NCBI GenBank assembly: GCA_017676145.1
Contig: GCA_017676145.1_3628.1
Direction: 5' to 3' (one strand)
DNA length: 64,000 nucleotides
Source of the DNA: a phage
Part shown: positions 1 through 64,000 of the stretch, one piece after another
Layout: each line of letters opens with the position of its first letter
Position numbering within the stretch: the first letter of the stretch is position 1
Translations under genes and position numbers: made by a program
The notes under the pieces: model-generated
What the model was told of the DNA's origin: nothing
What the model saw: only the letters and a program-made list of their open reading frames with translations
Databases searched by the model: none

Positions 1-966
1 AAAAAACAAAAAGAGCAAGATTGGGCAGAGGATGAAGTGGATTTGTCGCAATCTATTTCAGATTTTGTAACATGCTCAAAGTCAACTTATGACGTGATGG
101 TGCAGACCTTGATGTGGCAATGGGAGGCTGATAGCGTTGCGGCAAGATCGATCATCTGCCTCTTTTCACCATTCATCACTAATAGTGAGCTTTTCACTCT
201 ATTGATGAAACAGTCGGAGATTGAAGTTCTTCACGCGCTAACTTACTCAGAGATTGTTAGACAATGTCTCCCCAATGCCCGTGAGATTATAGAAGAGATT
301 CAGGAAAACCAAAACGTTCTGAGCAGATCCGGCGTTATTGTCAAATACATGCAAGAGCTCGAGGTTATTGGTGCAAAATACCGACTGGATCCTTCTAGTG
401 TTGAAGAAGATGTTGTGCGGAAATGCATTCTTAGAGCGCTTTTTGCACTTTTAGCTCTGGAAAGTATTGAGTTTATTGCAAGTTTTGCATGCACTTTCGC
501 AGTAGCTGAACAGGGTATCTTTGTTCAGGTGGCGCAGCTTGTTCAAAAAATCATGCTTGACGAAATGCTACATTCGAAAGGTGATTTTGCTATCATCGAT
601 ATCCTGCTTGATGATCCTGCATGGGAGCAAAGCTTCCTTGAGATTAAGGGTGAGTTAAAAGAAATTCTTGACGAAGTGCGGACCAAGGAGTACGGTTGGA
701 GTGACTATATTTTCAGCGAAGGAAGAGCGATTATAGGTCTTAATTCACCGTTGCTTAAAGAATGGGTTGACTATAACTGCTCACCGATTTATGATTATTA
801 CGACATCGACAAAGACTTTGTGCCGCCAACAAAAGACCCGCTACCGTTTATGCAGGTGTGGATGAAACCTTCACTGCAACAGACGGCTAACCAGGAAATG
901 TCTAACACCGACTACCGCGTCAACACAACCGTTAACGACGCTGAAGAAGAAATTTGGGAGTTTTAA
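1..966 (+). CDS. nrdB: ribonucleotide reductase small subunit-like protein (class I R2 fold), 5' end outside window
   Basis: Reading frame open from window start (track ORF 37..966). Two E-x-x-H motifs (EVLH, DEMLH) and an IASFACTFAVAE segment resembling the R2 iron-ligand helices. Lies upstream of grx-nrdD-nrdG. Confidence 0.5.
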   Translation, partial: KKQKEQDWAEDEVDLSQSISDFVTCSKSTYDVMVQTLMWQWEADSVAARSIICLFSPFITNSELFTLLMKQSEIEVLHALTYSEIVRQCLPNAREIIEEIQENQNVLSRSGVIVKYMQELEVIGAKYRLDPSSVEEDVVRKCILRALFALLALESIEFIASFACTFAVAEQGIFVQVAQLVQKIMLDEMLHSKGDFAIIDILLDDPAWEQSFLEIKGELKEILDEVRTKEYGWSDYIFSEGRAIIGLNSPLLKEWVDYNCSPIYDYYDIDKDFVPPTKDPLPFMQVWMKPSLQQTANQEMSNTDYRVNTTVNDAEEEIWEF

Positions 967-969
967 TAT

Positions 970-1248
970 ATGAGCTGCGAAAAATCTTTTTTCATCATCA
1001 TTTACGGCAAGGATAACTGCCCACATTGTGTAAGAGCAAAAGAATTTGCAGTCAGCAAAGGCATACCTTTCGTATACAAGACGCTAGGTGAGGGATACAC
1101 AAAAGAAGAGCTTATCGAGAAGTGTAGCCCATTTGTTCCCAGAACGTTGCCTCAGATCTTCTTGGAAAGCAACCTTGACAGTATCCACATAGGTGGTGCT
1201 GACGATTTCATCTCTTTTGTTAAGAATGGTTTTGGAGAGAAAAAGTGA
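970..1248 (+). CDS. glutaredoxin-like redoxin (NrdH/NrdC-like), 92 aa
   Basis: C-P-H-C active-site motif near N-terminus (YGKDNCPHCVRAK), size and fold pattern of glutaredoxin; stop overlaps nrdD start (GTGA). Confidence 0.7.
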   Translation: MSCEKSFFIIIYGKDNCPHCVRAKEFAVSKGIPFVYKTLGEGYTKEELIEKCSPFVPRTLPQIFLESNLDSIHIGGADDFISFVKNGFGEKK

Positions 1249-2105
1249 AAGTTGTAAAACGGGACGGTAGAGAAGAGTTTTATAACGGAATTAAGGTGAT
1301 CAAGGCGGCAGAGTCCGCCTTACTTGAGTCTGGACATACTGAAGAAGAAGCTTACCGGATTGCCTGTGCGGTTAATGAAGTTGTTGCCAACAATCTGCCA
1401 ACCGACCAGTGCACGATCTCTGTAAAAAATATCCATATCCTTGTTGAAGATGCTCTTATGGATATGGGTTTAAAATGTGCAGCCAGAGAATACATCCAGT
1501 ATAGACAGACAAGAGATAATAACAGAGAGGCAGGTGGAAAACTGCTTGCAGATATTAGTGGCTTCTTGGATCGTACTTGTGATGAATTTACAAAAGAAAA
1601 CGCAAATAAGCCTACTAATCATGTACACACTCATCGTGACCTGCTTGCAGGCATCCTTAGCAAACACCTTGCATCAACACAGATCCTGCCAGATCGTGTC
1701 TCAGAAGAGCACAACAAGGGCTTCATCCATGTGCATGATCTTGACTACTTGATCAGCCCGTTAACAAACTGTTGTTTGGTGAATTATCCGGATATGCTGG
1801 AAAACGGATTCAACATTGGCAACGCCCATGTCAGTAAGCCGAAGTCAATAGGGGTTGCAACAACAATCCTTAGCCAAATCTCTAGTGCAGTAGCTAGTGC
1901 TCAATATGGTGGTCAGACCATGAGCCATATTGATCATTATCTGGCACAGTATGCTGAAGCAACCTACGAGAAGAACCTTAAATTTTGTCAGGAACATTGG
2001 TTGCCAGATGCTGAGACTGTTGCAATGCAAATGACAGATAAAGACGTGTTTGATAGTATGCAAACTTTGCTCTACCAAATCAATACGTTAACTTCTGTCA
2101 ACGGT
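1245..2105 (+). CDS. nrdD: anaerobic ribonucleoside-triphosphate reductase NrdD, exon 1 (ATP-cone and N-terminal half)
   Basis: N-terminal ATP-cone (MKVVKRDGREEFYNGIKV). ORF stops at 2106-2108 exactly where the NrdD-like sequence is interrupted; C-terminal half resumes in the same frame at 2904. Confidence 0.8.
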
Positions 2106-2903
2106 TAACAAACTGGCCGTTGTAAAACTCTCCTAACCTCATAAGAGGGGTCGGTAAATCCGGCTAACGGGGAACGCTAAGGCGAAAGCTATGCCAATCC
2201 CGTGACTAGTTCTTACAGGAGTTGGAACGGTTGTAACGACTAACGAAAGGCAGAGATGCTTGACAAACATTTCTGAACCGAGTAGTGTAGGGGTTAGTTG
2301 AAATACTAACTTCGAAAGGGAGAGACTCTATGAAAAAGATCATTCTTAATGGTGAAGAATCGAACTACGTGATTGATGAGGTGGGAAACGTATACGGAAA
2401 ACGTGGAATGCTGCACCCCATATTGTGGGGAGGTTATGGAAAAGGTAACAAGCATGTTAAACGCCGCTATATGTATTCTTTCAACCACAAAGGTAAGAAG
2501 ATTCGAATCCAAACTTCAAGGGTTGTTGCCTTGTATTGTTTGCCAGATGTCCCAGAAGACCCTGAAAACTGGGAAGTGAATCATAAAGATGGCAATACAT
2601 TGAATGATCATCCGTCTAACCTAGAGTGGGTTTTGCCGGAAGATAATAAGAGACATGCTTTCCGAACAGGGCTTTGTCCAGGCAAGTGCTACAGGAAAGT
2701 GCAGGCATACCAAGGGAAAACCTTGGTGGGTGAATATCCTTCACTCTATGCCTGTGCAAAAGCCTTAAATTTGAACGTAGGGAACGTCCATAGGGCTATC
2801 GAAGGAAATGCCGAAGGTAAGCATCTCACAATAAAGGGTTATTATCTTATTGAAGTAGAGTAAGAGATAGTCTGGCCCTGTGGAAACACAGGGGTGGAGA
2901 CAG
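2106..2903 (+). mobile_element. group I self-splicing intron in nrdD carrying an HNH homing endonuclease ORF
   Basis: 798 nt (multiple of 3) between two NrdD halves. Exon 1 ends in U (caacggt) that can pair with downstream ccgttg (P1/IGS-like). Intron ends in G. GACUA / UAGUC P7-like elements flank the ORF. Predicted junction gives ...TSVNG/QTPFITL. Confidence 0.6.
2330..2863 (+). CDS. intron-encoded HNH homing endonuclease, 177 aa
   Basis: HNH motif VNHKDGNTLNDHPSNLEWV; located entirely inside the nrdD intervening sequence; ATG preceded by purine-rich SD. Confidence 0.75.
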   Translation: MKKIILNGEESNYVIDEVGNVYGKRGMLHPILWGGYGKGNKHVKRRYMYSFNHKGKKIRIQTSRVVALYCLPDVPEDPENWEVNHKDGNTLNDHPSNLEWVLPEDNKRHAFRTGLCPGKCYRKVQAYQGKTLVGEYPSLYACAKALNLNVGNVHRAIEGNAEGKHLTIKGYYLIEVE

Positions 2904-4163
2904 CAGACTCCATTCATCACATTAAGTTTAGGGCTAGATACCTCGGTCTTTGGTAGAATGATTACCAAAAACTACTTGAAAGTTCACAAAATGGGTCTTG
3001 GTGAAGAACGGATCACACCTGTGTTCCCTAAAGTGCTGTTCTTCTTAGAGGAGGGTGTCAACATGAACCCTGGGGATCCTAACTACGATTTGAAACGATT
3101 GGCTCTAGAATGTTCTGCAGAGCGGATTTATCCTGACTTTGTTTCTGTTCCGCTGAATCGTAAAGTGACAGGTTCAACAGACGGCAAAGTAACAAGCATG
3201 GGATGTAGGTCGTTCCTTGGCAAATATGTTACACCGGAGGGTGATGAAAAATACCTTGGCAGATTCAACTTGGGTGTTGTTAGCCTTAACCTACCAATGA
3301 TTGCGGCAAAAGCTAAGACGGAAGGTATTGATTTCTTTGCAGTTCTTGACGAATACTTGGATCTTGCATACGAGGCTCACCTTGTAAGGGTTAACCGTCT
3401 AAAAGGAACAAAGGCAGGGCAGAACCCTATCATGTGGTGTGAAGGAGCTCTTGCTCGCCTGGATCCTGAAGAGAGTATCGATAAACTCTTCTATGACGGG
3501 TACGCTTCCATCAGTATTGGGTATATTGGTGTGTATGAAACCTGTCAGATTTTGGGCAGAGAGGGTGACAAGGCTTTAGCTCTTGGAATCCTTCAGCACA
3601 TGAAAGATGCTTGTGAGCGATACAAGAAGGAAAGTGGACTAGCATTTAGCTTGTACGGCACACCTTCTGAGAGTTTATGCTATAAAGCTGCAACCTGTCT
3701 GGATCGTGAATACCCAGAAGTGTTGAAGCACGAGCATGAATACCTCACCAACAGTTTCCATCAGCCAGTATGGATCAATAGCTCGCCTTTTGATAAGTGG
3801 AAGTATGAGGAAGGTTTTGCTATGATCTCCTCTGGTGGTAACATTGGGTACATAGAGACACCAAATCTGAAAAACAACTTAGATGCTTTGGAAGCTCTTG
3901 TTGATTTCGGATATAAACACATTATGTATTTTGGTATTAACCAGCCTGTGGATAAATGTCTTAAGTGTGGATTCTCTGGTGAGTTCAGTGCAACAGCTAA
4001 AGGCTTTGTATGCCCAGAGTGTGGAAACCATGAAGAGGGAACGATCAGTGTGATTAGACGTGTATCCGGGTATCTATCCAGTCCAAACTCCCGTCCTTAC
4101 AATAAAGGTAAGCAAGCGGAGGTTATAGAACGGGTTAAGCACTACGGAAGTTGTGGTTGCTGA
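2904..4163 (+). CDS. nrdD: anaerobic ribonucleoside-triphosphate reductase NrdD, exon 2 (C-terminal half with glycyl-radical domain)
   Basis: C-terminal zinc ribbon (CLKCG...CPECG) and glycyl-radical motif RVSGYL; in frame with exon 1 after removal of 2106-2903. Confidence 0.8.
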   Translation, partial: QTPFITLSLGLDTSVFGRMITKNYLKVHKMGLGEERITPVFPKVLFFLEEGVNMNPGDPNYDLKRLALECSAERIYPDFVSVPLNRKVTGSTDGKVTSMGCRSFLGKYVTPEGDEKYLGRFNLGVVSLNLPMIAAKAKTEGIDFFAVLDEYLDLAYEAHLVRVNRLKGTKAGQNPIMWCEGALARLDPEESIDKLFYDGYASISIGYIGVYETCQILGREGDKALALGILQHMKDACERYKKESGLAFSLYGTPSESLCYKAATCLDREYPEVLKHEHEYLTNSFHQPVWINSSPFDKWKYEEGFAMISSGGNIGYIETPNLKNNLDALEALVDFGYKHIMYFGINQPVDKCLKCGFSGEFSATAKGFVCPECGNHEEGTISVIRRVSGYLSSPNSRPYNKGKQAEVIERVKHYGSCGC

Positions 4164-4166
4164 TAC

Positions 4167-4196
4167 TTGACAAAAGTCACAAGGATGTGGCATATT
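4167..4196 (+). promoter_or_regulatory. sigma70-like promoter (TTGACA, about 17-18 nt spacer, CATATT) with conserved CACAAGGATGTGGCAT box
   Basis: TTGACA at about 4167; spacer contains a box that recurs near 11118-11140. Confidence 0.4.
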
Positions 4197-4226
4197 GTTG
4201 TCACACAGTAAACTAGGAGGTGCAGT

Positions 4227-4343
4227 ATGTCTACAGGTATTTATAAAATTTGCAAGTGTGGTTGTCATTGCAATCTTCGTTGGTGTAAGGCACTGGACGA
4301 TTTTATTTGGCATTGTCCTAAATGCGATGCGGAGTACGTATGA
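4227..4343 (+). CDS. small Cys-rich protein (38 aa, zinc-ribbon-like), translationally coupled to nrdG
   Basis: ATG after strong SD (aggagg); sequence MSTGIYKICKCGCHCNLRWCKALDDFIWHCPKCDAEYV; stop overlaps nrdG ATG (ATGA). Not on ORF track (<60 aa). Confidence 0.4.
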   Translation: MSTGIYKICKCGCHCNLRWCKALDDFIWHCPKCDAEYV

Positions 4344-4813
4344 ATATTGTCGGGTATACAGAGATATCTTACACCGAGGGACCGGGTATTAGGACAGCTT
4401 TGTGGGTATCTGGGTGCCCACACGCTTGCCCTGGTTGCTTTAATCAAGCATTTTGGTCAAAAGATAAAGGAAGGGAGTTCACAGAAGAAGATTTGCAGAA
4501 AGTTTTGTCGGACTTAGACAATGAATCTGTATGCGGTATTTCTTTACTTGGTGGAGAGCCTTTGGCTACTTATAATGAGCCAGGTATTATAGACCTTATG
4601 AGGAGAATTAAGGAAAAGTTTGGTGACAAGAAAACTATTCTTGTGTATACTGGGTTCACATTTGAGCATATCTCTAGTGATGTTCTTAAACTGGCTGATA
4701 TCGTCATTGATGGAAAGTATGTAAAAGATTTACCAACCAAGAAACCATTTCGAGGCAGTGATAACCAAAGAATGTTTAAAAAGGTAGCAGGCGGTTGGGT
4801 TCAGGTTGACTAA
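4340..4813 (+). CDS. nrdG: anaerobic ribonucleotide reductase activating protein NrdG (radical SAM)
   Basis: Radical-SAM cysteine cluster CPHACPGC; small size (157 aa) and position directly after nrdD; ATG at M7 of track ORF 4322..4813. Confidence 0.8.
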   Translation: MNIVGYTEISYTEGPGIRTALWVSGCPHACPGCFNQAFWSKDKGREFTEEDLQKVLSDLDNESVCGISLLGGEPLATYNEPGIIDLMRRIKEKFGDKKTILVYTGFTFEHISSDVLKLADIVIDGKYVKDLPTKKPFRGSDNQRMFKKVAGGWVQVD

Positions 4814-4816
4814 TTG

Positions 4817-4846
4817 TTGACAAAGTCTTGTTAAGTTGGTTATAAT
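4817..4846 (+). promoter_or_regulatory. strong sigma70-like promoter (TTGACA-17-TATAAT)
   Basis: ttgacaaagtcttgttaagttggttataat immediately downstream of nrdG stop. Confidence 0.55.
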
Positions 4847-4875
4847 TAGCGTAATGAAAGCAGAGGAGGTGCCCA

Positions 4876-4989
4876 ATGGCTAAAAAGGCCTTGAAGAAGG
4901 CGTACAAAAAAGAGATTGCGCTTGAGCTTAAGAAAAAACACAAGCGTGAAAAGAAACATCATGAGGATGAAGAGGGGGTGCAGCAGTGA
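4876..4989 (+). CDS. small Lys-rich protein (37 aa)
   Basis: ATG 6-7 nt after gaggaggt SD; MAKKALKKAYKKEIALELKKKHKREKKHHEDEEGVQQ; stop overlaps GTG start of next ORF. Not on track (<60 aa). Confidence 0.4.
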   Translation: MAKKALKKAYKKEIALELKKKHKREKKHHEDEEGVQQ

Positions 4990-5336
4990 CACAAGAACGT
5001 ATCGATTTGGCTAATAAGTTTGTAGATCTCATTTTGCCACGGTTAGTTACTCAACATGCAGACGCTATTTCTACTAATCTTGATGGCTTACGCCTGATGC
5101 TGAATCGCACAGATGACCCTCGTATTCGGGCTGATTTAGAAGCCTCTGCCAACAAACTGGAAAAGTTCTTGCAGGTAGACACGCAAGAAGCCTTGCACAA
5201 AATTATGGTGGAAGGTTTCTCTAAAGAATTTACCATTAAAGAGCTTAAGGAGCTGATCCACCAAGAAGAGATGAATATCCGAGTTCAGGCTGTTGCAAGC
5301 AGCATGGAAGCGGCTATTGAAAAACTATTGCAGTAA
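4986..5336 (+). CDS. hypothetical protein (116 aa)
   Basis: Track ORF; GTG start overlapping upstream stop; no recognised domain. Confidence 0.5.
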   Translation: MTQERIDLANKFVDLILPRLVTQHADAISTNLDGLRLMLNRTDDPRIRADLEASANKLEKFLQVDTQEALHKIMVEGFSKEFTIKELKELIHQEEMNIRVQAVASSMEAAIEKLLQ

Positions 5337-5374
5337 AAGCACTTGGCACATCTCAATCTGAAAGGAGTCCCAAC

Positions 5375-6163
5375 ATGGGTCGAGCTAAAGAAACAAAACG
5401 CATGCGTGATGAAGCTAGAGAGGCTCGCAAATCTGATCGCCTGCGTAAGGCTGCTGAGAAATTTGCTGAAGAACGAGAGCACACAGCTCCAGCTCTCAGA
5501 CCAATGAACAAAAAGCAGCAAAAGTATCTTGATTATCTAGGATCGCGTAAGATTATTATTGTAAACGGTGTGTTTGGATCCGGTAAGACATTCATGGCAT
5601 CCGCATATGCAGGTGATCTTCTGCGTAAGAACGAGATTGATAAGATCATTGTTGCACGCCCTTACGTTCAGACAGGAAAGACTTCAGGATTTAAACCTGG
5701 AAATGCAATGCAGAAACTATGGCCCTATCTTCGAAGCATGATGGACACTATTTGTCGTCGTGTTGGCAAAGGTGCTTTTGCAGCAATGCTTGGGGACGGT
5801 CAGAACAGCCGTATCGAGATTTGTGAGGTTGAAAGCATTCGTGGTCGTAGTTTTGATGAACGATGCTTTGTCCTTATTGATGAAGCACAGCAAACTAACC
5901 CTGAAGAAATGTTGTCAATTATTACAAGGATCTCTGATCAGGCCACCCTTGTAATTATGGGTGATAATAGCCAACGTGACATCCCAGGTAAGTCTGGCCT
6001 TGCATGGGTGACAGATTTCTTTACGCGTCATCCAGACCCTGAGGTTGGAATGATTAGCTTTGATAGTCCAGACGATGTCGTTCGTTCTGGGTTGGGCCGT
6101 CAGATTGCACTCAATCTTATTGAGGATCGTGCAAATCATATTTGGACTCCTGTTTCCGAGTAA
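5375..6163 (+). CDS. phoH: PhoH-like ATPase
   Basis: Walker A GVFGSGKT, Walker B-like LIDEAQ, overall PhoH architecture; ATG after aaaggag SD. Confidence 0.8.
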   Translation: MGRAKETKRMRDEAREARKSDRLRKAAEKFAEEREHTAPALRPMNKKQQKYLDYLGSRKIIIVNGVFGSGKTFMASAYAGDLLRKNEIDKIIVARPYVQTGKTSGFKPGNAMQKLWPYLRSMMDTICRRVGKGAFAAMLGDGQNSRIEICEVESIRGRSFDERCFVLIDEAQQTNPEEMLSIITRISDQATLVIMGDNSQRDIPGKSGLAWVTDFFTRHPDPEVGMISFDSPDDVVRSGLGRQIALNLIEDRANHIWTPVSE

Positions 6164-6167
6164 TACA

Positions 6168-6189
6168 GAAGGGTGGTTATTCCACCCTT
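6168..6189 (+). terminator. stem-loop after phoH (8-bp stem aagggtgg/ccaccctt), weak U-tract
   Basis: Perfect hairpin directly after phoH stop; followed by A-rich rather than T-rich sequence, so termination efficiency uncertain. Confidence 0.3.
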
Positions 6190-6207
6190 AAATATCTAAA
6201 ACAGTTG

Positions 6208-6236
6208 TTGACAAGCAGGTGAGCTTTAGATACTAT
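6208..6236 (+). promoter_or_regulatory. sigma70-like promoter (TTGACA-17-TACTAT)
   Basis: ttgacaagcaggtgagctttagatactat upstream of ORF 6267. Confidence 0.5.
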
Positions 6237-6266
6237 TATTGGAAAAAACAAGGAGAAGGGCACAGT

Positions 6267-6578
6267 ATGGCTACAATACAAGAGAGATTGAATAAAATAT
6301 ACTGCCTGTTTGTCTATAACGGCGAGACAATTTTGGCAAATAAGGGATCCAAGAATGTGTGGACCAAGGACAGTGGTGGTAACATAATCAACTTAGCGTT
6401 GCTACGTGAGCGCAGACACAGATTCTTTATCGAGTCTCGGATTATTGAAAGCAGCACCTGCTACAGAACAGGCGATAAAGTAATTGTTGACAATGATACG
6501 TGGTATGTGGTAGACTGGCAATCATTGAGCTGTGATGCTTCTGACAATCGTAAGTATTCTATAGTGATTGCTAAATAA
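6267..6578 (+). CDS. hypothetical protein (103 aa)
   Basis: In-frame ATG (M17 of track ORF 6219..6578) preceded by aaggagaag SD; no recognised domain. Confidence 0.5.
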   Translation: MATIQERLNKIYCLFVYNGETILANKGSKNVWTKDSGGNIINLALLRERRHRFFIESRIIESSTCYRTGDKVIVDNDTWYVVDWQSLSCDASDNRKYSIVIAK

Positions 6579-6638
6579 AGGTAAATGTGAATCAGGTTTA
6601 AATAAATAGCTTTCAACTTCCAATATTAAGGATTTCTC

Positions 6639-7688
6639 ATGAATTTAACACCTCGCAGCACCATGGTACACGGCATGAAAGAAAAACAGAACGGTTTCGA
6701 ACCTATGAGTAACAAAATGTTCGGCATGCCTGGTGGTATTATGGAAACATACAGCTACCCAACACCTGTTGTTGACCACGTTCTTTATATCGACGATTTG
6801 GACGACCTGCAAGATCATATGTCTCGTCTACAGACGATCCGTATGGCTCAGCCAGAAGAAAGTATCCGTGTAATCATTAACAGTCCTGGTGGTTGCGTTC
6901 ACATTGCTATGGCGTATTTGCAGGCATTCCGCGAGTCTCAGGCAAGCGTTGTTGTACACGCTGAAGGGATGTGCTGCTCGGCAGGAACAATCTTATGGCT
7001 GGGTTGCAAAGAACGAACTGTGGCTCCGGACACAGAATTTATGTTCCACTACTATCAAGGTGGCACCTATGGTAACGGTGTGAACATGAATACCCAGATC
7101 AACTACTGGAAGAAACGTTTTGAACGCCTGATCGAAAAATACTACGGTGGGGTGTTAACAGAGGATGAGATCGCATCCATCACAGCTGGCGGTGAAGTGT
7201 GGTTAGATGGAGAAGAGCTGGCATCTAGAACTGGTGCTATCATTCTGGACGATGAAAACATTCAGCGCATTCAGAATGGACAGAAACCGAAAAAGCTTTT
7301 GGCAAAAAGTGATGAAGAAGGTGTGCTAGGCGAAGCAGGCCTGCCAGAGATTCACCAATGCACATCTCTGGACGAGCTGGTTCATGCTGTTGAGTCTGCA
7401 AAAGCAAATGGTATGAAAGGTGATGTTCACACTGTGTTCCTGAATCTGCAGATGGAGAGTGGTGAGACCGTTAAGATTGCACTGGGTGAGATTACCTCGG
7501 AAGATCTGCAGCGATTCTCTGTGGTAGAGCTTCAGGACATTTTGTCCCAATTGAAAACCACCCTGAACGGCGGCGAAGAAGTTCAGGTGAAAGATAAGAC
7601 CCGTAAGCGTCTGGTGGACAATATTATTAAAACAGCAAAAGAGCTCAATGAAAAAATCCTGGGCGCAGGAATTGTCGAAGAAGCTTAA
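6639..7688 (+). CDS. ClpP-family serine peptidase (S14) with about 150 aa C-terminal extension
   Basis: INSPGG motif, GMCCSAG (active-site Ser context) and MFHYYQGG (His context) aligned by eye with E. coli ClpP; followed by intrinsic terminator. Confidence 0.7.
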   Translation: MNLTPRSTMVHGMKEKQNGFEPMSNKMFGMPGGIMETYSYPTPVVDHVLYIDDLDDLQDHMSRLQTIRMAQPEESIRVIINSPGGCVHIAMAYLQAFRESQASVVVHAEGMCCSAGTILWLGCKERTVAPDTEFMFHYYQGGTYGNGVNMNTQINYWKKRFERLIEKYYGGVLTEDEIASITAGGEVWLDGEELASRTGAIILDDENIQRIQNGQKPKKLLAKSDEEGVLGEAGLPEIHQCTSLDELVHAVESAKANGMKGDVHTVFLNLQMESGETVKIALGEITSEDLQRFSVVELQDILSQLKTTLNGGEEVQVKDKTRKRLVDNIIKTAKELNEKILGAGIVEEA

Positions 7689-7700
7689 ACATTAATTCTA

Positions 7701-7724
7701 AAGCCCTCTTCGGAGGGCTTTTAT
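7701..7724 (+). terminator. rho-independent terminator
   Basis: gccctc-ttcg-gagggc hairpin followed by TTTT, 12 nt after ClpP-like stop. Confidence 0.7.
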
Positions 7725-7739
7725 GATCTGGAGATTTGC

Positions 7740-8273
7740 ATGACTTGTGCTAGAAAACCTGATGAACAACGTAACGCTTACGACGAGTATGTGACACCGG
7801 AGTGGTGTGCAGAAGGGCTGTATGACCTTATTCCGTTCCCAGAAGACTGGACCTACTTAGAGCCTTGCAGGAATAGCGCCTCAGGCGTGTTCTACTCCCG
7901 TATGCCGTTAGGATCTGCATGGGGAGAAATCCAAGAAGGTGTTGACTATCTGAATACAGAATACAACCATGTTGACTGTATTATCACCAACCCGCCGTAC
8001 AGCCTGGCTCGGGAATTTGTGGACAAGGCGTTGAAAGATGCCGACGTAGTTATTATGCTTTTGCGTCTTAATTTTCTGGAAAGCAAGGCCAGATTTGAAT
8101 GGTGGCTTGATAATGCACCTACCACTGTGATCACAATATCTAAGCGACCGTCATTCCAATCCAATGGTAGAACGGATGGGCAGGCATATGCCTATTTTGT
8201 ATGGGACAAGAAAAACCGTCTAGACTTGCCGCCATTTATGTGGTTGGCACCACCAGAGGCAGACTTGAAATGA
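7740..8273 (+). CDS. DNA N6-adenine methyltransferase-like protein (gamma-class motif order)
   Basis: Motif I-like LEPCRNSASGVF followed by catalytic NPPY (IITNPPYSLA); 177 aa. Confidence 0.6.
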   Translation: MTCARKPDEQRNAYDEYVTPEWCAEGLYDLIPFPEDWTYLEPCRNSASGVFYSRMPLGSAWGEIQEGVDYLNTEYNHVDCIITNPPYSLAREFVDKALKDADVVIMLLRLNFLESKARFEWWLDNAPTTVITISKRPSFQSNGRTDGQAYAYFVWDKKNRLDLPPFMWLAPPEADLK

Positions 8274-8554
8274 AAATGAGTGCTAAGGACAAGTTGCACC
8301 AGTTAGCGCTAAAACGCCCTGTAACGCTTCCTGACGAGCTTAACTCTATTTATGATGCGATTGTAGGGGAGATACAAAATAAAGCGTTAGCAGGCTTTCT
8401 GGGATGCGGATTTTCGATAAATCTCCCATCACACCTCTCAGACTACTTCCCACACATCGTTGGGGATTTGAGGGCAGGGGGTCTGCAGGTGGATGTTGTT
8501 GGCATCTCTCCGGAGAAAAATAACACGGTTGCCTACTTGACAGTGACTTGGTAG
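8270..8554 (+). CDS. hypothetical protein (94 aa)
   Basis: ATG overlapping upstream stop (ATGA); M24 of track ORF 8201..8554. Confidence 0.45.
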   Translation: MKMSAKDKLHQLALKRPVTLPDELNSIYDAIVGEIQNKALAGFLGCGFSINLPSHLSDYFPHIVGDLRAGGLQVDVVGISPEKNNTVAYLTVTW

Positions 8555-8591
8555 TAGTGTATTTTGTTTTCAACAAGAGGGGGGGTCATCT

Positions 8592-8831
8592 ATGTATAAG
8601 TCGTTTTCAATTTACTCAAGACAGGCAAAACACTACACAGAGATTCTGATCACTCAGAAAAAATCTGTAGAAGGTGAGTGGGAATATCATCATAAAATGT
8701 TGCGTCCAGATTGGGTTTTTGATAGACTTATTGCTATGATTCCCCTTGGAGAAGTATACCCTCTGACAGGTCATAGGGATGCTTGGGATTTAATTGATTA
8801 CATAGATTCATTTAAGGAGCCCAGTGTATGA
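8592..8831 (+). CDS. hypothetical protein (79 aa)
   Basis: Track ORF with G-rich SD upstream; stop overlaps next start. Confidence 0.5.
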   Translation: MYKSFSIYSRQAKHYTEILITQKKSVEGEWEYHHKMLRPDWVFDRLIAMIPLGEVYPLTGHRDAWDLIDYIDSFKEPSV

Positions 8832-9226
8832 AGATTGAGATCACTAAAGAAGGTAAGAAAGTGTCTGGCGATTATGCAACAGTAATTCGGGATGTAATGT
8901 TCGAAGTCACTAAGATTGGCACATCCAAGGTTGGTCAAACGGTGAGTGTGCAAGGTAATATCGCCTCAGGAGAGAAGATAATCATCGTGATCAAAGGACA
9001 AGACCCTGTGGAAGGAACAGTGGGCCGAGGAGGCTACCTGTGCATTTCTGAAGAACCGCGCATGCTGGTTGCTGATGACTCCACAGGTAAAAAGCGGGTA
9101 TGTAACACTGACGAGGTGATGATTATCTATCCAGTCAACCCGGATGATCCGGCAACATGGATTGTGGGAAATGAAATCTTCTCTTTAGAAGAGTTATCCT
9201 TCCCAGCTCCGCGCTTTGTTCAGTAA
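8828..9226 (+). CDS. hypothetical protein (132 aa)
   Basis: Track ORF; aaggag SD 8 nt upstream of ATG. Confidence 0.55.
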   Translation: MKIEITKEGKKVSGDYATVIRDVMFEVTKIGTSKVGQTVSVQGNIASGEKIIIVIKGQDPVEGTVGRGGYLCISEEPRMLVADDSTGKKRVCNTDEVMIIYPVNPDDPATWIVGNEIFSLEELSFPAPRFVQ

Positions 9227-9265
9227 TAATTTATCTTACCAGGGACGGTAGGAGTAGGAGGTAGC

Positions 9266-9499
9266 ATGAAAGTTAAATTTCTTACAGATTTAGGGTACCC
9301 TTCCTTGGTTGACTGCGTTGGTAAAATTGTGGAAGCAAAACGGCTATCTGCAAACGATAATGTTGTCATGGTTAAGGGAAAAGATTTACTGGCTGCAGGT
9401 GCAGAGTCTGGCAGGATCTCTCCTGACTATACGTATTACCTGTCTTTAAGTAATCTACCAGAACGAGGCGGCAAAGGCCTTGAAGTTGTGGAGGAGTGA
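9266..9499 (+). CDS. small protein, member of MKVK...KGxDLxAAGA...EVVEE paralogous family
   Basis: MKVKFL N-terminus, VKGKDLLAAGA core, C-terminal LEVVEE; ggaggt SD. Confidence 0.55.
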   Translation: MKVKFLTDLGYPSLVDCVGKIVEAKRLSANDNVVMVKGKDLLAAGAESGRISPDYTYYLSLSNLPERGGKGLEVVEE

Positions 9500-9503
9500 C
9501 AGT

Positions 9504-10022
9504 ATGCTATTAGTTGATTGGAAAGATTTTTATGGAGATAAAGACCCGAAAGCCTTTATATATAAGCCATGGAGATACTCAGAGAGTCAAATTGCTGCAA
9601 TAAACCTTACAGCAAAGCGCCGAAAAATTATCGAAAGTAAATATAGATACGCTCAGCTAGTAGCTGGTGTTTCTCCACAGGTAGAGAGTTTTGTGCTCAA
9701 ACTGTACGAAAAGTTTATGAGTTACGATCTGTCATTCGTGAAGGTTGGTGATGATTTATCTCCTGGTAACAACGTAACCCGTTGGAAAGTTTCATGTGAC
9801 AAAAAACTCCCGGTCAGTATTGAGGTGTGCCGATACTGGGGGTATCATGATTGTGGATTGTACGACTATCATGATGTGGAAATAAAGCCACGCAATCATC
9901 TAAGCGACCCAGAAAAAGATTACTTGAAGCATGTGATTCTTTCCATGTTTGGAGGGTACATCACAGAGAAAAATAGCGAAGACAGGGTATCCTTTCTTAA
10001 CAGTTTGAACCAGGAGATGTAG
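9504..10022 (+). CDS. hypothetical protein (172 aa)
   Basis: ATG at M9 of track ORF 9480..10022, preceded by gaggag SD. Confidence 0.5.
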   Translation: MLLVDWKDFYGDKDPKAFIYKPWRYSESQIAAINLTAKRRKIIESKYRYAQLVAGVSPQVESFVLKLYEKFMSYDLSFVKVGDDLSPGNNVTRWKVSCDKKLPVSIEVCRYWGYHDCGLYDYHDVEIKPRNHLSDPEKDYLKHVILSMFGGYITEKNSEDRVSFLNSLNQEM

Positions 10023-10023
10023 T

Positions 10024-10260
10024 ATGACTATAGACACTGTGCTGGTTTGGTATTGCGCATTGACCTTTCTGACAATGGTTGTTTTAGCAACTCTTTGCAT
10101 CATATCTTGTAGAAAAATTAAGTTTGACGACTTCATAACTATAATCACTGCCGCACCTTTTTGGCCTGTTGTTCTCTTCATTGTGGTTATGTGCTTGGTA
10201 GATCACTGTAAAACCGTCAGGAAAATGAAGGAGGCAGATAAGAATGGTAACAGTGCCTGA
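10024..10260 (+). CDS. small membrane protein (78 aa, two predicted TM helices)
   Basis: Hydrophobic stretches LVWYCALTFLTMVVLATLCII and ITAAPFWPVVLFIVVMCLV. Confidence 0.5.
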   Translation: MTIDTVLVWYCALTFLTMVVLATLCIISCRKIKFDDFITIITAAPFWPVVLFIVVMCLVDHCKTVRKMKEADKNGNSA

Positions 10261-10374
10261 AACTGTTTATGCTGTTCTTAGGGAGATTGCATTCTATACA
10301 GACCTTAGTTTAGCATCTTCATGGGAAAAGAGTATGTATTTAAAATGGTGCGTGAAATTAGAGGGGGCCTTCTA

Positions 10375-10494
10375 ATGTTTCAAGCCATGTTTATTGAAAT
10401 GCTCTCTGGAGTATTACTGCTAGTAGCCATTTTGGGTGGCGCGGCACTGATGTATAATTATCTTGAAAAAGGGGACAGTAATGACAAAAAATAA
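10375..10494 (+). CDS. micro-ORF encoding hydrophobic peptide (39 aa)
   Basis: ATG 6 nt after gaggggg SD; MFQAMFIEMLSGVLLLVAILGGAALMYNYLEKGDSNDKK; overlaps next start by 14 nt. Not on track. Confidence 0.35.
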   Translation: MFQAMFIEMLSGVLLLVAILGGAALMYNYLEKGDSNDKK

Positions 10495-10666
10495 ATCCTT
10501 AGAACAGGCTGAAAACCTTCTCCACGAGCTGGTAAAGGAGTGGAAAGTCGAATACTCAGATTTTAATGCAAGAGAGGGGGAAGATTATTGGCCTACGGAG
10601 CGCTCAGAGGGAGAGTGGTATCAAGATTTCATAGAATGGTTATATCAGACGTGCGATGAGGGGTGA
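10481..10666 (+). CDS. hypothetical acidic protein (61 aa)
   Basis: ATG at M7 of track ORF 10463..10666 preceded by aaggggac SD. Confidence 0.45.
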   Translation: MTKNKSLEQAENLLHELVKEWKVEYSDFNAREGEDYWPTERSEGEWYQDFIEWLYQTCDEG

Positions 10667-10668
10667 CG

Positions 10669-11124
10669 ATGTTTGTTAAATATGTAAAAACGTGCCTCAA
10701 CAACCTTGGTAGAGAGCATTGGTACACCCTGCTTGAAAAAGGAGAAATTTTAACAAAATCTGGAAAGATAACTTTGATACCCTTGGATGATAAAGACCCG
10801 TCACTACTTGTCATAGATGATTACGTTACAGGTGTGTCGTACGAAGTCTCTGTGGAGAGGTTAATACGCAGATCTGGAGGGCCTTATGACCGAAGAGAGT
10901 ATGTTTTCGATTCTGTTACAGAGAAGGAGGATCCGTCTCTAATGTTTAGGATGGTAATCAGAGATATGAAATCATCTATACATAGGATCGTAAAGGACAT
11001 TAAAGAGCCTTTTAGGGTAAAAGTTAAGAAGTTTTTTGATTCTAAGATCAACATACTCGCCGTTGTGCTGGGCGTAATTCAACTTCTGTTAATTTTGCAC
11101 TATCTTGAACTGTTGTTCAAGTAG
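10669..11124 (+). CDS. hypothetical protein with C-terminal TM segment (151 aa)
   Basis: ATG at M3 of track ORF 10663..11124; C-terminal ILAVVLGVIQLLLILHYL. Confidence 0.5.
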   Translation: MFVKYVKTCLNNLGREHWYTLLEKGEILTKSGKITLIPLDDKDPSLLVIDDYVTGVSYEVSVERLIRRSGGPYDRREYVFDSVTEKEDPSLMFRMVIRDMKSSIHRIVKDIKEPFRVKVKKFFDSKINILAVVLGVIQLLLILHYLELLFK

Positions 11125-11184
11125 TGTACAACAAGGCACAAAGGATGTGCCATGATCAAATAAACTAAGAAAGAGGTAGAGAGA

Positions 11185-11532
11185 ATGCCAAAGATTAAGT
11201 CGATACTAATGTGGGCAGCTGTTGTGGCTTTTGTAGGATACTGGACTTGGGAAACTGAATTAAAAGATATCGGATATACCAGTCTTGAGAGCAAGGCATG
11301 CATTGGCATAACCGATGCATTCAGGCAAAATGCTATGGATCACGAATGTGTCGATGCAGATATAGATGAGAAACTGTCTAAGGACAAGGATTTTTACCAT
11401 GGTCATGCCTTGCTTGATAGTGGTGACACTGTAGAATTCTGGTCGTGGTTCCGTGAAGATGGAACAATAAAGACAGCAGTAAAGATTTCCAACAAAGAGT
11501 TAATGCTGTTGCAGCAGAAGGAGGTGCAATGA
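11185..11532 (+). CDS. hypothetical protein with N-terminal TM/signal-anchor (115 aa)
   Basis: agaggtagagag SD; N-terminal ILMWAAVVAFVGYWTW. Confidence 0.5.
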   Translation: MPKIKSILMWAAVVAFVGYWTWETELKDIGYTSLESKACIGITDAFRQNAMDHECVDADIDEKLSKDKDFYHGHALLDSGDTVEFWSWFREDGTIKTAVKISNKELMLLQQKEVQ

Positions 11533-11816
11533 TTTGGATATCCTACACTGATGGCACCATGCTGTATACTGCAGGTACTAGGTATGAAGTTCAGGAGGAC
11601 GATAAAAAATTTATCGTAAAAACATTTGACAAGGACGACAACCTTTTGTTAGAATTGACTTACAAGGTTGGGGAGGTATCTAGCATCCAATTGGATTGCG
11701 GTCATAAAGATAACCCGCTCAAGAAACCTGGGGTAGGTAAAGCTTCAGAAGAACGCCTGTCTCGTATTGCAGAAAGTGTTTCTGCACAAAAATCTAAGAA
11801 GGGGACTAGAAAATGA
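11529..11816 (+). CDS. hypothetical protein (95 aa)
   Basis: Track ORF, start overlaps upstream stop (ATGA). Confidence 0.5.
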   Translation: MIWISYTDGTMLYTAGTRYEVQEDDKKFIVKTFDKDDNLLLELTYKVGEVSSIQLDCGHKDNPLKKPGVGKASEERLSRIAESVSAQKSKKGTRK

Positions 11817-12007
11817 AAAACTTACGTTTTAACACTTATTACTACAACACTTTGAATGATTTGTATTATATTGTTCGAAGTAAAAGTCCTGAAACAGTCC
11901 TATTCTGCCGCGAACCTTTCAAAGGGGAGGAAGTAGAGTCTGAGATGAATGTTAGCCATATTACCTCTTTGTTGCTCTCAGGTGCAATGGAAGAAGCAAT
12001 ATTCTAA
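11813..12007 (+). CDS. hypothetical protein (64 aa)
   Basis: Track ORF, start overlaps upstream stop. Confidence 0.45.
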   Translation: MKNLRFNTYYYNTLNDLYYIVRSKSPETVLFCREPFKGEEVESEMNVSHITSLLLSGAMEEAIF

Positions 12008-12025
12008 ACCAGTCGGGAGGGTTCT

Positions 12026-12211
12026 ATGAAGCACTATTGCCTGTCTGGTAGGATGGGTGCAGATTGTGATTGGATTTTCTTAAAACTTGTCAGCATCCGA
12101 GAGTCAATCCCAGAGGAAGAGCAAGAAAGCGAGCTGATGTCATGGATCAACTATTACGGCAACACTTTCCGGTATGTCAAAATGGAAGAGCTGCCAAACG
12201 AGGATGATTGA
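12026..12211 (+). CDS. hypothetical protein (61 aa)
   Basis: Track ORF with gggaggg SD. Confidence 0.45.
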   Translation: MKHYCLSGRMGADCDWIFLKLVSIRESIPEEEQESELMSWINYYGNTFRYVKMEELPNEDD

Positions 12212-12213
12212 TT

Positions 12214-12303
12214 ATGGTCGCATCAATATTAACGTTTATGGGTGGCGTGGCATTCGGATTCATTATTTGTCTGTTTATAGTTATTATGGCTATGCGAGGC
12301 TGA
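12214..12303 (+). CDS. micro-ORF encoding TM peptide (29 aa)
   Basis: MVASILTFMGGVAFGFIICLFIVIMAMRG between two track ORFs; weak SD. Not on track. Confidence 0.3.
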   Translation: MVASILTFMGGVAFGFIICLFIVIMAMRG

Positions 12304-12306
12304 ATT

Positions 12307-12591
12307 ATGAAACTGTTTGAGTGGTTTAAAAAGTTTAAATACCGAGCCGTTGCTGTATCGAAATGGACCGTCCGCTGGGTGGACGATGATGGAACACAAA
12401 TTCCAGGTGATCAGGATACAGGATACTGGGTTATGATGGAGAACGGATTTGGGAAAAGGAAGTTTAAATGTGTTGGTGCTCCTACTCTTTTAAATGTTAG
12501 AAGTGTGCCAGGGTACAGCACTATGGTTGTTTGGGAGCTATCCGGTGTTCCTCCTGCCAATGTGCAATATCTGCCAAACCCAGAAAAATAA
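12307..12591 (+). CDS. hypothetical protein (94 aa)
   Basis: Track ORF. Confidence 0.5.
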   Translation: MKLFEWFKKFKYRAVAVSKWTVRWVDDDGTQIPGDQDTGYWVMMENGFGKRKFKCVGAPTLLNVRSVPGYSTMVVWELSGVPPANVQYLPNPEK

Positions 12592-12603
12592 AAGGAGAAG
12601 ATA

Positions 12604-12888
12604 ATGAGCAATGGTGTCAGTAACAGTGCTGCAGAGTTTAAAGTGATCTGTAAAGGAACTTATTGGATAGTGAAACAGAAGGTGTACCTATTCGGTTTCA
12701 TACCGTTTTGGCAGAGATTTTGCTGGGGAGCTAACGAGCTTAAGAGATACGCTACCAAGTCTATGGCACTTATTGGTATAGCTGAATACATTGCTGCCAG
12801 AGACAGAGAGGGGAAAACTTGTTACTACACTGCTGACGAGATTCGTAACAGTGTTTACGTTCCACAACCGCCCGATGGAGACCGCTGA
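12604..12888 (+). CDS. hypothetical protein (94 aa)
   Basis: Track ORF with aaaaggagaag SD. Confidence 0.5.
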   Translation: MSNGVSNSAAEFKVICKGTYWIVKQKVYLFGFIPFWQRFCWGANELKRYATKSMALIGIAEYIAARDREGKTCYYTADEIRNSVYVPQPPDGDR

Positions 12889-13112
12889 TGAAAGTTAAAG
12901 TTTTAGATTCAAACTTCTATATTGGTCAAGAGCCTTTAGTTGGAAAAGTGTTTACCGCTATCCCTAACGAAGATTATCCTGACCTTTTAAAAATAAAAGG
13001 GGAAGATCTTATTGCCGCTGGCGCGTCTCAGGAATGCTTTGACAGTCAGTGGACCTACAACTTTGCCCTAGGGGAGGATGTGGAGGTAGTGGAGGACGAT
13101 TATGAAGGTTAA
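12888..13112 (+). CDS. small protein, MKVK...EVVEE family member (first gene of duplicated triplet A)
   Basis: MKVKVLDSNFYIGQ..IKGEDLIAAGA...VEVVEDDYEG; ATGA overlap with upstream gene. Confidence 0.55.
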   Translation: MKVKVLDSNFYIGQEPLVGKVFTAIPNEDYPDLLKIKGEDLIAAGASQECFDSQWTYNFALGEDVEVVEDDYEG

Positions 13113-13356
13113 AATTCTTGACTCTAACGTCTACTTGGGACAATCATTCCTGAAGGGAAAGGTCGTACCTGCTGTATACTTCGAAGGGTTGCCGTGGGAT
13201 GATCCTGTGCGGCAAAATCACAGCCATGTAGGCCACAATGTGGTGTTCATTTTGGGATCAGACCTGATCGCGGCTGGTGCCCCGGAATATTATTTCGGAG
13301 ATGACTCGTATTATGCCTTTGGGGTAGGGTCAGATGCAGATATTTTAGAGCCGTGA
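13102..13356 (+). CDS. small protein, MKVK family member (triplet A, gene 2)
   Basis: MKVKILDSNVYLGQ...LGSDLIAAGA; paralogous to 12888 and 9266 ORFs. Confidence 0.55.
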   Translation: MKVKILDSNVYLGQSFLKGKVVPAVYFEGLPWDDPVRQNHSHVGHNVVFILGSDLIAAGAPEYYFGDDSYYAFGVGSDADILEP

Positions 13357-13767
13357 TTGGGGACTGTTGTGAAAAATAAACTGTTCAAAGTTACAATGAA
13401 AATTCGCGGAGCTTGGAGCGTAAAGCAAGGGCGTATCCCGGAATTTGAGAAAGACTTCTACGTAGTCTCTACCTCTGAAGAGGCTGCATGCTGGCAGGCT
13501 GGCTATGCCTACGCAAGAACTTGGTACGAAGGGTACCAGACTGGGGGCTATGACGGAGAAATTGTCAGTAAGGGTGTGGAAGAAATTAATGTGTTGACAA
13601 GTGAAAAAGTTTTTGTTATAGTACATCCTGATTCCAGAGTGAAGCATTACTGGAATGCCAGAACAAAAACCTGGACACCGTTTGCAGATTCTGCTACACC
13701 ACTTTTAAACCAGAAAGCTCTTGACTCTGCCCCGAGCTACGGGGTTGTTGAAGAAAAGATAAGCTGA
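13357..13767 (+). CDS. hypothetical protein (about 130 aa), paralog of 15571..15966 (triplet A, gene 3)
   Basis: Shares HP..S.V.HYW...T.TWTP block with 15571 ORF; exact start uncertain (TTG 13357 / GTG 13369 / ATG 13396). Confidence 0.45.
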   Translation: MGTVVKNKLFKVTMKIRGAWSVKQGRIPEFEKDFYVVSTSEEAACWQAGYAYARTWYEGYQTGGYDGEIVSKGVEEINVLTSEKVFVIVHPDSRVKHYWNARTKTWTPFADSATPLLNQKALDSAPSYGVVEEKIS

Positions 13768-13784
13768 AATAGTGGGGTACTTAC

Positions 13785-14075
13785 ATGATGGATTTAGTTT
13801 TGGATACTGATAACACCGAATCGTTTAAAAAAGATGGTGTAATAAGCATGGACCAATCCTGCCATGCCAAGATTGACTCAAAATGGACCTACAAGTTTGA
13901 CGGTGAGATCTTCGCAAATGATGAGAAGGTCGTGGATGCTGTAGCCATTTTAAAAGCTTTAGGGTATGACCCTGTGAACTCATTGATCAAGGATCCTGTT
14001 GAGTTTGCAGAGTATGTTCGTAAAATGGCAGATCTTGCAGTGGATATTTTAAAAACTATCGACGACAAGCTGTAA
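13785..14075 (+). CDS. hypothetical protein (96 aa)
   Basis: Track ORF with ggggta SD. Confidence 0.5.
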   Translation: MMDLVLDTDNTESFKKDGVISMDQSCHAKIDSKWTYKFDGEIFANDEKVVDAVAILKALGYDPVNSLIKDPVEFAEYVRKMADLAVDILKTIDDKL

Positions 14076-14081
14076 AAACTG

Positions 14082-14110
14082 TTGACACAACATTTGATCT
14101 TTAGTATCAT
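14082..14110 (+). promoter_or_regulatory. sigma70-like promoter (TTGACA-17-TATCAT) upstream of hpf-like gene, followed by 5' UTR hairpin
   Basis: ttgacacaacatttgatctttagtatcat, then gaggg-tttggtt-ccctc hairpin (about 14121-14137), aaggag SD, ATG 14158. Confidence 0.5.
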
Positions 14111-14157
14111 TATTTTCAAAGAGGGTTTGGTTCCCTCTTCTTTAAAAGGAGCACGTT

Positions 14158-14475
14158 ATGCAGATTGAAATCACTGGCAACGTAGAGATCACTGAAGGTA
14201 TGGTGTCTTTCATTTCCCACAAAATGTCCAAACTGGAGCGTTTGCACCCATCTGCCAACTATGCACGTGTGAGTGTAAAAGTTGAAAATGATCACCAGGA
14301 AGTTATGGCTTTTATTTTTGACAATTCTGGGAAAGAAGTTATCGCCAAAGCTAAAGGTAGCGATGCTTACGAGGCAACTGACCGTATGGTGGATGTTGCA
14401 GCACGCCAGTTGGCTAAATGCGGTGGAAAGAAAGGTAAGGGAAAAGGTAAAGTAAAGATTGACTTTTGGGATTGA
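14158..14475 (+). CDS. hpf: ribosome hibernation promoting factor / RaiA (S30AE family) homolog
   Basis: N-terminus MQIEITGNVEITEG and ...AARQLAK closely parallel E. coli HPF (MQLNITGNNVEITEA...LARQLTK); 105 aa with Lys/Gly-rich tail. Confidence 0.75.
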   Translation: MQIEITGNVEITEGMVSFISHKMSKLERLHPSANYARVSVKVENDHQEVMAFIFDNSGKEVIAKAKGSDAYEATDRMVDVAARQLAKCGGKKGKGKGKVKIDFWD

Positions 14476-14484
14476 GGTGCTACA

Positions 14485-14586
14485 ATGGGTATGATTAAGA
14501 AATTAGTCCCAAATGTAGAGATTGCATGCTTTGAAATTATGTTTGCAATCGCAGTTGTAGTTAATGTGTTAGGTTACGGCTATTAA
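14485..14586 (+). CDS. micro-ORF encoding hydrophobic peptide (33 aa)
   Basis: ATG 5 nt after gaggtg SD; MGMIKKLVPNVEIACFEIMFAIAVVVNVLGYGY. Not on track. Confidence 0.3.
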   Translation: MGMIKKLVPNVEIACFEIMFAIAVVVNVLGYGY

Positions 14587-14612
14587 TATCAAATAATTGA
14601 GGAGACCTCTAA

Positions 14613-14882
14613 ATGAAAATTAAATTATTCAAAACTGAGCTGGCAGACAAAAACTGCGGACTGGTTGAAGGCATGATCGTTGAAGCACAACCAGTGGACT
14701 ACATGAAGGTGGTTCGTGATGCTCTGGGTGAAGGTTTTGATCTGATGGAGCCAGCTCTGCGAGAAGATGTCATCGAGATGGCTAAAAAGCACACACCGGA
14801 AGGTTTGGTAGTGTTTGTTGCTCCAGGTAACGGAGAAGAGTTGATTGTAACTCCGGATGTGTATGAGGTTGTAGAGGAGTAA
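14613..14882 (+). CDS. small protein with C-terminal YEVVEE (family-related)
   Basis: MKIKLF start, ends VYEVVEE; gaggagacc SD. Confidence 0.55.
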   Translation: MKIKLFKTELADKNCGLVEGMIVEAQPVDYMKVVRDALGEGFDLMEPALREDVIEMAKKHTPEGLVVFVAPGNGEELIVTPDVYEVVEE

Positions 14883-14970
14883 TCTTGGGTTAGCCATACT
14901 TCCTCGACAAGAAAGGTTTGTAATTATTTGCGGGAAAGGAATCCCCATCTCTTACCAGAGGTGATACTGT

Positions 14971-15234
14971 ATGATTGTTTATTTTAAAACTTCAGGTGGA
15001 TACCCTGATTCTCAAAGCTTGATTGGAAAAACGTGCACAGCATACTCGCCTCTTGATGATGAGGTAAGTGATACCCTACGAAATATGTATCGGATTGATC
15101 CACAAGAAGCTTTTGATCAGAACCTTGTATTTGTCAAGGGCTCAGACATGAAGTCTTTGGGGGCATTTCCTGAAGCAGATGATAATGCTGTTTATTCGTT
15201 TATGACCCCTTTTGAAGCTATGGTTGTTGGGTGA
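14971..15234 (+). CDS. small protein, MKVK family-related (triplet B, gene 1)
   Basis: ...VKGSDMKSLGA... core; gaggtga SD. Confidence 0.5.
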   Translation: MIVYFKTSGGYPDSQSLIGKTCTAYSPLDDEVSDTLRNMYRIDPQEAFDQNLVFVKGSDMKSLGAFPEADDNAVYSFMTPFEAMVVG

Positions 15235-15238
15235 GAAT

Positions 15239-15571
15239 ATGAAAGTACGCTTTATTGGTGAAACAATTCCTGTGCATCTCCGGTCGCCTGAGGATTCTGC
15301 AGATCTTGCATCTCAAAAGGCCAGAGGGTATGATAAGAAAGTAATCTCAACCGATGTAGAGCTTGAGGCTACCAGTCTGCCTGACCCTGCTGCATTCTTT
15401 AATCATTATGGATACTATTTCAGCAATCTGATGAATATCGGTGAGCTTGTGTTTATTAGTGGTGGAGAAATAGTTAGCAAGCTTGGCGGCGATCCGGATG
15501 TCTTTCATGAAACCTGCCCTTTTGCATTTGTGGTAGGTTCAGATGTGGAAGTTATTGAGGAGGTGCGGTAA
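15239..15571 (+). CDS. small protein, MKVK family member (triplet B, gene 2)
   Basis: ATG at M10 of track ORF 15212..15571 (MKVRFIGE); C-terminal VEVIEEVR. Confidence 0.5.
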   Translation: MKVRFIGETIPVHLRSPEDSADLASQKARGYDKKVISTDVELEATSLPDPAAFFNHYGYYFSNLMNIGELVFISGGEIVSKLGGDPDVFHETCPFAFVVGSDVEVIEEVR

Positions 15572-15966
15572 TGGTAAGTCTATACCGTGTTGAGTATAGC
15601 TCAGATACTGTATACAACGTAAGAAGCAAAGATCGTAGCGACAGAGTGCAAGAAATGTATGTTCTTGCCGACAGTCCGTTATCTGCAGCGTTTAAGGCAG
15701 GAGCTCTTGCATCTCGTTGGAAATTCGAGGGTGGATCTTTCTATGAAGAAACTCTTGAAGATTCTGTTGTTATTTCTTCTGTAGAGGTTTCAACTGACTA
15801 CGAAGGGAAAAAGTTCGTAATGCGGCACCCACACAGCAACATTGCGTACTACTGGGATGTTCTGAACAACGAGTGGACTCCAGATCTTCAGAAGGCCACT
15901 GTTCTGACTCCGTTCTTGGCAGATAAGTTCCCACCAGAAGGTAATTTATCTGCACTGTTTCAGTAA
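15571..15966 (+). CDS. hypothetical protein (131 aa), paralog of 13357..13767 (triplet B, gene 3)
   Basis: Shares RHPHSNIAYYW...NEWTP block with 13357 ORF. Confidence 0.5.
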   Translation: MVSLYRVEYSSDTVYNVRSKDRSDRVQEMYVLADSPLSAAFKAGALASRWKFEGGSFYEETLEDSVVISSVEVSTDYEGKKFVMRHPHSNIAYYWDVLNNEWTPDLQKATVLTPFLADKFPPEGNLSALFQ

Positions 15967-15984
15967 TTTTATTCTACACAGGTG

Positions 15985-16013
15985 TTGACAACACCAACCC
16001 TGTGTGCAATAAT
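15985..16013 (+). promoter_or_regulatory. sigma70-like promoter (TTGACA-17-AATAAT) flanked by inverted repeat
   Basis: cacaggtgttgacaacaccaaccctgtgtgcaataat; cacagg/cctgtg inverted repeat brackets the -35 region (possible operator). Confidence 0.45.
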
Positions 16014-16045
16014 ACCTTCATCTTAACAAGACAGGAGACTGATTG

Positions 16046-16303
16046 ATGAAGATTAAATTGAAAAACCTTGAAATGGCAGAGGTTCAGGAAGGTGTTGATT
16101 TCCGCTCTAAAGATGGCGACATCTTAGAGGCGAATATCCCGACCTATAAGTTGATTAAAGGTTTTGGCAACGTTCCTGAAGAGGATATTACAGACATTCT
16201 TATGATGTTGATCCTTGACGGGACCGTGTTTGTAGGTGAAGGTGAGAACGCTATTGCAATCCCAGGCCATTTTTATGAAGTAGTTGACGAAGAGGTGCTG
16301 TAA
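16046..16303 (+). CDS. small acidic protein with C-terminal YEVVDEEVL (family-related)
   Basis: ATG at M2 of track ORF; acaggag SD. Confidence 0.5.
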   Translation: MKIKLKNLEMAEVQEGVDFRSKDGDILEANIPTYKLIKGFGNVPEEDITDILMMLILDGTVFVGEGENAIAIPGHFYEVVDEEVL

Positions 16304-16654
16304 ATGAAAGTAGAGATCACAGGTTTTGATATGAATGTGGTTCCGGAAGATATTTTAGCTAAACTTCCGGAAGGTTTTGGTAACGGTGTTGTGGTGGATG
16401 CTGTCCCTCCTACCAAAGACATTCTGCTGCAGTATGGTGTAGCAGAGGAAGATGTCGATAAAGTTCTTACAATGATGGCAATAGACCGTGTTGTCGTTGT
16501 TAAAGGTCTTGAAGGTTTTGATGACGATCCTCTGATTATTCGTGGTGATGACTATCGCATCATCGACAACGAAGGCCAAGAGTTCTACGAACCTTCTGCT
16601 GAAGATGTTCTTAACTTACTACTGGAAGCAGGCACCGAAGAGGAGGAAGAATAA
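16304..16654 (+). CDS. hypothetical acidic protein (116 aa)
   Basis: Track ORF, ATG directly after upstream stop. Confidence 0.5.
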   Translation: MKVEITGFDMNVVPEDILAKLPEGFGNGVVVDAVPPTKDILLQYGVAEEDVDKVLTMMAIDRVVVVKGLEGFDDDPLIIRGDDYRIIDNEGQEFYEPSAEDVLNLLLEAGTEEEEE

Positions 16655-16983
16655 TGAAAATTGATCCGTTACTAAAGGCTCGTGCAGAAAAAGCATACAC
16701 TATCAAGCTGACCTCTCTGGTCCCTACTTGTCATCCGGATGTAGGTTGGCCTGAAGGCCTGGTAGAGGGGACTGTAACAGCTGCATACCTTCCTAACATC
16801 AAATACCTCATGGAGATCTTGGAGATGGATGAGGAAACGGCAGAACAGTTCCAGTTAGACATGAAGCAAAGTGGGACTCTGGTTATTCACGGGTGGTATA
16901 ATACTAAAGATGCAGAAGATCCCCTGGTAACTTCTAATCTGGCATATGAAATCTTAGGACCTTTGAACTTGGGGGAAGACTAA
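16654..16983 (+). CDS. hypothetical protein (109 aa)
   Basis: Track ORF, start overlaps upstream stop. Confidence 0.5.
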   Translation: MKIDPLLKARAEKAYTIKLTSLVPTCHPDVGWPEGLVEGTVTAAYLPNIKYLMEILEMDEETAEQFQLDMKQSGTLVIHGWYNTKDAEDPLVTSNLAYEILGPLNLGED

Positions 16984-17270
16984 TGAAAGGTTTGGTTAAG
17001 ATCAAGATTAAAGACACCAAGGGAGAACTCAGCCATTTTGGAATTAACGATGGTGACGAGCTGATCGCCCACCTGCCTACCAAGGAAGTTGTAAGCAAAG
17101 CTGTTGCCGGAGAAGAAGATGCAATGCAGGCTGCAGGTGTGGATGAAAACTATGTAGCAATGTGTATGTGCCGAGATCAGGTTGTTCTGTATAAAGCGTA
17201 TCGACCAAATGGAGCACCTGAGTGGCTTGTTTTCCGACCCGAAGGGTATGAAATTTTAGAGACGCTATGA
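16983..17270 (+). CDS. hypothetical protein (95 aa)
   Basis: Track ORF, start overlaps upstream stop. Confidence 0.5.
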   Translation: MKGLVKIKIKDTKGELSHFGINDGDELIAHLPTKEVVSKAVAGEEDAMQAAGVDENYVAMCMCRDQVVLYKAYRPNGAPEWLVFRPEGYEILETL

Positions 17271-17359
17271 TAAATCTTGCCAAGGTTGCAACGGCACTGT
17301 TAATTATTTGCTGGATAGTGACCTTGGCACTATGTCTTGTATTTCATTAAGGGGGCTGT

Positions 17360-17623
17360 ATGAACATCCTGATGTGGGTTGTGGCAGTGGCGTTTGTTGC
17401 GTGCCTCTCTTGTTGGGTTGCTGTGAGGATTTCTATAGCCACTCTTCGGAAATTAGGGTTCTCAGAGTGGGATATTAATATCCTCTCTTTTCGCAATGAG
17501 ACGATCTCAGCTGCCTTACTGTGCAAGAAGTTCAAGTGGAAACCTTGGGAGGTCATGAGCTATCTAAGAACAGGAGATATTCCTGAGAGATTTAAAAAAG
17601 TTCTTGACGGCGAAGATAAATGA
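17360..17623 (+). CDS. small membrane protein (87 aa)
   Basis: N-terminal TM helix MNILMWVVAVAFVACLSCWVAV; gggggctg SD. Confidence 0.5.
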   Translation: MNILMWVVAVAFVACLSCWVAVRISIATLRKLGFSEWDINILSFRNETISAALLCKKFKWKPWEVMSYLRTGDIPERFKKVLDGEDK

Positions 17624-17651
17624 TAGTATAGTTACTAACAAGAGGTGAGGA

Positions 17652-17792
17652 ATGACTGATTTTACTGAAGCTTTAATGATGGCCTTATCTGTTTTAGCGC
17701 TGTCGGTGTGTTTTGGGGCGTTATTCACATCTCTGGTTAAAGTTTTACATACCATATTATCACCCAAGGAGCACAGTAATGACGAAGATTGA
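17652..17792 (+). CDS. micro-ORF encoding TM peptide (46 aa)
   Basis: ATG after gaggtgagg SD; MTDFTEALMMALSVLALSVCFGALFTSLVKVLHTILSPKEHSNDED; overlaps next start by 14 nt. Not on track. Confidence 0.3.
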   Translation: MTDFTEALMMALSVLALSVCFGALFTSLVKVLHTILSPKEHSNDED

Positions 17793-18030
17793 CTTAAATG
17801 CTGGCGACCATGTTGTTGTCAAATGCATCGGGGATTATCTTGGATTCACAATCGGCAATACTTACGAGGCGGTAGTGGCGAAGGTTTACCATGATAAAGT
17901 CCTCAGTCTTGTATTTGACTGCGATGATGATGGGGATGACCGATACGTCTGTGAGGTGCTGGCACGAGACGATAGTGAAGACCAGAAATTCCTGGTTATT
18001 GAACTGAACGGTATTTTTGTAGAACGTTAA
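17779..18030 (+). CDS. hypothetical acidic protein (83 aa)
   Basis: ATG at M23 of track ORF 17713..18030, preceded by aaggagcac SD. Confidence 0.5.
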   Translation: MTKIDLNAGDHVVVKCIGDYLGFTIGNTYEAVVAKVYHDKVLSLVFDCDDDGDDRYVCEVLARDDSEDQKFLVIELNGIFVER

Positions 18031-18058
18031 TTTAAAACAACATAAGGAGACTCTTACT

Positions 18059-18364
18059 ATGGCTAAATCTAAAGTCGAACTGTTCACCTCTCTTCCTTCT
18101 GACACTGCAGAACGTGATCGCCTTCGCAAAACAATCGAAGAACTGGTGGAACTCCAGCTTCAGATTAAAGATCTGAAAGACGCTATCAAGGATATTATTC
18201 TTGTCGAGAAACAGGATCACCTGTACTCTCCTAAGTTTATCAAGTCCTTGGTGGCTACCGAATTCGATATTCGCTATGAGGCTGAAAAACGTCGAGCTAA
18301 AATCGAAGAAGAGGTTGAACACATGTCCGAGGCAGACATTCTGTTCAAACGCTCTGTAGAATAA
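18059..18364 (+). CDS. hypothetical coiled-coil protein (101 aa)
   Basis: aaggagac SD; heptad-like charged sequence; followed by terminator. Confidence 0.55.
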   Translation: MAKSKVELFTSLPSDTAERDRLRKTIEELVELQLQIKDLKDAIKDIILVEKQDHLYSPKFIKSLVATEFDIRYEAEKRRAKIEEEVEHMSEADILFKRSVE

Positions 18365-18373
18365 TGACAAAGA

Positions 18374-18398
18374 GAGGGGCTTGGGCCCCTCTTTTTAC
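18374..18398 (+). terminator. rho-independent terminator
   Basis: gaggggc-ttgg-gcccctc hairpin followed by TTTTT. Confidence 0.65.
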
Positions 18399-18419
18399 TA
18401 TCTATGAAGGAGATTTGAG

Positions 18420-18746
18420 ATGGGTATACCGATCACTGTAAAAGAGTTGAATGAACGTGATGCAGGTGGTCTATGGCCTGCACGAAAAATCCGCTGCGTC
18501 CGTATGAAAGAGAATCTTGAACATCTTGATCAACAGATCGAGGTCGGTGATATTTTTGAGGTCTTCTATTCCAATCGTCGCAACTGGGAAACCATTCAGC
18601 CTTCTGGTTTTGTTCTTGCCAAACTTGATACTGGAGAAGTGATTATCCCTGGGTTAGATATTGTCTTCGAAATTATCCAGGAGTGGGATCCGGATAAGAT
18701 TAGATACGAAGAGTTATTCGGTAAAGGTATTATCAAACCTGTGTGA
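18420..18746 (+). CDS. hypothetical protein (108 aa)
   Basis: gaaggagat SD; track ORF. Confidence 0.55.
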   Translation: MGIPITVKELNERDAGGLWPARKIRCVRMKENLEHLDQQIEVGDIFEVFYSNRRNWETIQPSGFVLAKLDTGEVIIPGLDIVFEIIQEWDPDKIRYEELFGKGIIKPV

Positions 18747-18754
18747 GGTGGATT

Positions 18755-19054
18755 ATGTCTACAAGGGCGGCTAAATACTCCTATATGCCATCAACCTCTG
18801 CAGAGGTAGACTTTAGTTTCGATGTGTTTCCATTGTTTGAGATAGTTCTGGCATACCCAACAATTCTATCTACTCCTGAATCACTTGTGCCTATTAAGTT
18901 GCAGAACGCTATGCATTCCATGCACTACAACAATAAATGTAGACACAGATGGTGTCAGGACGAGGAAAAAGATCTGGACAGTTTGAAAGATTTTGACAGT
19001 CACCTTTTGACCCCTTTCAGTTACTCCAACCTGGACAAGCCCTCATGGGTATAG
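18755..19054 (+). CDS. hypothetical protein (99 aa)
   Basis: ATG at M5 of track ORF 18743..19054. Confidence 0.45.
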   Translation: MSTRAAKYSYMPSTSAEVDFSFDVFPLFEIVLAYPTILSTPESLVPIKLQNAMHSMHYNNKCRHRWCQDEEKDLDSLKDFDSHLLTPFSYSNLDKPSWV

Positions 19055-19079
19055 CAAAATATCAAATTTAAGGCACCTA

Positions 19080-19105
19080 GGACGCTCTGTGGCGTCCTTT
19101 TCTTT
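19080..19105 (+). terminator. rho-independent terminator closing the rightward early-like block
   Basis: ggacgc-tctgtg-gcgtcc hairpin followed by TTTTCTTT. Confidence 0.65.
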
Positions 19106-19267
19106 ATCTGGTGCACGATTGCATACCTTAGATGAATAATCTTATTACAGAGCGTTTAAGGGCGGCCTGTAAACAACTCTCTATTTCGAGCGTAGCGAGA
19201 ACGCACGTCCGTTTTGACCCAAATCACCATACGCTCGGATTTTAACCAAACCCTCGCGGCGTTTCTG

Positions 19268-19296
19268 TTGACACATTCCCGCTCCTGTGATAGTAT
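19268..19296 (+). promoter_or_regulatory. sigma70-like promoter (TTGACA-17-TAGTAT)
   Basis: ttgacacattcccgctcctgtgatagtat; drives region with two coupled micro-ORFs (about 19329-19591). Confidence 0.45.
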
Positions 19297-19710
19297 CCTC
19301 ACATAGTTTGTAGAATATGGAATACGCAATGAAAACATTATCCGAGGTTTTGGTGGTGATCCTGATGATCATTACGTCCATAGCAGTTGTTGCCGGAATA
19401 CTCACGGGTGGAACATGACCAACACACATGCATCTGAAGAGGTGACTATAGAGAAAAACTTCAATTCTGAGGATTCTCTATCTCCGTCCCAGGTGGACCC
19501 TGAGGCTGATGACCTGACGTGGGAGGACATCATAGCCATCTGGTTCTCTATCATGCCTGAGAACGAAGAGTTCAGAGGTGGCAGACTATGAAGCACCGAG
19601 CCCACACAAGTTTATCATGCTAAAGCATGGCCTGAAGAGGCAAACGTGCATAATTCCTGTGCATTGGAACGTATAACCCTGTTCACACTCTCATTTCCAG
19701 AGGAGATTTT

Positions 19711-19926
19711 ATGAAGATAGAAATATTTGGTGGAGCTGACAACACTCGTGGCCTGATTTACCTTGAATTCGATGAATCATACCTGCCAGAGGTGTTAAAT
19801 ATAGACTCTGTTGCTGAGGCTTTGGGAGTAAACCCTAAAGAACTCCACTCTTGTGCTGAGATCGATGGTTGGGAAGAGACCCTGAACATCGATTTCAGTG
19901 AAGTAGAGGATGAACCGCTGGACTGA
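19711..19926 (+). CDS. small acidic protein (71 aa)
   Basis: agaggag SD; MKIEIF start similar to other small ORFs in block. Confidence 0.45.
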   Translation: MKIEIFGGADNTRGLIYLEFDESYLPEVLNIDSVAEALGVNPKELHSCAEIDGWEETLNIDFSEVEDEPLD

Positions 19927-20053
19927 CACACAATTAGCTGCCCGGCTAAAGTGCTGGAAGCACCTATAACACATCTTTCAACTAAATTTCCTACCACCAC
20001 AATCACTTACCTCCCACACATGACTGTTTGCTTGTTTAGTGAGCAGTCATGCC

Positions 20054-20081
20054 TTGACATTCTTACCTATCCTGATAAAAT
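20054..20081 (+). promoter_or_regulatory. sigma70-like promoter (TTGACA-16-TAAAAT) followed by hairpin + T-run within about 50 nt
   Basis: ccttgacattcttacctatcctgataaaat, then ccgagtaattcggg hairpin and T-rich tract (about 20110-20135): possible very short transcript or attenuator. Confidence 0.35.
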
Positions 20082-20499
20082 TAAGTTCTTCTCTTTTCTT
20101 TTACCGAGTAATTCGGGTTTTCTGTTCTCTTCGGTTTGAAGGGGTATGGAGATACACCTGAGTGAACAGGGTGAACAACCGAACAGTTAGCTATGGCATT
20201 AGCATGGCGAAGCGGACGGGTGACGAAAGAGGGGCCGGAGGACACCAGTCACTGCCATATGGTATATGGGTGATAACCTGAAGAGTCTGAATAAGTGTTT
20301 AAGTACCAGTCAGAGGAAAAGGTGAATGGTAGCCGAAGGGGGAGGGGGGTTTCTTGTATCTTTAATTTGTATACTTTATATACACTTGTAAACCAATTCA
20401 ATTAGAATCTGTTTACCACACAAAGTGGATACAGGCAAATATTCCCTATTAAACTTGAATTATTTATAGAAAATACCACAACACCACTTAAGTCTTTGA

Positions 20500-20660
20500 T
20501 TTTACACACAAATCTTACAGATATTCAACCTCCATATTTAACATACCTGTAACATATCCCATACTCTACCTGCCTGATCAATTTCCCAAACTACATCCCC
20601 ATATTTTCCCTTCCTGTACTACCCCTGCCCCGCCGGGAGTCCCGTCATATCTGGCTTTCC
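20500..20660 (+). other. strongly strand-biased pyrimidine-rich (C+T) tract in non-coding hub
   Basis: About 160 nt with very few G on + strand (aacctccatatttaacatacctgtaacatatcccatactctacc...). Confidence 0.5.
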
Positions 20661-21044
20661 AGCAAATATCACACCCACAAATATCATCACCTGAAGAGTG
20701 ATTCCTCCCATAATCCACACCCTGCCTGAAGAGCGCTTCATACACCGCGTAAATTTTTTAATTGATCCCTCCCCGCCGCCGGAGAGGTTGGCTTTTCCCA
20801 CACAGGCCTGAAGAGTCAGCCAGAAATATCTGAAGGGTGTCCAGTTCTACCACGATTTTGACCTGACCTACAGGAGTGCTGCCCTGTCAGGAGCCGTAGC
20901 GACTGGAGTGCTGCCAGGCGGACGAAATGGGAATACTTCTCATTCTTATAACAATTCTCAAATATCGGGGCAGTGAGGCAAATTAATAGGCGAGGCCGCT
21001 CACACAGTGGCACAACATTTGCAGGCTATTTTGTGGGGGTGAAT

Positions 21045-21078
21045 GAGAATACCTATCATTGTGAGAATAGTTATCATT
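21045..21078 (+). repeat. tandem pair of 16-bp motif GAGAAYRNYTATCATT
   Basis: gagaatacctatcatt and gagaatagttatcatt 2 nt apart; same motif recurs at about 31924 and 32050. Confidence 0.55.
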
Positions 21079-21473
21079 ACGGGCAATTTAACATAATACC
21101 CATTATGCGCACCACTGTCGATACATACAGGGATTGATAACATGGGTTACTGTTTACGCATATAACAATTGTATTTCTTATTATTTGTGGGGGATATAGT
21201 TAGCAACCAATAGATTAGTTATTAACCTGCGGACTTCTGACCGTCTAGACGTCCAAACGCCCACACCACAAGGATTATACATACACTCCTGAATGTAAAC
21301 AGGTCCGAAAAAATGCTACCATACCAGTTTGTAAATTTTCCATGCAGCACTTGACAAAGAGGAGAAAAACTTGTCTGACACCTTATACACACCGGGCACC
21401 TTATACACTTTCGACACAATAACGACTGTTATTATTTCATGTTTCATTATTCACGTGCAGATTGTTCCTGCGT

Positions 21474-21535
21474 AGACTGTTTACGCCTGGATAGTTTGCA
21501 CCTGAATAGTTTACACCCTGACAGTTTACGCATAG
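21474..21535 (+). repeat. array of four AGTTTAC(G/A)C-type iterons spaced 14-15 bp
   Basis: ctgtttacgcc / tagtttgcacc / tagtttacacc / cagtttacgca in direct orientation. Confidence 0.55.
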
Positions 21536-21543
21536 ATGATAAG

Positions 21544-21562
21544 CCATGACATTCGTTTGCAT
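21544..21562 (+). repeat. 19-20 bp direct repeat copy 1 (gccatgacattcgtttgcat)
   Basis: Exact second copy at 21837..21855; the pair brackets iteron/palindrome-rich segment. Confidence 0.6.
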
Positions 21563-21594
21563 GATAACACCCTTGAGACGAGGGCTATGCTCCC

Positions 21595-21660
21595 GAGTTT
21601 AACAATTAACAAGATAACAATTGACAAGCTAACAGCCAACAAGCTGACAATTAACAGGTT
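21595..21660 (+). repeat. array of AACAATTAACAAG-like iterons
   Basis: taacaattaacaag ataacaattgacaag ctaacagccaacaag ctgacaattaacagg: four direct repeats. Confidence 0.5.
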
Positions 21661-21836
21661 AATAATATATGACATAATATAAAAGCAGGGCAACTATTAG
21701 CAGATCTATAGTTGCCTTGCTTATTATGTCATGATTAACTGAATACAAGGCAACTATGATCTGATTAATAGATTGCAGACAAACTATCACGGGGGTGATT
21801 GTTACTGCTTTTATATTATGTCGCGACTCCGTCGCG

Positions 21837-21855
21837 CCATGACATTCGTTTGCAT
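21837..21855 (+). repeat. 19-20 bp direct repeat copy 2 (gccatgacattcgtttgcat)
   Basis: Identical to 21544..21562. Confidence 0.6.
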
Positions 21856-22470
21856 AGTTGCCTTATTGTTACAGGTAAAATAATTACATTGTTAACTATT
21901 TCTTATCTTTCTCTTAGTCATCTAATGATTCCAGTCAGTATAGTTATGTGCAGTAAACATTAGACGACTAAAGATTTCTCTGATTATAGTAACCTATCGT
22001 GACAATTTCGGACTGTTTACGAAAAATGTTGACACCTGGGCAGGTTTATGTTATGCAGTTTGTACGAATAATTATTTTGTACAGGTATTGACTATTCCGT
22101 TATTCTGTGGTTGGAATAAATACTTTGCAGGCTATAGAATGGTGATCGTACGTGGATTCTGAGATCTGTCGGCTATAGTTACACCCGATTTTTCACGTAG
22201 GACGCGCTTTTTGGTTTGTGTAAGTGTATGACTTATAAGGGTTTTTAATTGTTGACAGTATACTGAAAATGTGCATCAGGTTAAATTTTGCGCAATAGCT
22301 GCATTACGTGCAATTTTGGGAGAGAAAACAGGTAAAAATAGCACCGCTACCACACAATGAAAGGTTATGCAATAGTTATTTTACATGTATATTTGTACAG
22401 TGTGCTGGATTAATGGCTCGTCAATTATTCCACTTGTCAGGTAGGGCCGTTTATGGTAGGAAAAGAGCAG

Positions 22471-22497
22471 ACAAAAAAGAAAGGGGCCTAAGCCCCC
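22471..22497 (-). terminator. rho-independent terminator at the 3' end of the leftward block
   Basis: On - strand ggggc-ttag-gcccc hairpin followed by TTTCTTTTTT; 15 nt after stop of 22512..22775. Confidence 0.6.
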
Positions 22498-22511
22498 TTG
22501 ATAATGTTGTA

Positions 22512-22775
22512 TTATTTGTTGCTCATCCAGTTTTCCCAAGCTGCCTGATAATCTGCCTCACTGCGGCGGATCTCTTCTTGTTCTTCAAGCCGGATCTCTT
22601 CTTCCAGGTACCCAAGGATATCGGATTTTTTGGTCTGGCGTAACATCCAATCATCTTTTTTACGAGTAAAGATCTTGTACGCTTTCTCGCAAACCTCTTT
22701 TTTACTACCTTTTTGGACTTCAAGAACTTTGTAGGCCATGTACTGAACTAGTTTGAGCTGATCAAGACGTTTCAT
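22512..22775 (-). CDS. hypothetical charged protein (87 aa)
   Basis: Track ORF; aagaggta SD; last gene of leftward block. Confidence 0.5.
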   Translation of the reverse strand: MKRLDQLKLVQYMAYKVLEVQKGSKKEVCEKAYKIFTRKKDDWMLRQTKKSDILGYLEEEIRLEEQEEIRRSEADYQAAWENWMSNK

Positions 22776-22838
22776 GATGTTTACCTCTTTATGGGGTTCT
22801 GGTTTGGTGTGGGCCTTTTGGCCCGTGTCATTATCTTA

Positions 22839-23111
22839 TTACTTGCGGCGGCAAAATTCAAGCGTTTTTAATTGATAATCTTCCTCAGCCTGGAGTACAA
22901 CCGCCTCGATCATTTCGTTGGCATTGGTGAAGCCATACCCTTGAGCGAACTCATCCGCGCCACCTTCGTGATCATGTTCTGCGTTCATCGCTTCCACAAA
23001 ATGGAATTCAAGATTATTGAGGTAAGGGCTTGATGTTCCGTCCTCTTTTTCGATGAGATCCCAAATAGCGTTGAAACGTGATTCGACTTCTTGGTTAATC
23101 CAGCTTGACAC
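22839..23111 (-). CDS. hypothetical acidic protein (90 aa)
   Basis: Track ORF (GTG start) downstream of promoter 23166..23194 and 5' UTR hairpin. Confidence 0.45.
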   Translation of the reverse strand: MSSWINQEVESRFNAIWDLIEKEDGTSSPYLNNLEFHFVEAMNAEHDHEGGADEFAQGYGFTNANEMIEAVVLQAEEDYQLKTLEFCRRK

Positions 23112-23165
23112 GGCGTTTTCCTCTCTTCTGGTTGTTGTGTGGGCACTTTTGCCCCTTCAAGGTAA

Positions 23166-23194
23166 ATGCTACCCCACCACCTGGCAGATGTCAA
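23166..23194 (-). promoter_or_regulatory. sigma70-like promoter (TTGACA-17-TAGCAT) with CCAGGTGG spacer box
   Basis: - strand ttgacatctgccaggtggtggggtagcat; the spacer box gccaggtgg is shared with the + strand promoter at 31824. Confidence 0.4.
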
Positions 23195-23224
23195 CGGTTT
23201 TTATAGTTTTTTATATAACAGGCA

Positions 23225-23246
23225 CCCCCGGTGATTGTCTCCCCCC
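23225..23246 (-). promoter_or_regulatory. GC-rich conserved element GGGAGACAATCACCGGGGG (copy 1 of 3)
   Basis: - strand ggggggagacaatcaccggggg about 30 nt upstream of the -35; near-identical copies at 31886 and 32002 on + strand. Confidence 0.45.
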
Positions 23247-23280
23247 GTCGCCAGGTGCCGCCCGTAAAACAAGTATAACA

Positions 23281-23310
23281 AAAAACAGGACCATTGCAAG
23301 CCCTGTTTTA
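23281..23310 (-). terminator. putative intrinsic terminator (short stem)
   Basis: - strand acagg...cctgt stem followed by TTTTT, after stop of 23324..23515. Confidence 0.3.
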
Positions 23311-23323
23311 TAGTTTATAAAGA

Positions 23324-23515
23324 TTATATTTTTTCGCCTATGTAGTCCGGTCGGTTTTTCTCTGTCATGCGCTTGAGCAATTCTTGCATGTTGCTTATGG
23401 CTTGCAGTGTATCCCCTTCCAGACTTGAATCAACATAATCAGGATCGTCTATAACCTTTTTATGATTATGATAACGCAGTACCGCCAGTACTTTTTTAAC
23501 CTCTTCTGCTGTCAT
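23324..23515 (-). CDS. hypothetical protein (63 aa)
   Basis: Track ORF; taggtg SD. Confidence 0.45.
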   Translation of the reverse strand: MTAEEVKKVLAVLRYHNHKKVIDDPDYVDSSLEGDTLQAISNMQELLKRMTEKNRPDYIGEKI

Positions 23516-23523
23516 TATCGCAC

Positions 23524-23658
23524 CTAAAACAATGAGTTAATATATAACACCAGATCGCTGACTACCAGGACAACACCGATCAGCACATACCTAACCATAA
23601 AGGGAAAGATCGCCAATATTGCCGCCACGATCCCTATGGTAATAATTATCTTTCTCAT
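23524..23658 (-). CDS. micro-ORF encoding TM protein (44 aa)
   Basis: ATG 3 nt after stop of upstream gene; MRKIIITIGIVAAILAIFPFMVRYVLIGVVLVVSDLVLYINSLF. Not on track. Confidence 0.35.
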   Translation of the reverse strand: MRKIIITIGIVAAILAIFPFMVRYVLIGVVLVVSDLVLYINSLF

Positions 23659-23660
23659 GG

Positions 23661-23945
23661 TTAACGGTTCACGTAAGTTTTCCCGTTTACGGTTATCGGC
23701 AGATCCTCCAGGTCTGGATCTTCTTTAAGGTCGCGAGCAAGCTCACCGCACCGGATACCTTCGAATCCGTAGTACTCTGTTGTGCCGTCCTTAAAAGTTT
23801 TTGCGGCAAGGCATAACCGATAAGTAACACCGATTTGATTGACGGCATGGATATCAGTTAGATCTACCTCTTTTGCCAGCTCTTTAGCCATTACAGGCGC
23901 ATTAAGTCCAATAACCAGGGCAACTACTGCGATCATCTTTTTCAT
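23661..23945 (-). CDS. small secreted protein (94 aa) with N-terminal signal peptide
   Basis: MKKMIAVVALVIGLNAPVMA signal-like N-terminus followed by two Cys. Confidence 0.55.
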   Translation of the reverse strand: MKKMIAVVALVIGLNAPVMAKELAKEVDLTDIHAVNQIGVTYRLCLAAKTFKDGTTEYYGFEGIRCGELARDLKEDPDLEDLPITVNGKTYVNR

Positions 23946-24034
23946 GTTGTCTATTCTCTTTCTGCTGCGTTTAAGGCGGTCACCGCCGCCTGTTTATGCT
24001 TTGTTAGTTAATGGGGCGTACGGTATAGATTAAA

Positions 24035-24250
24035 CTATGCTGTACGCTCAACTATAACAACGGCTTGAGGGATCTCACCTTCCACCACTATCAAGGCTTT
24101 TTTCTGCGTGATAGATATCTTTACCCGCTTCAGCGTGGCGGTAAAATCTTTCATTTCGTCACGTGGTGTTTTAGTGCAATACCAGATCTCAGGCTTACCT
24201 ATTTGCAAGCCGCGTAAAAATTCCGTTTTGCCTGTTTTGTTCGTGATCAT
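24035..24250 (-). CDS. hypothetical protein (71 aa)
   Basis: ATG at M4 of track ORF 24035..24259; aaggtga SD. Confidence 0.45.
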   Translation of the reverse strand: MITNKTGKTEFLRGLQIGKPEIWYCTKTPRDEMKDFTATLKRVKISITQKKALIVVEGEIPQAVVIVERTA

Positions 24251-24260
24251 TTGTTTCACC

Positions 24261-24365
24261 TTACCCGATACCGTGGGAAGATAGGATCATGTTAGCCATA
24301 GTTGCAACCACTCCAACCGATAATGCCATGCCAACTACTACAACCGTGAAAATTTTTTCTAACAT
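24261..24365 (-). CDS. micro-ORF encoding TM peptide (34 aa)
   Basis: MLEKIFTVVVVGMALSVGVVATMANMILSSHGIG; not on track. Confidence 0.3.
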   Translation of the reverse strand: MLEKIFTVVVVGMALSVGVVATMANMILSSHGIG

Positions 24366-24437
24366 GATTCCACCATCATTAATGGGCGTTGCCTTATTGC
24401 CCCGCCCTATGTCGTACATTTTTCTTCTGATCCTCTG

Positions 24438-24701
24438 TTAGCATACGATAGCGATCACGCCGCCACAAATAAAAGGTAAATCAAAACGGTCTACCTTGCA
24501 AGCTATTTTTAAACGAAAGGCAACATAAAAGAAAAGTTGCAAACAATCGATCATTGTGTTAGCTGTTGAAACGCTGCCAGCATTAAACATCGCCCCGCCC
24601 ACGGCGTTAAACGTTGCGTTACTCACGAAAGCGAAAAGGCAAGCGATCACGGTGGCGATCATAATGTTGCGTTTTGTCAATCTGTAAATGATGTTTCTCA
24701 T
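24438..24701 (-). CDS. small membrane protein (87 aa)
   Basis: Track ORF with hydrophobic segments; start uncertain (alternative internal ATG at about 24662). Confidence 0.4.
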   Translation of the reverse strand: MRNIIYRLTKRNIMIATVIACLFAFVSNATFNAVGGAMFNAGSVSTANTMIDCLQLFFYVAFRLKIACKVDRFDLPFICGGVIAIVC

Positions 24702-24765
24702 TCTGTCATGTTGGCGGCATCGCTGCCGCCTTATGTATTATGCTTTGTTAGATTGTTGTTTGTTG

Positions 24766-24999
24766 TCAACTATTTTCAAAAAATTTTTCTGCTGTAATAT
24801 TTTTCCCGGTAGGGTTCGCTACTTTCAAAATTTTATCATGCACTGGACGCCCAAAAGAATAAGCGCCGTACACAGTACACCAATAATCGCCGTCAGGCTG
24901 TACTATTACCGCCGCATAGGGTACGCCTTTTTCGTTTTTGCTGACAAAATAGATCACATTGCCATTAATAGCCTCAGCGCGTTTAATTTGTTCCATCAT
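24766..24999 (-). CDS. hypothetical protein (77 aa)
   Basis: Track ORF; aggtga SD. Confidence 0.5.
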   Translation of the reverse strand: MMEQIKRAEAINGNVIYFVSKNEKGVPYAAVIVQPDGDYWCTVYGAYSFGRPVHDKILKVANPTGKNITAEKFFENS

Positions 25000-25062
25000 G
25001 ATGATTCACCTATCTTTATTTTTTCATAGTTTCAGGAGGGGCCTTTTTCGGCCCCGCCAGGC

Positions 25063-25347
25063 TTATTTATTGATGGCGTGCAGCGGGAAAGGTACGCCAG
25101 GTTGATAGATAACTTTTACAACCTCATCAGGGCAAAAGAAGTTACAAAATTCACCCTGATAAGCCTCATCCTCTTTTAATTCTTCACCAACATACTGGAA
25201 AAAGTAGTCAATGCTTGGATAATCCTGGCCGGGATTATAGTCGACCATTGTCAGGACTAACTCAAGATCGTTGCGTAGGATATGCATGCCCGCTTTTAAG
25301 TATTTTGCTTCCATTTCTACTACATCGCCAAAGGTAACAATAGCCAT
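25063..25347 (-). CDS. hypothetical acidic protein (94 aa)
   Basis: Track ORF; agaggag SD; downstream of promoter 25404..25432. Confidence 0.5.
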   Translation of the reverse strand: MAIVTFGDVVEMEAKYLKAGMHILRNDLELVLTMVDYNPGQDYPSIDYFFQYVGEELKEDEAYQGEFCNFFCPDEVVKVIYQPGVPFPLHAINK

Positions 25348-25403
25348 GATTTTAACTCCTCTCTATCCGGTTAATGATTGGGGGCCGCCCCCCTGATACG
25401 TCC

Positions 25404-25432
25404 TATTATCCATATTGTAGGGCTTGATGCAA
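25404..25432 (-). promoter_or_regulatory. sigma70-like promoter (TTGCAT-17-ATAATA)
   Basis: - strand ttgcatcaagccctacaatatggataata; shares AATATGGATAATA with promoter 26223..26251. Confidence 0.45.
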
Positions 25433-25571
25433 GTACTTTTTAAAAATTTTTTAAACGCCTTGGGGGCCGCTGTAGCGCTAAAATAAAAAAGGCCATGCAA
25501 CCGCATAGCCTTTGTGCGATTATATCGCTGCAGGCCCTGCCACGGGCCTTATTTTGCATCATTTGCCGGAA

Positions 25572-25877
25572 TTATCTGGAGAAAACATCGTTCACAATAG
25601 CGATCACAATGCCGCCCACCTTGTCACGGTCAACAATGCACAAATCACCATAGATCATGTGGTAGTCTGGATGATCTTTCACGGAATAGTCAATAAGTGT
25701 CTTCTTATCATCCAGCTTTTTAACTTCCACAGTCATTGTAATAAATTGATCGTTAAAGGCACTATTGCGGAAGATCATTACCTGGCCGCCTTGACATCCA
25801 GTGATCTCAACTTCCACGCCGTCTACGATCTGACCATCAAAGAAATAAAGATTATTGGCGGGTATGAACATGATCAT
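25572..25877 (-). CDS. hypothetical protein (101 aa)
   Basis: Track ORF; aaaaggag SD. Confidence 0.5.
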   Translation of the reverse strand: MIMFIPANNLYFFDGQIVDGVEVEITGCQGGQVMIFRNSAFNDQFITMTVEVKKLDDKKTLIDYSVKDHPDYHMIYGDLCIVDRDKVGGIVIAIVNDVFSR

Positions 25878-25915
25878 TGCTCCTTTTTGCGCTGATTATT
25901 TTAGCAGGGTTTAAA

Positions 25916-25961
25916 TTTACTTTATTTGATGGCCCTGGAGTCAAGGCCATCTAAAAATAAA
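25916..25961 (-). repeat. 46-bp conserved intergenic element, copy A
   Basis: tttactttatttgatggccctggagtcaaggccatctaaaaataaa immediately 3' of stop codon of 25964..26164; near-identical to copies at 29635 and 30257. Confidence 0.6.
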
Positions 25962-25963
25962 CT

Positions 25964-26164
25964 TTACAGGCCTACAATGTCTTTAATTCGTTTTACTGCT
26001 GCCTCAGCGCCTTGAGGGTAAAAATTATGGTAACCAATCACGCGGGTAATACTGATCGCCGCCTGATGATCTTCGTAATACCCCTTGAATATTTCTTGAC
26101 CATCAACCAGCACAGCAATTTTTTCTTCTTTTTTGAAGTTAATAACGCGGATATTGTTGCTCAT
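25964..26164 (-). CDS. hypothetical protein (66 aa)
   Basis: Track ORF; aaaaggag SD; own promoter and 5' UTR hairpin upstream. Confidence 0.5.
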   Translation of the reverse strand: MSNNIRVINFKKEEKIAVLVDGQEIFKGYYEDHQAAISITRVIGYHNFYPQGAEAAVKRIKDIVGL

Positions 26165-26207
26165 TTTGTTTCTCCTTTTGGAACTTTGTCTGTGTGGTGG
26201 GGAGTGT

Positions 26208-26222
26208 CTCCCCGTTGATTGT
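26208..26222 (-). promoter_or_regulatory. 5' UTR stem-loop GGGGAGACACTCCCC between promoter and SD
   Basis: Perfect palindrome located between -10 of promoter 26223..26251 and the RBS of 25964..26164. Confidence 0.45.
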
Positions 26223-26251
26223 TATTATCCATATTCAGGACCGGATTGCAA
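26223..26251 (-). promoter_or_regulatory. sigma70-like promoter (TTGCAA-17-ATAATA)
   Basis: - strand ttgcaatccggtcctgaatatggataata. Confidence 0.45.
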
Positions 26252-26261
26252 CACCCCGGAA

Positions 26262-26306
26262 GAAAAATTTTTTGAAAAAAGTTAGGCCCCCCAGGGATCG
26301 GGGGCC
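26262..26306 (-). terminator. rho-independent terminator
   Basis: - strand ggcccccgatccctggggggcc hairpin followed by long T-rich tract. Confidence 0.55.
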
Positions 26307-26310
26307 GTTA

Positions 26311-26430
26311 TCAGGTACGTACAGCGATAAAATACATCCCTACGCCTAACAATATTTCAAGGGCGAGGATCTCCAGCCATACCATAACACGGCGCGCCTT
26401 ATCGGTGCGGAGCTTATCCTTGGGTGTCAT
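26311..26430 (-). CDS. micro-ORF encoding TM protein (39 aa)
   Basis: ATG after strong SD (aggaggaaaggggga); MTPKDKLRTDKARRVMVWLEILALEILLGVGMYFIAVRT. Not on track. Confidence 0.4.
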   Translation of the reverse strand: MTPKDKLRTDKARRVMVWLEILALEILLGVGMYFIAVRT

Positions 26431-26450
26431 CGTCTCCCCCTTTCCTCCTG

Positions 26451-26672
26451 TTAGCGGTTACGTGGTTTGCAATGGCCCCCAGTAGTCCGATCACGACACA
26501 CACCGCAAGAAAAATTATCTCTGTCGTTGTTCGATCCATTGTTATAAAATTCCTCAAGATCAGGCCTAAAAGTAAATCCTTCGTTATTGAATCCATCCCG
26601 CCAGGCGGCTGGCTTCAAATCTTCACTAAATGGATTAATTAACGTGGTATTATTTAAACGGCTGGCCCACAT
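26451..26672 (-). CDS. hypothetical Asn-rich protein (73 aa), uncertain
   Basis: ATG at M7 of track ORF 26451..26690 with gaggag SD; competes with alternative frame 26414..26596. Confidence 0.3.
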   Translation of the reverse strand: MWASRLNNTTLINPFSEDLKPAAWRDGFNNEGFTFRPDLEEFYNNGSNNDRDNFSCGVCRDRTTGGHCKPRNR

Positions 26673-27021
26673 ATTTTCTACTCCTCTCAAATAAGCGATC
26701 CGCCTCAGTTAAACAAATCTCATGGGCGTGATCTCTGGTTTTAGCCTCATCGAAAACCTGTTGCGCAAGGCTGCAACGTAGGGAGATCGGGAGATCACTA
26801 TAATAGGCGTTGACAAACGTTTGAGCGTCGTACAGGTCTGAAAATACTTTACCCTTTCTATTATTCCCCTTGTCAACAATTGCAAGGATAATTAATACAA
26901 TAGTTGCAACCACCCCCAGGAAAATAGATATAATAAACCATAAAAAGGCGGATCTTCCCATCTTGCCAGCGATCCAGGCGTTAAATAAGGCGACCAACAC
27001 AGTCAAAATAATAAATTCCAT
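26650..27021 (-). CDS. membrane protein (123 aa, two N-terminal TM helices)
   Basis: ATG at M12 of track ORF; aagaggta SD; MEFIILTVLVALFNAWIAG...FLWFIISIFLGVVATIVLIILAIV. Confidence 0.5.
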   Translation of the reverse strand: MEFIILTVLVALFNAWIAGKMGRSAFLWFIISIFLGVVATIVLIILAIVDKGNNRKGKVFSDLYDAQTFVNAYYSDLPISLRCSLAQQVFDEAKTRDHAHEICLTEADRLFERSRKYVGQPFK

Positions 27022-27085
27022 TCTATGTACCTCTTTTGCAGTTCTTATCAACAATAAGGCGGCAAATATGCCGCCTGCTACCTGA

Positions 27086-27466
27086 TTAAAAATTATCGCC
27101 GTAAATCTTTCCGCTTTCTACCCATACCACCACGCGAGGCATACTATCCCACACGTCTTGTTTTAGATTGAGCGCGTGCAATTCTTCGGTGGTGCTCATA
27201 CCAGGCACGGGCTGATTGTATACTGCAAAACGACCGCCTGCATAATCATAGGCCAGGGTTAAATCACACTGGATCATCTTTTTGATCATGGCATTAAGCA
27301 TGGCGTTAGCCGCATATTGATCACGTTTTAAAGGCAACTCTTTGATTAGTTTGCGATAGTTTTCGATATGGTCGCACACTGTTTCACGCGGAAGATCTTT
27401 CATATCTTCACGGAATGTGACCAGGTTAAACATAACGGTGTCAATAGCCTTGGTGGTGTTTTTCAT
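27086..27466 (-). CDS. hypothetical protein (126 aa)
   Basis: Track ORF; agagga SD; promoter and 5' UTR hairpin (ggggcaagacgtttgcccc) upstream. Confidence 0.5.
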   Translation of the reverse strand: MKNTTKAIDTVMFNLVTFREDMKDLPRETVCDHIENYRKLIKELPLKRDQYAANAMLNAMIKKMIQCDLTLAYDYAGGRFAVYNQPVPGMSTTEELHALNLKQDVWDSMPRVVVWVESGKIYGDNF

Positions 27467-27519
27467 GATGTTATCCTCTATGTTTTGTGTTGGGGCAAAC
27501 GTCTTGCCCCTTGAGTTTT

Positions 27520-27547
27520 AATATAGCAGGTTTTTAGGTTATTGCAA
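27520..27547 (-). promoter_or_regulatory. sigma70-like promoter (TTGCAA-16-TATATT)
   Basis: - strand ttgcaataacctaaaaacctgctatatt upstream of 27086..27466. Confidence 0.45.
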
Positions 27548-27551
27548 CACT

Positions 27552-28178
27552 TTATTTATGAAAACTCATTTCCCCATATTCATCCACATCAAACCTCCAA
27601 TCATTGGCCGCGATAAGGCCGATCAGGTTTTCTGCGGTGAACTGCTCTAGATAGGCCTCCTCTAGGTCTACGTAAACCTTGCGGGATAGCTCCCGTACCG
27701 TCTCGGTGATCAGCTCCTCCAGGTCTTCCACTTTGTTTTCTTGTTTAGCGGTCAGATCTAGCCATGTGGTATCAATGTACCCGCTTACAGTGTTTTCATG
27801 GCTGTAACGGCTGTACTTGTCGCGTTCAATACTGGCGGATAGTTCGCCATCGTGCATTGTGCCGAACAAGTGACGAATTGATCGGAACTTGGTCAGGGCC
27901 TTGACTTTACGCAAGAATTTTTCTAAGTCTACATTTTCAGCACTGATCGATGCGCCATCGCCTTGACACCAAAAGCCGGACCAATGTACTTCAGTATCTT
28001 CAAGGCCGTACTCTGGAAAAACTTGTTCTTTATAGTATTCAATTACATTTTCTGAGAAAAAATCATCCTCGCTGCGTTCTTCTCTTTCGCGGACCATTTC
28101 AATGGCTTTTTCTTTTTGTTCGTCGGTCAGCACGTCGAAAGATAAATTGTAACCTGTGGTAATGTTAACGGTGGTCAT
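27552..28178 (-). CDS. hypothetical acidic protein (208 aa)
   Basis: Track ORF; acaggagaaaa SD; no domain recognised by eye (HWSGFWCQGDGAS segment noted). Confidence 0.55.
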   Translation of the reverse strand: MTTVNITTGYNLSFDVLTDEQKEKAIEMVREREERSEDDFFSENVIEYYKEQVFPEYGLEDTEVHWSGFWCQGDGASISAENVDLEKFLRKVKALTKFRSIRHLFGTMHDGELSASIERDKYSRYSHENTVSGYIDTTWLDLTAKQENKVEDLEELITETVRELSRKVYVDLEEAYLEQFTAENLIGLIAANDWRFDVDEYGEMSFHK

Positions 28179-28206
28179 GATATTTTCTCCTGTTTTCTTT
28201 GTTAAT

Positions 28207-28225
28207 GGCGGGAAGTTTTCCCGCC
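28207..28225 (-). promoter_or_regulatory. 5' UTR stem-loop GGCGGGAAAACTTCCCGCC between promoter and SD
   Basis: 8-bp perfect stem; sits between -10 of promoter 28236..28263 and RBS of 27552..28178; related hairpins at about 30728, 24713, 23972. Confidence 0.5.
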
Positions 28226-28235
28226 TATGTTTTTA

Positions 28236-28263
28236 ATTATACTTATTGAGATTTACTTGTCAA
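28236..28263 (-). promoter_or_regulatory. sigma70-like promoter (TTGACA-16-TATAAT)
   Basis: - strand ttgacaagtaaatctcaataagtataat. Confidence 0.5.
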
Positions 28264-28513
28264 CACTATTTTTTAAATTATTGTGGCGCAAAATGTTTAA
28301 AATCTCCTCAACGTCATCAACACGGCGGCAATTTTTAAACGCTACCAATTGCCCCATGATTTTAATCACTGGGCGGCCTTGCCAGTGCCCTTGAAGAAAG
28401 CGCGCTTTGACTTTATCGGTGGAACTATCCCGCCACCAGATAGCTTTATTGTTGCAGTAGTAAAAATTATTCAGGATAACATCAACTTTATCAAAATTTT
28501 TTAATTTACGCAT
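28253..28513 (-). CDS. hypothetical protein (86 aa)
   Basis: Track ORF; aaaggag SD. Confidence 0.5.
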   Translation of the reverse strand: MRKLKNFDKVDVILNNFYYCNNKAIWWRDSSTDKVKARFLQGHWQGRPVIKIMGQLVAFKNCRRVDDVEEILNILRHNNLKNSVDK

Positions 28514-28544
28514 GGCGTTTACTCCTTTCTCTCTTTGATGTGGT

Positions 28545-28572
28545 TATTATAGCTAACCTGTTGACGATGTCA
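28545..28572 (-). promoter_or_regulatory. sigma70-like promoter (TTGACA-16-TATAAT)
   Basis: - strand ttgacatcgtcaacaggttagctataat upstream of 28253..28513. Confidence 0.5.
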
Positions 28573-28694
28573 ATGATATTTTTAACGCTATAAAACGGCC
28601 CTAGGCGATGCTTTCAGGTTAAAGGGGGGCGATTGCATAGGTGGGGGCCTTTTTGGCGCTTACAGGGCCAACCAGGGGCGCTATTCGTAGGATA

Positions 28695-28724
28695 GAAATA
28701 AAAAGCCCCGCACAATGGCGGGGC
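28695..28724 (-). terminator. rho-independent terminator
   Basis: - strand gccccgc-cattgt-gcggggc followed by TTTTTATTTC. Confidence 0.6.
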
Positions 28725-28732
28725 GTTGGTTG

Positions 28733-28930
28733 TTATTTGTCTTTATGGCGGTATCGTTCTGCCTGTCGTTCACGTTCCAAAAGTAGGCCGGGCAATTTAC
28801 GATCATAATGATTCCGCCAGATCTTCCCAAACCTTTTTGGCTTATTCAGTTTATTGTTGCGCTGTCGGCGTTCTGGCAGATCTTCGGAATCATGAGGGCG
28901 CTTTATAATTTTCTCGAAATTAATTTTCAT
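28733..28930 (-). CDS. small basic protein (65 aa)
   Basis: ATG at M9 of track ORF 28733..28954; aagggggg SD. Confidence 0.45.
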   Translation of the reverse strand: MKINFEKIIKRPHDSEDLPERRQRNNKLNKPKRFGKIWRNHYDRKLPGLLLERERQAERYRHKDK

Positions 28931-29273
28931 ATATTCCCCCCTTGCTAACTTCAATATTGGCCTGAATAGCCCGGATACGGCGCTTTATACCTTCCCGATC
29001 TGTGTGATCGTATCCCCAAAAGTCAACAATTTTTGCGCCGCCCGCCTCCAAGCGGTATAGTGTTTCCTGCATTTTGTAAGCCGGGATCGGTCGCGGTGTT
29101 ACTTGGTCACCTTCTTTATTTTTATACTTTATAATATAATCTTCGTTATCGTTGAATGTCCAAAATGGATATTCTGCAAGGGCGGTACTTCCTCTTTCCT
29201 TTTTATCCTGGATCTTGTTTACAATTAAAGCCGTAGCAATAGCGCCAATAATAAAACTAGTCCCGCTAATCAT
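28920..29273 (-). CDS. membrane-anchored protein (117 aa, N-terminal TM helix)
   Basis: ATG at M3 of track ORF; aaaggagaaa SD; MISGTSFIIGAIATALIV. Confidence 0.5.
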   Translation of the reverse strand: MISGTSFIIGAIATALIVNKIQDKKERGSTALAEYPFWTFNDNEDYIIKYKNKEGDQVTPRPIPAYKMQETLYRLEAGGAKIVDFWGYDHTDREGIKRRIRAIQANIEVSKGGIYEN

Positions 29274-29349
29274 GTGCACTTTCTCCTTTCATGGTGTTAA
29301 TAAATTATCTTTATAGATGGCCCTGCAACCAGGACCACCGAAAAAATAA

Positions 29350-29595
29350 CTATTTCACAATACCTACAAAACAGATCCCGCCTTCACCTATGTAAGCAAT
29401 ATCGGTTACTTTGTAGTCGGTTAAGATCTGTTTATTCAGATCATTAATAAAATCAGTCATTACGTTGGTATAATTGTCTTCCATATCTAGGGAATAGTCC
29501 CAGGTGTAGACCTTTTTACGTCCGAAGCCTTTTACCATGATACGGGCGCTTTTGGTGTTGGTGGGCGCATAATATTTTGTGATTAGTGCTGCCAT
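29350..29595 (-). CDS. hypothetical protein (81 aa)
   Basis: Track ORF; gaggag SD. Confidence 0.5.
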   Translation of the reverse strand: MAALITKYYAPTNTKSARIMVKGFGRKKVYTWDYSLDMEDNYTNVMTDFINDLNKQILTDYKVTDIAYIGEGGICFVGIVK

Positions 29596-29634
29596 GGTTT
29601 TAACTCCTCATTAGTTCAGTGTTAACAGTGTAAA

Positions 29635-29680
29635 GTTTACTTTATTGATGGCCCTGGAGTCAAGGCCATCTAAAAATAAA
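29635..29680 (-). repeat. 46-bp conserved intergenic element, copy B
   Basis: gtttactttattgatggccctggagtcaaggccatctaaaaataaa directly after stop of 29683..30024; identical to copy C. Confidence 0.6.
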
Positions 29681-29682
29681 TT

Positions 29683-30024
29683 TTACTCGTTTTCTTCCAG
29701 CTCTGAAAGCTCCTCTTTCACTTCTTCCAGCTCTGTCTGCAATTCCTGGTATTCCTCATCGTCCTCAATATCCAGGCTGTCGATGTAGTCGCTAAATCCG
29801 CAGCGGTAAGCGATAGGATCTAACTCCTTGAGGATACGCGACGGAAGAAAAGAAATGTTACCGATCATAATTTCGCCGTGGATCTCGTCTAACCATTCAT
29901 CATAGTTTTCGTCGTACTTGTCCTCGTCGATTTCAAAGTTATCGATCTTGTTCTCAAGATCTGCGATCTGTTTTTTCAGCGCGGCGATCTGCATAGCTTT
30001 TTCTGCGGCGGTCATAGTAGTCAT
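29683..30024 (-). CDS. hypothetical acidic coiled-coil protein (113 aa)
   Basis: Track ORF; aaaaggagaaaa SD. Confidence 0.5.
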   Translation of the reverse strand: MTTMTAAEKAMQIAALKKQIADLENKIDNFEIDEDKYDENYDEWLDEIHGEIMIGNISFLPSRILKELDPIAYRCGFSDYIDSLDIEDDEEYQELQTELEEVKEELSELEENE

Positions 30025-30074
30025 GGTGTTTTCTCCTTTTTTGTGTTTTGGGAAGTTTTCCCGTTTACGTGTTT

Positions 30075-30103
30075 AAGTATACTGATTTGGGTTAGCTTGT
30101 CAA
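30075..30103 (-). promoter_or_regulatory. sigma70-like promoter (TTGACA-17-ATACTT)
   Basis: - strand ttgacaagctaacccaaatcagtatactt upstream of 29683..30024. Confidence 0.4.
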
Positions 30104-30256
30104 TTAAAAATTTAAGAAAAATTTTGCAAAACTGTTGGCGCTACTCATTAACATTTGCGCCAGGATGTAACCGACAACGCAAACGATAATAGTTACCTTT
30201 GTGTATTGGCGTGTAGTGCTCATCTTAAAGCCCCCTTTTTCGCTTAGTTGAGACTA

Positions 30257-30302
30257 GTTTACTTTATTGATGGCCCTGGAGTCAAGGCCATCTAAAAATA
30301 AA
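30257..30302 (-). repeat. 46-bp conserved intergenic element, copy C
   Basis: Identical to copy B; directly after stop of 30304..30708. Confidence 0.6.
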
Positions 30303-30303
30303 C

Positions 30304-30708
30304 TTAATAAGTTTTCAGTACTTTCCCGTCCAACCTGTCAAGCTGGATCTCAATAGCTGCAGAAAACCTATTGTACACCACGTCGCCCATAGAATCCAAC
30401 CAATCTATGACGTTATATACCTGCTCTTTATTCTTACAGGTCCGGATCCGTTTCATGATGTAAGCCGGATCAATATTGGTACTCTCGTTGGTGTTCTCCT
30501 GTGCCTGGTTTGCCGTATTAGTTACATCTTTAATGGCCTTTACCACCACCTGGAACGGCTTTAAGGTGCCTTTTGCGTTCATCTCACGCGCTTTTGCGGC
30601 GCGGTTGTTATATGTTACACAACGGCGGCAAATGTTGATCAAATGCATGTCAATAATTTTTTCATCGTTTGCCAGCTCGTTCATGATGCGGCGTACGTTC
30701 TTATTCAT
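30304..30708 (-). CDS. hypothetical protein (134 aa)
   Basis: Track ORF; 5' UTR hairpin ggcgggaatgtctcccgcc upstream. Confidence 0.5.
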   Translation of the reverse strand: MNKNVRRIMNELANDEKIIDMHLINICRRCVTYNNRAAKAREMNAKGTLKPFQVVVKAIKDVTNTANQAQENTNESTNIDPAYIMKRIRTCKNKEQVYNVIDWLDSMGDVVYNRFSAAIEIQLDRLDGKVLKTY

Positions 30709-30727
30709 GATCTTTTTCCTTTGTTCT

Positions 30728-30746
30728 GGCGGGAGACATTCCCGCC
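30728..30746 (-). promoter_or_regulatory. 5' UTR stem-loop GGCGGGAATGTCTCCCGCC
   Basis: Perfect 8-bp stem between putative promoter and RBS of 30304..30708. Confidence 0.45.
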
Positions 30747-30790
30747 TTTTGTGCCTAGTTTACTTGAATTTTGCAGCGTGTCAATGATTT

Positions 30791-31189
30791 TTATTCGTGG
30801 GCACATGTCACAATGTGCTTTTTATAGCCCAGGCGGTCAGCAAGTGCCGCCAAAAACTCTTCTTCGTAGATCCAGCCGTCGGCAGTGATCCCCATAGCAT
30901 TTAATGCGCTCTCAAGTGCTGCGTTGGCTTTATCATAACCGTGACCGCTCGCCTTGCCGCCAGTATAGCCGTACTTATTGTTCTTGTTGTCGTGTATCCA
31001 AAAAACGCAGTAGTAAGTGTTCCCGCTGGCGGCGGCATAATACCGGATCTCAGCTACTTCGTGCAAATTATTGTCATCGTCCAGGCCCACCAGATTATAG
31101 GCCTTGTAAAATCCACGATCACGGCGGCAGTTCTTGACATCAGAAAAAGAAAAGTCCGCATTATCAAAATTAAAGGTGGTGGTTTTCAT
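30791..31189 (-). CDS. hypothetical protein (132 aa)
   Basis: Track ORF; gagagga SD. Confidence 0.5.
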   Translation of the reverse strand: MKTTTFNFDNADFSFSDVKNCRRDRGFYKAYNLVGLDDDNNLHEVAEIRYYAAASGNTYYCVFWIHDNKNNKYGYTGGKASGHGYDKANAALESALNAMGITADGWIYEEEFLAALADRLGYKKHIVTCAHE

Positions 31190-31253
31190 GATTTTATCCT
31201 CTCAGTGTCTTTTGTGCTTTTAGTGTATTTGGTGTCGGCCTATATGTCAATAC

Positions 31254-31451
31254 TTATTTTTTATTAAACCAGTGGTTGATCTGGCCTTTTGTCAGGGCGC
31301 AACGATTAAGCTGTTGCCGGGTATAGCTCTGACCGCGACGGAATTTATAAAGGCCTTGCCCGTTGTTGATGGTCACATCCACCTGGCAAATCATTTGATC
31401 GGTGACCACCTGGCGAGTGCTGCGACGTACTTTAATTCCGTAGGCGTTCAT
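31254..31451 (-). CDS. hypothetical basic protein (65 aa)
   Basis: Track ORF; gagagga SD. Confidence 0.45.
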   Translation of the reverse strand: MNAYGIKVRRSTRQVVTDQMICQVDVTINNGQGLYKFRRGQSYTRQQLNRCALTKGQINHWFNKK

Positions 31452-31487
31452 GATTTTTATCCTCTCTGTTAATTAGTGTGGTGTTGT

Positions 31488-31712
31488 TCACCTTGCGAGG
31501 ATAAGAATAACAAAAACTGTCCTAGCTGTCAACCACCAGTTAAAATTATTTTTTGGGTAGAATTCTCCAGCCGCCGCCCCTGCCAGGTTGACCATCATTT
31601 TTTCGTACTCTTCTTTATGTTCCAACGCTCCCGCCATAGCCTTTTCAACCAGGGCGATGGCCTCCGCGTTATTAATAGCTACATTTTCCAGGAGGATCCT
31701 ATTACCTTTCAT
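31488..31712 (-). CDS. hypothetical protein (74 aa) with C-terminal hydrophobic segment
   Basis: Track ORF; gaggagg SD. Confidence 0.5.
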   Translation of the reverse strand: MKGNRILLENVAINNAEAIALVEKAMAGALEHKEEYEKMMVNLAGAAAGEFYPKNNFNWWLTARTVFVILILAR

Positions 31713-31823
31713 TTTTGTACCTCCTCTTCAATTGTTACCTATCCTATAGCATAGGCCCACCAGGCTGGCCCCGCCAGGTTGCAGCGGTCAGCGCATCAGG
31801 TTAGAAAAATTTTTTGAAAAGTG

Positions 31824-31852
31824 TTGACAGCGGCCCCGCCAGGTGGCATAAT
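31824..31852 (+). promoter_or_regulatory. strong sigma70-like promoter on + strand inside the leftward block (TTGACA-17-CATAAT)
   Basis: ttgacagcggccccgccaggtggcataat; no ORF of 60 aa or more downstream on + strand; transcribes conserved GGGAGACAA / GAGAA-TATCATT elements. Confidence 0.5.
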
Positions 31853-31885
31853 ATACATATCGAAAGGACGGCAGGCACCGGTGAC

Positions 31886-31906
31886 GGGGGAGACAACCAC
31901 CGGGGA
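31886..31906 (+). promoter_or_regulatory. GC-rich conserved element GGGGGAGACAACCACCGGGG (copy 2 of 3)
   Basis: About 35 nt downstream of -10 of promoter 31824; followed by GAGAACGATTATCATT at about 31924. Confidence 0.45.
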
Positions 31907-31923
31907 TGGGCGCTGCATGAAAT

Positions 31924-31939
31924 GAGAACGATTATCATT
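31924..31939 (+). repeat. 16-bp motif GAGAACGATTATCATT
   Basis: Third of four copies of GAGAAYRNYTATCATT. Confidence 0.5.
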
Positions 31940-32001
31940 ATCGTCTAAAAATTTATGCAAAAACTTCTTGCTTTCTTTGTCCTGTGTGGTACTATAATAA
32001 C

Positions 32002-32020
32002 AAGCCGGGGCAGTAGGGGC
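32002..32020 (+). promoter_or_regulatory. GC-rich conserved element GGGAGACAATCACCGGGGG (copy 3 of 3)
   Basis: Preceded by TACTATAAT -10-like element; followed by GAGAATGATTATCATT at about 32050. Confidence 0.45.
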
Positions 32021-32049
32021 CGGGAGACAATCACCGGGGGTGCCCGTTA

Positions 32050-32065
32050 TTCTGCAAACGAGAAT
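32050..32065 (+). repeat. 16-bp motif GAGAATGATTATCATT
   Basis: Fourth copy of GAGAAYRNYTATCATT. Confidence 0.5.
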
Positions 32066-32696
32066 GATTATCATTCAAAATTCTAAATGAGAACTTTTCG
32101 CATTTCATAAATTTAGTTAGCATGCTAATTACCTACCGTGACAATTCTATATAAAATAATAACTCCTAAAATATTCCCATATAGAAATTTTAAAAATCCA
32201 TTTCTGAAAACGAAAAATCGATTTAGTCCCCAAAAATTTCAGGTCGAGCGCCGGAACGATTTCCAGAAAATCTGATTCAGAAAACGAAAAACAGATCGAG
32301 TACTGAGAGATTTATCGAGAAAAATTTTCAGAAAATCCAATCTTTGAAACGAAAAACAGATCGAGTACTGGGAAAGATGTATCAAAACCTATTGATAATA
32401 ATTAACTTATTGTTATAAAAGGTCAGAAGTAAGTTGGGAAAGTTCTGGTAGAAGGGTGAGAGTGTGTGCGGAAAATCTGGAACGGTGATTTGAAGTACGG
32501 TGCGAACGATAGGATGATCAGCACAGCTTATCGTGCCTGTCTTGAAAAATCCATTTTAGTTTTCGATCCATTTTCTGATTTTCTAAGGATTTCCAAATAT
32601 CTGCAAATATCTGATAAATAAGGGAAAATCCATTACATATTTTCCCTCATCGCCTAAAATTTTTATAATTTTAAAATAAATACTACCATAAATATC

Positions 32697-33341
32697 TTAA
32701 ATAAATTTCACCAATGTTATAGTCTCCTTATTATTTTTCAAATCATTCTCAAGGATAGTTATTGCACGTTTAATGGCGAACAGCCAAATCTCATCTTTGT
32801 TTTTAATAGCCTGAAGTTTCATCTCCTCAAGTTTCATTTCTTGCCACACCTTGTGTGCTGTCTGTGGATCATCGAAATGACCGCCATGAACAATTTTTCC
32901 ATCTCGATGACAATGCACGAGATACTTGTTTACATCTTTTCTAAGTGTCACACCCAAAGGTAAATCCCCTCGTGCTGCCTGTCTTATGCCAAATAGGGTG
33001 TTTATTTGTGGTGGAACAAACATGCATGTTTCTGGGGAGTATATTCTGTTTCCAGGGATTTTCAGATCTTTGTCAAGAGTGAACTTCTTAGCGTCTCTTT
33101 TCCACTCTTGTGTATCCATCCATTTCCAGAATTCTGAGAACAACCACCAATCTTCTACAACTTCACAACCTGTATGGTACTTTGAGTTATCGCCGTAGCA
33201 CCTCTGGAATAATGCTTTCCATGTAGCATAGTGGGGTTCTGGTACTCTCTTACCATTAACAGATTGGTACATTGGGACTTTGTCTTTTAAATCGTTTACT
33301 CCACGACCACATACTTTTCTGTCTTTAACAGGTATTCCCAT
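32697..33341 (-). CDS. putative homing endonuclease-like protein (degenerate HNH-like segment plus AP2-like DNA-binding segment)
   Basis: ATG at M18 of track ORF; LDKDLKIPGNRIYSPETC (HNH-like) and KYLVHCHRDGKIVHGGHFDDPQTAHKVWQE (AP2-like pattern); flanked by AT-rich repeat region. Confidence 0.35.
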   Translation of the reverse strand: MGIPVKDRKVCGRGVNDLKDKVPMYQSVNGKRVPEPHYATWKALFQRCYGDNSKYHTGCEVVEDWWLFSEFWKWMDTQEWKRDAKKFTLDKDLKIPGNRIYSPETCMFVPPQINTLFGIRQAARGDLPLGVTLRKDVNKYLVHCHRDGKIVHGGHFDDPQTAHKVWQEMKLEEMKLQAIKNKDEIWLFAIKRAITILENDLKNNKETITLVKFI

Positions 33342-33666
33342 CAATCCCACCTTTTCCTTTGTACATGCGTAGAGGTATAGTCTTTGTAACATTCCATCTC
33401 CCCAACCCTTCCCAGTTCCAATTGTGGGCGTGGTACCCAGTTATGCATGCACTGCTGGAGTGATCATAGGCATAGGAGAACGCTATGCGTAACAGATGAG
33501 GCCAGTCTTTCCACGGCTGTGGTCCGTAAGCCTTTCTCCAACACCGACACAAACTAAATGTCTCAAGAATAGGCAGGATAACAAATCCATACACCACCAC
33601 CAAGATGATCAGCGCAATGATTGTCAGGAATACATACCCTGCAGTTGAAATGATGATCTCTGTCAT
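33325..33666 (-). CDS. membrane protein (113 aa, N-terminal TM helix)
   Basis: Track ORF; ISTAGYVFLTIIALIILVVVYGFVILPI. Confidence 0.4.
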   Translation of the reverse strand: MTEIIISTAGYVFLTIIALIILVVVYGFVILPILETFSLCRCWRKAYGPQPWKDWPHLLRIAFSYAYDHSSSACITGYHAHNWNWEGLGRWNVTKTIPLRMYKGKGGIDGNTC

Positions 33667-33857
33667 TTGTCATCCCCTTTACGAATATAGATGTGTGAGC
33701 CTGCCTGTATATAAATTTCTCGACCATCTTCTGCAAAAATATGGAATACACGGTCACCTTCGTATTCAATACGGGATATCTTCATAACGGTCTTCCCACC
33801 CGGAATGCGGATCTCATCGCCTACAGCAATGTTCCATGCAGATTTAAGCTTAAACAT
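33663..33857 (-). CDS. hypothetical protein (64 aa)
   Basis: ATG at M3 of track ORF; aaaggaggg SD. Confidence 0.45.
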   Translation of the reverse strand: MFKLKSAWNIAVGDEIRIPGGKTVMKISRIEYEGDRVFHIFAEDGREIYIQAGSHIYIRKGDDK

Positions 33858-34095
33858 CAGCACCCTCCTTTGGTAGCTTGAACTCTGGCATAGCCATATA
33901 CGCTACAACAGGGTTGTGATCAAAGTAGAACTGACCGTTAATTATCCCGGTTTTACTCACATAGTTACCAGATCCTGCAAGAACAACCTCGCAAGCTCCG
34001 AAATCTACATTGCCATCCTCATCAGTCATGGCTACGATATACTTTCCTAGAGGCATGTTTTTAACTCCGTCTACAAATGTCCACCCTTTGTTCAT
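33850..34095 (-). CDS. hypothetical protein (81 aa)
   Basis: Track ORF; caggagat SD. Confidence 0.5.
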   Translation of the reverse strand: MNKGWTFVDGVKNMPLGKYIVAMTDEDGNVDFGACEVVLAGSGNYVSKTGIINGQFYFDHNPVVAYMAMPEFKLPKEGADV

Positions 34096-34115
34096 ACTTT
34101 ATCTCCTGCACTTTC

Positions 34116-34448
34116 TTAAGGTAACCAGTAAACAATCTCGCCTTTCAGCCTCATGTCGTTTCCAACATAAATTTCCCAGCCATCCATCTTAGCAACTGTA
34201 GGCCCAAAGTCATCCGCACCCCTTACCTCTTTCCAGGCTCCGTAGTCAGGTTGCCAGATATAGAATCCACCTTCTTTGTCCCATGCTCCGTACACTACGT
34301 TTAACAGGTTTCCCATTGCAACAATGGTGGGCCGTGGGAATAATACATCTACAGATGCGCCACAATTTCGGGTATCTTTTAAGTTGCAATCCCAAAAGAT
34401 GTCTGCCAGTGTGGCGGCGATAGCTTTACGTCTTTCCAATGTTACCAT
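34116..34448 (-). CDS. hypothetical protein (110 aa)
   Basis: Track ORF; weak SD. Confidence 0.45.
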   Translation of the reverse strand: MVTLERRKAIAATLADIFWDCNLKDTRNCGASVDVLFPRPTIVAMGNLLNVVYGAWDKEGGFYIWQPDYGAWKEVRGADDFGPTVAKMDGWEIYVGNDMRLKGEIVYWLP

Positions 34449-34458
34449 GGCACGATAC

Positions 34459-34650
34459 TCACTTGTTGTTAATAAGTTCTAAAACTTTCTGTCTTACTTT
34501 GTCAAGGTCTGTTGATTCAAAAACTGTGCGATATCCCCAACTTTGCCCATAGGAGTGACTGCAATCTCCGTAGCACCATTGCTCAATTTGATAGTATTCA
34601 AGGAAGGGGTGCTGTCTAACTATGATGCCATCCCGGTTAAAAATTACCAT
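34459..34650 (-). CDS. hypothetical protein (63 aa)
   Basis: Track ORF downstream of promoter 34682..34709. Confidence 0.45.
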   Translation of the reverse strand: MVIFNRDGIIVRQHPFLEYYQIEQWCYGDCSHSYGQSWGYRTVFESTDLDKVRQKVLELINNK

Positions 34651-34681
34651 AATACGTCGCTCTCTGTTAGTCTGTGCGTAT

Positions 34682-34709
34682 ATTATACACTGTAGTTTTC
34701 AGATGTCAA
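34682..34709 (-). promoter_or_regulatory. sigma70-like promoter (TTGACA-16-TATAAT)
   Basis: - strand ttgacatctgaaaactacagtgtataat. Confidence 0.5.
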
Positions 34710-34713
34710 TCTT

Positions 34714-34908
34714 TTACAGGTTACTCCAGTATACTCGGCATTTACATTTCGGGCAATGAGGCTCTTTTATGTAATAACCATCAGTCTTTGGAACACTTTT
34801 TGGTGCAGTTTTAAGATTGTACCGAGTAAAACACCGGAAGCAGGTTACCTCTCCAACCTGTTGATCGTTTATCCACGCGCCAGAGTAAAGCTCTCTCTTG
34901 TTTCTCAT
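34714..34908 (-). CDS. small Cys-rich protein (64 aa, C-x2-C...C-x2-C zinc-ribbon-like)
   Basis: ATG at M20 of track ORF 34714..34965 with gggagag SD; CFRCF...CPKCKC. Confidence 0.4.
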   Translation of the reverse strand: MRNKRELYSGAWINDQQVGEVTCFRCFTRYNLKTAPKSVPKTDGYYIKEPHCPKCKCRVYWSNL

Positions 34909-34934
34909 AATTCTCTCCCAAATCCTCTGCAATC

Positions 34935-35105
34935 TTATACCAAAATCTCCAGCCAGAAAGCACACGGGAACACTTTGATGATTGAATCTTTACCTGGTTC
35001 AGAAGTTCTTTTTCCGTAGGGTAGGTAGAAATGCCCTCCTGCAGATTCGAATATAGCTCCTTCGGTTGTATCTATCACAGCCAGAATTAAGATTTTAGTC
35101 TCCAT
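34935..35105 (-). CDS. micro-ORF (56 aa)
   Basis: ATG after acaggggaac SD downstream of promoter 35135..35163; not on track. Confidence 0.3.
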   Translation of the reverse strand: METKILILAVIDTTEGAIFESAGGHFYLPYGKRTSEPGKDSIIKVFPCAFWLEILV

Positions 35106-35134
35106 AGTGTTCCCCTGTTTTAGTCGTTGTGGTG

Positions 35135-35163
35135 ACTATACCACCTCAGAAGATGGTCGTCAA
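35135..35163 (-). promoter_or_regulatory. sigma70-like promoter (TTGACG-17-TATAGT)
   Basis: - strand ttgacgaccatcttctgaggtggtatagt overlapping stop of macro-domain gene. Confidence 0.45.
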
Positions 35164-35618
35164 CACTTTTTGTACTCCACCACAATCACATCAATGTCTG
35201 TGGTGGCAAGATTAATAACGTCTTCCACGTGTTCCCACTTTAGACCACCAATACCGCATCCGATTTTAGGAATGTAGAACGGTAATGACATACCTTTGAA
35301 TACCTCGTTGACTCGCTCAAAGCCTTTCATGATTGAGAAGTATTCAGCATTGGGCCCTGGGTAGAACTGGGTATACAGGTTGATTCCATATACGACCCTG
35401 TTCTTGGCAAAATGCTCCCAACAAGAAAACATGCCCAGCTTGTCTAGATTACCATAAGCAGTTTCTTTGTCGGCTGCCAGTGCTTGAGGGAACTCACGGG
35501 CAATATCTTTCGCTATACCTGCACCCATTGTGTGAAAGCAGTTACAACCGTGGATCATGTGGCCTGACCCTTTCTTGAAAATGGAGATTAGATCTCCACC
35601 TATAGTATCAATAATCAC
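35160..35618 (-). CDS. macro domain protein (ADP-ribose binding / de-ADP-ribosylation family)
   Basis: GDLISIF...HMIHGCNCFHTMGAGIAKDI and IGCGIGG segments match the macro-domain nucleotide-binding pattern by eye; start set at in-frame GTG (V34 of track ORF), because upstream gene occupies 35608..36033; exact start uncertain. Confidence 0.65.
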   Translation of the reverse strand: MIIDTIGGDLISIFKKGSGHMIHGCNCFHTMGAGIAKDIAREFPQALAADKETAYGNLDKLGMFSCWEHFAKNRVVYGINLYTQFYPGPNAEYFSIMKGFERVNEVFKGMSLPFYIPKIGCGIGGLKWEHVEDVINLATTDIDVIVVEYKKC

Positions 35619-36033
35619 GGTATGCCAGCTCCTCTTCCGCAATTTCAAAAAACTCAGTCCAGCACTGTGGCATATTGGAGTTACCGAAGTGGCTTTCATA
35701 GTAAAGGTTCTCACCACTCGGAAGATAGAAATCTGTTACCTCGTAGAATCCACAATCGTCGCACTCACCTTCTTCAAACTTGGCCTCAACCTTGATACCG
35801 AGGAAGGTGAAAAGTTTATGGATATCTTCAGTTTCGAACTCCCAGTGAATGTTGTTTTCCGCATCGGTGTAGAACTGGATCAGCAGACCATTGTCCAGTT
35901 TACCAAAATACTCTGTGAAGTAACTTCCTTCCCAGAAATCTTTATGACAAATAATATCCATGCGTTTGCCCATAATAATGGTGTGAGCGTTTTGGGCATC
36001 ATCACGAATCAGTTTTGGCATTTCATAGGTCAT
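35608..36033 (-). CDS. hypothetical acidic protein (141 aa)
   Basis: Track ORF; ggaga SD. Confidence 0.5.
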   Translation of the reverse strand: MTYEMPKLIRDDAQNAHTIIMGKRMDIICHKDFWEGSYFTEYFGKLDNGLLIQFYTDAENNIHWEFETEDIHKLFTFLGIKVEAKFEEGECDDCGFYEVTDFYLPSGENLYYESHFGNSNMPQCWTEFFEIAEEELAYRDY

Positions 36034-36101
36034 CTTAGTTCTCCGGGTTCAACAGGTGGTGGCGCTATAGGAAGATCATAAAACATGGCTATCACATCCT
36101 C

Positions 36102-36299
36102 TTACACAGGAATTGCTTCAAATAGACCGTTATCTATACCGTCCTTCAGATAGAGATTATATTCTATGTCTGTATCTGTATAAAGGGCAGCATCCAGCAT
36201 TCTATCTGTGAGTCCATCCATCGGGTGGAGAAACCACCACCCACGCCAGTCAAAGTAACAGCCTGGTGCATCTTCTCTTACACGGATTCGATAAATCAT
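36102..36299 (-). CDS. hypothetical protein (65 aa)
   Basis: Track ORF; caggagg SD. Confidence 0.45.
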   Translation of the reverse strand: MIYRIRVREDAPGCYFDWRGWWFLHPMDGLTDRMLDAALYTDTDIEYNLYLKDGIDNGLFEAIPV

Positions 36300-36395
36300 G
36301 GGCAGTGGCCTCCTGTTAGTTATACATCCCAGTTTTCTTCGTTCATCACGTCCTCCCGTTCTATGAAGTTATAATTGCACACCTTTCAATCTGTG

Positions 36396-36812
36396 TCAAC
36401 AGAAAACTTCAACAAATTCTTCCACAGTTTTAATGTCGTGGGAAAAAGGTTTACGGCTATAACGGGCAATAGCACTATCAACCATCGCCCGGTACTCCAA
36501 ATCTTCAGAATATTTCATGAAGCATTGTAGCGTCTCTGGACAGATAGCTAAATAGCTCCACCACCCCTCTTCAGATTGGTAGTCGAATCCCATACTCTCC
36601 AACCACGAAGCATATACGCCTGCACCCTCAAGCCAGTGAGTATTTTCATCCAGAAACTTGTTAATAGACATGTGAGCTTCTAAGCATTTATCCAGCTCTT
36701 TTCCGTTAACCAGCCACGCACTGACAGTGGCGCATCCAAGGTCCACAGATTGAGTTGATAGATTGTATTGGTCATAGTTCTCAGGTTTAACAATGATATC
36801 TTCTAATGTCAT
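36396..36812 (-). CDS. hypothetical acidic protein (138 aa)
   Basis: Track ORF; aaggaga SD immediately after terminator 36829..36859. Confidence 0.55.
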   Translation of the reverse strand: MTLEDIIVKPENYDQYNLSTQSVDLGCATVSAWLVNGKELDKCLEAHMSINKFLDENTHWLEGAGVYASWLESMGFDYQSEEGWWSYLAICPETLQCFMKYSEDLEYRAMVDSAIARYSRKPFSHDIKTVEEFVEVFC

Positions 36813-36828
36813 TTTTCAGATCTCCTTA

Positions 36829-36859
36829 TACAAAAATGCCCCACCCTTTCGGGCAGGGC
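36829..36859 (-). terminator. rho-independent terminator with GAAA tetraloop (copy 1 of identical pair)
   Basis: - strand GCCCTGCCC-GAAA-GGGTGGGGC followed by ATTTTTG; identical 22-nt hairpin at 48641..48662. Confidence 0.65.
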
Positions 36860-36874
36860 TATGTCAGTTAGGTG

Positions 36875-37498
36875 CTAAAAGTATTCATAGAGGTATCCAT
36901 CGGGAGCTGGAATTTTTTCATGAATGTAGTAATCAACACATATTCCTGTTTCTCTTCTACAAGAATTGTGGGATACCCATTCTTTAAGAACGTTGCCATT
37001 CATGTCCAACCTCCTTACATTTTTACACCGTCTACCGCTGGTGCTTCTATGCAACAGAATATCCTCCGTCTGCTTGTCTTTATTTTCTCCCCAGGTCGTT
37101 AAACGGATATTATCAAAAGAGTACCCTTTGAAATCATCTATCCTGTCACAAGAGGGCTTTTTCCTTTTGTCGTATCCGCTGGCTACCCACTGGTCATACA
37201 ACTCTTTGTAACCGTTCAGGTATAGCCACTCCTTAAACTCTTTTTTGGTGTAAGTCGGAGGAGGGTGACCTCTTTGCTTGCTGTTGCACTTTTGAGCCTT
37301 GTACAACACGCGTATTACACCTTTTTCTGAAGAGTCGTGGGAAAACTGGTCAGCCTCCCTACTGGCCTTCTTACAACACTCTTTGCACTTATTAAGATGA
37401 CCGTCAGACATCTTTGGGTGTTTGTAGAACTCGGAGAGGTTTTTCACCTCTCCGCACTTGATGCACCTCTTACAATGCGTGGATTCTACTTTTGCCAT
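36875..37498 (-). CDS. Cys-rich protein with degenerate HNH-like C-terminal motif (possible free-standing homing endonuclease)
   Basis: ATG at M30 of track ORF; N-terminal CKRCIKCG...CKECC zinc ribbon; C-terminal [15 protein letters not shown] resembling HNH tail; overlaps 3' end of 37470..38741. Confidence 0.35.
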
Positions 37499-38741
37499 AT
37501 TGCAAACCCACCGGAGCGAAAGGTATGTCATCACAGAAGTCATACTGTGCTGGATTCTGATCCATTGGGTCATCTTCCGCATCATCTACAGGAGGGGCGT
37601 CTACAGTGTTTTGCTGTGGAGTGGCTTCCTGTTTGGCAGCTTGAGGTTCTTGATGCTCAGTAGTCCCCGCACCATTCTTGATCCAATCGTACAACGGTTC
37701 AGCAAGATTAGTCAAGACATCTTTTGCCTCTGCAGTAATTGCTGCTGCAAAATCATCAACTTTCGTTTTCTTGTCAATACGGCGACAAGCGTTCAATACC
37801 GCGTTACCAACACTGGCACCTACTTCATCTTCAGTCCGGTTGGTGGCTTGAGCGTACTCTTTCTTAAGCTCGATGGTGACCACGTGCAATGTTTTAGCCA
37901 CATCTAAAGGGCTGTCAATCTTAAACCCGCGATCCAGAATGATCTGCAACGCATTGATACTGTGCCCTGTCTCTACACCAATGGGGTCGTAAGAGGATTT
38001 ACGCTTACCACCAGAACCTTGTGTACCGTTCTCTGCTTTAGGCGGGTAGGCCTTGAAGCCGCTGATAATATTCCCGGTGTCTTTGTCAACAATAGCTGCA
38101 ACACGACCGCCAACCACCAGATCTTTAAGCTGCTCATCAGTGACAACCATGGCACCTTCGCCAATCTTGTGGTCATTAACAGTAACCACGTTGCCAACAA
38201 TCTGAGTCACATCGCCATAGATGCGTAAAACGTCCTGATTGGCATTCTGCTGAGGTTTCTGCTTCTGACCTTGTGATTGTGCACCTTGTTGCTGTTTTTG
38301 TTGCTGTGGAGCTGCTGGAGCCTCTCCTGCACCCAGTTTGACCATCTTAGCCAGTGAGCCTTTGTAATAGGTCTTACCGTTATGCTCATTTGCCTTTAAA
38401 GGGATATTTACGATCCATCCTGGCGTTACTGTTTCCCACTTGTCATCAATTTTAACAGAGACGGAATCTTGATGACCAGGTTTGAGCAATTTATCACCCA
38501 TGCTGATCCAAACTTCTTCACCACCTTGAAGTAGGTTATCAGAAGAATCCAGTTCAGAAATCAGTAAAGAGATGGTATGGCTGGACTCGATTTTCTTACC
38601 TTGCCACACAGTGGTTTTAATACCTGTTGTAGGATCGGCACCTTTGATAGGCTTGATGCTGACACGTTTAATCATGCCGTGAGCCAGTAAAACAGTTTCA
38701 CGCGGATTCATCGGGTTAGCGAATTGTTGAATAACGCTCAT
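37470..38741 (-). CDS. putative ssDNA-binding protein-like protein (423 aa) with Gln-rich linker and acidic DDIPF motif
   Basis: Low-complexity Q-rich linker and C-proximal acidic DFCDDIPF resembling SSB tail; aaggaga SD. Function call is tentative. Confidence 0.35.
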
Positions 38742-39106
38742 TATTTATCTCCTTGTTCTTCGTTAGTGTTTGCCGTGTGTGCAAACCCTGCTTGAATTAA
38801 TTTGTCCTGAACTTGAGCCAACAGGCCCATTGCAAAACTTGTGGTCCCAGAGAGGGCCATCAGCATATCTCGTTGTTGAGCTACCCAACCTAAGGCATAG
38901 TCCAAACGACGATATTTTTCTTCTTCACGCAGAGCCTGGAATAATTGTTCAGCCTCTGGCTGTTGTGTAAGCTCCTGAAGTCTTCCCATGAAAGAAGAAA
39001 GCACTAGCAGAAGAGACACTTGATCTTTACTTAACCCTAAGAAAAATTCTTGAGGTTGTTCTTGCTCGTTCATCGCAACCGACGCTTGATCGTTCATTTG
39101 TTCCAT
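38741..39106 (-). CDS. hypothetical protein (121 aa)
   Basis: ATG at M16 of track ORF 38741..39151 (ggaga SD); 5' UTR hairpin aggaga...tctcct upstream. Confidence 0.4.
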   Translation of the reverse strand: MEQMNDQASVAMNEQEQPQEFFLGLSKDQVSLLLVLSSFMGRLQELTQQPEAEQLFQALREEEKYRRLDYALGWVAQQRDMLMALSGTTSFAMGLLAQVQDKLIQAGFAHTANTNEEQGDK

Positions 39107-39188
39107 TGTGGAATCTCCGATTTTATTTGAACAACATAAAGGAGACACCATTTTAGCATCTCCTTCTGTAAATTACAACAGGTATTTG

Positions 39189-39434
39189 TTAGCCAATTAC
39201 TTCGAAAGTACCCCAACTCCCGTTCAGCAGGCAGGTGATCGGATCACCATCATCGTCAATTATTTCAAAGTTTTCAACATCCAGAATATGGTCATCGAAC
39301 ACAATACTTTCGTCACCACCGCCAGAAACAACAGTGTATTCCTTACCTTGAGTCAAGTTTTGACACCCTTTGCCACCAAAACCCACTTCAACACAACGCA
39401 CTTTCTGTCCTGCACGAGCAACTACTTCAGCCAT
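39189..39434 (-). CDS. hypothetical acidic protein (81 aa)
   Basis: Track ORF; caggagacc SD. Confidence 0.5.
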   Translation of the reverse strand: MAEVVARAGQKVRCVEVGFGGKGCQNLTQGKEYTVVSGGGDESIVFDDHILDVENFEIIDDDGDPITCLLNGSWGTFEVIG

Positions 39435-39451
39435 CTTAAGGTCTCCTGATA

Positions 39452-39754
39452 TTAATCGTCAAGTTCAAAATAGATTTTAACAGCTTCATCAAAGATTGGA
39501 ATCCCGATGTTGTTGATAAGCTGCCAAACTACCATATCTTTTCCTGGATCTGGGAGAATGTCAACCTTTCTCCATGCGCTGTATACCCAGTTCGGACCAC
39601 CTTCTGCGCTAATTGGAAGATTTTCACCAGCTTCCTGCAGATACTTATACAGCAAAAGATATTCTGGGTACTCTAAAACACTATCCTCTGTGGTATACAA
39701 TAGTTCACGGTATACTTTCAGAAATCCTTCTGGGGTAATGTTTTCAGTCTTCAT
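39452..39754 (-). CDS. hypothetical protein (100 aa)
   Basis: ATG at M7 of track ORF 39452..39772; aggagaag SD. Confidence 0.45.
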   Translation of the reverse strand: MKTENITPEGFLKVYRELLYTTEDSVLEYPEYLLLYKYLQEAGENLPISAEGGPNWVYSAWRKVDILPDPGKDMVVWQLINNIGIPIFDEAVKIYFELDD

Positions 39755-40145
39755 TTGCTGCTTCTCCTGCATTCATCAGATCTGCCATAGCGTCACCCAC
39801 GAAGAGGACAACCACGTCGTTGACAGCGTCAGCATCATCTTTATTAATGTTGCTGAATTTGGGGCACACTGCAATGACCATATATACCCCGTTGCCCAAC
39901 TGAACAGTGCGTGTAGTGCACATCAGTGTGGTGTTTGTGCCTTCTTTAAAGGCAAATCCTTGCAGACGTTCTTCCAGAGAGTCGCCTGTTGATTTCAACA
40001 AGGCAAGATCGCCCAATGAGTAGGTAGTGTCCTCATAGGTCAGTCCAGAGGTCAGTGTTGCCTTTCCATCAGAAACTATAATAACCCCATCGGCACCGTC
40101 AAGCTCAGAGGCTTCAAAGATATTGATATCCCAAATGTTTTTCAT
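39744..40145 (-). CDS. hypothetical acidic protein (133 aa)
   Basis: ATG at M2 of track ORF; overlaps upstream stop. Confidence 0.5.
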   Translation of the reverse strand: MKNIWDINIFEASELDGADGVIIVSDGKATLTSGLTYEDTTYSLGDLALLKSTGDSLEERLQGFAFKEGTNTTLMCTTRTVQLGNGVYMVIAVCPKFSNINKDDADAVNDVVVLFVGDAMADLMNAGEAANED

Positions 40146-40417
40146 CACTCTGCCTCATCATCTAAGTAATCATCAAGAGAGGTGAAGATTTCACCGAAGT
40201 ATTCTAAGATCTCTAGCTCGCGTGTGGTGCAGCAAACATAATCTCCCTGGTCGTCCTTGATAGTAGCCTCTTTACCCAGAACATCTACTTCAAATTCATC
40301 GTTCAACAGGACGGCCCCTGTGTAAACTTTGTCAGCTGTGCAGTCCCGAAAAGCAGAGTCCTTTTCCAGATAGTCTGGCTTAACCTTGGCTTTAATTCGT
40401 TGATATTGTTTGGTCAT
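40145..40417 (-). CDS. small Cys-containing protein (90 aa), paralog of 40481..40735
   Basis: ATG at M21 of track ORF 40145..40477 (aaagggga SD) downstream of promoter 40449..40477; shares KP.Y...AF.DCT...Y...DDQGD.V.CTT pattern with neighbour. Confidence 0.5.
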   Translation of the reverse strand: MTKQYQRIKAKVKPDYLEKDSAFRDCTADKVYTGAVLLNDEFEVDVLGKEATIKDDQGDYVCCTTRELEILEYFGEIFTSLDDYLDDEAE

Positions 40418-40448
40418 TGCTGTGGTCCCCTTTCGTTTTGATAGGGCC

Positions 40449-40477
40449 ATTATATTAGGCCCCATCACTGTTGTCAA
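40449..40477 (-). promoter_or_regulatory. sigma70-like promoter (TTGACA-17-TATAAT)
   Basis: - strand ttgacaacagtgatggggcctaatataat. Confidence 0.55.
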
Positions 40478-40480
40478 GTA

Positions 40481-40735
40481 TTAATGTTCAGGTTTTACAA
40501 AAACTACTTCATTAACAGTGCACCAGACAGAGTCTCCTTCATCATCTTTAAAGGTAAGGCACTGGGCTGAGTTTTCCAGCTCATCAATCTCTTCTTGTGA
40601 TAAAGGGGCCCCTTCTTCCAGAAGGGCTTTTACCAGAGGGTTCTCACAAAACTCTGCTTCATAAATTGCACCGACTGTGCAATCCTTAAAAGCCCGGTCA
40701 TTTGCAACACATTCTGGCTTCAAAGTAATTTTCAT
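40481..40735 (-). CDS. small Cys-containing protein (84 aa), paralog of 40145..40417
   Basis: Track ORF; aaggaga SD. Confidence 0.5.
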   Translation of the reverse strand: MKITLKPECVANDRAFKDCTVGAIYEAEFCENPLVKALLEEGAPLSQEEIDELENSAQCLTFKDDEGDSVWCTVNEVVFVKPEH

Positions 40736-40811
40736 CTTGGCAGTCTCCTTAGTTATTTAAAAATCAACGCTCTGTTTGTGTGAAGCATCTTATACCTAAT
40801 CTTACTTCTTG

Positions 40812-41183
40812 TCAATGACTATTTTCAATCATCCACACAGGGTCTAGGTAAATCTGTTGGCGTTTTGCCCAATGACAAACTTCATTGTACATCTGAATCT
40901 CTTTGTCCGTCAGTTCACGAATAGGCTCATCTATACCCTCATTTTTGTGGTAATCCCATTCGGCATCGATTTCCCACAACCATGACTTACGATCTTCACG
41001 TTTACGCACACAGAAGTCCCCAGGACGGCCTGCCAGTGCATTTAAGAACTCGTTCTCCGCTCGCTCCTGGAGAATACTGAGGAGCAAAACGTTGGAGCAC
41101 GACCGTAAGATATGCTTCAGCTCACAATCATCAATCTCAACTTCAATACGTTGCTTGACTGTGTGGGTACCTTTTACTAACAT
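40812..41183 (-). CDS. hypothetical protein (123 aa)
   Basis: ATG at M10 of track ORF 40812..41210 preceded by aggagg SD. Confidence 0.5.
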   Translation of the reverse strand: MLVKGTHTVKQRIEVEIDDCELKHILRSCSNVLLLSILQERAENEFLNALAGRPGDFCVRKREDRKSWLWEIDAEWDYHKNEGIDEPIRELTDKEIQMYNEVCHWAKRQQIYLDPVWMIENSH

Positions 41184-41193
41184 TCTGCCTCCT

Positions 41194-41388
41194 CTAGACA
41201 AACTCTGCAAGGGTTGTGTTGTTCACTGCACCGCAGTAGATGGAATACCCCAACCCATTATGGTGCAGAAACCACGGCACACCTTGGTCATCCTTCACGT
41301 ATACATCTCCATTTTCCGTAAAGGGCCAATACTCCTCTCCGATGGTAAAATACCTACTCATACCTTCAGCCAGATACTTTACTTTCAT
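41194..41388 (-). CDS. small protein (64 aa), member of tandem paralog trio
   Basis: YW.F.ENGDVYVKDDQGVPWFLHHNG.GY.IY pattern shared with 41385 and 41609 ORFs. Confidence 0.5.
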   Translation of the reverse strand: MKVKYLAEGMSRYFTIGEEYWPFTENGDVYVKDDQGVPWFLHHNGLGYSIYCGAVNNTTLAEFV

Positions 41389-41612
41389 AGATCCTCTTCA
41401 ACAGCTACAAACTTGGCAAGTAGGGTGGTTCCATAGATATGATACTCACCATTTGCCAGATGGGAGATAAACCAGGCAACACCTTCCTCGTCTTCGATCA
41501 TATTGTTCCTGCGATCCTTATCGTAGTAAACCTTGTAGACCTTACCTTCTTCAAAGAATGACAGGTCTGTCATCTTTTCTTCTACAAACGTCGCTTTAAC
41601 CAAAGTTGTCAT
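41385..41612 (-). CDS. small protein (75 aa), member of tandem paralog trio
   Basis: KVYKVYYDKD...EGVAWFISHLANGEYHIY; start overlaps upstream stop. Confidence 0.5.
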   Translation of the reverse strand: MTTLVKATFVEEKMTDLSFFEEGKVYKVYYDKDRRNNMIEDEEGVAWFISHLANGEYHIYGTTLLAKFVAVEEDL

Positions 41613-41920
41613 TGATCTGCCTCCTTCTTGTTGAGCCGGAACACTGCAATAATAGCATTTCCAAGATGCAGTGTCAAATCATTTCCCAGATACCATAACA
41701 TTCCACGGTCATCTTTAATGAAAGGGTAACAATCCGGTGCCTTCCAGACATTATACACTTTGCCGACCTGAAAGAAATCAGGCCCTGTTGGAATTTTAGT
41801 ACCTGGCCACACTTGAGACACCTGAACGCACTCTACCTGCATAATAACAGGAATAGTCATGGAGGTAAATGTTTTTGTCGGTTCTACTACCATAAAAGTC
41901 TCCTCTCTATCTAACAACAC
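41609..41920 (-). CDS. small protein (103 aa), member of tandem paralog trio
   Basis: KVYNVWKAPD...RGMLWYLGNDLTLHL. Confidence 0.5.
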   Translation of the reverse strand: MLLDREETFMVVEPTKTFTSMTIPVIMQVECVQVSQVWPGTKIPTGPDFFQVGKVYNVWKAPDCYPFIKDDRGMLWYLGNDLTLHLGNAIIAVFRLNKKEADQ

Positions 41921-41952
41921 TTCCGTGTGTTGATAGTTTACATTAGTGACAA

Positions 41953-42609
41953 TCAGCTTACCGAGAAATTCTGCTCGGACATACTCTTCGGGGACCTCTT
42001 CCCTTTGTTTTTACACCTTGCGGTTTTAGGTATCCCAGTGTACCATGCCCAACTCCTCCCAGTCAAGATATTGGAAATGGTTATTTGATTAACACCGAAA
42101 AGATCTGCTATAGCTTGCTGTGACATACCTGTTTTGGAAAGCTTTAATATTTCGTCAACATCTCTCTCTTTAAGTTTTGCACAGTATGATCTTTCCCCTC
42201 TTGTTTTACAGTAATCGTAGTCCACATCTTGGGCATTTTTTGAAGGCGAGGCCCATTCAAGGTTATCAGCAGCATTGTTTAGACGATTATGGTCTTTATG
42301 ATTAATCGGCACATAATCCAGCCCTGCTGCCTTACACTCTTCTACAAGCTCTTTTGAGGGAGGCTCTAGAAAGGTCTCGGCAATTAACCTGTGAAGCAAT
42401 TCCGATCTTCCATCCACATTTACTTGAATGTAACCGCTACTGTCTACGCTACCTTTTAAAATCCTGTCAGGGACAGCTTTGAAAGTAACTTTACCTGTTT
42501 GGTTACTGTACTTTCTCAGGTAAGACAGCCTTTTAATCCTTCCTTTGCTGCTAACTTCATAGTCGGCCTCCTTGCCAACCAGTTTTCTCCATTCCTCCAT
42601 AGCAAACAT
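41953..42609 (-). CDS. free-standing HNH homing endonuclease (NUMOD4-like N-terminus, HNH core, C-terminal HTH)
   Basis: EEWRKLVGKEADYEVSSKGRIKR (NUMOD4-like), INHKDHNRLNNAADNLEW (HNH), GMSQQAIADLFGVNQITISNIL (HTH); located 12 nt downstream of DNA polymerase exon 2. Confidence 0.75.
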   Translation of the reverse strand: MFAMEEWRKLVGKEADYEVSSKGRIKRLSYLRKYSNQTGKVTFKAVPDRILKGSVDSSGYIQVNVDGRSELLHRLIAETFLEPPSKELVEECKAAGLDYVPINHKDHNRLNNAADNLEWASPSKNAQDVDYDYCKTRGERSYCAKLKERDVDEILKLSKTGMSQQAIADLFGVNQITISNILTGRSWAWYTGIPKTARCKNKGKRSPKSMSEQNFSVS

Positions 42610-42620
42610 CTCTTATCAGA

Positions 42621-42974
42621 TCAATGGCAACTACCCCAATTAGCCCCACACAAGTATTCACCTGTGATCTGGAACGGAACGCCCATCATTTTAGAAGCTT
42701 GCCAGAAGCAATGTACCACCATTTCGCCCACAGGGCTCCAGATAAGTTCAAGCTTTCCGTCCTCGTTCAAGATAGGATCGTATACCGTATTTCCATCCTT
42801 GTCAACCACTTCGTTTCCGTCCTCATCCTTGCGTGCCTTTTTGTACTTATGACCGTCGAACACATGAAGTTTAGCCTCTTGCTGGGCTTTAAATGTTTCC
42901 AGCTCTTCAATTGTGTCGAAGGTGTATACAGTTTTATACTTAGGTGTGTCAGGTACTTGAAGTTGGTACTCATC
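42621..42974 (-). CDS. DNA polymerase (family A), exon 2 (C-terminal 117 aa)
   Basis: Begins DEYQLQV (completing motif C HDE with H from exon 1) and ends ...GANWGSCH, matching the conserved C-terminal His of T7-type polymerases. Confidence 0.6.
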   Translation of the reverse strand, partial: DEYQLQVPDTPKYKTVYTFDTIEELETFKAQQEAKLHVFDGHKYKKARKDEDGNEVVDKDGNTVYDPILNEDGKLELIWSPVGEMVVHCFWQASKMMGVPFQITGEYLCGANWGSCH

Positions 42975-43302
42975 CAATAGTTCAGGTAGGTCGTTAAGCT
43001 ACCCCGCACCATTACGTGCATAGCCATACAGTTTCCCGTATGGATCGGACTATCTCACTGCCTTGTCACCAAGGCACCTCTCATTTCGACCGCACTTGCT
43101 GGCCTACTCTACTCGCTTCTTCACCCCAAACTGTGTTGGAGCTATGCTTTCGATAGTCTCTGAACGTTCATCCTCTCGGATGCTTCGCTGCGGATTAGCA
43201 TATTGAGCTTTTACCATGGTTAGGTGTAAAAGTCAACTTAGCCTTCCCGTCAATTAAAGAGGTTTTCGACGTGCATCACTGCACGAAGCCACAATGTTAT
43301 TT
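42975..43302 (-). mobile_element. ORF-less group I intron interrupting DNA polymerase motif C
   Basis: 328 nt between H and DE codons of motif C; exon 1 ends in U, intron ends in G; P7-like pairing AGACUAU / AUAGUC present; in-frame stop 1 codon into intron. Confidence 0.55.
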
Positions 43303-45726
43303 ATGGTAATAAATAATCCGACGAACACCCTCATCATACCATCCACGCTTCACCAGCTGGTGGTGCATGAGGATTCCCACCAAGTCGCACAACGAGGCAC
43401 CGCCATTTTGCTGATATGCATTAAGCAAAGAGTGTTTAGAGCGGGTCCAAATGGCATGACCGTCAAAAGAGTAGATGAATTTCTTACCTGTTGCTTCCCA
43501 GAATTTCTCCAGATCCTCTTTACGCCCCTTAAGACCTGGGTTGGCATCCCAGAGAGCATCGATTACTCTCTGCCCCAGCTCTGGAGAGATATCCAGCATA
43601 TCTGCAACTTTATCTTTTTGTGCCCCGTACATAACCCCATACGTGACAGGCTTACCATCGTTACGAGACACCTCCCTGCCTGCTACTTTTGTATATGCCT
43701 CAGCATTGTTTTGGTGCGCATCTCCGTTACTTACAACATCATAGTACAGACCGTTGTCGAACTCAAAGGCACCCCAAGCCCCGATAAGCTGCTCTAAGTT
43801 GGACCCGTCAATACCGATCTCAAAGTATCCGGGAGGAACACCCCACAGACTACGCATCTCTTTACCCATAACCACTTTAGGAGATGGTTTAGGCATGTTT
43901 GCACAAATGCTGTGTTTCTGTCTGGAAGTGTTTGTTAATCCAGAACTTTTAGCAGGAAGCTTATGGTCAATCTTCAAACGTGGATGATTAAGAAGACCAG
44001 TATCAACCTTATCCTCCTTGATTGGATCAAGGACCGATCTACGGTTTCGCAAGGATAACCACAAGACGATATCTTTAGCCATCTCTCCGTTCAACTTTTC
44101 AAGATTCGGACATAGGTGTCCAAACGTATCTTTCAGTTGCGGAGAAGTAATAAGCGCTCTGGCTTTTCTACGTATCTTCCCAAACACTTCCTTTTTAATC
44201 CTTTCTGAGTTAGGGAAGCTTCGGAACTTGTGCACGGTTGTCTGAAACTTAGCATCAGTTTTGTTCCAGAAGTTTATAATTAGGTCACAATACTCTGACT
44301 CTAAAAGCTCGTCCATATATGCATATACTCGTGCATCAACATCAGCATCAGGCAGAGCTTTCTTCTTGCTGTCTTTAGTTACATCCTTAGTTCTCCACAT
44401 TGTTGGGAGCCAACCAGCACTAATCAGGTATCGCTTAATGTCGTCCTGATTGCTGATTTTCATAGGTATCTTGCAGTCAGGCATTCGCTTCTGCTGTAGG
44501 TCACTTATTGCCTGATCCATTAGCTCTTTAGGTAAAGGGTGTGGTGTAGAAGTTCCTTTGATATACCCCCTCAAGAAATCAGCCATCTTATCTGGGTCTT
44601 TACAGCCCATCTCTTCACACCATTTTATCCCCATTTTGCTGACATCCCCTGCAGAGGTAAATGCTCGCTTAGGAGGGGCTTTGAACTCTAAAGCGCTCAT
44701 GTCCACAGGATAGCCAAGCTTGTCTTTTAACCATTTCCAACCATTATTGGAGATTGTCCCATCCTGGTTAAACGGCTTTTCAGGGAACTTAGGCCGCTGA
44801 GACATTGATAACTCTTTTAAAGGAAGTTGTGGTTCAACACGATCAGCGATCTCTTTCATCCACGCATCGCAGCGGTCACGTAAAGCAATAGCCCCATCTA
44901 TGTCGAAATACACACCCTGTCGAGCCTGCAGCTCCATCAGGAAATGCTGCAGCATGCCTCGGCGTAATGCATTCTTCCAGGTAATCTTCTTGAATCCTTT
45001 AGGCTTCTCTTTGGCAGGGTCATACATAAAGTTCTGCATGTCAGATTTGCCGTAGAATACACCTTTTGATTCCGCTACCAACTCTTTCCAGAGCAACTCC
45101 TGGATGATAACGTCCTCGAACACACGATCCACATATTTCCACAGTGGAAGCTCACGCCAGTCATCGATTTGAACTTTCTGGTTACCAAGGGCATAGCCCC
45201 ATGCCATAAGGCCATGAGGCCCAACAGGTTGCATTTTCTTGGTAACTGGATTGAATACTGCGTCCGGACAACCTTTTGGCAAAGGGCGGTCAGGCCACAA
45301 GATTCGGCTCATAGCTAACGTATCAAACAGATTAACCTGGTGGTCGTTGATAGTTCCCATGCATTTAGGGTCACGGAACATATCAAAATGAATACCAGAT
45401 AATCTCTCCATCAGCATAAAGTCATAACTGTAGCAGTTATGGCAGTTCAAAGCTGTTGGTGACCAGTCGGAATTGCCTGTAAGCCAACCTTCCAACTCCG
45501 AAAAATCTGCTATGCGGACTTCAAAATCTTTATAAAGAGTTTTCTTTGCTAGAATAAAGTTCTTAGCCTTCTCTACATCCTCTTCAGAGTAGTGTGTGCG
45601 GTCATTTAGAGGAAGGAACAGCATAAAACGGTTCTTATTCAGCTCTTTAAACAAACCGCAGTGATAATAAAGATCTGGATCTTCCAGCAAGCCCGAGGCC
45701 TCCAGATCGAAAGACCACATACTCAT
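43303..45726 (-). CDS. DNA polymerase (family A, T7-like, with 3'-5' exonuclease domain), exon 1
   Basis: Exo I motif FDLEASG; motif A-like GIDGSNLEQ; motif B RNDGKPVTYGVMYGAQ; ORF terminates right after ...IIYYH, immediately before motif C acidic residues. Confidence 0.8.
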
Positions 45727-45784
45727 ATACAGTTCTCCTTAAAGGGGAGGCGGTTGTACTACCCCTCCCACTCTTGGTTAAACA

Positions 45785-47863
45785 TTAAAAAGGTGTTTCG
45801 TCGTCTTCAAAACCAGGAACGTGGTTAGAGGACGGATCATCATACTGAAGGTCTTCCTGTGTGTCAACAGGGTTAACAGTAGGAGTTATAACCTTATCAG
45901 CCACAACCTTGCCAACAGGTGTTTCTACAACTGCATGCTCCTGATCCTCAAACATAGCTTGAGGTCTCCAAACAACCTCTCCACCTTCCCCGTCTGTAAA
46001 CATCTGCATTTCTTTATCCCAATACCAATTGCTGGCATCGTGGAACTTGCCTGTGTGAGGATCCATAACTAAAGTGTCCGCAATACCTAACGTTTTTGCT
46101 GGGCGGTTTTTAAGACCTACTAGACGGACACGTCCACGGGAACGATCCACCATCTCTTCTGCCTCTACCCCAACAACTACCCAGCTAAGTTGCTCCAATC
46201 CGGCACTACCACGAAGGTTCTCTTTTCGTACAGGGTACCAGAAAGGCAACGGATTCCCATCCTTATCCTTAGGAGGTACAATCTCTGTGCGTTTCAGGTG
46301 GGCGATCACCAGGATAAACACATTAAACTGCTTACAGAACGCAGCTAGTTGAGTCATAGCCATGTCAAGCTCTTTGCGCTCATCCTTAACATTAAGCCCT
46401 GAAATCACCATAGACAAGTGATCCAGCACAATGTAACGGCAGTGATACAGGCACACCATTTGTTTAAGCTTAGTGATCAGCTCATCCACAGGGATGGAGC
46501 CGAAATGCTTGAACACTTTAATTTTTCCTGCCTTGGCCCAAGATTGATGAATCTCAGCGTGCTCCTGATCGGTCAGGAACTGACTGGGGTCTTCAACAAA
46601 CTCTTTAACATCAAATCCCAGCTGGTTAGCGTATAGAGAGTTGATTGCTTCCTCAGGATCCTCTTCAAGGTGAATCAGGCACAGGCGATCATCCTCTTCA
46701 TAGTCATCAGCTTTAGGGCATGTTGGATCCATCAAGTATCTTGCAATACAGTGTTCCAGCTTCTTGGCTACAGTTGTTTTACCACCGCCAGATGGGCCTG
46801 TCAGCATCATCAAGGTGCCTTTGTGGAGCCCTTTCAGCATCTTCTGCAATTTAGGGAACTCCGCACTGATATCTACGCCATTGGAAGTCTTCTTACGAAG
46901 AGACTCAATGGAGAAGTCTTCTAAATCAGATACAGCATCAGGCACATATTTGACTGGGTGACGGAACATGTTGACAATATCTTCCAGCTTTTTAGCCTTC
47001 AGCATGTCACGAATATCTTTTACACCATCAGGGTCGTTTACCTCACCTGGATATTCCACGTGGTAAACGTTATCAGCCATCAAAAATGCTGCGATATTAT
47101 GTGTGGCCTCAACACCTTTGATAACGTGTTTTTGCTTCTCTACCTCGTTAGCTGCATCGTTGTCCATTGCAAGGACCACTGTTCCGTAGCTACGGATAAA
47201 TTTCTCATTGTTCGCAAAAGTGTCTACGGCGTTTGCACACCCGCAGTTAATTCCAACAAAAGGCAGGCAGGGTTTTCCTGCCAGATCACCACCATTGATA
47301 ACTGCATCGATCCCATCCTGAACTTCTTTAGCCCACTGCTTCACCTTTGCTGGGGCTTTAGCATTGGTGAGAATCCCTTTTACTTGTATCTGATATGCAG
47401 CTTGCCATGCTGCAATAACATCACCCTCCCCCTCGCAAACGTTAATCTGTTTACGGTTGTTGGAGGATGCACACAGCTTTTGACCAAACATCTGAGAGTT
47501 GGCCTTTACTATGCCAACAACTGAGAAATGGCCCCTTTGCTCTTTAGGGATTGTCCAGTCGCGCTTTTTAAAGCCAGATAGATTACCGTAGCGGTCGTAA
47601 TATGGGAAATATGTTGCAGTGACCGTTACCCCATCTTCTTGAGACAATGCTGATCGCACACCGAAGTATTGTGCAGCCATCAGTCCGATATTTTGTTGTG
47701 GAACAGGGACAATTTTAGTATTTTCTAAAACAGTCTCTACAGTTTCGACCTCTTTTTCATCACGATAGTCTCGTTTCACACTCCCCCCACTTTTATATTT
47801 GGTTGCTTTCGGGTTTGGCTCACCGAAACGGTTGTATGCAGATGCCATGAATTTACTGCCCAT
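45785..47863 (-). CDS. bifunctional DNA primase / replicative helicase (TOPRIM + DnaB-like)
   Basis: TOPRIM acidic motifs (CEGEGD, DNDAAN), Walker A GPSGGGKT, Walker B-like IVLDHL; 692 aa. Confidence 0.8.
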   Translation of the reverse strand: MGSKFMASAYNRFGEPNPKATKYKSGGSVKRDYRDEKEVETVETVLENTKIVPVPQQNIGLMAAQYFGVRSALSQEDGVTVTATYFPYYDRYGNLSGFKKRDWTIPKEQRGHFSVVGIVKANSQMFGQKLCASSNNRKQINVCEGEGDVIAAWQAAYQIQVKGILTNAKAPAKVKQWAKEVQDGIDAVINGGDLAGKPCLPFVGINCGCANAVDTFANNEKFIRSYGTVVLAMDNDAANEVEKQKHVIKGVEATHNIAAFLMADNVYHVEYPGEVNDPDGVKDIRDMLKAKKLEDIVNMFRHPVKYVPDAVSDLEDFSIESLRKKTSNGVDISAEFPKLQKMLKGLHKGTLMMLTGPSGGGKTTVAKKLEHCIARYLMDPTCPKADDYEEDDRLCLIHLEEDPEEAINSLYANQLGFDVKEFVEDPSQFLTDQEHAEIHQSWAKAGKIKVFKHFGSIPVDELITKLKQMVCLYHCRYIVLDHLSMVISGLNVKDERKELDMAMTQLAAFCKQFNVFILVIAHLKRTEIVPPKDKDGNPLPFWYPVRKENLRGSAGLEQLSWVVVGVEAEEMVDRSRGRVRLVGLKNRPAKTLGIADTLVMDPHTGKFHDASNWYWDKEMQMFTDGEGGEVVWRPQAMFEDQEHAVVETPVGKVVADKVITPTVNPVDTQEDLQYDDPSSNHVPGFEDDETPF

Positions 47864-48617
47864 TAATTCTGCTCCTTACTGCAGGCTCGTTTGCTAAGAA
47901 TACAGCTTTAGCCCAGCCACGTGGTGTAAGGCTTCGAATCATCTTCGTCCTTGCACTCTTTCCACCTAGCTTAGCGTGTTGCATAGAATAACCACTAACC
48001 GCATCCACTATCTGCGGGACAGGTTTTGTGGCTGGGATTATAAATCCATTACCTATCCAACCGCAAGTTATTTTTGGGTAGGCATCACGTGGAGCTATAA
48101 ATTCAGGAAACCACGGGTTTACATCATCATCAGGTAAATACCCGCCATAATCTGAAGGATGAAAACGATAATCAGGTTTACGCCACAGTGTTGACATAAC
48201 CCCTACAGGGTTCTCTACATGCCACGGGCAATCATAAATCTCTCCCAACTCTTCTGCAACCCGAGCATCTTTTACAGCATTAATTTGGATCAGAGGGTCC
48301 TTAGCCAGCTTTTTCTTAAAATGTGCAGCACCTGATACTGCTAAATGCGTGCACGGAGGAAATGCAAGAATAAAGTCTGGAGCTGGGTACATGCAAAAAG
48401 TTTCTTGAGGGAACCACGGGTCAATCCAATAATCCACGTAGTGAATGTTGGGATGATCGGTTATCACCTCTGCATAGCTACCATGGTCAGCACCTTCTGC
48501 ATTAAAGCACAGGCACAGATACCCAGCTTTTGCCCAGTCAATGACTGCACCACCAGACCCATCAAATAGACTCCACACAACACCTTTGTGGTGGTGTTCT
48601 TTGTAGATAAATTTCAA
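47853..48617 (-). CDS. putative SAM-dependent DNA methyltransferase (C5-cytosine MTase-like motifs)
   Basis: Motif I-like LFDGSGG near N-terminus and PPC (AFPPCTHLAVSG) candidate catalytic motif; start placed at TTG (L11 of track ORF) 7 nt after aggaga SD because the track's GTG lies inside the upstream terminator hairpin. Confidence 0.4.
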   Translation of the reverse strand: MKFIYKEHHHKGVVWSLFDGSGGAVIDWAKAGYLCLCFNAEGADHGSYAEVITDHPNIHYVDYWIDPWFPQETFCMYPAPDFILAFPPCTHLAVSGAAHFKKKLAKDPLIQINAVKDARVAEELGEIYDCPWHVENPVGVMSTLWRKPDYRFHPSDYGGYLPDDDVNPWFPEFIAPRDAYPKITCGWIGNGFIIPATKPVPQIVDAVSGYSMQHAKLGGKSARTKMIRSLTPRGWAKAVFLANEPAVRSRINGQ

Positions 48618-48632
48618 TTTGCTGTCTCCTAA

Positions 48633-48662
48633 TGCAAAAAGCCCCACCCTTTCGGGCAGGGC
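48633..48662 (-). terminator. rho-independent terminator with GAAA tetraloop (copy 2 of identical pair)
   Basis: - strand GCCCTGCCC-GAAA-GGGTGGGGC followed by TTTTTG; identical to hairpin at 36838..36859. Confidence 0.65.
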
Positions 48663-48668
48663 CTAGTG

Positions 48669-49151
48669 TTAAACCCGGATACCTATTGTATACTCGGTGG
48701 ATACCAATGTCAAATCTAAATTTAAAATTTCTTGCATCTCATAGTATGCGTCCAGGGTGAGATACATTTCCCCATCCTTTTCTACATACTTGTCAAGGTG
48801 TTTGAGGCACTTTGGATAACTATCAAGAGCCGCCTTTAAGCACTCAAACTCTGTGCTGTTGATAAATCCTTCCATCTTGGCTACCCGTTCTGGGGTAACG
48901 ATAGCACTGTAGTGAGATTTAGCTTCCTGAATGCAATGGGTCCAAGCATCGACTTTCTCTTCGAAAAGTCCGAAGAACTTCTTCTTGGTGAGCTTCAGAT
49001 TCTTTAAGTGCTTAAGCACTCGGTTGCCGATCACAGACACATCACGAAACTTAAGGATCACTTTGTCAATATCCTCGCGGCCTATTTTCACAAAGCAAGC
49101 CTCACACATTTCAGGAGAGGCATAGCCTACCTTCCACATAAAATCTGACAT
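48669..49151 (-). CDS. hypothetical protein (160 aa)
   Basis: Track ORF; agaggag SD. Confidence 0.5.
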   Translation of the reverse strand: MSDFMWKVGYASPEMCEACFVKIGREDIDKVILKFRDVSVIGNRVLKHLKNLKLTKKKFFGLFEEKVDAWTHCIQEAKSHYSAIVTPERVAKMEGFINSTEFECLKAALDSYPKCLKHLDKYVEKDGEMYLTLDAYYEMQEILNLDLTLVSTEYTIGIRV

Positions 49152-49163
49152 AGCACTCTCCTC

Positions 49164-49559
49164 TTATTCCTGAAAAGCAACGATATCATATGAACTTGCA
49201 GACGAGCCTGGTGAAGAGTGACTCCAGTCTAGGTCATCAGAGTAGTCAGCATACTGTGCACCACTCCTCAGTTTGTATTTTACCCACTTACCTGGTGCAG
49301 GGTTTTCACCACCTTCCCATGCTTCCCAGCCTTCTGGCAGGCCATCCTGAGAGTAATCGTCCACCTCGCTAATAATCTTAGGGTTTGGCACCAAGACCCA
49401 TGCAGGCTCTTCCTTCTTAGCAAGTGTCCACACAATGTATGTGTCTGAGCAGGAGCATGTCAGTAAAGTATACCCACTGTTCAGAACTTCTGCAAGCTCT
49501 TTTTCAGCATCTTCTAATTTGGTTAGGTGGTATTGGATAATCTTCACATCTGTAATCAT
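49164..49559 (-). CDS. hypothetical acidic protein (131 aa)
   Basis: Track ORF; aggagg SD; start overlaps upstream stop. Confidence 0.5.
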   Translation of the reverse strand: MITDVKIIQYHLTKLEDAEKELAEVLNSGYTLLTCSCSDTYIVWTLAKKEEPAWVLVPNPKIISEVDDYSQDGLPEGWEAWEGGENPAPGKWVKYKLRSGAQYADYSDDLDWSHSSPGSSASSYDIVAFQE

Positions 49560-49864
49560 TAGAAGCCTCCTACTTCTTCAGCAAATGCTGCTGCTGTTGT
49601 TGCTGCATCCAGATAGGACTCTAGTTCACGTGCTGCACGTTTATAAATCGAGTGGCGCAGATCGTTTGGCAGCTGGTGAAAATCCACCTCTTCTCCGTTG
49701 TGGTAAACATGCACATCCGTAATCTGTCTAAATCCATAATAATCAACATCAGAATCACGGCACTCTGGATCTGGCAACTGGACAACTGCCTGAGCCTCTA
49801 CAGTGAGCATATCGTCAAGTTCGAAATCTATTTCAAAAGTGTATGGTTTATAACGCTTCATCAT
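49559..49864 (-). CDS. hypothetical acidic protein (101 aa)
   Basis: Track ORF; 5' UTR palindrome ggggaggaactcctcccc upstream. Confidence 0.5.
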   Translation of the reverse strand: MMKRYKPYTFEIDFELDDMLTVEAQAVVQLPDPECRDSDVDYYGFRQITDVHVYHNGEEVDFHQLPNDLRHSIYKRAARELESYLDAATTAAAFAEEVGGF

Positions 49865-49921
49865 TCGGTGTTCTCTTCGGTTTTGTGGGGAGGAGTTCCT
49901 CCCCTATATACTCACATCTTA

Positions 49922-50260
49922 CTACTGAAGGTCTTCAGAGTCAAGCTCAAAAAGAATCAAACTATGCATGTTTGCAGAGAGCTCAACACACTCTGCAACG
50001 ATAAGGGTCTGATAGTAAGGTTCAGCACCCTCGATGTCTTCGTTAAAATCCACAACAAGGTAGTCACCTTTGTTAAAGGTGTATTTGTCAGATGTAAACG
50101 CAAACCCTGCCCAGTCCCCTACAGGGTCTTTATCGATCACCTTTGTTAGCAGGAGGTCTTTTTCACGAGATCTTTTAGTAAAATCGTGAATCACAACAGC
50201 CTTCTCTTCAGGATTTGGATTTCCACACACGTAGTTAACTATATTTCTCCACAAACTCAT
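49922..50260 (-). CDS. hypothetical protein (112 aa)
   Basis: Track ORF; start overlaps helicase stop. Confidence 0.5.
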   Translation of the reverse strand: MSLWRNIVNYVCGNPNPEEKAVVIHDFTKRSREKDLLLTKVIDKDPVGDWAGFAFTSDKYTFNKGDYLVVDFNEDIEGAEPYYQTLIVAECVELSANMHSLILFELDSEDLQ

Positions 50261-51627
50261 ACGTCCCCCTTTTCTGCTCTAGTTTCAAAATCTTTCCTGA
50301 CTTTCTCGTCTAAGCCAGGGAAAGTTGTATTATAAAACTCTACGACTCTCGGGTCAACAATAATATCCACCTCTCTTAATGGACGCAACAAGTTTATTCC
50401 TTGTATCGTCTTAACCCGACTCAAGGCAACATACGTCATTCCGGGAGAGAAAGCTCCGCTCTTTCCGAGGTCTAGGTTGTAACAATCTAACGTAAGTCCT
50501 TGACTTTTATGAGATGTTACTGCGTACCCCGATTTCAAAGGGAGTTGCTCATAAGACCCGATCACAACCCTCTCTATGAACTTCTCCATCTTCCTTTCGG
50601 CAATATTGTACCTCTGGGAAGGTTTGTACTCGTTATTCTCCCACAATCTCGGCTCAATTTCAACCTGTGTCCCATCTTCTAGCTCAACTACCACGGATTT
50701 GGTCTTGAATTTTACCACTGTGGCACGTGTCCCGTTGACATAATACGGAACTTTGTGAGTAGGGTCAACATCGTTTGAGGTTATCATAACCTTCATCCCT
50801 ATCTTCAGCCTCATTTCCTGCTCCACAGGCAGTGTGGAAGGGAACTTACCCTTCATTTTACCAATGTAGGTCTTCTCTGGGGCCTTGATGGCATCATAGA
50901 AACGTCTGTTCACCTCCTCTGCTTGCTTATTGGTGGCACAGATGGTCAAGGCATCTGTTGGGACACCGCCATGATAGCAACGAGTGTTAAGCTCTGCTAC
51001 AACCTCTTTTATGCGACGACCTTCACGAACACAGTTCAACATTGTGGCGAAGCGAACAGATTCCTGACGGAACTGGTCTACTAAGGCTATATTGTGAAGA
51101 TTAAGATCCTCCCAAGATTCTGTATAGCAACACAGATCTGTGTGGTAGAAGTTGAAGTAGGCTTCTTTCTCCATGGAAGAGACAACTGGAGGTGCTTGGT
51201 AGAAATCTCCAAACAATAACACCTGAATGCCTCCGAAAGGTTTGTCATTTTTCCGAAGAAAGCGGAGTTTTCTGTCCATCTCTATGAACTTGTCAGCACG
51301 GATCATAGAGATTTCATCGATAATTAGGATGGTAAATGCCTTGCTTTTCAGAGGCTTTGCTGTTTTTGCCCTTATTGCTGTCCAGTCTGACTCCATGCTC
51401 ACACCTGCGGCAAGATCGAAAGTTCGGTGCGCTGTTGCTCCATTAACGTTTAAAGCGGCTACCCCTGTCGGGGCAACCGTTATGCAAGAGTCTCCATACA
51501 TGGACTGGATCATGTTGATAAGATATGTCTTCCCGGTTCCACCCGGTCCACTTACGAAGACATTCTCACCACTCATAATTGCAACAAGGGCAGCATCTGT
51601 GCCTACATCGTACTGCCCTTTTTCCAT
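50257..51627 (-). CDS. SF1B DNA helicase (Dda / RecD / Pif1-like)
   Basis: Walker A VSGPGGTGKT, Walker B IIDEISM, overall RecD-like motif order; 456 aa. Confidence 0.75.
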   Translation of the reverse strand: MEKGQYDVGTDAALVAIMSGENVFVSGPGGTGKTYLINMIQSMYGDSCITVAPTGVAALNVNGATAHRTFDLAAGVSMESDWTAIRAKTAKPLKSKAFTILIIDEISMIRADKFIEMDRKLRFLRKNDKPFGGIQVLLFGDFYQAPPVVSSMEKEAYFNFYHTDLCCYTESWEDLNLHNIALVDQFRQESVRFATMLNCVREGRRIKEVVAELNTRCYHGGVPTDALTICATNKQAEEVNRRFYDAIKAPEKTYIGKMKGKFPSTLPVEQEMRLKIGMKVMITSNDVDPTHKVPYYVNGTRATVVKFKTKSVVVELEDGTQVEIEPRLWENNEYKPSQRYNIAERKMEKFIERVVIGSYEQLPLKSGYAVTSHKSQGLTLDCYNLDLGKSGAFSPGMTYVALSRVKTIQGINLLRPLREVDIIVDPRVVEFYNTTFPGLDEKVRKDFETRAEKGDV

Positions 51628-52832
51628 TACGCCTCCTCGTAGATAATGTCGATAGTGTTACCGTCGCGGTCAACCACGTACTCGATTGGGTCTCCATCTT
51701 TGCGCGATTCTGGAGCTACTACGATTTCGTAGCGGCATGCACGGCACTTAGCGCTGTTGTGTTGGTAAGGTACACTGACTACATCAGCAGGGTCAACCAT
51801 AACCGTCATCACAGTGCCGTAGCTCTTTGCATACTCTTTGCTGGCACAGTGCAGGCCATAAGAGCATGCAGCTTCCGGATCATCCTCTACAAAGTTACGA
51901 GGCATGGATACAAAAGCGCCCTGGTATTGTGGGACTTTACCACTGTGCCAATCCACCCACTTGTCGCCGTTAAACTGAACCCCTTTGTAGCAAATGATTC
52001 GACCATCTTCTGCAATCTGAATGTCGTTTGCCTGCATAAAATCGTAGAGCATGTTTACAGATTTTGCAGACGGATTGCGTAACAGGCGAACTAGGAATTT
52101 CACATAGCGGTCATCCAGTGTTCCATCTGCATAATCTTTCTCAATTTTCTTTGCAATGGTAGATCGCATCTCTACACCGTAGTAGTAGAGCTTACCATCT
52201 TTCATAATCAGGTTGTCTGCCAGTGTAGTGAACTCATTCTTACGTTCCAGCCAGATAAGGATTTCACCAATTGCCTCGTCATATTCCTGAACAGAGATAT
52301 GGTCGAAGACTTTCTGGTAAACTTCCTCACTTTCGCTACGGCGAATTTCAAAAATACCTTCGTTGCAGGTGATCTGGAGAAGTTCTCCGCAAATAACTAC
52401 CAAAGGCTCGATGCTTCGAGTCTGTTGCTGAGACACACTGCTCACCACCTCCAGCACCGGGTCTTTGACTTCTACCGAAGGTTCTTCTGACTTAACTGCT
52501 ACCCCAGTGAACCCCACACCGTGAACAACACACAGTGGGTATACCACGCTCCAACGTTTAACGGAACCTTCGCCTAAGTCTAGGATCATGGCGTACTTAC
52601 CGTTATCTTCCAACCCATATCGAAATAAACGGGCCTCTTCACGGGTTTCAAAATCCTCACGGGTGTAGCAGACGCTGTCACGGTCAGGATCGAACACCTC
52701 TGGGGCACCAACTGCCAGTGTCCAGGTTGTGTCACCTTTCTCAATAGCGCATGTGAAACCTTTCTTCTCAAGTTCTGCACGGCGGTCTCGTGCTTCTTTA
52801 CGGGTTTTGAAATGTTCGTAGATGAAAATCAT
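51627..52832 (-). CDS. rIIB: rIIB-like protein (by synteny with rIIA-like gene)
   Basis: 401-aa ORF immediately downstream of rIIA-like gene, as in T4-type rIIA-rIIB pairs; no independent motif evidence. Confidence 0.4.
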   Translation of the reverse strand: MIFIYEHFKTRKEARDRRAELEKKGFTCAIEKGDTTWTLAVGAPEVFDPDRDSVCYTREDFETREEARLFRYGLEDNGKYAMILDLGEGSVKRWSVVYPLCVVHGVGFTGVAVKSEEPSVEVKDPVLEVVSSVSQQQTRSIEPLVVICGELLQITCNEGIFEIRRSESEEVYQKVFDHISVQEYDEAIGEILIWLERKNEFTTLADNLIMKDGKLYYYGVEMRSTIAKKIEKDYADGTLDDRYVKFLVRLLRNPSAKSVNMLYDFMQANDIQIAEDGRIICYKGVQFNGDKWVDWHSGKVPQYQGAFVSMPRNFVEDDPEAACSYGLHCASKEYAKSYGTVMTVMVDPADVVSVPYQHNSAKCRACRYEIVVAPESRKDGDPIEYVVDRDGNTIDIIYEEA

Positions 52833-52842
52833 CTTGGTCTCC

Positions 52843-54825
52843 TTATTTGATGTTATTCTTTGTATCGATCAGTTCACGGTATTCAATCATAGCAGGGGTG
52901 TCCCAATATTTCAAGCCTACATGCTTTAAAAGTGGATATTTCTTTTCCAATCTTGCAATATAGGCCTTCCCGCACTTAACTCGGTTGGCGATTAAGACTT
53001 TGGCACGATGATTCAGCTCACCATACTTCCACGTGGTGCTACCTTCCCACTTGTGGAAATGTGGCTGATAATTTCCAAAATCCTGCATGGGTATAATTTT
53101 ACCTAACTGTCTGTACAGGCTGTCATATGAAGTTTCATTTGCTGCGCGAGTCAGTAAGAATTTCCAAGCATCCTCTTTCAGCAAATGTTCCACATTCTTC
53201 TCTGTAACATATTGGCAATTAGGATCAGTCCAAAGCAGACGAGATTCTGATACCAGGTACAGATCTTCACCTTCAGGGATCTGGAGTGCCGCACGCACAC
53301 GGTCATAATTTTGCTGGTAGATGTTACTCATCTGCCCTAGCCAACAACTTCCGCGTTGGATATCCCCCTCATACGGTATGCAGTGCTTAATCTTCCTGAA
53401 CTCTGCCTTAGTAATACGCTCACGCCGGAAGTAACCATCCTTCTCAAGTTTTTTAACCCAATAACCTGGTTCGTAACGGGTTTTGGTTTCACCTTTCTTC
53501 GTAGGTCGGCGTGGAAGCTCCGATAACAATTTGACCGTATCTGCAAAAAACGGATGGTGTGCCGCCTCTTTAAACTCTTTCACCAGATCCGTGTTACGGC
53601 AATAGAAAACGTTGCGTCCGGTGATCTCGCTTAAGTAGTTACACTTATTTCGGTTATATTTACCGTCTCCGTCGTTAAATACTAAATAAACTCCCCGTAA
53701 GAATTCTACCTTTCCGTAGCAGGCGTAACCTATGCGGCCTTTATTTAAGCCGCCAGCGAAGATCTCGCAGTCCCCCAAATTCCCTAGCCCTGTTTCTTCC
53801 CAGCGGTCATACATAAAATTCTTACCGAAGATGTGCCCGAACACTCCACTGTTCTTCATCATCTCGCGTGCTTCTGAGGATGTTTTTGCTGTCTTCAGTT
53901 CTGCAACAACTTCTGCTCCACGAAGGCGAATGCCTTCTTTGACAAAAGCTTCCAAACGCTCTTGGAATCCACCATCATCGTGACCTTCTATGGTCCATTC
54001 ACGCCCTGGGTTAATATTGCAATCTCCGATAGGGATCTCTACACAAATTGCAGGATAATCTGTTAGTGTTTCCAGGAACTTAGAACGGTAAGGTTGGTGA
54101 CCCATTACCACACGACTCTCGTCAGAACTGGTATAGCCCTTCAGGATGGTCATCTTCCAACCATCTTTTTCATAATAATACTGCGCCTCTACTTTGTCTC
54201 CCTCCAGCATCTTGCTCGTCATCGGATCGGTGACAGTGAACGGAAATTTTGCATAGCGCAAACATGATGCAATAGCAGTGCGATATTTCAGAACATGCTC
54301 TTTCTTAACATGAAACTGAACTTTTACCCCGTTGTGCTCTTCAGTCTTCCGCTCACGGATCTTGGTGACATTTGGGATGCCCTGATCCAAGAACAATAGA
54401 TATGTGCTTTCCACACCATTGTGCACACTGATTACATCGAAAGTGTCTACCATGCTGAACGGGGCCTTTGAACCAACACCCTTATTACCAACCAGAGCGT
54501 TGCTATTGCGCTTGGTTGACTCACCGAGGTTCATGAAGGTGTTGCGGACCATCTCTTCTGACATGCCTAGGCCAACGTCCTGCACAAAGAAGTAGGGTTC
54601 AAGATCTGTAGGAGAGTGAATAATGATCGGTACATCACCCCGTCCAGACTCAACATGGGAGTCTACAGCATTGAAGATTGGTTCACGGCAGCTTGCCAGC
54701 ACCTTATCTTCATAAATCCCTTTAATGATTAACCCAAAAGTCTCTTTATTCAGAGAAATTGATCCCCTTGTGACCTCCATATTCCCAGTTAGCACTGCTT
54801 TAGTTTCATTACTGTTTACAATCAT
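52843..54825 (-). CDS. rIIA: rIIA-like protein with N-terminal GHKL-type ATPase motifs
   Basis: N-box-like EPIFNAVDS, G1-like VQDVGLGMSEE, G2-like GNKGVGSKA in first 120 aa; 660 aa total, size and motif order as in rIIA family. Confidence 0.55.
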   Translation of the reverse strand: MIVNSNETKAVLTGNMEVTRGSISLNKETFGLIIKGIYEDKVLASCREPIFNAVDSHVESGRGDVPIIIHSPTDLEPYFFVQDVGLGMSEEMVRNTFMNLGESTKRNSNALVGNKGVGSKAPFSMVDTFDVISVHNGVESTYLLFLDQGIPNVTKIRERKTEEHNGVKVQFHVKKEHVLKYRTAIASCLRYAKFPFTVTDPMTSKMLEGDKVEAQYYYEKDGWKMTILKGYTSSDESRVVMGHQPYRSKFLETLTDYPAICVEIPIGDCNINPGREWTIEGHDDGGFQERLEAFVKEGIRLRGAEVVAELKTAKTSSEAREMMKNSGVFGHIFGKNFMYDRWEETGLGNLGDCEIFAGGLNKGRIGYACYGKVEFLRGVYLVFNDGDGKYNRNKCNYLSEITGRNVFYCRNTDLVKEFKEAAHHPFFADTVKLLSELPRRPTKKGETKTRYEPGYWVKKLEKDGYFRRERITKAEFRKIKHCIPYEGDIQRGSCWLGQMSNIYQQNYDRVRAALQIPEGEDLYLVSESRLLWTDPNCQYVTEKNVEHLLKEDAWKFLLTRAANETSYDSLYRQLGKIIPMQDFGNYQPHFHKWEGSTTWKYGELNHRAKVLIANRVKCGKAYIARLEKKYPLLKHVGLKYWDTPAMIEYRELIDTKNNIK

Positions 54826-55322
54826 TTATTGCGCTCCTTGTAGTAGATATGACTCCCGAATTGAGCTGTCCTCTGCATCTTTTTTGCCCATTCCGGTCGT
54901 ACTTTTGTTGTATGATAGTGTGTTGCTCCACCTGTTATATCCATAGCCATGTATGCAACATGGTTGTTATTATAGACCTTTAGAAGCATCTTTGCAAGAC
55001 TTTTAGCGTGATCCCATGAATCTTTTTCTGTCACCTTAAAAGTTTTGCCGTGGTTTGTCCACGAAAACTGGTTAGGTTGGTAGACAATCTTTCTTATAGT
55101 GTCTGGGTATTTAGGGTGAGATTTCCTGTTTAGTGTGGCAAACCCAGATGCCAACATACCCATCGTGCCATCTCCTCTGGCTTCCCTGTAGATATTGCAT
55201 GCCAGAATGTTCTCCTTAGTATCCGATGGCTTGCAGGTGTGATATACTTTTTGTTTTGGTGCTGCAACAACAGGCAGCGATAAAAGTGCGCTCAAAATAA
55301 TAGCAAAGATCTTAATTTTCAC
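54822..55322 (-). CDS. secreted SleB/CwlJ-family cell wall hydrolase
   Basis: N-terminal signal peptide MKIKIFAIILSALLSLPVVAAP; catalytic-domain motifs NIYREARGD, LNR, IVYQPNQFSW match SleB/CwlJ. Confidence 0.65.
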   Translation of the reverse strand: MKIKIFAIILSALLSLPVVAAPKQKVYHTCKPSDTKENILACNIYREARGDGTMGMLASGFATLNRKSHPKYPDTIRKIVYQPNQFSWTNHGKTFKVTEKDSWDHAKSLAKMLLKVYNNNHVAYMAMDITGGATHYHTTKVRPEWAKKMQRTAQFGSHIYYKERNK

Positions 55323-55332
55323 AATAACTCCA

Positions 55333-55359
55333 AATAGAAAATCCCCGCCGAAGCGGGGG
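55333..55359 (-). terminator. rho-independent terminator
   Basis: - strand ccccgc-ttcg-gcgggg hairpin followed by ATTTTCTATTT. Confidence 0.6.
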
Positions 55360-55371
55360 TGGTCTTAGAAA

Positions 55372-55752
55372 TTAGTCGTAGTGTGCCAAAATCTCTCCAT
55401 CGTTGCAAGTTCCCTCTACGAAGTTGTGAAGATTCATGCACTCGTCTTGGTAGAAGAATTTACCGCTTTTCAGCCGTAGACCAAACAACTCCGCATCTCC
55501 ACGATGGCAAGCCTCTACAAGTTCATAGATTTCATACGGTAACTCTCCATCGTCATGGAAGAACCCCGCTTTATCGTTGACATAGATGAAGAAATAGTCA
55601 CTGCTGTCGCAAGCGTCTAATATTTTAAACCAGATTTCATCTACATCTTTTTCTCTGATATCGATCACGCAAGTGGAGCTGCATTCGTACTCCTTCTCCG
55701 GCTCCTCGGTCAATACCACCAGGTAGTTTCCCCGCTTACCTACTTTAGCCAT
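55372..55752 (-). CDS. hypothetical Cys-containing protein (126 aa)
   Basis: Track ORF. Confidence 0.5.
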   Translation of the reverse strand: MAKVGKRGNYLVVLTEEPEKEYECSSTCVIDIREKDVDEIWFKILDACDSSDYFFIYVNDKAGFFHDDGELPYEIYELVEACHRGDAELFGLRLKSGKFFYQDECMNLHNFVEGTCNDGEILAHYD

Positions 55753-55761
55753 ACAACCTCC

Positions 55762-56946
55762 TCAAGCTTTAGCTAAAATGGCGCTAAACTCTTCACCAAA
55801 CTCTTTTACAATCTTCATCAGGTTTGGGTATGCTTTGATCAGCTGAGCAACGATCTTGTCCCGGCCTTTACCAATAAGTAAGGCATTTCCTAGGGCGTTG
55901 GGTTTCATCATCGCCATAAAGACTGAGAATACAAAGTCTCGGTTCTCATCCTTGAAATTTTCCCAAAGGAAATCAAGGAAGTTTGCCACGCAGCTAACAA
56001 GATCTTCGTCTGAGACACTTGCATTTTCCATCATATTCCGAATAGCAATACAACCTTCAGACCCAAGAATCCACAAAATATCTGGCTGCTTAGGACCTAC
56101 ATACTCTTTGCAACCCCCTGCCATAATCCGACCGATTTCTGGCAAGTTTCGTTTCTTGGTGTGGTAGGTCCAGATTTCTACCGCTGCAGTGTGACCAATA
56201 GCACCTTGCAGAAGAACACGAGCCATAGCGTCAGAAATAATACCGCTGTCAAAATCGTGCAGGATGTCAGATGCAGCAACCCAAGATCGCGGTGTAGCAA
56301 AAGATGGACAATTAATCTCAGCCATAGCCTCATAATTATCGATAGCTGATGGAACTCTTTTCAGATATCCAATTACAGAGGAATGCACACCATTAAGGAA
56401 TGCGTAGTCCTCAATAAATACCTCTGCACTGCTTGTAACTTCTACAATGATAAAGCGGTTAGCCAGAGGGGCTTCGAGCGCTGAAAGAACAGCACCATCC
56501 GTAGCACGGTTACCTGCAGCTACAAAAACAGAGCCCTTAGGAAATGCATAGGTGCCGCACTTGTGGTCGAGCATAATTTGCATTGCAACCTTCTGCAGGT
56601 AGTTATCTGCATGAGTAAGCTCATCCAGAAAGATAATTCCGCTCCAGTCCGAGTCTGCAGGCCAAAATTCTGGAATTGCAAACACTGTGCGTGTAGTTCC
56701 ATCTGCCTCTACAGGGATAGGTAGTCCAGACAAGTCAGCAGGATCTTTATCTGACAGCCGCACGTCAACCAGGTTGTCATCTCGCTCACCGAACATATTA
56801 TCAGCAATCTGCTTCATCACCTGGCTCTTCCCCACACCCATCGGTCCTAAAATCAGGACAGATCGGTTATGACGCTGGGCAAATTGAATAATAGCTGGCA
56901 ACTCGCGGACAGTGATTTGACCACTTTCGAATACGTTTCTTGACAT
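55762..56946 (-). CDS. MoxR-like AAA+ ATPase
   Basis: Walker A ILGPMGVGKS, Walker B IIFLDELTHA, sensor-1-like VAAGNR; 394 aa. Confidence 0.75.
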   Translation of the reverse strand: MSRNVFESGQITVRELPAIIQFAQRHNRSVLILGPMGVGKSQVMKQIADNMFGERDDNLVDVRLSDKDPADLSGLPIPVEADGTTRTVFAIPEFWPADSDWSGIIFLDELTHADNYLQKVAMQIMLDHKCGTYAFPKGSVFVAAGNRATDGAVLSALEAPLANRFIIVEVTSSAEVFIEDYAFLNGVHSSVIGYLKRVPSAIDNYEAMAEINCPSFATPRSWVAASDILHDFDSGIISDAMARVLLQGAIGHTAAVEIWTYHTKKRNLPEIGRIMAGGCKEYVGPKQPDILWILGSEGCIAIRNMMENASVSDEDLVSCVANFLDFLWENFKDENRDFVFSVFMAMMKPNALGNALLIGKGRDKIVAQLIKAYPNLMKIVKEFGEEFSAILAKA

Positions 56947-57215
56947 TAGTAAAAGTCCTCTACTTGTGTGTAAGTGTTTTCAAAGTTTTCCAAAACAGAC
57001 ATCACATCGGATCTGTCAATATCATACGCAACTCTCCAGCCATATGCAACCCTTTCTGCTGTTGCCTCTTCTGGAGCTAGTCGTCTGCTGGCATGAAAGA
57101 GTGTTGGAGTACACTTTCTTGCTTGCCCTCTAACTTTCCCATAATAATATCTGTGAATATCTTTGTCAAAATTTAATTCTTTTTCTGCACGAAGTTCGTA
57201 CTGCTGGTATAACAT
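56946..57215 (-). CDS. hypothetical protein (89 aa)
   Basis: Track ORF; start overlaps upstream stop. Confidence 0.45.
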   Translation of the reverse strand: MLYQQYELRAEKELNFDKDIHRYYYGKVRGQARKCTPTLFHASRRLAPEEATAERVAYGWRVAYDIDRSDVMSVLENFENTYTQVEDFY

Positions 57216-57259
57216 CTCTACTGCTCCTTAAGCAGCATCCTTGCCGCCATCCCTACCCA

Positions 57260-57640
57260 CTAAAATGCAGTCCGAATCCAGACAAGGTTCTTATCTGCCC
57301 AATCATAAAGGCAAGTCATTGCACTATTGAATTGCTCACACGGAGGGTAATCTTCTTCCATCCGGCGCATAGCGGATCCTTGTGGGTATAACTCCAGTGC
57401 TGCAAACCACGCATCGTAGTCATCCACGGTGTCGAAGTAGTATACAACATCCTCCAACTCAGGATCGAACTTTGAACTATCAGGATCCAGTTGTTCAGGG
57501 AACTTGGAGCGTAACTTGCCAGCCACAATACTTGCCAACTCGCTAACATGCTTGTTGTCCCACTCTACCAGTTTCCCGTCTTCAGCTATGCGTCCTAACC
57601 ACTGATCATGAAGGTCAACTGTTGTCTTCCACTGGGCCAT
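57260..57640 (-). CDS. hypothetical acidic protein (126 aa)
   Basis: Track ORF; agaggtga SD. Confidence 0.5.
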   Translation of the reverse strand: MAQWKTTVDLHDQWLGRIAEDGKLVEWDNKHVSELASIVAGKLRSKFPEQLDPDSSKFDPELEDVVYYFDTVDDYDAWFAALELYPQGSAMRRMEEDYPPCEQFNSAMTCLYDWADKNLVWIRTAF

Positions 57641-57642
57641 TA

Positions 57643-57900
57643 TCAGTTCACCTCTTCTTCTCGTTGCAGTTCAAGATACCCGTAGGTCTGGATATCTTCA
57701 AGGGTGTGGAACTCCCCATCTGCCGCTAAGGCACGGACAACCTGGCATAGGGTTTTATAAGGTACTTTCTCCAAACCTAGATTCAGCGCAGGAAAAACCT
57801 TATCTAAGTCAACAAAATATACAAACTGTAGCTCACCAGTTTCAAAAGGCGTATCTTCGATAAACATCTTCTCGGCATTGGTTAAGATTTGCACTTTCAT
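57643..57900 (-). CDS. hypothetical protein (85 aa)
   Basis: Track ORF; start overlaps upstream stop. Confidence 0.45.
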   Translation of the reverse strand: MKVQILTNAEKMFIEDTPFETGELQFVYFVDLDKVFPALNLGLEKVPYKTLCQVVRALAADGEFHTLEDIQTYGYLELQREEEVN

Positions 57901-58256
57901 TATTCTACCTCCTCTTCTTTTTCTTCAGTATTAGTTTCAGTGCTACCCCACTCTGGAGTTTCCACCTCGATAGTAAACTCACGCACTACACGGTAATTGC
58001 CCATGAAGCGCTCCACTTCTTCAAGGCTTATGGAGAGGCCATTGGCAACCAAGTCTGCAGCACCCTTCTCTACCAGGTAGTCCAGATTGGCTTCCAAGGC
58101 TTCAGGCTCAAACCCTGTCAATGCAATCATATAACCTTCCCCTTCATCAAGGAGGGCAATACAGCCCAACTGATTTTCTTTAAAAAAGCAGTGACCATCA
58201 CTATTGATTGGGTGTTCATTACAGTAAATAGCTGCACGATAAGTAACTTTAGACAT
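57900..58256 (-). CDS. hypothetical acidic protein (118 aa)
   Basis: Track ORF; aaggagg SD. Confidence 0.5.
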   Translation of the reverse strand: MSKVTYRAAIYCNEHPINSDGHCFFKENQLGCIALLDEGEGYMIALTGFEPEALEANLDYLVEKGAADLVANGLSISLEEVERFMGNYRVVREFTIEVETPEWGSTETNTEEKEEEVE

Positions 58257-58268
58257 TGGTAGGCCTCC

Positions 58269-58547
58269 TTAGGCAACTGTCATTTTACATTCTTGAAATT
58301 TTAACACAAGACGGTGATTGTGTCTAGTGTCTAAAAAGATTTTTTCAACCATCAGGCACACGGTATAACCGTCCGTCTTGTTGACAACAAAATCCCCAGG
58401 GTGAGGGAGAATGTCTCCGGGATTGGGGAAACATAACCCGCTCAAGAAGGCATCATCGGTGGTGGACTTAATGGATTTCCACACACTATCTGCCTGAACA
58501 TTCTCACCCACATAGTATACACTACCACATGCCTTCATCATAGTCAA
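58269..58547 (-). CDS. hypothetical protein (92 aa)
   Basis: Track ORF; start overlaps upstream stop. Confidence 0.45.
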   Translation of the reverse strand: MTMMKACGSVYYVGENVQADSVWKSIKSTTDDAFLSGLCFPNPGDILPHPGDFVVNKTDGYTVCLMVEKIFLDTRHNHRLVLKFQECKMTVA

Positions 58548-59443
58548 ATCTCCGCGTAAATTAAACTGGAATCAGTATACTTCTTTAACGGGTAAATATC
58601 CTGTCCATAGATGCCGTCATTAAACACCTCATCTACCCAAAGGCTACACTTATATCCCATCATTTCTAAAACGCCCATCTCTTCTTCGGTAAACTTATCA
58701 CCACTCTTGCAAGATGTCAATACCTCATTCTGCACTCTTGCTACCTCGAAGCGGTTATTGGCAATATCACTATTGGCAATCAAATACTCACCTAAAGGGT
58801 GTGCAGCATTAAAGATGCACAGTGGACGGTTGACGTAATAGTCTCCCGGTGTATAAAAATTGTTGAGATCCTTCACCAGAACATTCTTATCAGTCACTTC
58901 ATTTATAACATCATGCATATCACACATCTTTATATGTTTGAGGATTCCATCCCCCATCACAAAATAAAAACTTGCTGAGACACTCTCGGCATAGATCTTA
59001 CTAGATCCGTTGTAGTTGTATTTTACGCGAATGCTCACAGGGGTTTTGCCTGTCGCGTTAGCCATCATCCAAAGGAACGGAAGTTCAAACTTCTCCTCTG
59101 AGGAAACAAAAGGTGAAGTTGCCAGAGATCGGAAACCACCAGAGAAGTTGAAAGTTACAGAGCCGCTCCGGCGATATGATACCGCATATTCTACTTTTAT
59201 ATCGACATAGCCGTTGGAGTAAGTGTGGCCTCCATTATCCAGATATGTCCACTTATCAGATCCGGATACCAGCCTACGCTCAATAACCTTCATTACTATA
59301 GGAATTAGCGGGTTGGTACAAACCGATTTTGAAGTAGCTTTATCATCCAAAGCCTCGTAAATTGCAGAAAGGATATCGCCTGCTGAGAGATTAGTTGTGA
59401 TATCTTGTTTCCATCGAGTGCTAAAGCTGTTAAGATTTGCCAT
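58544..59443 (-). CDS. hypothetical protein (299 aa)
   Basis: ATG at M15 of track ORF 58544..59485 (caggag SD), chosen because the - strand promoter -10 lies at about 59484-59489. Confidence 0.5.
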   Translation of the reverse strand: MANLNSFSTRWKQDITTNLSAGDILSAIYEALDDKATSKSVCTNPLIPIVMKVIERRLVSGSDKWTYLDNGGHTYSNGYVDIKVEYAVSYRRSGSVTFNFSGGFRSLATSPFVSSEEKFELPFLWMMANATGKTPVSIRVKYNYNGSSKIYAESVSASFYFVMGDGILKHIKMCDMHDVINEVTDKNVLVKDLNNFYTPGDYYVNRPLCIFNAAHPLGEYLIANSDIANNRFEVARVQNEVLTSCKSGDKFTEEEMGVLEMMGYKCSLWVDEVFNDGIYGQDIYPLKKYTDSSLIYAEI

Positions 59444-59483
59444 GATTAAGTACTCCTGTGTTCGTTTTCTTTCGAATGGGTGC

Positions 59484-59512
59484 ACTATATCGTGGATTTA
59501 GAGTAAAGTCAA
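59484..59512 (-). promoter_or_regulatory. sigma70-like promoter (TTGACT-17-TATAGT), leftward arm of divergent pair
   Basis: - strand ttgactttactctaaatccacgatatagt. Confidence 0.5.
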
Positions 59513-59525
59513 CACGTTTTTGAGG

Positions 59526-59554
59526 TTGACATATTCCCAGGCACTTGATAAGAT
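59526..59554 (+). promoter_or_regulatory. sigma70-like promoter (TTGACA-17-TAAGAT), rightward arm of divergent pair
   Basis: ttgacatattcccaggcacttgataagat. Confidence 0.5.
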
Positions 59555-59585
59555 TTCTCCACCTACAGAGCACAAGAGACAACTC

Positions 59586-60575
59586 ATGAATCTTGAAAAA
59601 TATTATACACCAGAAGAGTTAGAGCGCCTGCTCAAAAAATACAGACGCAAACAAAATAATGCACGGAAACGAGATATAGAGTTCAACCTGTCGTGGGAAG
59701 AATACCTCCTATTTGGTAAAAAACTTTTAGGAGAGGGGGTATGCGACTATACCCTTATACCTTTCGACATGCACACAGATGAAAACGGGCTGGGGAATCC
59801 TTTCTACCCATCTCTGGAGCGGATAGATGATGAAGGTCCTTACGCAATTGATAACTGTTGTGTGGTAGGATTGAGGTGTAACTCTCTGAAAGACTGCCTG
59901 GTAGATAAAAAGACCGCAATCTTGATTAAAGACAAAACTGATCGAAAAATTGTCCAGCAGATGATGCTCCACCTGAGCGAAGAGCGCATGGAGAAATTGA
60001 AAGGTGATTACACTTTTGAAGATTTCATCTTGCAATATGGGACGGAAGAGGATAAACTGGCACTCTTTGACGAAGAATGGGAGGAAGATATGTCACCAAT
60101 GCAGGATTTTAAAAACTTCATGGCTAACCGTGGAGCCAACAAGCACATTTCTGACATTGTAAACGAGCCTGCAGCAGAGGAGATTGAAGAAGTGGAGCAA
60201 CAGGCTTACGAAGAGGAAAAAGAGCCTCAAGGGGACGAAGAAGAGCTTACAGAAGAGGTTCCTGCACTGCCTGACGATGTTGAGATTGCCAAAGCTTACA
60301 CTTTCTATTGTCAGACGTTCTACGATGCAGGTATGAAAGTTGATCTGTCATTCAGTCAATTTAAGAGCACGTACATTCGAAAATGTTGTGCTTTAACTGG
60401 TGAGCGTCTCGGGGTCGGACTTAAACCACTATTAGTGACCGACTGGAATAAAGGTTTCACCAAGGGCAACTTTATGGTAGTATCTCCAATTATGGAGAAG
60501 GCTATGACAGACCTTATGAAGACCACTCGCATGACAATGACCGAGTTGGCTGGTATTTTCAAGCACGTTAAATAA
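59586..60575 (+). CDS. acidic protein with two HNH-like nuclease-type motifs (330 aa)
   Basis: ATG at M23 of track ORF 59520..60575; two segments resembling SxxRID..GY..xN..V...N..K (PSLERIDDEGPYAIDNCCVV...NSLKD and LTGERL...DWNKGFTKGNFMVVS); long Glu-rich linker. Confidence 0.35.
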   Translation: MNLEKYYTPEELERLLKKYRRKQNNARKRDIEFNLSWEEYLLFGKKLLGEGVCDYTLIPFDMHTDENGLGNPFYPSLERIDDEGPYAIDNCCVVGLRCNSLKDCLVDKKTAILIKDKTDRKIVQQMMLHLSEERMEKLKGDYTFEDFILQYGTEEDKLALFDEEWEEDMSPMQDFKNFMANRGANKHISDIVNEPAAEEIEEVEQQAYEEEKEPQGDEEELTEEVPALPDDVEIAKAYTFYCQTFYDAGMKVDLSFSQFKSTYIRKCCALTGERLGVGLKPLLVTDWNKGFTKGNFMVVSPIMEKAMTDLMKTTRMTMTELAGIFKHVK

Positions 60576-60587
60576 TGACAGGGGCCA

Positions 60588-62069
60588 ATGGCCCCTTCTG
60601 GAGTTTTAATGGATAGCAGAAGTTCAGAAATCATTGCCGCACAAAAAGATGACGCCTTGCGAATGCTGCAGGCAGCACGCATGTATCTTCTTGAAAAGCT
60701 GCCGTTTTATGGCACACTGTTGTCAGGGTTGCAGTTCGTAGAAAACCACACATGGTGCTCCACTATGGCAACAGACCATAAACGCATTTATTACAGCCCT
60801 GAGTTCATTATGGGGTTGGCGGATGAGCGCAAAACCATTCTTAAAGCATCTTTGACTGACAAGCAGTTTGAGATGGCTGAGGTTTTCTATTCCCCAAAAT
60901 CTGTGAAAGAGGTGGCATTTCTTCTATCGCATGAGGTGGGGCATATTATCTGTGATCATCTGGTCCGTGGCAAAAGTTTTGAGCCGGAGCTGTTCAATAT
61001 TGCCTGTGATCATGTTATCAACACAGGTCTTGTGGTTGACTTTAGCAAGCCTCCTTGTGTTTTCTTCCCGAAGGGGAAAAGCACTACGTTTGTAAAAGGT
61101 AAGCCTTTTGGCTTCTTAGCTAGTTGCTACTGTGACATGAGGTTCCATGGATGGATTGCTGAGAACGTCTATGCGGTTCTTGATAAGCAAAGAGATCAGA
61201 ATAGCGGTAAAAGTAAGAACGGTAAAGGCGAGAGCTCTCAAGGAGATAAACGACAAACCGATGATCACATGAGTGGTAACGGTGGCACTAGCGATGATCT
61301 TGGAAAGGCGATGGGGTATGATCAGCCACAACCAGTGATCAGTCAATCTGATAAAGATCAAGCCATGCAGGACTCTGGTGACATGTTGGAAGCAGCAATG
61401 CAGGCTTCCGGAGGTCGTTGCCCTGAGGCTGTGCGTGAGTTTGTCAAGAACAGAGGTAAGCCTGTAATCAATTATATAGACATCATTAAGCAACGTATGC
61501 TGTCTAAACGAAAGGCTGAACTAACCTATAGAAAACCCGGTCGCCGATCTGGGTCTTTGACCAGCACAATGCGAAAAGTTGGGGCTATAAACAAGAATCA
61601 GCACGTTGTTGTTCCAGGTCGTAATCCGGAAAACACTATAGATATTGTGGTGGCTCTAGACGTTTCTGGATCGATCTCCCAAAGAACTTTAAAGAAAATG
61701 TTCAATGAGATCACTGGGTTGTGCAATCTGTATAAAGAGTTCAAGGTTACGATGTTCTGCTGGTCAACCGAGGTTGGAGAGGTTAAAGTATACACTCGTG
61801 GGAACATCGACGAGATGATCAACTATGAGGTCCACTCAACATGGGGAACAACAGCCGCTTGCGTGTTCGAGTATCTGGACGCTAACATACCAAATGCAAA
61901 AGATGTCATCGTCCTGACCGACCTATACTTTGAGCATAACTTTGAACAAAAGGCTGTTGACAACAAGTGGAAAAAGTACGATACTCTATGGGTCCTCACT
62001 GAAGGGTATAATAAAAATTATATCCCGAGCTTTGGGAAAACTGTGGAATTAATCGAGTACGCTAAGTAA
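60588..62069 (+). CDS. von Willebrand factor A (vWA) domain protein with N-terminal HExxH metallopeptidase-like domain
   Basis: HEVGH zinc-binding-type motif in N-terminal half; MIDAS motif VVALDVSGS in C-terminal half; 493 aa; typical partner architecture of MoxR AAA+ ATPases. Confidence 0.7.
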   Translation: MAPSGVLMDSRSSEIIAAQKDDALRMLQAARMYLLEKLPFYGTLLSGLQFVENHTWCSTMATDHKRIYYSPEFIMGLADERKTILKASLTDKQFEMAEVFYSPKSVKEVAFLLSHEVGHIICDHLVRGKSFEPELFNIACDHVINTGLVVDFSKPPCVFFPKGKSTTFVKGKPFGFLASCYCDMRFHGWIAENVYAVLDKQRDQNSGKSKNGKGESSQGDKRQTDDHMSGNGGTSDDLGKAMGYDQPQPVISQSDKDQAMQDSGDMLEAAMQASGGRCPEAVREFVKNRGKPVINYIDIIKQRMLSKRKAELTYRKPGRRSGSLTSTMRKVGAINKNQHVVVPGRNPENTIDIVVALDVSGSISQRTLKKMFNEITGLCNLYKEFKVTMFCWSTEVGEVKVYTRGNIDEMINYEVHSTWGTTAACVFEYLDANIPNAKDVIVLTDLYFEHNFEQKAVDNKWKKYDTLWVLTEGYNKNYIPSFGKTVELIEYAK

Positions 62070-62084
62070 GAGAGGGGGTTATTT

Positions 62085-62348
62085 ATGGCAACAGAGTTAA
62101 AATTTGCATCAAACCGTAAAACTAAGAAATATCTGTCCTCAGTGGCTCCAGGCACTGTGGTGATGTTTGTTGATGAACTTGGGGATGTGAATACAGCACT
62201 TGTTGTAAAATCACATCCTGCAAACATATATGTTGGGGTATTTGACCTGTTCAGAAAAGTGTTTGTAGAACTACCCCACAGTTTAGTTGTTACAGAAATG
62301 GATGCCTGCATAGAAATTCTTGGCGAAGTTATGGTGGAGGAACAATAA
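62085..62348 (+). CDS. small protein (87 aa), paralog array member 1, C-terminal GEVMVEEQ
   Basis: Same length and K-rich N-terminus/GTVV core as next two ORFs; C-terminal tail resembles EVVEE family of block 1. Confidence 0.55.
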   Translation: MATELKFASNRKTKKYLSSVAPGTVVMFVDELGDVNTALVVKSHPANIYVGVFDLFRKVFVELPHSLVVTEMDACIEILGEVMVEEQ

Positions 62349-62611
62349 TGGCTACTAGCATTGTATTCAATTCTAAGGTGAAGAACAAAAAGCGTGCAGA
62401 CAGCTTTCCGTGTGGGACCGTGGTAAGTTGCGACGGAGACGGCATTCAAAACATAGTTATGATTGTCAAAACAGGAGAACATTGTGTGTGGGGGTTCGAT
62501 TTAGAAAATAATGAGTTGTACGATCTGCCACCAAACATGAAAGTTACAGAGCTTGACACCAAAATTACCATCCTTGGAGAGACAAGCTATTCAAAAGAAG
62601 GAGGAGAATAA
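62348..62611 (+). CDS. small protein (87 aa), paralog array member 2
   Basis: MATSIVFNSKVKNKK...CGTVV; start overlaps upstream stop. Confidence 0.55.
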   Translation: MATSIVFNSKVKNKKRADSFPCGTVVSCDGDGIQNIVMIVKTGEHCVWGFDLENNELYDLPPNMKVTELDTKITILGETSYSKEGGE

Positions 62612-62874
62612 TGACCACAAAAATCACTATCGCAGAACCGAAAGCTAACACTCAACCTATCGAAAAGTTTAAATGCGGGGAGGTGGTAACATTTACACCA
62701 GATAATGAAGATGCTAAGATTTTCGCCATGGTCACAGCTGAGTGGATGTGTGACAATACCACACAGGTTCTGCGTTTTGACACCTATCTTACAGATGAAA
62801 TCAGGAACGATAAGATCGTGACTGGTGTGGATACTGAGATTATTTTCTACAAGAGCTTTTTAGAGGGTTTCTGA
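62611..62874 (+). CDS. small protein (87 aa), paralog array member 3
   Basis: MTTKITIAEPK...CGEVV; start overlaps upstream stop. Confidence 0.55.
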   Translation: MTTKITIAEPKANTQPIEKFKCGEVVTFTPDNEDAKIFAMVTAEWMCDNTTQVLRFDTYLTDEIRNDKIVTGVDTEIIFYKSFLEGF

Positions 62875-62875
62875 T

Positions 62876-63109
62876 ATGGCAAAAATTCGTAAATTATCCA
62901 GCAATCAAGTTGTGAAAGACTTTGAATCTGGAGAGATTCTGTATGTTCGTGATGCAGATGACGAAGGTGAAGATCTTGTTATGCTAGTAGGACACGCTGA
63001 AGACGGATGCATACAGGCTGTTTTTCTTGAAACAGCTATGGTGCACTGGATAGAGCTGGACCTGAAAGCACGAAAACCTAAAGCAGAGATCCTGATTTAC
63101 GAAGATTAA
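62876..63109 (+). CDS. small acidic protein (77 aa), paralog array member 4 (divergent)
   Basis: MAKIRKLSSNQVV...GEILYV; immediately follows member 3. Confidence 0.5.
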   Translation: MAKIRKLSSNQVVKDFESGEILYVRDADDEGEDLVMLVGHAEDGCIQAVFLETAMVHWIELDLKARKPKAEILIYED

Positions 63110-63124
63110 CAAAAGGAGAGAGCC

Positions 63125-63574
63125 GTGTTGAGCAAACGTGAATGCGACAGCATCAGCCTGAATTCTTATAAAAAACAATGGTTTGGGGTAGAAGTTTGCC
63201 GACTGCGGCTAGGCTCCTACCTGAACTTCGTTTATTACGAGAGCGACAGTCGTATAGTTTCTTATGAAGTGTTCTACACTAAGAATACATTCGAACTACG
63301 CCGTAAAGTGGACGGAGGGAGAACTACCACCCAGAATAATTGGGAAACTATTCTGCCCCCGGATGTTATAGGTAGTCCCCTGAATGTATCTGAAGATGAA
63401 AATCTTATGGTTCATGCTATGATGGGACTTGACAGCTTAGAGCTGGCGATCTATGATATGTCCATCGAAGCAGTTAAGCTGGACTACATCGAAAACACTT
63501 TAGAGGAAGGTATCAAGAAGTTTCTCGGTGAGAAATTGAAAGCCCACTTTCATAAGGAGCTATATCTGTTATGA
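63125..63574 (+). CDS. hypothetical protein (149 aa)
   Basis: Track ORF (GTG start) after aaaaggagag SD. Confidence 0.5.
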   Translation: MLSKRECDSISLNSYKKQWFGVEVCRLRLGSYLNFVYYESDSRIVSYEVFYTKNTFELRRKVDGGRTTTQNNWETILPPDVIGSPLNVSEDENLMVHAMMGLDSLELAIYDMSIEAVKLDYIENTLEEGIKKFLGEKLKAHFHKELYLL

Positions 63575-63816
63575 AGACCCGTAAAGAACGTAACAAGATT
63601 TTACCTGGCGCTCTCGAACACATGATGAAGTGCAGATCTATCTGGCACTCTGCCAAGGAGGGGCAGCATGTGGTCGTGGTTAGTGATAATGCCAACCCAT
63701 TCGGTGATTATGTCACCATGATGACTCCATACATCCGCGACGGTGTTGTGGAAGTGGTTCCTTATAGCGGTCTGCATGAGAGGCATTTTGAGAGCACTTT
63801 GCTAGTGGAGCTATAA
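63571..63816 (+). CDS. hypothetical protein (81 aa)
   Basis: Track ORF; start overlaps upstream stop. Confidence 0.5.
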   Translation: MKTRKERNKILPGALEHMMKCRSIWHSAKEGQHVVVVSDNANPFGDYVTMMTPYIRDGVVEVVPYSGLHERHFESTLLVEL

Positions 63817-63818
63817 TT

Positions 63819-64000
63819 ATGGCGGTCAATGTGTCTTACAACACAGGAAAGCTTGACAGGGACATTGGGTGTCTTGTCCTTTCAGATACAGAGGAGTATT
63901 GGGGTTATGGGTTGCTGTCAGACCCACACCCGAGCAATCTTGTATCAACAGTGCTATATCGCTACGACCCTGTGCCAACGGTACACGACAAAGATATTCA
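63819..64000 (+). CDS. hypothetical protein, 3' end outside window
   Basis: ATG 3 nt after upstream stop; frame open to window end (MAVNVSYNTGKLDRDIG...). Confidence 0.4.
   Translation, partial: MAVNVSYNTGKLDRDIGCLVLSDTEEYWGYGLLSDPHPSNLVSTVLYRYDPVPTVHDKDI

Follow-up and report, generated by a model that had tools for sequence, protein, structure and literature searches.

A DNA polymerase gene interrupted by a group I intron and followed directly by a free-standing HNH endonuclease gene raises the question of whether the two elements move together or separately. The arrangement is found in an rV5-like (Vequintavirus) coliphage, within the 64,000-nucleotide stretch of DNA analyzed here (the window). 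Comparative evidence suggests independent movement rather than teamwork. Our main reading, to which we assign a probability of roughly 0.55, is that the 3' part of the rV5-like polymerase gene houses two independent selfish elements, the group I intron and an HNH cassette. Both are known kinds of selfish element, to which this locus adds a new member.

The interrupted polymerase gene and its intron

The features of the interrupted gene are the following.

43303..45726, - strand: DNA polymerase exon 1, 808 codons from Met to His808 (ORF list and sequence)
42975..43302, - strand: ORF-less group I intron, subgroup IA-like, 328 nt (RF00028, pairing in homologs, intronless alleles)
43169..43182, - strand: tip of P6a in the intron, CAUCC-GAGA-GGAUG, where copies of the FV3/FFH2 type hold a 168-aa HNH ORF
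42621..42974, - strand: DNA polymerase exon 2, 117 codons and a stop, from DEYQLQV... to ...GANWGSCH

Exon 1 covers the exonuclease and the palm and fingers regions as far as the His of motif C. It aligns to T7 DNA polymerase and runs collinear with the 925-aa polymerase that ECP32 and Murica encode without interruption. An earlier note on this DNA had the polymerase ORF stop right after that His; the exon does end in ...RRIIYYH, but the ORF runs from 45726 to 43297 (- strand), with Lys and a stop after the His, and these final two codons (AAA TAA) are intron sequence already. Similarly, the ORF 42621..42977 named in that note does resume with DEYQLQV and end in ...NWGSCH and a stop at 42621, but the real resumption is at 42974, the listed TTG "start" (42977-42975) being the final three nucleotides of the intron. 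Inspection of the sequence upstream of exon 2, which opens with the Asp-Glu of motif C, revealed no Shine-Dalgarno sequence.

The proposal that a family A polymerase is split at motif C, between His and Asp, is borne out by the HDE regained on joining. The joined ORF has 925 aa, the same length as the intronless polymerases of ECP32 and Murica, and the Pfam DNA_pol_A match at 620-742 in exon 1 grows to 620-822. An alignment of the joined protein to family A polymerases, also proposed earlier, places iiyyHDEyql opposite mawvHDEiqv of T7 (652-658), with the restored HDE on T7 residues 653-655. Intronless ECP32, Murica, and NHEP1 read ...TATTACCAT followed directly by GA(T/C)GA... as a continuous ORF, and the intron boundaries are exact. 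Close relatives with an uninterrupted gene are identical across the junction; of the Vequintavirus genomes sampled, about half lack the intron, and their gene is continuous exactly at the predicted junction.

The gap between the exon ends is indeed 328 nt (43302..42975; intron position i corresponds to window position 43303-i), and it carries the group I end marks that had been pointed out: the 5' exon ends in U43303 and the intron in G42975 (omega-G). The wobble of U43303 with G in P1, which marks the 5' splice site, is invariant in 13 distinct homologs. A covariance-model search gave a match of the full-length RF00028 model to 43312..43025 with 75.2 bits (E 2.8e-17; gathering score 50), the only Rfam hit in the whole 64-kb window that reaches its gathering score, and the intron homologs of rV5, JLBYU08, phita32, L020, and PVP-SE1 likewise score above the gathering threshold. 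The P7-like pair noticed earlier turned out to be the real P7, GACUA (43158..43154) with UAGUC (43052..43048), backed by a compensatory change from U-A to C-G. The explicit structure comprises 66 pairs in 13 helices. Across 14 homologs, 96.8% of cells are paired and 31 of the 66 pairs are compensatory, with changes on both sides, whereas slid controls reach 33–40% paired and 2–7 compensatory pairs. The compensatory pairs include the P3/P7 pseudoknot, which is kept by such changes together with the core helices P3-P8 and P4-P6. P1 is formed by the exon CCAU and A1A2 with the partner 43294..43289, P10 by the exon-2 GAUG with C7A8U9U10, and GNRA tetraloops are seen at L2, L6a, L8, and L9.

A 68-nt insert lies at the P7.1/P7.2 position, between P7 and P3'. 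Extra P7.1/P7.2 helices between P7 and P3' define subgroup IA. P7.2 (intron 199-202/212-215) is 100% paired with two compensatory pairs; P7.1 was seen by eye and left out of the pair count, the alignment there being out of register. As had been claimed, the intron is without an endonuclease ORF, its largest internal ORF having 37 aa. The intron of FV3 (842 nt) is the window intron with 528 nt in place of intron nt 121-134. The hairpin at the tip of P6a is also kept in the distant ORF-less intron of L020, and such a clean, common, and conserved hairpin argues against a deletion remnant of the FV3 ORF.

These sequence comparisons confirm a genuine group I intron of the self-splicing type, which is predicted to splice. 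We infer that removal of this structurally intact ribozyme from the RNA is needed for the 925-aa polymerase; an unspliced mRNA would reach a stop two codons into the intron, and its product would miss the motif C aspartate.

The HNH gene and the junctions of its cassette

Downstream of the intron, the following features were mapped.

42621..42645, - strand: recoded polymerase tail from the HNH cassette, GGCTAATTGGGGTAGTTGCCATTGA (12-locus alignment and breakpoint mapping)
42601..42620, - strand: spacer from the polymerase stop to the probable HNH start (sequence)
41953..42600, - strand: free-standing HNH homing endonuclease gene, coding for 215 aa with the second ATG as start (218 aa with 42609)
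41943..41954, - strand: scar, GATTGTCACTAA, formerly the 3'-terminal 12 nt of the polymerase gene (alignment of relatives)

The ORF 42609..41953 had been described as a complete HNH endonuclease, and it is intact beside the intron, with Pfam matches to NUMOD4 (33.8 bits, cut-off 23.4) and HNH_3 (28.2 bits, cut-off 24.8) above their cut-offs. A C-terminal HTH_23 match (21.1 bits) stays under its Pfam cut-off. The architecture of NUMOD4, HNH, and helix-turn-helix is I-HmuI-like. The protein matches the PHROG 59 HNH endonuclease (E 3e-37), and the only relative detected in the PDB is I-HmuI (1U3E), at very weak similarity (E 0.0096), the stretch NHKDHNRLNNAADNLEW aligning with I-HmuI DHKDGNKDNNLSTNLRW. 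The gene adjoins the polymerase gene, but the stated distance of 12 nt past the polymerase stop needs correcting, since 11 nt separate this stop from the first ATG. Translation probably starts at the second ATG (42600), 20 nt past the stop. This is indicated by an ATA at the first position in 241Ecol014PP, by the 215 aa of database cluster P0001, by the equivalent MEW at which I-HmuI begins, and by AAGAG 9 nt upstream. The spacer holds this Shine-Dalgarno-like AAGAG (42614..42610) and the first ATG (42609), which is probably unused. Judged by a dN/dS of 0.04–0.16 against two other copies, three intact copies in all, the HNH gene is under purifying selection.

The cassette occurs in three phage records (the window, phita32, and 241Ecol014PP) and in L024, whose copy is frameshifted, truncated, and decaying; the other rV5-like genomes of the collection lack it. 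The HNH gene is thus polymorphic for presence and absence at a fixed site, with precise junctions, among more than 100 close relatives. IMG/VR and JGI metagenomes yielded no further copies of the cassette.

The HNH gene had been regarded as merely lying downstream, but its cassette starts inside the last 25 nt of the polymerase gene. The tail GGCTAATTGGGGTAGTTGCCATTGA differs from TCGTAACTGGGGCGATTGTCACTAA of HNH-less relatives at 10 of 25 nt, which brings two amino-acid changes (R to A and D to S) and turns the stop TAA into TGA; the HNH-less polymerase tail reads ...GGTCGTAACTGGGGCGATTGTCACTAA.... By hand count, the tail agrees with the L017/L020 lineage at 22 of the final 27 nt and with the local HNH-less alleles at 17. 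The original last 12 nt are now found as the scar just past the HNH gene, overlapping its TGA stop, and other lineages carrying the HNH family show no such scar remnant.

Between genomes, the cassette is 95–96% identical in nucleotide sequence and its flanks are 89–93% identical. The haplotype switches within 33 nt of the cassette on the left (between 42678 and 42645) and within 28 nt on the right (between 41953 and 41925), past which FV3 shows no mismatch to the window for the next ~880 nt. The tract common to HNH-positive genomes is, therefore, the cassette plus at most ~30 nt per side, and the intron, exon 2, and the downstream gene track local HNH-less relatives. Since the common flanks are so short, the cassette was not brought in by an event starting at the intron site, which lies 354 nt upstream of the cassette junction; the recoded tail and the scar put the recipient's break at the last codons of the polymerase gene.

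Two intron variants stand beside the same cassette, the 328-nt one of the window and a 276-nt rV5 type (phita32, 241Ecol014PP, and L024). With these two variants and a common tract of at most 33 nt upstream, the evidence came out against inheritance of the intron and the endonuclease as one unit. Furthermore, the window-type ORF-less intron is found without any HNH cassette in SYGMH1, HMD-6, and JLBYU08. In relatives, the polymerase locus is a hotspot: P6 can hold an HNH and the P7.1/7.2 region a LAGLIDADG gene, HNH genes lie upstream of the polymerase, and an intein-like insert occurs as well.

The HNH family and related systems

Ten further contigs within L016-L026 have a homolog of the window HNH immediately past the 3' end of a family A polymerase gene. 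These represent eight distinct loci (L016, L017, L018/19, L020/21, L022, L023, L025, and L026) with 43–57% identity to the window HNH. Half of the polymerase genes adjacent to homologs are uninterrupted: counting the window and its relatives, six contexts are intronless and six intron-bearing. L017 is HNH-positive and intronless, and its intron-site sequence is as in HNH-less intronless phages, unrecoded. In the T7-like contig L026, the HNH gene fills the slot of T3 gene 5.3, before a gp5.9 homolog.

T3 gene 5.3 resembles the window gene in being an HNH nuclease gene directly past a polymerase gene, and in 2009 Bonocora and Shub reportedly found that this free-standing nuclease cuts at the same intron site. 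Against T3 gp5.3, however, the window HNH shows no significant similarity (BLASTP E 0.24, HNH motif only). The introns of ΦI and W31 occupy the site of the window intron (Pol I 881, the His of HDE; PMC3428280 and T7 alignment), but they hold an HNH in P6a, whereas the window intron has no ORF. The host polymerase also differs, being a 925-aa myovirus enzyme in the window and a T7-type podovirus enzyme in ΦI, W31, and T3. I-HmuI, the nicking endonuclease of the SPO1 polymerase intron (1U3E), shares with the window HNH the order of domains and the tie to family A polymerase genes; it is intron-encoded at polymerase site 674 (PMC3428280), while the window HNH is free-standing and very weakly similar.

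Another related system is that of Pectobacterium phage CB7 (Certrevirus, Vequintavirinae), whose second intron (CB7_51/CB7_49) sits at the identical YYH/DE site and is homologous to that of the window in P1-P3 and P3'-P9.2. This intron splices in vivo, as determined by RT-PCR (PMC7344957). CB7 also has a free-standing HNH gene, CB7_48, which lies 2 nt past the polymerase gene and is 27% identical to the window HNH. Its intron, unlike that of the window, has an HNH ORF, and another intron is found further upstream.

In the collaborative homing reported by Zeng, Bonocora & Shub (2009), F-CphI targets the insertion site of the ORF-less psbA intron of cyanophage S-PM2, and the two move together. 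In the window, by contrast, the footprints put both cassette insertion and break at the 3' end of the gene, and intron and cassette assort independently; the nuclease is an HNH protein, whereas F-CphI is Endo VII-like (PMC6083498). Wilson & Edgell (2009) reported trans homing of the T4 nrdB intron via the free-standing HNH endonuclease MobE, which nicks the neighboring gene away from the intron site, so that the nearby immobile intron is dragged along by co-conversion (PMC2790892). By analogy, MobE would be the best mechanistic counterpart for any intron-HNH interaction here, at 354 nt. The T4 intron still has a defunct endonuclease gene and its co-inheritance was shown in crosses, whereas the window locus is known from sequence, in which the one transfer that can be reconstructed left out the intron.

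Joint or independent movement

The insertion point of the cassette lies 12 nt short of the end of the polymerase ORF, and the polymerase stays intact because the cassette itself supplies a recoded version of the conserved C-terminus (...NWGSCH and the stop). The recoding would also change any recognition site spanning the insertion point. The HNH family always resides immediately 3' of family A polymerase genes, and the likeliest action of the HNH protein during co-infection is to nick or cut relatives that lack the cassette, at or very near the polymerase 3' end. Repair off a cassette-bearing genome would then copy the cassette in, as in the classic "intronless homing" known for free-standing endonucleases, and the intron would stand outside this mechanism. 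At a distance of 354 nt it is expected to be within normal co-conversion range, reported up to 2 kb in T4 (PMC2790892), and it could occasionally ride into intronless recipients as a passenger ("trans homing"). Judging from the haplotypes, the transfer behind the window genome left the intron out, and the four cassette copies include no example of joint transfer of intron and cassette. Read solely from recombination footprints, the target of HNH is most likely the polymerase 3' end rather than the intron site.

The earlier note had interpreted the intron and the HNH gene as a collaborative pair. In the strict form of this model, HNH cuts the intronless motif C site, the intron shields its own genome, and both are copied together, which we consider quite unlikely. 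The layout does fit published cases of an ORF-less intron with a free-standing endonuclease by the same gene (PMC3984707, PMC10448857), and the intron site (Pol I 881/882) is that of the T7-like ΦI/W31 introns (PMC3428280). All four copies of the exact cassette adjoin an intron, although ~50% of the genus is intronless and suitable intronless recipients are common. This is as the collaborative model predicts, yet the four copies stand for only about two independent lineages. Set against this are a cassette that assorts with two intron variants and shares at most ~30 nt of flank, with exon 2 and the intron coming from other lineages; an insertion point at the polymerase end, marked by the scar and the recoded tail; homologs at six other loci past uninterrupted polymerase genes; circulation of the same ORF-less intron without the cassette; and the lack of detectable similarity of T3 gp5.3 to the window HNH. 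The unrecoded intron site of L017 also speaks against the model, but such self-immunity arguments are weak, since both I-HmuI and I-HmuII cleave DNA whether or not it contains the intron (PMC3428280). A conversion tract that was originally longer could have been trimmed by later recombination, leaving the short flanks, and the recoded tail, instead of being an adaptation for immunity, could simply stem from a divergent donor lineage through co-conversion. On the sequence evidence, the collaborative model is disfavored.

In HEG turnover, an intron of the FV3 type lost or never gained its internal HNH, a free-standing HNH then arrived, and the two have no functional interplay; the HNH may no longer home actively in the genus. 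Barth et al. propose such an origin for collaborative-looking loci (PMC10448857), and it agrees with a hotspot of varied inserts in relatives and with a rare cassette that is absent from the searched metagenomes and already frameshifted in one copy. We regard it as unlikely in view of the strong purifying selection on the three intact HNH copies, the recent activity argued by transfer between backgrounds with precise junctions, and the P6a tip, which is the clean hairpin common to L020 instead of a remnant of the FV3 ORF. Far less probable is a polymerase naturally made as two polypeptides (808–809 aa and ~118 aa) without splicing, the intervening RNA being a dead intron relic. Many GenBank records annotate two separate polymerase CDSs, and non-spliced split genes from endonuclease insertions are known in phages, e.g., Aeh1 NrdA, as cited in PMC7344957. 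However, compensatory evolution has kept the ribozyme core intact, and the split interrupts the active-site motif HDE itself. The only start available to exon 2 is a TTG within the intron, with no Shine-Dalgarno sequence ahead of it, and the homologous CB7 intron splices (PMC7344957).

Beyond the reading of two independent elements, it is possible, though we hold this tentatively and with some doubt, that the HNH gene belongs to an undescribed lineage of free-standing homing endonucleases specialized for the extreme 3' end of family A polymerase genes, with the ORF-less intron mobilized in trans. This lineage would sit around a conserved C-terminus, ...W-x-x-x-H and stop, and its position would be kept in rV5-like myoviruses, relatives of Vibrio phage PWH3a-P1, and T7-like genomes. 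In Vequintavirus, the cassette would carry a replacement C-terminus for the host enzyme. If this is true, the locus would be a natural system for measuring collaborative vs. trans homing, with intronless alleles, two ORF-less intron types, HNH-in-intron alleles, and both the presence and the absence of the cassette already on hand.

The polymerase gene interrupted at motif C

Over this region the window is 93–98% identical to rV5-like coliphages (Vequintavirus: FV3, SYGMH1, HMD-6, phita32, and others). The gene order on the minus strand is primase/helicase, polymerase, HNH gene, and then small conserved genes.

Genes and exons at the polymerase locus
47863..45785, minus strand: DnaB-type primase/helicase, upstream of the polymerase in gene order
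45726..43297, minus strand: polymerase ORF holding exon 1, with the end ...RRIIYYH-K-stop
42974 to 42621, minus strand: polymerase exon 2, from DEYQLQV to the end ...NWGSCH* (ORF list and sequence)

The earlier note proposed that the family A polymerase is split at motif C, and the follow-up bears this out. When U43303 is joined to G42974, 328 nt drop out and a 925-aa protein results, with the predicted spliced junction ...TATTACCAT|GATGAGTAC.... In the intronless phages ECP32 and Murica the gene for the 925-aa polymerase is continuous and reads ...TATTACCAT|GAYGA... exactly at the predicted junction (motif C DNA being CAT|GACGAATATCAG in ECP32 and CAT|GATGAGTACCAA in Murica); the intronless NHEP1 is also uninterrupted there. 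The joined protein aligns with the T7 DNA polymerase across the junction (iiyyHDEyql vs. mawvHDEiqv, 652–658, E 3.6e-16), and the Pfam DNA_pol_A match grows from residues 620–742 to 620–822. The apparent TTG start of exon 2 is formed by the last three intron bases, and no Shine-Dalgarno sequence was found upstream of this exon. The intronless relatives, the T7 and Pfam alignments and an exon 2 devoid of its own start signals thus exclude a chance arrangement and place the intron between His and Asp of motif C. At this position, 881/882 in E. coli Pol I numbering, introns have been reported for ΦI and W31, which are T7-like phages (PMC3428280). The correct polymerase product is the spliced 925-aa enzyme, with splicing itself predicted from the sequence.

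The database record of rV5 (DQ832317; locus L006, 979..3930) lists a 775-aa polymerase followed by the 'hypothetical proteins' ORF227-225 and misses the intron; the rV5 genome paper likewise gives the polymerase as 775 aa and speaks of introns for the terminase gene alone. The intron is also missed in four further relatives (L001, L003, L009, L010), and elsewhere the annotation consists of a pair of 'DNA polymerase' CDSs or of hypothetical proteins. In addition, 16–17 GenBank records named 'Campylobacter phage' (C12, A147, A135, A140, C5, C9, and others; host C. jejuni) are ~93% identical to E. coli rV5-like phages across the locus, which suggests mislabelled or contaminant genomes.

Some relatives carry an in-frame insertion of ~969 nt (~323 aa) in exon 1, giving ORFs of 1132–1259 aa. 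The insertion is probably an intein. It occurs together with the intron in 241Ecol014PP and the relative L024, and without it in NHEP1 and the relative L016.

Relatives' loci with the exon 1 insertion
L002, 1574..4972
L011, 877..4623
L024, 40..3438
L016, 2198..5977

Structure and relatives of the intron

That the gap is a group I intron was also upheld by covariance-model search: the Rfam group I intron model matches 43312..43025 with 75.2 bits (threshold 50; E 2.8e-17), the sole gathering-level match in the window. Homologous introns at the identical site were gathered for comparison. Other Vequintavirinae genera, represented by PVP-SE1, W70 and CB7, have the same intron at this site with different cargo.

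Homologous introns at the motif C site
SYGMH1, HMD-6, JLBYU08: 328–329 nt, without ORF
rV5, phita32, 241Ecol014PP: 276 nt, without ORF
L020, L022 (metagenomic contigs): 312–316 nt, without ORF
FV3, FFH2: 842–843 nt, 168-aa HNH ORF in place of the P6a tip
W70 (L015), 3287..4058: HNH-type ORF in P6
PVP-SE1 (L013), 3280..4198: LAGLIDADG ORF after the 5' strand of P7
CB7 (L014), 4473..5159: HNH ORF in P5

None of the ORF-bearing introns of FV3, FFH2, W70 and CB7 reaches the gathering level in the Rfam search; their homology was established by alignment. For CB7, the intron containing CB7_50, homologous to that of the window, has been shown to splice by RT-PCR (PMC7344957).

A structure comprising P1, P2, P3, P4, P5, P6, P6a, P7 (pseudoknot), P7.2, P8, P9, P9.1 and P9.2 was tested on a 14-sequence alignment (A1). 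Standard pairs make up 96.8% of cells, and both sides have changed in 31 of 66 pairs; in the control, where the 3' partners are slid by 1–3 columns, 33–40% of cells pair and double changes appear in 2–7 pairs. None of 500 shuffles reaches the observed values on four of five measures, and 480 of 500 do so on the fifth, 'further standard pair types'. The U-G wobble at the 5' splice site in P1 is invariant, and L2, L6a, L8 and L9 are GNRA tetraloops. These data show that the motif C insert is a group I intron with a conserved structure. The additional helices that lie between P7 and P3' suggest an IA-like subgroup, IA being the usual type among phage group I introns. P10 can also form, between the first four bases of exon 2 (GAUG) and intron C7-U10. 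The Asp codon is GAT in every intron-bearing allele, which fits this pairing, and GAC in several intronless alleles.

An origin of the ORF-less intron by deletion from the HNH-bearing FV3 type was considered and ruled out, since the P6a tip of the window intron is a clean GNRA hairpin, conserved in the distant L020 intron, and holds no ORF remnants.

A separate gene of the window, nrdD (anaerobic ribonucleotide reductase; 1245..4163, plus strand), is also split. Its insert looks, from the sequence, like an HNH-bearing group I intron, as the earlier note mentions. The Rfam group I match is only a weak one (2748..2893, 25 bits, E 0.028), the ORF probably disrupting the fit to the model.

Parts of the split nrdD gene
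1245..2108, plus strand: exon 1 ORF, Pfam NRDD profile positions 1–154
2330..2863, plus strand: HNH_3 ORF between the exons
2880..4163, plus strand: exon 2 ORF, NRDD profile positions 155–562

The HNH gene and the polymerase tail

The HNH endonuclease reported just downstream of the polymerase is confirmed by profile searches. ORF 42609..41953 matches NUMOD4 and HNH_3 above Pfam cut-offs, as well as PHROG 59 'HNH endonuclease', and has a C-terminal helix-turn-helix; translation probably starts at the second ATG, at 42600. Of the solved structures, only that of I-HmuI (1U3E), a nicking homing endonuclease, is related, and this match is weak. T3 gp5.3 was considered as a homolog and dismissed, the similarity not being significant.

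At >95% identity the gene is found in three phage genomes only: phita32 and 241Ecol014PP from the phage collection, and the window. The dN/dS values of 0.04–0.16 between these three intact copies imply that the protein is under selection. A fourth copy (L024, 4083..4538; 90% identity over 721 nt, one gap) is frameshifted and truncated to 151 aa with unchanged junction sequence, the picture expected of a decaying homing endonuclease gene. Exact searches of IMG/VR and JGI metagenomes with a junction 30-mer and 26-mer returned no further copies, so that the association with the intron state rests on four copies.

Comparison of the junctions reveals that the cassette supplies a recoded polymerase tail. 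HNH-less relatives read ...TGTGG TCGTAACTGGGGCGATTGTCACTAA TGTAAAC..., coding ...GRNWGDCH*, and the tail of FV3/SYGMH1 is ...TGTGGTCGTAACTGGGGCGATTGTCACTAATG.... HNH-positive genomes read ...TGTGG GGCTAATTGGGGTAGTTGCCATTGA, an 11-nt spacer, the HNH ORF ending ...AGCT, and then GATTGTCACTAA TGTAAAC.... The recoded tail differs from the HNH-less one at 10 of 25 nt, with two amino acids changed and a new stop codon; its end is kept as W-x-x-x-H*, as in the T3 polymerase tail GANWKECH*. Beyond the HNH gene lies a scar, the last 12 nt of the original polymerase gene, which overlaps the HNH stop codon and records that recipient DNA was joined at a point 12 nt short of where the polymerase ORF ended. 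Taken together, the data show that the HNH cassette is mobile, is under selection and carries a replacement for the polymerase tail.

By hand count, the last 27 nt of the recoded tail match the lineage of contigs L017/L020 at 22 positions and the local HNH-less tail at 17; the HNH of that lineage is 53–57% identical to the window's. No HNH-less close relative of this lineage was found in the phage collection, the nearest being Vequintaviruses at ~71% identity. In contigs L016, L017, L018/19, L020/21, L022, L023, L025 and L026, a family A polymerase gene is immediately followed by an HNH homolog (43–57% identity); in the T7-like L026 the gene precedes a gp5.9 homolog, i.e., it occupies the slot of T3 gene 5.3. 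None of the other lineages with this HNH family has a second 'recoded tail plus scar': there the gene lies in plain intergenic DNA, and no 12-nt match rises above chance level. The scar thus records a comparatively recent invasion of Vequintavirus.

In several relatives a different free-standing HNH gene lies immediately upstream of the polymerase start, so that the polymerase gene can be flanked by nucleases at both ends.

Upstream HNH genes of relatives
L005 (FFH2), 1574..2308
L014 (CB7_54), 888..1454
L022, 994..1716

Relation of the intron to the HNH gene

The earlier note took the ORF-less intron and the adjoining HNH gene for the arrangement described for collaborative homing. The layout is as described; five observations speak against the strict model. 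Strict collaborative homing, with cleavage by the nuclease at the intron site and joint movement of the two, is favored by the fact that all four exact-cassette copies adjoin an intron in a genus of which about half the sampled members lack one (13 intronless and one intein-only vs. 13 intron-bearing, among 28 Vequintavirus rows); these copies represent only about two independent lineages. However, BLAST places the exact cassette beside two intron types, the 276-nt rV5 type in phita32, 241Ecol014PP and L024 and the 328-nt type in the window, and the latter circulates without the cassette in SYGMH1, HMD-6 and JLBYU08. Among the polymerase contexts of the HNH family, the window's group counted, six have a motif C intron and six are uninterrupted. 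The HNH-positive L017 is intronless, with the same intron-site sequence as HNH-less intronless Vequintaviruses, and its close relative L020 bears both HNH and intron. Finally, a break at the intron site would have brought in the intron and all of exon 2 together with the cassette, yet the shared flanks are short. Breakpoint mapping shows the window identical to phita32 over 42677 to 42596, where its FV3-like haplotype gives way to the HNH-positive one between 42678 and 42645 and returns between 41953 and 41925, past which FV3 is followed without mismatch for ~880 nt. The window tracks SYGMH1 at the end of exon 1 (97.7%), in the intron (99.4%) and over the initial 100 nt of exon 2, and the cassette is 95–96% identical between genomes with 89–93% identical flanks. 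Also on the side of collaboration, arguments from self-immunity are soft, since both I-HmuI and I-HmuII are reported to cleave DNA with the intron and DNA lacking it (PMC3428280). The cassette and the intron assort independently.

More broadly, 41076..43600 (minus strand) is a fine-scale mosaic, with a SYGMH1/HMD-6-like stretch that runs from the end of exon 1 through the intron to ~100 nt into exon 2; the mosaic's breakpoints near the intron site and at the cassette fit nuclease-associated exchange boundaries. Promoter and terminator scans around the locus gave counts equal to the shuffle expectation and were uninformative.

We propose that the intron self-splices to give active polymerase, and that the HNH protein would nick or cut cassette-less genomes at or next to the last codons of the polymerase gene, the cassette spreading by recombinational repair. 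The intron, 354 nt off, may at times accompany the cassette into intronless recipients, this distance being well inside the co-conversion range of up to 2 kb reported for T4 (PMC2790892). Such co-carriage would amount to what Wilson and Edgell call trans homing, as distinct from collaborative homing. The locus also fits the picture of a 'HEG island' and HEG turnover drawn by Barth et al., in which nuclease genes cluster around polymerase genes and mark exchange boundaries (PMC10448857).

Each component has well-studied precedents, and no new principle emerges: group I introns at the motif C site, HNH nucleases in or beside polymerase genes, and free-standing nucleases assisting ORF-less or defunct introns are all known. 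Vequintavirinae polymerase introns have been shown experimentally for CB7 (PMC7344957). The literature search found no paper on the polymerase intron of the rV5 genus itself and no description of the HNH family at the polymerase 3' end or of a tail-replacing cassette; a cassette carrying a replacement gene end is a modestly novel detail. Many GenBank records mis-annotate the rV5-like polymerase, either splitting it into two genes or giving a truncated polymerase with hypothetical proteins beside it, and these phages are widely used therapeutic and biocontrol candidates. Footprint analysis illustrates that a 'collaborative-looking' layout alone does not imply collaboration. Since closely related culturable coliphages exist for each allele, the rival models are testable by simple crosses. 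For the turnover of selfish elements in an essential gene, the locus offers a dense natural experiment: a single intron site has at least four cargo states, some alleles lack the intron, an intein-like insert occurs, and free-standing nucleases are found at either end of the gene.

Follow-up and report, generated by a model that had tools for sequence, protein, structure and literature searches.

The genes located at positions 55762..56946 (minus strand) and 60609..62069 (plus strand) of the DNA analyzed here, a stretch of 64 kb referred to as the window, most likely encode the two components of a single ATP-driven remodeling/protease machine that has a core function in the development of the phage. 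We assign this reading a probability of roughly 0.6. The window belongs to a Vequintavirus, namely an rV5-like E. coli phage, with 93-95% nucleotide identity to deposited genomes. The first gene encodes a MoxR-class (NorQ/CbbQ-like) AAA+ ATPase of 394 aa that is equivalent to rV5 gp4 and orthologous to N4 gp24. The second encodes a protein consisting of a zincin domain (DUF2201_N), a disordered linker, and a VWA/MIDAS adaptor domain, and is equivalent to rV5 gp12 and orthologous to N4 gp25. Both genes had been annotated before; one is a copy of a chaperone-type ATPase gene and the other of the gene for the adaptor-protease that accompanies it. The labels for rV5 genes 4 and 12, "MoxR ATPase" and "DUF2201_N", date from 2013, and gp4, gp12, and the equivalent proteins of >100 deposited Vequintavirus genomes show 96-100% amino-acid identity to the window proteins. 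The gene order, the predicted P010 and P011 promoters, and the t003 terminator of rV5 are all as in the window, with no substantive difference. No experiment on any phage member of the pair was found in the searchable literature, and we agree with the first-pass annotation of this DNA that the function of phage-borne MoxR-vWA pairs is poorly defined.

The ATPase matches PHROG 1297 ("ATPase") with an E-value of 4e-110. In a Pfam scan of the window protein no AAA family reaches threshold; AAA_5 is matched with an E-value of 0.006 (17.0 bits versus a cut-off of 22) and bpMoxR with an E-value of 0.008 (15.7 bits versus a cut-off of 27). AAA_5 and AAA_3 are each matched by 39 of 70 aligned homologs, with best E-values of 2.4e-9 and 1.2e-8, respectively, and bpMoxR is matched by 19 of the 70. 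The homologs that carry these domains are ∼29-32% identical to the window ATPase in alignment A1 and 31-37% identical over the best BLASTP segment. The Walker A residues G37, G39, K40, and S41, the Walker B residues D108 and E109, the sensor-1 residue N146, and R147, R164, and R220 are invariant in all 70 sequences, and an arginine finger and sensor 2 are present. A profile of the family matches the AAA modules of Midasin at 1.7e-12. As judged by DSSP, the AF2 model of the ATPase (pLDDT 86.5) contains a helix-2 insert, formed by strands 75-81 and 84-90 following the helix at 69-73, and a pre-sensor-1 β-hairpin, whose short strands at 129-134 precede β4. These two elements mark the AAA+ clade of MoxR, McrB, dynein/midasin, and the sigma54 activators. 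In a Foldseek search with the model, ranks 1-16 are occupied by NorQ (9qh4-9qhg) and CbbQ2 (6l1q), with E-values of 3e-8 to 1e-6 (3e-8 for the top NorQ entry and 1e-7 for CbbQ2) and target-normalized TM-scores of 0.61-0.66. The earlier assignment of a MoxR-type AAA+ ATPase to this gene is borne out by its invariant catalytic residues and by its closest structures.

The partner protein had been described as the combination of an HExxH domain with a vWA/MIDAS domain encoded at 60588..62069, and this architecture is likewise confirmed. The match to Pfam DUF2201_N (6e-28) scores 98.6 bits versus a cut-off of 23.2, and a second match, to the VWA-like DUF2201 domain (3.6e-11), likewise exceeds its Pfam cut-off. 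The C-terminal domain displays a VWA (Rossmann-like α/β) fold. The two proteins are assigned to the MoxR and VWA families, respectively, the window ATPase itself remaining below the Pfam cut-offs. The start codon is probably ATG 60609, which yields a protein of 486 aa, rather than ATG 60588, which yields one of 493 aa. This choice is favored because GGAG lies 5 nt upstream of ATG 60609, because a GC hairpin has ATG 60588 in its loop, and because relatives are annotated at 486 aa. The hairpin corresponds to a GC-rich palindrome, AGGGGCCAATGGCCCCT (60580..60596, plus strand), positioned between the stop codon of the upstream Srd-like gene and the VWA start, and it is not followed by a proper T-run on the plus strand.

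The VWA protein's MIDAS residues, D358-x-S360-x-S362, T421, and D445, are all invariant in 59 homologs. In the N-terminal domain, the HEVGH motif occupies residues 115-119; H115, E116, and H119 are invariant in the same 59 sequences, as are H124 and D141, both of which are candidate third zinc ligands. With H124 the invariant pattern reads HExxHxxxxH. The catalytic glutamate is invariant in alignment A2 and nearly invariant in alignment A3. Weak matches to M48 were observed for 24 of the 59 members (best 2e-4) and to SprT-like peptidases for 16 of them (best 5e-4), with selecase and BepA matched at E-values of ∼0.04-0.06. Fold searches with the N-terminal domain returned no solved peptidase among the matches, and no characterized member of the DUF2201_N zincin family was found in the searchable literature.

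The order of genes in the region is the minus-strand ATPase gene, six small genes on that same strand, divergent predicted promoters at ∼59.5 kb, and then an Srd-like gene and the VWA gene on the plus strand. The ATPase and VWA genes are separated by 3.6 kb and lie on opposite strands. Divergent promoters near 59500 had been proposed previously, and consensus sigma70-type sites can indeed be predicted there. The leftward one, TTGACT-17-TATAGT (59484..59512, minus strand), would serve a unit extending from p299 through the ATPase gene and a 126-aa gene downstream of it, and the rightward one, TTGACA-17-TAAGAT with a TG extension (59526..59554, plus strand), would serve the Srd-like gene through the VWA gene. 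In rV5 the promoters P010 (leftward) and P011 (rightward) were predicted at the same two sites. Note that the 18 promoter predictions for the region are not above the shuffled expectation of 13.6 ± 3.4. Beyond the last gene of the leftward unit, the 126-aa one downstream of the ATPase, the hairpin CCCCGCTTCGGCGGGG (55343..55358, minus strand) resembles an intrinsic terminator and has a T-run after it; in rV5 it is listed as t003 (-16 kcal/mol).

The six intervening minus-strand genes noted earlier are present as ORFs (56946..59443, or to 59485) encoding proteins of 89, 126, 85, 118, 92, and 299 aa, with the 89-aa ORF overlapping the ATPase start codon. All six proteins match PHROGs of unknown function, and none has a match in Pfam, NCBIfam, or PADLOC. 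When these six, together with the 126-aa ORF located after the ATPase gene, were compared with other Vequintavirinae genera, the intervening 126-aa ORF (57260-57640) was the only one of the seven small ORFs with homologs there, namely in Seunavirus, Avunavirus, and L021. As judged from these comparisons, the six genes are lineage-specific filler and not conserved partners of the ATPase/VWA pair, and the suggestion that they form a module with it is not upheld. The Srd-like gene is conserved in other Vequintavirinae, separately from the small genes. This gene (59586..60575, plus strand; rV5 gp11) heads the rightward unit and is assigned as an Srd-like "anti-sigma factor" gene on the basis of PHROG 3118 (2.6e-111) and the rV5 paper. 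Two HNH-like motifs had been ascribed to it. What is found is a single N-terminal HNH/EndoVII-like region, comprising residues ∼13-124 when numbered from ATG 59586, that matches endonuclease VII, HNH, and Srd PHROGs with E-values of 2e-13 to 6e-7. The C-terminal half matches its own family only, comparison of the two halves reveals no similarity (E 3.0), and a Pfam scan of the protein returned nothing, including no HNH match.

That the MoxR and vWA genes are genuine partners, as had been surmised, is supported by the adjacent ATPase-then-VWA operons that their homologs form in phages of unrelated lineages as well as in bacterial chromosomes. The ATPase gene is followed by the VWA gene on the same strand, at a distance below 700 nt, in 82 of 89 informative sequences, a count dominated by one metagenomic clade, such that the independent support amounts to ∼10 lineages. 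The adjacent arrangement is observed in N4, LUZ7, Certrevirus, Aeromonas phage 2L372D, N4-like contigs, Serratia phage BF, a RaK2-like phage, Alcyoneusvirus, and a large metagenomic clade. Bacterial chromosomes carry it next to htpG, hsp15, thioredoxin, and lon; these AAA_5/DUF2201 operons, for example that of Sulfurivermis fontis, have the same gene order and domain architecture as the phage pairs but are outside a phage context and show only ∼22% identity. Only in Vequintavirus, Avunavirus, and Seunavirus are the two genes split and divergent, and despite this layout both are retained with intact motifs in Av-05, GAP31, and NINP13076. The pair is present in all five Vequintavirinae genera sampled, and the numbers of ATPase and VWA protein records per genus run closely in parallel (Escherichia, 216/214; Pseudomonas, 108/102; Pectobacterium, 26/26; Cronobacter, 17/17). 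Clustering at 50% identity divides the zincin-VWA family, taken at E≤1e-30, into at least 15,172 clusters. In the N4-like phages, gp24 and gp25 are two of 14 core genes and are middle genes. The Schitoviridae proteins N4 gp24 (AAA ATPase) and gp25 (vWFA) are homologous to the window pair (tblastn 2.6e-25 and 2.9e-17, respectively), although the identities are only ∼21-27%. They share its domain architecture and its placement in a pre-late region with rIIA/rIIB, helicase, and DNA polymerase. In N4, however, the genes are adjacent, co-directional, and transcribed by N4 RNAPII, whereas in the window they are on opposite strands behind sigma70-like promoters.

The closest structural matches to the window ATPase belong to the NorQ/NorD and CbbQ/CbbO systems. 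In NorQD, the VWA domain acts as a plug in the NorQ pore and binds the target through its MIDAS site, and the linker is remodeled by ATP hydrolysis. NorD resembles the window partner in that a disordered linker connects its N-terminal domain to a C-terminal VWA domain with a MIDAS. The N-terminal domains of NorD and CbbO, on the other hand, are not peptidases, their VWA domains are approximately twice as large and contain a pore-inserting finger, and their targets are metalloenzymes (cNOR and Rubisco). The phage ATPase differs from NorQ and CbbQ in having an extra helical C-terminal region of ∼120 aa. By gene linkage and by analogy with NorQD and CbbQO, we infer that the two window proteins interact physically as halves of one machine, namely a NorQ/CbbQ-type MoxR-class AAA+ hexamer and a single adaptor protein; the 6:1 stoichiometry and the remodeling of the linker are extrapolated from the same two systems. 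The C-terminal VWA domain of the adaptor would dock on the ATPase ring, its MIDAS metal site would hold a target, and the putative N-terminal zincin, tethered by the disordered linker, would act on it. The pair would represent the rV5-lineage copy of an ancient ATPase-then-VWA operon, also preserved as N4 gp24/gp25, in bacterial chromosomes, and in several lineages of jumbo phages. A rearrangement in Vequintavirus, Avunavirus, and Seunavirus would have put the VWA gene behind the Srd-like gene, across the same divergent host-type promoter region, and both genes would therefore still be switched on together, before the late genes. The most likely function combines ATP-driven remodeling with limited proteolytic cleavage, both directed at a protein complex required for the phage's own development, with a target that may belong to replication or nucleotide metabolism or may be an early-made morphogenetic component. 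The neighborhoods of the pair are mixed: nucleotide-metabolism and replication genes flank it in the N4-like phages and the metagenomic clade, and structural genes are found close to it in Serratia phage BF, LUZ7, and RPP1. The machine itself would not be part of the virion.

A less likely reading, albeit one with a published precedent, is a chaperone dedicated to virion assembly in which structural proteins are processed proteolytically. A MoxR-vWA system with an N-terminal metallopeptidase was described in group 2.2 jumbo phages by Iyer, Anantharaman, Krishnan, Burroughs, and Aravind (2021). It contains the same three domains, and the window pair has direct homologs among its members (RaK2-like, 121Q, Serratia BF, and PA5oct). 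That description covers jumbo phages only, where the genes are adjacent, and virion assembly was assigned by analogy with the role of p618/p892 from Acidianus two-tailed virus (ATV) in tail development. The ATV proteins are the only viral MoxR-VWA pair with biochemistry: p618 (MoxR) binds tail proteins as well as p892 (VWA), which stimulates the ATPase. ATV differs from the phage in the window in being an archaeal virus, with p618 a major virion component and with no metallopeptidase domain. Structural genes do adjoin the cassette in Serratia phage BF, and in RPP1, LIT1, and LUZ7 the gp24/25 homologs have a "second structural module" nearby. Against this, the N4 pair are middle genes whereas the virion genes are late, and the window pair is situated in a host-promoter early region alongside rIIA/rIIB, distant from the morphogenesis genes. 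Neither gp4 nor gp12 is among the rV5 virion proteins detected by mass spectrometry, the phages that share the pair differ widely in their virions (podoviruses, myoviruses, and jumbo myoviruses), and the bacterial chromosomal homologs have no virion to build.

Early or middle expression from predicted host-type promoters, beside an Srd-like host-takeover gene and rIIA/rIIB, would also suit a host-takeover or anti-defense protease, in which the VWA/MIDAS domain captures a host defense factor, sigma factor, or nucleoid protein for destruction by the ATPase-powered zincin. Anti-defense genes are typically accessory and variable. The pair, in contrast, is strictly kept as core across Schitoviridae and Vequintavirinae, whose hosts differ greatly, and its chromosomal homologs reside in housekeeping neighborhoods. 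Moreover, a PADLOC search with ten regional proteins gave only P-loop-level matches for the ATPase (E of at least 5.6e-4) and nothing for the other nine. The anti-defense module entertained in the first-pass annotation is consequently disfavored, and we regard it as quite improbable. Still less probable is a classical MoxR-VWA metal-insertion or activase chaperone of the NorQD, CbbQO, or CobST-like type, in which the HExxH domain handles metal or binds the target with no cleavage. Its appeal lies in the NorQ/NorD and CbbQ structures and in the genes for thymidylate synthase, dCTP deaminase, exonuclease, and RNR that recur as neighbors of the pair; a possible job would be to activate a nucleotide-metabolism metalloenzyme of the phage or the host. 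The conservation of the catalytic glutamate and the peptidase-type family of the domain, with its weak M48 and SprT-like matches, argue otherwise, and no single metalloenzyme accompanies the pair in all lineages. The least credible reading is that the proteins became independent after the split in Vequintavirus, with the ATPase finding a new partner among the six small upstream genes. The two genes are now in different transcription units and the 89-aa ORF overlaps the ATPase start codon, but all of the split lineages examined keep the two genes and every motif in them, both units start at the same divergent predicted promoter region, and the small genes, the 126-aa ORF at 57260-57640 excepted, are unconserved beyond the genus.

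Two points of annotation bear mention. The label "HNH endonuclease" carried by the VWA family in PHROG 1314 and RefSeq is an annotation error, a Pfam search of all 59 members having returned DUF2201_N and DUF2201 and nothing else. In the rV5 record, gp12 and gp13 are split, which probably reflects a frameshift or a difference in gene calling.

In a nucleotide search with the 7.5-kb region carrying the ATPase and VWA genes, 122 deposited phage genomes matched with identities of 90-99%, nearly all of them Escherichia phages belonging to the genus Vequintavirus (rV5-like myoviruses). In the matching Vequintavirus records the ATPase is labelled "MoxR ATPase" or "ATPase", the VWA gene "putative metallopeptidase" or "VWA-like domain containing protein", and the gene between the pair "anti-sigma factor". 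The 2013 paper on rV5 lists gene 4 as "MoxR - ATPase" with 394 residues, gene 12 as a conserved protein carrying PF13203 (DUF2201_N), and gp11 as a probable Srd homolog. The pair was thus already annotated in rV5, a phage MoxR-vWA-peptidase pair was described in 2021, and it is no new kind of system; its novelty is therefore low.

A MoxR-type AAA+ ATPase had been assigned to positions 55762-56946 on the minus strand in the first-pass annotation. The reading frame is present, and the assignment holds. Searched alone, the protein gave Pfam AAA matches that were all below threshold and, against the PDB and NCBIfam, only P-loop-level matches to ClpB/ClpC; its class was then settled by a family profile and a structure model. 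It also matches PHROG 1297 (4e-110). The homologs on phage-like contigs, with BLASTP identities of 31-37% (~29-32% in the alignment), carry Pfam AAA_3, AAA_5, and bpMoxR, with AAA_5 and AAA_3 matched by 39 of the 70 aligned sequences. The family profile matches the AAA modules of Midasin/Rea1 at 1.7e-12. The AF2 model (pLDDT 86.5) displays both a helix-2-insert hairpin and a pre-sensor-1 hairpin, the marks of the AAA+ clade that holds MoxR. Among solved structures it lies closest to NorQ, determined in complexes with the VWA domain of NorD, and to the Rubisco activase CbbQ2 (E ~3e-8 to 1e-6; TM 0.61-0.66 normalised to the target), and the ATPase is accepted here as MoxR-class and NorQ/CbbQ-like. 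It differs from these relatives in an extra C-terminal helical region of ~120 residues that has no assigned counterpart. The residues of Walker A (G37, G39, K40, and S41) and Walker B (D108 and E109), along with N146, R147, R164, and R220, are invariant in the alignment, which argues from sequence that the ATPase is an active enzyme and not a relic. A PADLOC search with the proteins of the region gave no meaningful matches. Public labels for the ATPase family vary badly and include "ribosomal protein uS19" and "replication protein large subunit".

The protein encoded at 60588-62069 on the plus strand had been described as an HExxH domain followed by a C-terminal vWA/MIDAS domain. This description was borne out by the presence of the reading frame and by Pfam matches to DUF2201_N (6e-28) and to the DUF2201 VWA-like domain (3.6e-11), both above the cut-offs; a single-sequence search of the PDB gave zero matches. 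The true start of the gene is most likely the ATG at 60609, yielding a product of 486 residues, because a GGAG lies 5 nt upstream, the ATG at 60588 falls in the loop of a GC hairpin, and the relatives are annotated at 486 residues. The hairpin is formed by a 7-bp GC palindrome, AGGGGCCAATGGCCCCT, within 60580-60609, between the stop codon of the Srd-like gene and the VWA gene. Since it lacks a plus-strand T-run, it may function as an RNA-stability or processing element rather than as a terminator. The zincin-VWA family comprises more than 15,000 sequence clusters. Its public labels are badly inconsistent, and include "HNH endonuclease" (PHROG 1314 and RefSeq N4 gp25), "anti-sigma factor", "homing endonuclease", "DNA repair ATPase", "Zn-dependent hydrolase", and "gp25-like protein"; an HNH domain was found by Pfam in none of 59 members.

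Profile HMMs of the ATPase and VWA families were built and run on the open reading frames of all loci retrieved. In 82 of 89 informative sequences, the ATPase gene is followed on the same strand, within less than 700 nt, by the VWA gene. Most of the 82 come from one metagenomic clade, and independent support is thus to be counted by lineage. Besides that clade, adjacent genes occur in N4 (gp24/gp25) and LUZ7; in three further N4-like contigs, two with the order RNAP2, ATPase, VWA, dCTP deaminase, ThyX and the third with a variant of the RNAP2, ATPase, VWA, dCTP deaminase order without a ThyX match; in the Certrevirus phages F5M2A and SSBI34; in Aeromonas phage 2L372D; and in Serratia jumbo phage BF, a RaK2-like coliphage, and an Alcyoneusvirus. 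They are also adjacent on the chromosomes of Sulfurivermis and a related gammaproteobacterium, with htpG, hsp15, thioredoxin, and lon nearby, the bacterial contexts covered being three loci from a single lineage. Among the co-directional lineages observed, the two genes are non-adjacent in PA5oct alone (locus L008, 9141-11902), in which 2.9 kb containing three small reading frames and a 498-residue putative homing endonuclease lie between them. Phage-record counts per genus are nearly equal for the two proteins, and the pair is kept in all five Vequintavirinae genera sampled and in several jumbo-phage lineages. The proposal that the ATPase and the vWA protein are partners is therefore upheld by their adjacency in unrelated phage lineages and bacterial chromosomes, with both the MoxR and VWA families confirmed.

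A split, divergent layout is common only to Vequintavirus, Avunavirus Av-05, Seunavirus GAP31, and an IMG/VR contig (L021), and all motifs of both genes are intact in every split lineage. In Certrevirus (L014), an adjacent ATPase-VWA operon lies opposite the Srd-like gene across a divergent promoter region, and the simplest history is thus a transfer of the VWA gene from one arm of this region to the other. Salmonella phage NINP13076 was considered as a counter-example with no VWA gene near the ATPase, and was rejected when the gene was located at 96.4-97.8 kb. Its record (MZ326168.1; L017 and L102-L105) is 161 kb long, compared with ~145-148 kb for its relatives, and contains internal inverted repeats of 83-96% identity, a DNA ligase and a primase in pieces, and two copies of the class III RNR genes; it is probably chimeric or misassembled. 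When 52843-56946 is compared with N4 (L010) and LUZ7 (L009), rIIA, rIIB, and a helicase are observed within a few kb of the ATPase and VWA genes in both groups, and this shared neighbourhood suggests a common ancestry of the whole early/middle module in Schitoviridae and Vequintavirinae. In N4 and LUZ7 the DNA polymerase is likewise near the pair.

The two families, their intact motifs, and the conserved linkage of the genes were demonstrated, and it was concluded that the two products form one machine. The best mechanistic template is NorQD, in which a NorQ hexamer is bound by one NorD, whose VWA domain inserts a finger into the pore; the target, and not the ATPase, is bound at the MIDAS site, and the linker joining the NorD domains is twisted and stretched as ATP is hydrolysed. 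In the phage VWA protein, residues 312-345, which include a near-invariant R319/R320 motif, are a candidate for such a finger. On this template, the phage ATPase hexamer would serve as a motor whose action reaches the tethered zincin by way of the VWA domain and the disordered linker, driving it against a target held at the MIDAS site. The interaction of the two proteins, their stoichiometry, and the remodelling of the linker are all inferred by analogy. Given that the recent NorQD structures offer a concrete template and that rV5-like and N4 phages are genetically tractable, the question of what the pair acts on is directly testable.

That the function of phage MoxR-vWA pairs is poorly defined, as had been remarked, agrees with the literature. 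The 14 core genes of N4-like phages include N4 gp24 and gp25, both of them middle genes whose function is given as unknown. Searches of the literature returned no experimental work on any member of the pair and nothing functional on DUF2201, COG3864, or MoxR in rV5. Neither gene is treated in the CRISPRi-ART and phage Tn-seq papers, and the PA5oct omics paper, in which genes are numbered differently, was uninformative. The anti-defence module suggested in the first-pass annotation is disfavoured: the pair belongs to the core genes of phages whose hosts differ widely, and its bacterial homologs are of a housekeeping type, both of which favour a part in the development of the phage itself over an accessory one against host defences. 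Iyer et al. (2021) proposed virion assembly with proteolytic processing for the MoxR-vWA-peptidase pair of jumbo phages, citing ATV p618/p892. The timing and position of the genes indicate a function outside the virion and before the late stage: in rV5-like phages they have host-type promoters beside rIIA/rIIB, in N4 they are of the middle class, and neither is on the list of rV5 virion proteins from mass spectrometry.

Genes for dNTP synthesis and replication flank the pair in N4-like phages, the metagenomic clade, and the Aeromonas phage. One reading, which we consider quite improbable, is that the pair is a replication-associated protease that uses ATP to strip proteins from DNA, a phage and bacterial counterpart of the eukaryotic Wss1/SPRTN-Cdc48 system. 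In its favour, an HExxHxxxxH motif and weak SprT-like matches are found in the zincin, a VWA adaptor links this domain to an AAA+ ring, and helicase, polymerase, and exonuclease genes accompany the pair in those same groups. If this reading were true, the universal presence of the pair among N4-like and rV5-like phages would signify an essential step in phage DNA replication. Structural genes are close to the pair in Serratia phage BF, LUZ7, and RPP1. For the non-virion, pre-late machine, the target may be either replication-phase or early morphogenetic, the mixed neighbourhoods giving no choice between the two.

Every reading frame described previously in the region is present, including the six on the minus strand between the pair and the one on the plus strand ahead of the VWA gene. 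The six intervening genes were rejected as conserved partners, and the surrounding genes do not form the module that had been envisaged, since only one of the six has homologs outside the genus. This 126-residue frame (57260-57640, minus strand), two genes upstream of an 89-residue frame, is the sole intervening gene kept in Seunavirus, Avunavirus, and the IMG/VR contig. The 89-residue frame, which has no homologs outside the genus, ends on the ATPase start codon, and the sharing of base 56946 (within 56943-56949) suggests that the two are translationally coupled. The 299-residue protein at 58544-59443 (minus strand) is called "putative alpha 1-3 fucosyltransferase" in many relatives; as it matched nothing in Pfam, NCBIfam, or PADLOC and the remaining Vequintavirinae loci studied contain no homolog, the label looks unsupported. 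The Srd-like protein had been credited with two HNH-like motifs. Only its N-terminal half matches PHROGs labelled endonuclease VII, HNH, or Srd, the C-terminal half matches solely its own family, and Pfam gave no match in the protein; a duplicated HNH domain was rejected, as the halves share no similarity.

Downstream of the VWA gene are four consecutive reading frames of ~77-87 residues (62085-63109, plus strand), previously termed a paralog array. The first two are indeed paralogs (39% identity, E 3e-11), and the other two show no similarity detectable by BLASTP, so that at the level of sequence the array is real only in part. Sixteen deposited records, MG065646, MG065655, and MG065658 among them, are named "Campylobacter phage" with Campylobacter jejuni as the stated host; their ATPase and VWA proteins are 98-99% identical to those of E. 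coli Vequintavirus phages, and the deposits look like host misattribution or contamination.

The divergent promoters expected near 59500 were recovered as predicted, outward-facing consensus promoters in the 59.44-59.59 kb intergenic region, where they coincide with the predicted rV5 promoters P010 and P011. The promoter count in the region, 18 versus 13.6 ± 3.4 in shuffled sequence, is not above expectation. A terminator-like hairpin 3' of the gene downstream of the ATPase corresponds to the predicted rV5 terminator t003. The GC skew changes sign at ~19 kb (within 18000-20000) and at ~59-60 kb (within 58000-60000), the latter coinciding with the reversal of transcription at the divergent promoter region. 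The authors of the rV5 paper reported that the skew changes where the orientation of transcription changes.

Follow-up and report, generated by a model that had tools for sequence, protein, structure and literature searches.

The usual partner of a MoxR ATPase is a DUF2201 vWA-like protein, and the gene for this protein is conserved across the Vequintavirinae and in many other phages. In the Vequintavirus Bas54, which its coordinates identify as MaxBurger, transposon sequencing has shown that the MoxR ATPase, bas54_0063, is needed against the predicted defence system DS-28 of the clinical isolate CFE311 (bioRxiv 10.1101/2025.11.20.689424). Among described structures, the SH3-like, Tudor and KOW barrels are the relevant ones for the proteins considered here; they include the Tudor domains of SMN and TDRD3, the C-terminal domain of uL2, and the C-terminal Tudor-like RNAP-binding domain of UvrD/PcrA. 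The array of four small genes described below (m1 to m4) resembles the pairs of a MoxR AAA+ ATPase and a vWA protein in its neighbourhood, and it has a transcription unit in common with the vWA partner. It differs from them in that most phages encoding such pairs lack the array, and in that array and pair share no requirement in one tested condition. With the SH3-like, Tudor and KOW barrels the array proteins have the fold class alone in common. The similarity among the four genes is due to homology, not composition, and three families that PHROGs keeps apart (phrog_10698, phrog_12861 and phrog_12046) are joined here into one diverged family.

The array lies near the end of the window, the whole 64,000-nucleotide stretch of phage DNA that was analysed. 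In DNA comparisons, positions 60588-63816 match over 100 rV5-like Escherichia phages of Vequintavirus with 94-95% identity, and the window is assigned on sequence to this genus of rV5-like E. coli myophages. The four open reading frames of a preliminary description (starting at 62085, 62348, 62611 and 62876, and 87, 87, 87 and 77 aa long) are all present on the + strand, and ATG is the start codon of each. In relatives with annotation, such as Bas49/EmilHeitz, they appear as four 'hypothetical proteins' in a row, flanked by a 'putative metallopeptidase' on one side and more hypothetical genes on the other; the counterparts are ORF14-16 in rV5, 0051-0054 in Bas49 and 0052-0054 in Bas54. The features of the locus are given here in order, with slot 1 denoting the variable position that m1 and m2 occupy in the window:

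55762-56946: phage MoxR ATPase
59526..59554, + strand: candidate sigma-70-type promoter of the array unit (TTGACA-17-TAAGAT, extended -10)
60588..62069, + strand: DUF2201_N metallopeptidase (HEVGH motif) plus DUF2201 vWA-like protein (Pfam E 6e-28 and 4e-11), the upstream anchor
62072-62078, + strand: Shine-Dalgarno sequence of m1, GAGGGGG
62085..62348, + strand: m1, 87 aa, variable-slot paralog of type 'A1', acidic (pI 5.0), its first 20 aa basic
62336..62341, + strand: Shine-Dalgarno sequence of m2, GGAGGA, within the '...VEEQ' tail codons of m1 (read from sequence)
62348..62611, + strand: m2, 87 aa, second variable-slot paralog, type 'A2'
62598..62606, + strand: Shine-Dalgarno sequence of m3, AAGGAGGAG, within the '...KEGGE' tail of m2
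62611..62874, + strand: m3, 87 aa, conserved distant paralog
62862..62867, + strand: Shine-Dalgarno sequence of m4, AGAGGG, within the '...LEGF' tail of m3
62876..63109, + strand: m4, 77 aa, conserved and most diverged paralog, net charge -8
63125..63574, + strand: d5, conserved 149-aa gene, the downstream anchor; phrog_6790 ('tail protein')

As had been noted before, the array follows the vWA/HExxH gene directly, with m1 beginning 15 nt past its stop codon. The accompanying claim that starts overlap preceding stops holds for m1/m2 and m2/m3, which share 1 base (TAATG), but not for m3/m4, where a 1-nt spacer intervenes (TGAtATG). Each of the four genes has a good Shine-Dalgarno sequence of its own, located 6-9 nt 5′ of the start. 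Translational coupling of the array genes through the 1-nt overlaps is plausible, with the strong Shine-Dalgarno sequence of each gene providing for initiation as well. The acidic and glycine-containing C-terminal tails of m1, m2 and m3 are largely a by-product of the purine-rich Shine-Dalgarno sequence of the next gene. The transcription unit to which the array belongs starts with a gene for an Srd-like anti-sigma factor and is divergent from the MoxR ATPase unit (as annotated in Bas49-type genomes). Within the array, no promoter or terminator signal rises above chance. The authors of the rV5 paper regard genes 11-26 as one sigma-70-driven unit (PMC3606486). The array unit is probably expressed early.

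The four products had been described as sharing a Lys-rich N-terminus. This applies to m1 and m2, with a charge of +3.5 over the first 20 residues, but not to m3 and m4, which are close to neutral over the same stretch (+0.5). The motif that follows the N-terminal segment reads PGTVV in m1, CGTVV in m2, CGEVV in m3 and SGEIL in m4, and each of the proteins is acidic as a whole (pI 4.5-5.0). Searches of Pfam, NCBIfam, PADLOC and PDB sequences gave nothing significant for any of them; the PADLOC models represent defence systems, not anti-defence systems.

The relationship between m1 and m2 is apparent from pairwise comparison (39% identity over 82 aa, BLASTP E 7e-10; Smith-Waterman z = 17.9 against shuffles). 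The likeness of m3 and m4 to this pair could in principle be compositional or convergent, as among proteins that are small, acidic and beta-rich, and m1 and m2 would then be the only true paralogs. Several results would fit such a very improbable interpretation. BLASTP does not link m3 or m4 to the other array members, and PHROGs distributes the array over three families: m1 and m2 match phrog_10698 (E 7.6e-43 and 4.8e-41, respectively), while m3 matches phrog_12861 and m4 matches phrog_12046, both separate from phrog_10698. Each protein matches its own family over the full length (E 1e-41 to 1e-62), and all three families are labelled 'unknown function'. Against the phrog_10698 HMM, m3 reaches only E 0.08, in a full-length and colinear alignment, and m4 gives no match, so that the PHROG HMM, taken by itself, would leave m3 and m4 out of the family. 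Pairwise Smith-Waterman comparisons involving m3 or m4 yield z of 1.2-4.4, values that are no more than suggestive, and d6, a neighbouring ORF used as control, scores similarly (z 3.4 against m4); profile tests were therefore used in their place. Low hhalign probabilities were obtained with profiles of 2-4 sequences, a consequence of their shallowness (Neff about 1-2).

The profile tests decide against composition. Even shallow profiles, run against about 1000 background ORFs (929-1032), single out the array members: the m1/m2 profile ranks m3 first, that of m3 ranks m2 and then m4, and that of m4 ranks m3. A profile restricted to slot-1 sequences, which contains no m3 or m4 sequence and draws its diversity from the L008 lineage, rV5 ORF14, and the metagenomic sequences P0044 and P0047, aligns with m3 colinearly over residues 1-77 at 23.2 bits (E 2.7e-6) and with m4 at 14.7 bits (E 1.2e-3), placing the two first and second among 927 other ORFs. 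When m3 is added to this profile, m4 rises to 23.1 bits (E 2.8e-6). Composition-preserving shuffles never attain the observed profile scores (0 of 3000 each for m3 and m4; 99.9th percentile 8-10 bits), and the control d6 scores -0.4 bits. The reverse profile, made from m3 and m4, recovers m2 (E 1e-4) and m1. The family profile alignments run colinearly over the full length, the folds predicted from separate alignments are in agreement (see below), and a single-copy, ancestor-like state is found at the same locus in the metagenomic relative L014. The preliminary assertion that the four tandem small genes are paralogs is thus borne out by profiles built without the member in question and by the agreement of the predicted folds; alignment and structure prediction reveal neither a similarity limited to composition nor unrelated structures.

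The AF2 model of m2, computed from an alignment of the slot-1 types and m3, has a pLDDT of 79 and a pTM of 0.65 and is all-beta, with an N-terminal strand followed by five strands. The m4 model, based on its own near-identical orthologs only, is of moderate confidence (pLDDT 63) and has the same five-strand order; the two models rest on non-overlapping alignments. Both show the features of a small barrel, namely five strongly bent, antiparallel strands in about 50-60 residues, and in the m2 model the extra N-terminal strand (residues 2-9) lies outside the barrel core. Accordingly folded proteins are classed as SH3/Tudor-like small beta-barrels, and m2 and m4 are predicted to be of this kind. 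Among viral models, the nearest neighbours are the orthologs of m1 and of the rV5-type gene, followed by many uncharacterised phage proteins of 70-90 aa. The array proteins differ from the described SH3, Tudor and KOW domains in several respects: they are 5-18% identical to them in sequence (4-17% in the comparison with Tudor domains), have no profile match to any PDB chain or Pfam family, carry the extra N-terminal strand, and are stand-alone and acidic.

In word-indexed searches and in an exhaustive HMMER search, the latter covering 1.84 billion representatives, the family turned up in Vequintavirus-like phages only. The exhaustive search returned 8 matches, of which 2, the long repeat proteins P0045 and P0046, are spurious multi-stretch ones. 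With the vWA gene as the anchor for comparing the locus across genera, the copy-number comparison that the preliminary description had recommended gives 0, 1, 3 or 4 copies at one insertion point. In Seunavirus, Mydovirus, Henunavirus and Certrevirus there are 0 copies, and the vWA gene is directly followed by the ortholog of d5 (in Seunavirus L002:5406-5789, BLASTP E 1e-10). One copy occupies the syntenic slot of L014, a 124-kb metagenomic relative whose identities to the window are 65% for the anti-sigma factor, 61% for the vWA protein, 48% for d5 (L014:5268-5702) and 46% for d6. Three genes (one slot-1 gene, m3 and m4) are present in 74 of the 118 Vequintavirus records, including rV5 and Bas54/MaxBurger, and four genes, as in the window, in 44 of the 118, to which m2 is confined. 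The single slot-1 gene of rV5 and Bas54 represents a third type that is about 40% identical to m1 and to m2; the three slot-1 types are about 35-40% identical to one another. Judged from these comparisons, the array represents an insertion specific to the genus, with vWA/DUF2201 on one side and the 149-aa gene d5 on the other, and the series of 0, 1, 3 and 4 copies at one site is the pattern predicted by in-situ tandem duplication. The variant P0044 is encoded on a short contig between unrelated phrog_420 and phrog_12958 genes and has no adjacent vWA gene, which indicates that a family member can occur away from it.

Within the array, two evolutionary regimes can be distinguished. DNA homology to rV5 (92-93%) is interrupted exactly over 62100-62600, corresponding to m1 and m2, where rV5 has a single divergent gene instead, and it resumes at about 62600. 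In the comparison with L008 (about 73% nucleotide identity), a high-identity block starts at about 62607 and ends at about 63230, some 100 nt into d5. The m2/m3 junction is a recurrent mosaic breakpoint in the rV5 and L008 comparisons alike, and the m1/m2 slot is, to judge from the aligned genomes, swapped as a cassette between phages that are otherwise about 94% identical. Protein identities to L008 are 81% for the vWA protein, 56% for m1, 62% for m2, 97% for m3, 95% for m4 and 60% for d5, and m3 is 97-100% identical across lineages. Nei-Gojobori estimates against L008 give a dN of 0.02 for m3 and m4 versus 0.13-0.32 for all neighbours, with an omega of about 0.03 for the same two genes; relative to rV5, neither gene has a non-synonymous change, at a pS of 0.34 for m3 and 0.24 for m4. 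By these estimates, strong purifying selection acts on m3 and m4. Their conservation is owed in part to a recombination tract of more recent date, since the block reaches into d5 and the dS of the m3-m4 block is lower than that of its flanks.

A nucleotide-level element was considered as an explanation of the m3-m4 block and rejected: no Rfam family and no repeats were found beneath it, mRNA folding over m3-m4 has a z of only -2.4, and the limits of the block, at 62607 and about 63230, are consistent with a recombination tract. A hypervariable arms-race gene in slot 1 was rejected as well, the dN of m1 and m2 against L008 (about 0.3) being the same as that of the anti-sigma factor and d5. Because m1 and m2 evolve no faster than their neighbours by this measure, only cassette replacement is described here, and the variability may be ordinary mosaicism. 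Segment-wise identities of the single rV5-type gene give no consistent switch of the kind expected of a chimera formed by unequal crossover between m1 and m2.

The explanation that we favour, taken as a whole and with moderate confidence, combines expansion in place, a barrel fold, two evolutionary regimes, and a function as accessory binders independent of the MoxR-vWA pair. One ancestral gene of about 85 aa would have entered an ancestor of the genus Vequintavirus at the site between vWA/DUF2201 and the 149-aa gene, and would then have multiplied in place by tandem duplication. All four products are predicted to be single-domain, acidic SH3/Tudor-like barrels with an extra N-terminal strand, made from a sigma-70-driven, probably early, unit headed by the Srd-like anti-sigma gene, and the tight packing, with 1-nt overlaps and Shine-Dalgarno sequences inside the preceding gene, would lead to roughly coordinated synthesis. 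The family has split into a slot 1 that is exchanged as a cassette and an almost invariant m3/m4, and in published transposon data the array genes of Bas54 are dispensable for growth on E. coli K-12 (bioRxiv 10.1101/2025.11.20.689424). As accessory binders, m1-m4 may dock on proteins of the host or of its defence systems, with m3/m4 directed at conserved targets and the swappable slot at targets that vary between strains. We infer this binder or anti-host role only from the size and charge of the proteins, their fold class, the neighbourhood of the genes and the way they evolve; that the proteins are small acidic binders which act on the host or its defences without MoxR-vWA is the most likely single role and a tentative assignment. 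It counts against such a role that on CFE311, the one defended host with data, none of the array genes is significantly depleted (m4 log2FC -1.32, q 0.68).

The position of the array had implied a functional tie to the vWA protein, and m1-m4 could on this account be accessory subunits, adaptors or substrates of a MoxR/vWA-metallopeptidase machine, with the variable slot conferring target specificity. The array is co-transcribed with the vWA gene, 15 nt after it, and in Bas54 both partners of the machine are conditionally required on CFE311 (MoxR log2FC -7.23, q 0; vWA protein log2FC -2.20, q 0.009), with mild, non-significant depletion of the downstream neighbours d5 (log2FC -2.28, q 0.195) and m4 (log2FC -1.32, q 0.68) (bioRxiv 10.1101/2025.11.20.689424). 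On the same host, however, insertions in the slot-1 gene (log2FC +0.46, not significant) and in m3 (log2FC +0.33, not significant) are neutral (bioRxiv 10.1101/2025.11.20.689424), and these conditional data represent single insertions on one defended host, the sheets labelled CFE303 and CFE311 carrying an identical table. The array genes are thus not required together with MoxR and vWA on CFE311, which argues against an obligate role in MoxR-vWA function. Four other Vequintavirinae genera and hundreds of further phages encode MoxR and vWA but have no array, and P0044 is not beside a vWA gene; the implied tie is not upheld by these comparisons. Redundancy among paralogs could mask the phenotypes of single insertions; a role in the machine is weakened by the data above, and we regard it as unlikely.

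It is improbable, too, that the paralogs assemble into a hetero-oligomer, for instance a ring of the Sm/Hfq kind or a multimer in which the extra N-terminal strand is swapped; the complex would be the functional unit and the packing of the genes would ensure stoichiometry. The 1-nt start/stop overlaps and the strand outside the core of the m2 model could be accommodated in such an assembly, but viable phages have 1, 3 or 4 copies, the proteins are acidic, unlike the RNA-binding Sm and Hfq proteins, the helix with which the Sm fold begins is absent from the m2 model, and matches to Tudor and SH3 structures are as good or better. The 'tail protein' label of phrog_6790, to which the adjacent d5 belongs, raises the question of minor virion (tail) components. 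This hardly tenable assignment conflicts with the location of the locus, whose unit is non-structural and distant from the genes for morphogenesis, and with the transposon data, in which bas54_0054 (slot 1), bas54_0053 (m3) and bas54_0052 (m4) are non-essential on K-12 and all of bas54_0042-0064 tolerate insertions, whereas structural genes do not (bioRxiv 10.1101/2025.11.20.689424). A search of the rV5 supplementary tables by accession and 'gp' names gave no entry for the products, a weak negative.

The most far-reaching version, which we consider a long shot, is that the array constitutes a counter-defence specificity set in which each barrel, whether of the conserved m3/m4 or of the swappable slot 1, would recognise a different host target, either immune or of takeover, and possibly hand it to the MoxR-vWA-metallopeptidase for remodelling or cleavage. 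If this were true, exchange of slot 1 would re-aim the phage at strain-specific defences, and the array would amount to a hitherto undescribed duplicative 'adaptor library' for an AAA+/vWA machine.

It is important to point out that the locus is a lineage-specific family of the familiar class of small accessory genes and by itself reveals no new mechanism. Its value lies elsewhere: three 'unknown' PHROG families are united, and a fold is predicted and a history of birth and expansion (0, 1, 3 and 4 copies) traced for the family that results, which is now set apart both from the vWA/MoxR anti-defence pair and from the small-gene families found elsewhere in the window. The locus, with its constrained pair and swappable slot, provides a tractable example of how an accessory family grows in place in large lytic phages, in a phage group that is used in therapy and in O157 biocontrol and for which genome-wide transposon tools now exist.

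These other small genes, referred to as block 1, comprise at least two multi-copy families at 7.7-17.3 kb, with F1 members at 9266, 12888, 13102 and 14971 and F2 members at 7740, 14613, 16043, 16304 and 16983; many of them start with MK(I/V)K and end in ...EVVEE. The preliminary description had linked m1 to a block-1 family by its EVMVEE tail. Tails reading ...EVVEE are indeed encoded at about 9-17 kb, but the link does not extend to homology: jackhmmer searches from four block-1 seeds never recruited m1-m4, and hhalign comparison of the array family with block 1 gives a probability of 0.4% for F1 and 0.2% for F2, below 1% in both cases. The likeness of the tails is superficial and due to the embedded Shine-Dalgarno sequence of the next gene. 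Like the array, the block-1 families, which belong to the tandem families of small accessory genes known from large lytic phages, form runs of tightly packed paralogs of 70-120 aa in non-structural, non-essential regions, and their acidic C-terminal tails overlap the ribosome-binding site of the following gene; unlike them, the array has a much narrower distribution and a defined insertion point beside the vWA gene. As regards anti-defence, the context of the array is no more than indirect: its region is accessory, the MoxR encoded nearby acts against a defence system, and the cassette is variable.

Compared with L008, a divergent related lineage, the segment from 62607 to ~63230 has sharp borders and a nucleotide identity of 88-93%, in surroundings of 45-80%. 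The block spans m3 and m4, the third and fourth genes of the tandem array, plus ~100 nt at the start of d5, the 149-aa gene downstream of the array. Because the left edge of this block lies at the same place as the rV5 breakpoint (~62600), the m2/m3 junction appears, from these genome comparisons, to be a recurrent recombination point. The m3-m4 mRNA (62611-63109, +) folds somewhat better than its dinucleotide shuffles (z -2.4; none of 100 shuffles was equally stable), and Rfam holds no match for it.

Beyond the array, the window encodes an ORF after d5, referred to as d6, and two further multi-copy small-gene families, F1 and F2, within 7740-17270 (+):

63571-63816, +, d6, 81-aa ORF with a beta-rich 'G.HVVVV...DGVVEVV' pattern
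9266-9499, +, F1 member
12888-13112, +, F1 member
13102-13356, +, F1 member
14971-15234, +, F1 member
15212-15571, +, weak F1 member
7740-8273, +, F2 member
14613-14882, +, F2 member
16043-16303, +, F2 member
16304-16654, +, F2 member
16983-17270, +, F2 member

The beta-rich pattern of d6 is suggestive of another small barrel. As a relative of the array family d6 was ruled out (-0.4 bits), and its match to F2 is weak (E 0.09). Many F1 and F2 members share an MK(I/V)K start and a (Y/L)EVVEE end; hhalign relates the two families with an E of 0.003, confined to the N-terminal 26 columns. Two other paralogous pairs of ORFs are present, 13357-13767/15571-15966 (+; BLASTP E 9e-7) and 40145-40477/40481-40735 (-; BLASTP E 1.6e-7).

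A MoxR-type AAA+ ATPase (55762-56946, -) and its DUF2201 vWA/metallopeptidase partner (60588-62069, +) lie in divergent transcription units. In Bas54, a three-gene relative, HIDEN-SEQ identified a conditional requirement for both genes on E. coli CFE311, and its MoxR has been termed an anti-defence gene against DS-28 (bioRxiv 10.1101/2025.11.20.689424). In Extended Data Table 8 of that study, the sheets 'Data S6' and 'Data S7' are headed K-12 vs CFE303 and K-12 vs CFE311, respectively, but contain an identical TRANSIT run of the CFE311 sample; the gene values are thus for CFE311 only.

The vWA/metallopeptidase protein is assigned to phrog_1314, labelled 'HNH endonuclease', and d5 (63125-63574), a non-essential gene of the probably early unit, to phrog_6790, labelled 'tail protein'. 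Both functional labels look mis-transferred; they have spread into several GenBank and RefSeq annotations. In the GenBank record of rV5 (DQ832317; 524-1985 of locus L011) the vWA/metallopeptidase gene is in two pieces, ORF12 and ORF13, a split that is probably a frameshift or a sequencing error of the original record. Within the phage collection searched with 60588-63816, 16 'Campylobacter phage' records (host C. jejuni) are >90% identical to E. coli vequintaviruses across that segment and are probably mislabelled or contaminant assemblies. In the metagenomic relative L014, the divergent promoter region that precedes the anti-sigma gene contains a gene for a TnpB/Cas12f-like protein (1119-2258; OrfB_IS605, Cas12f1-like_TNB).
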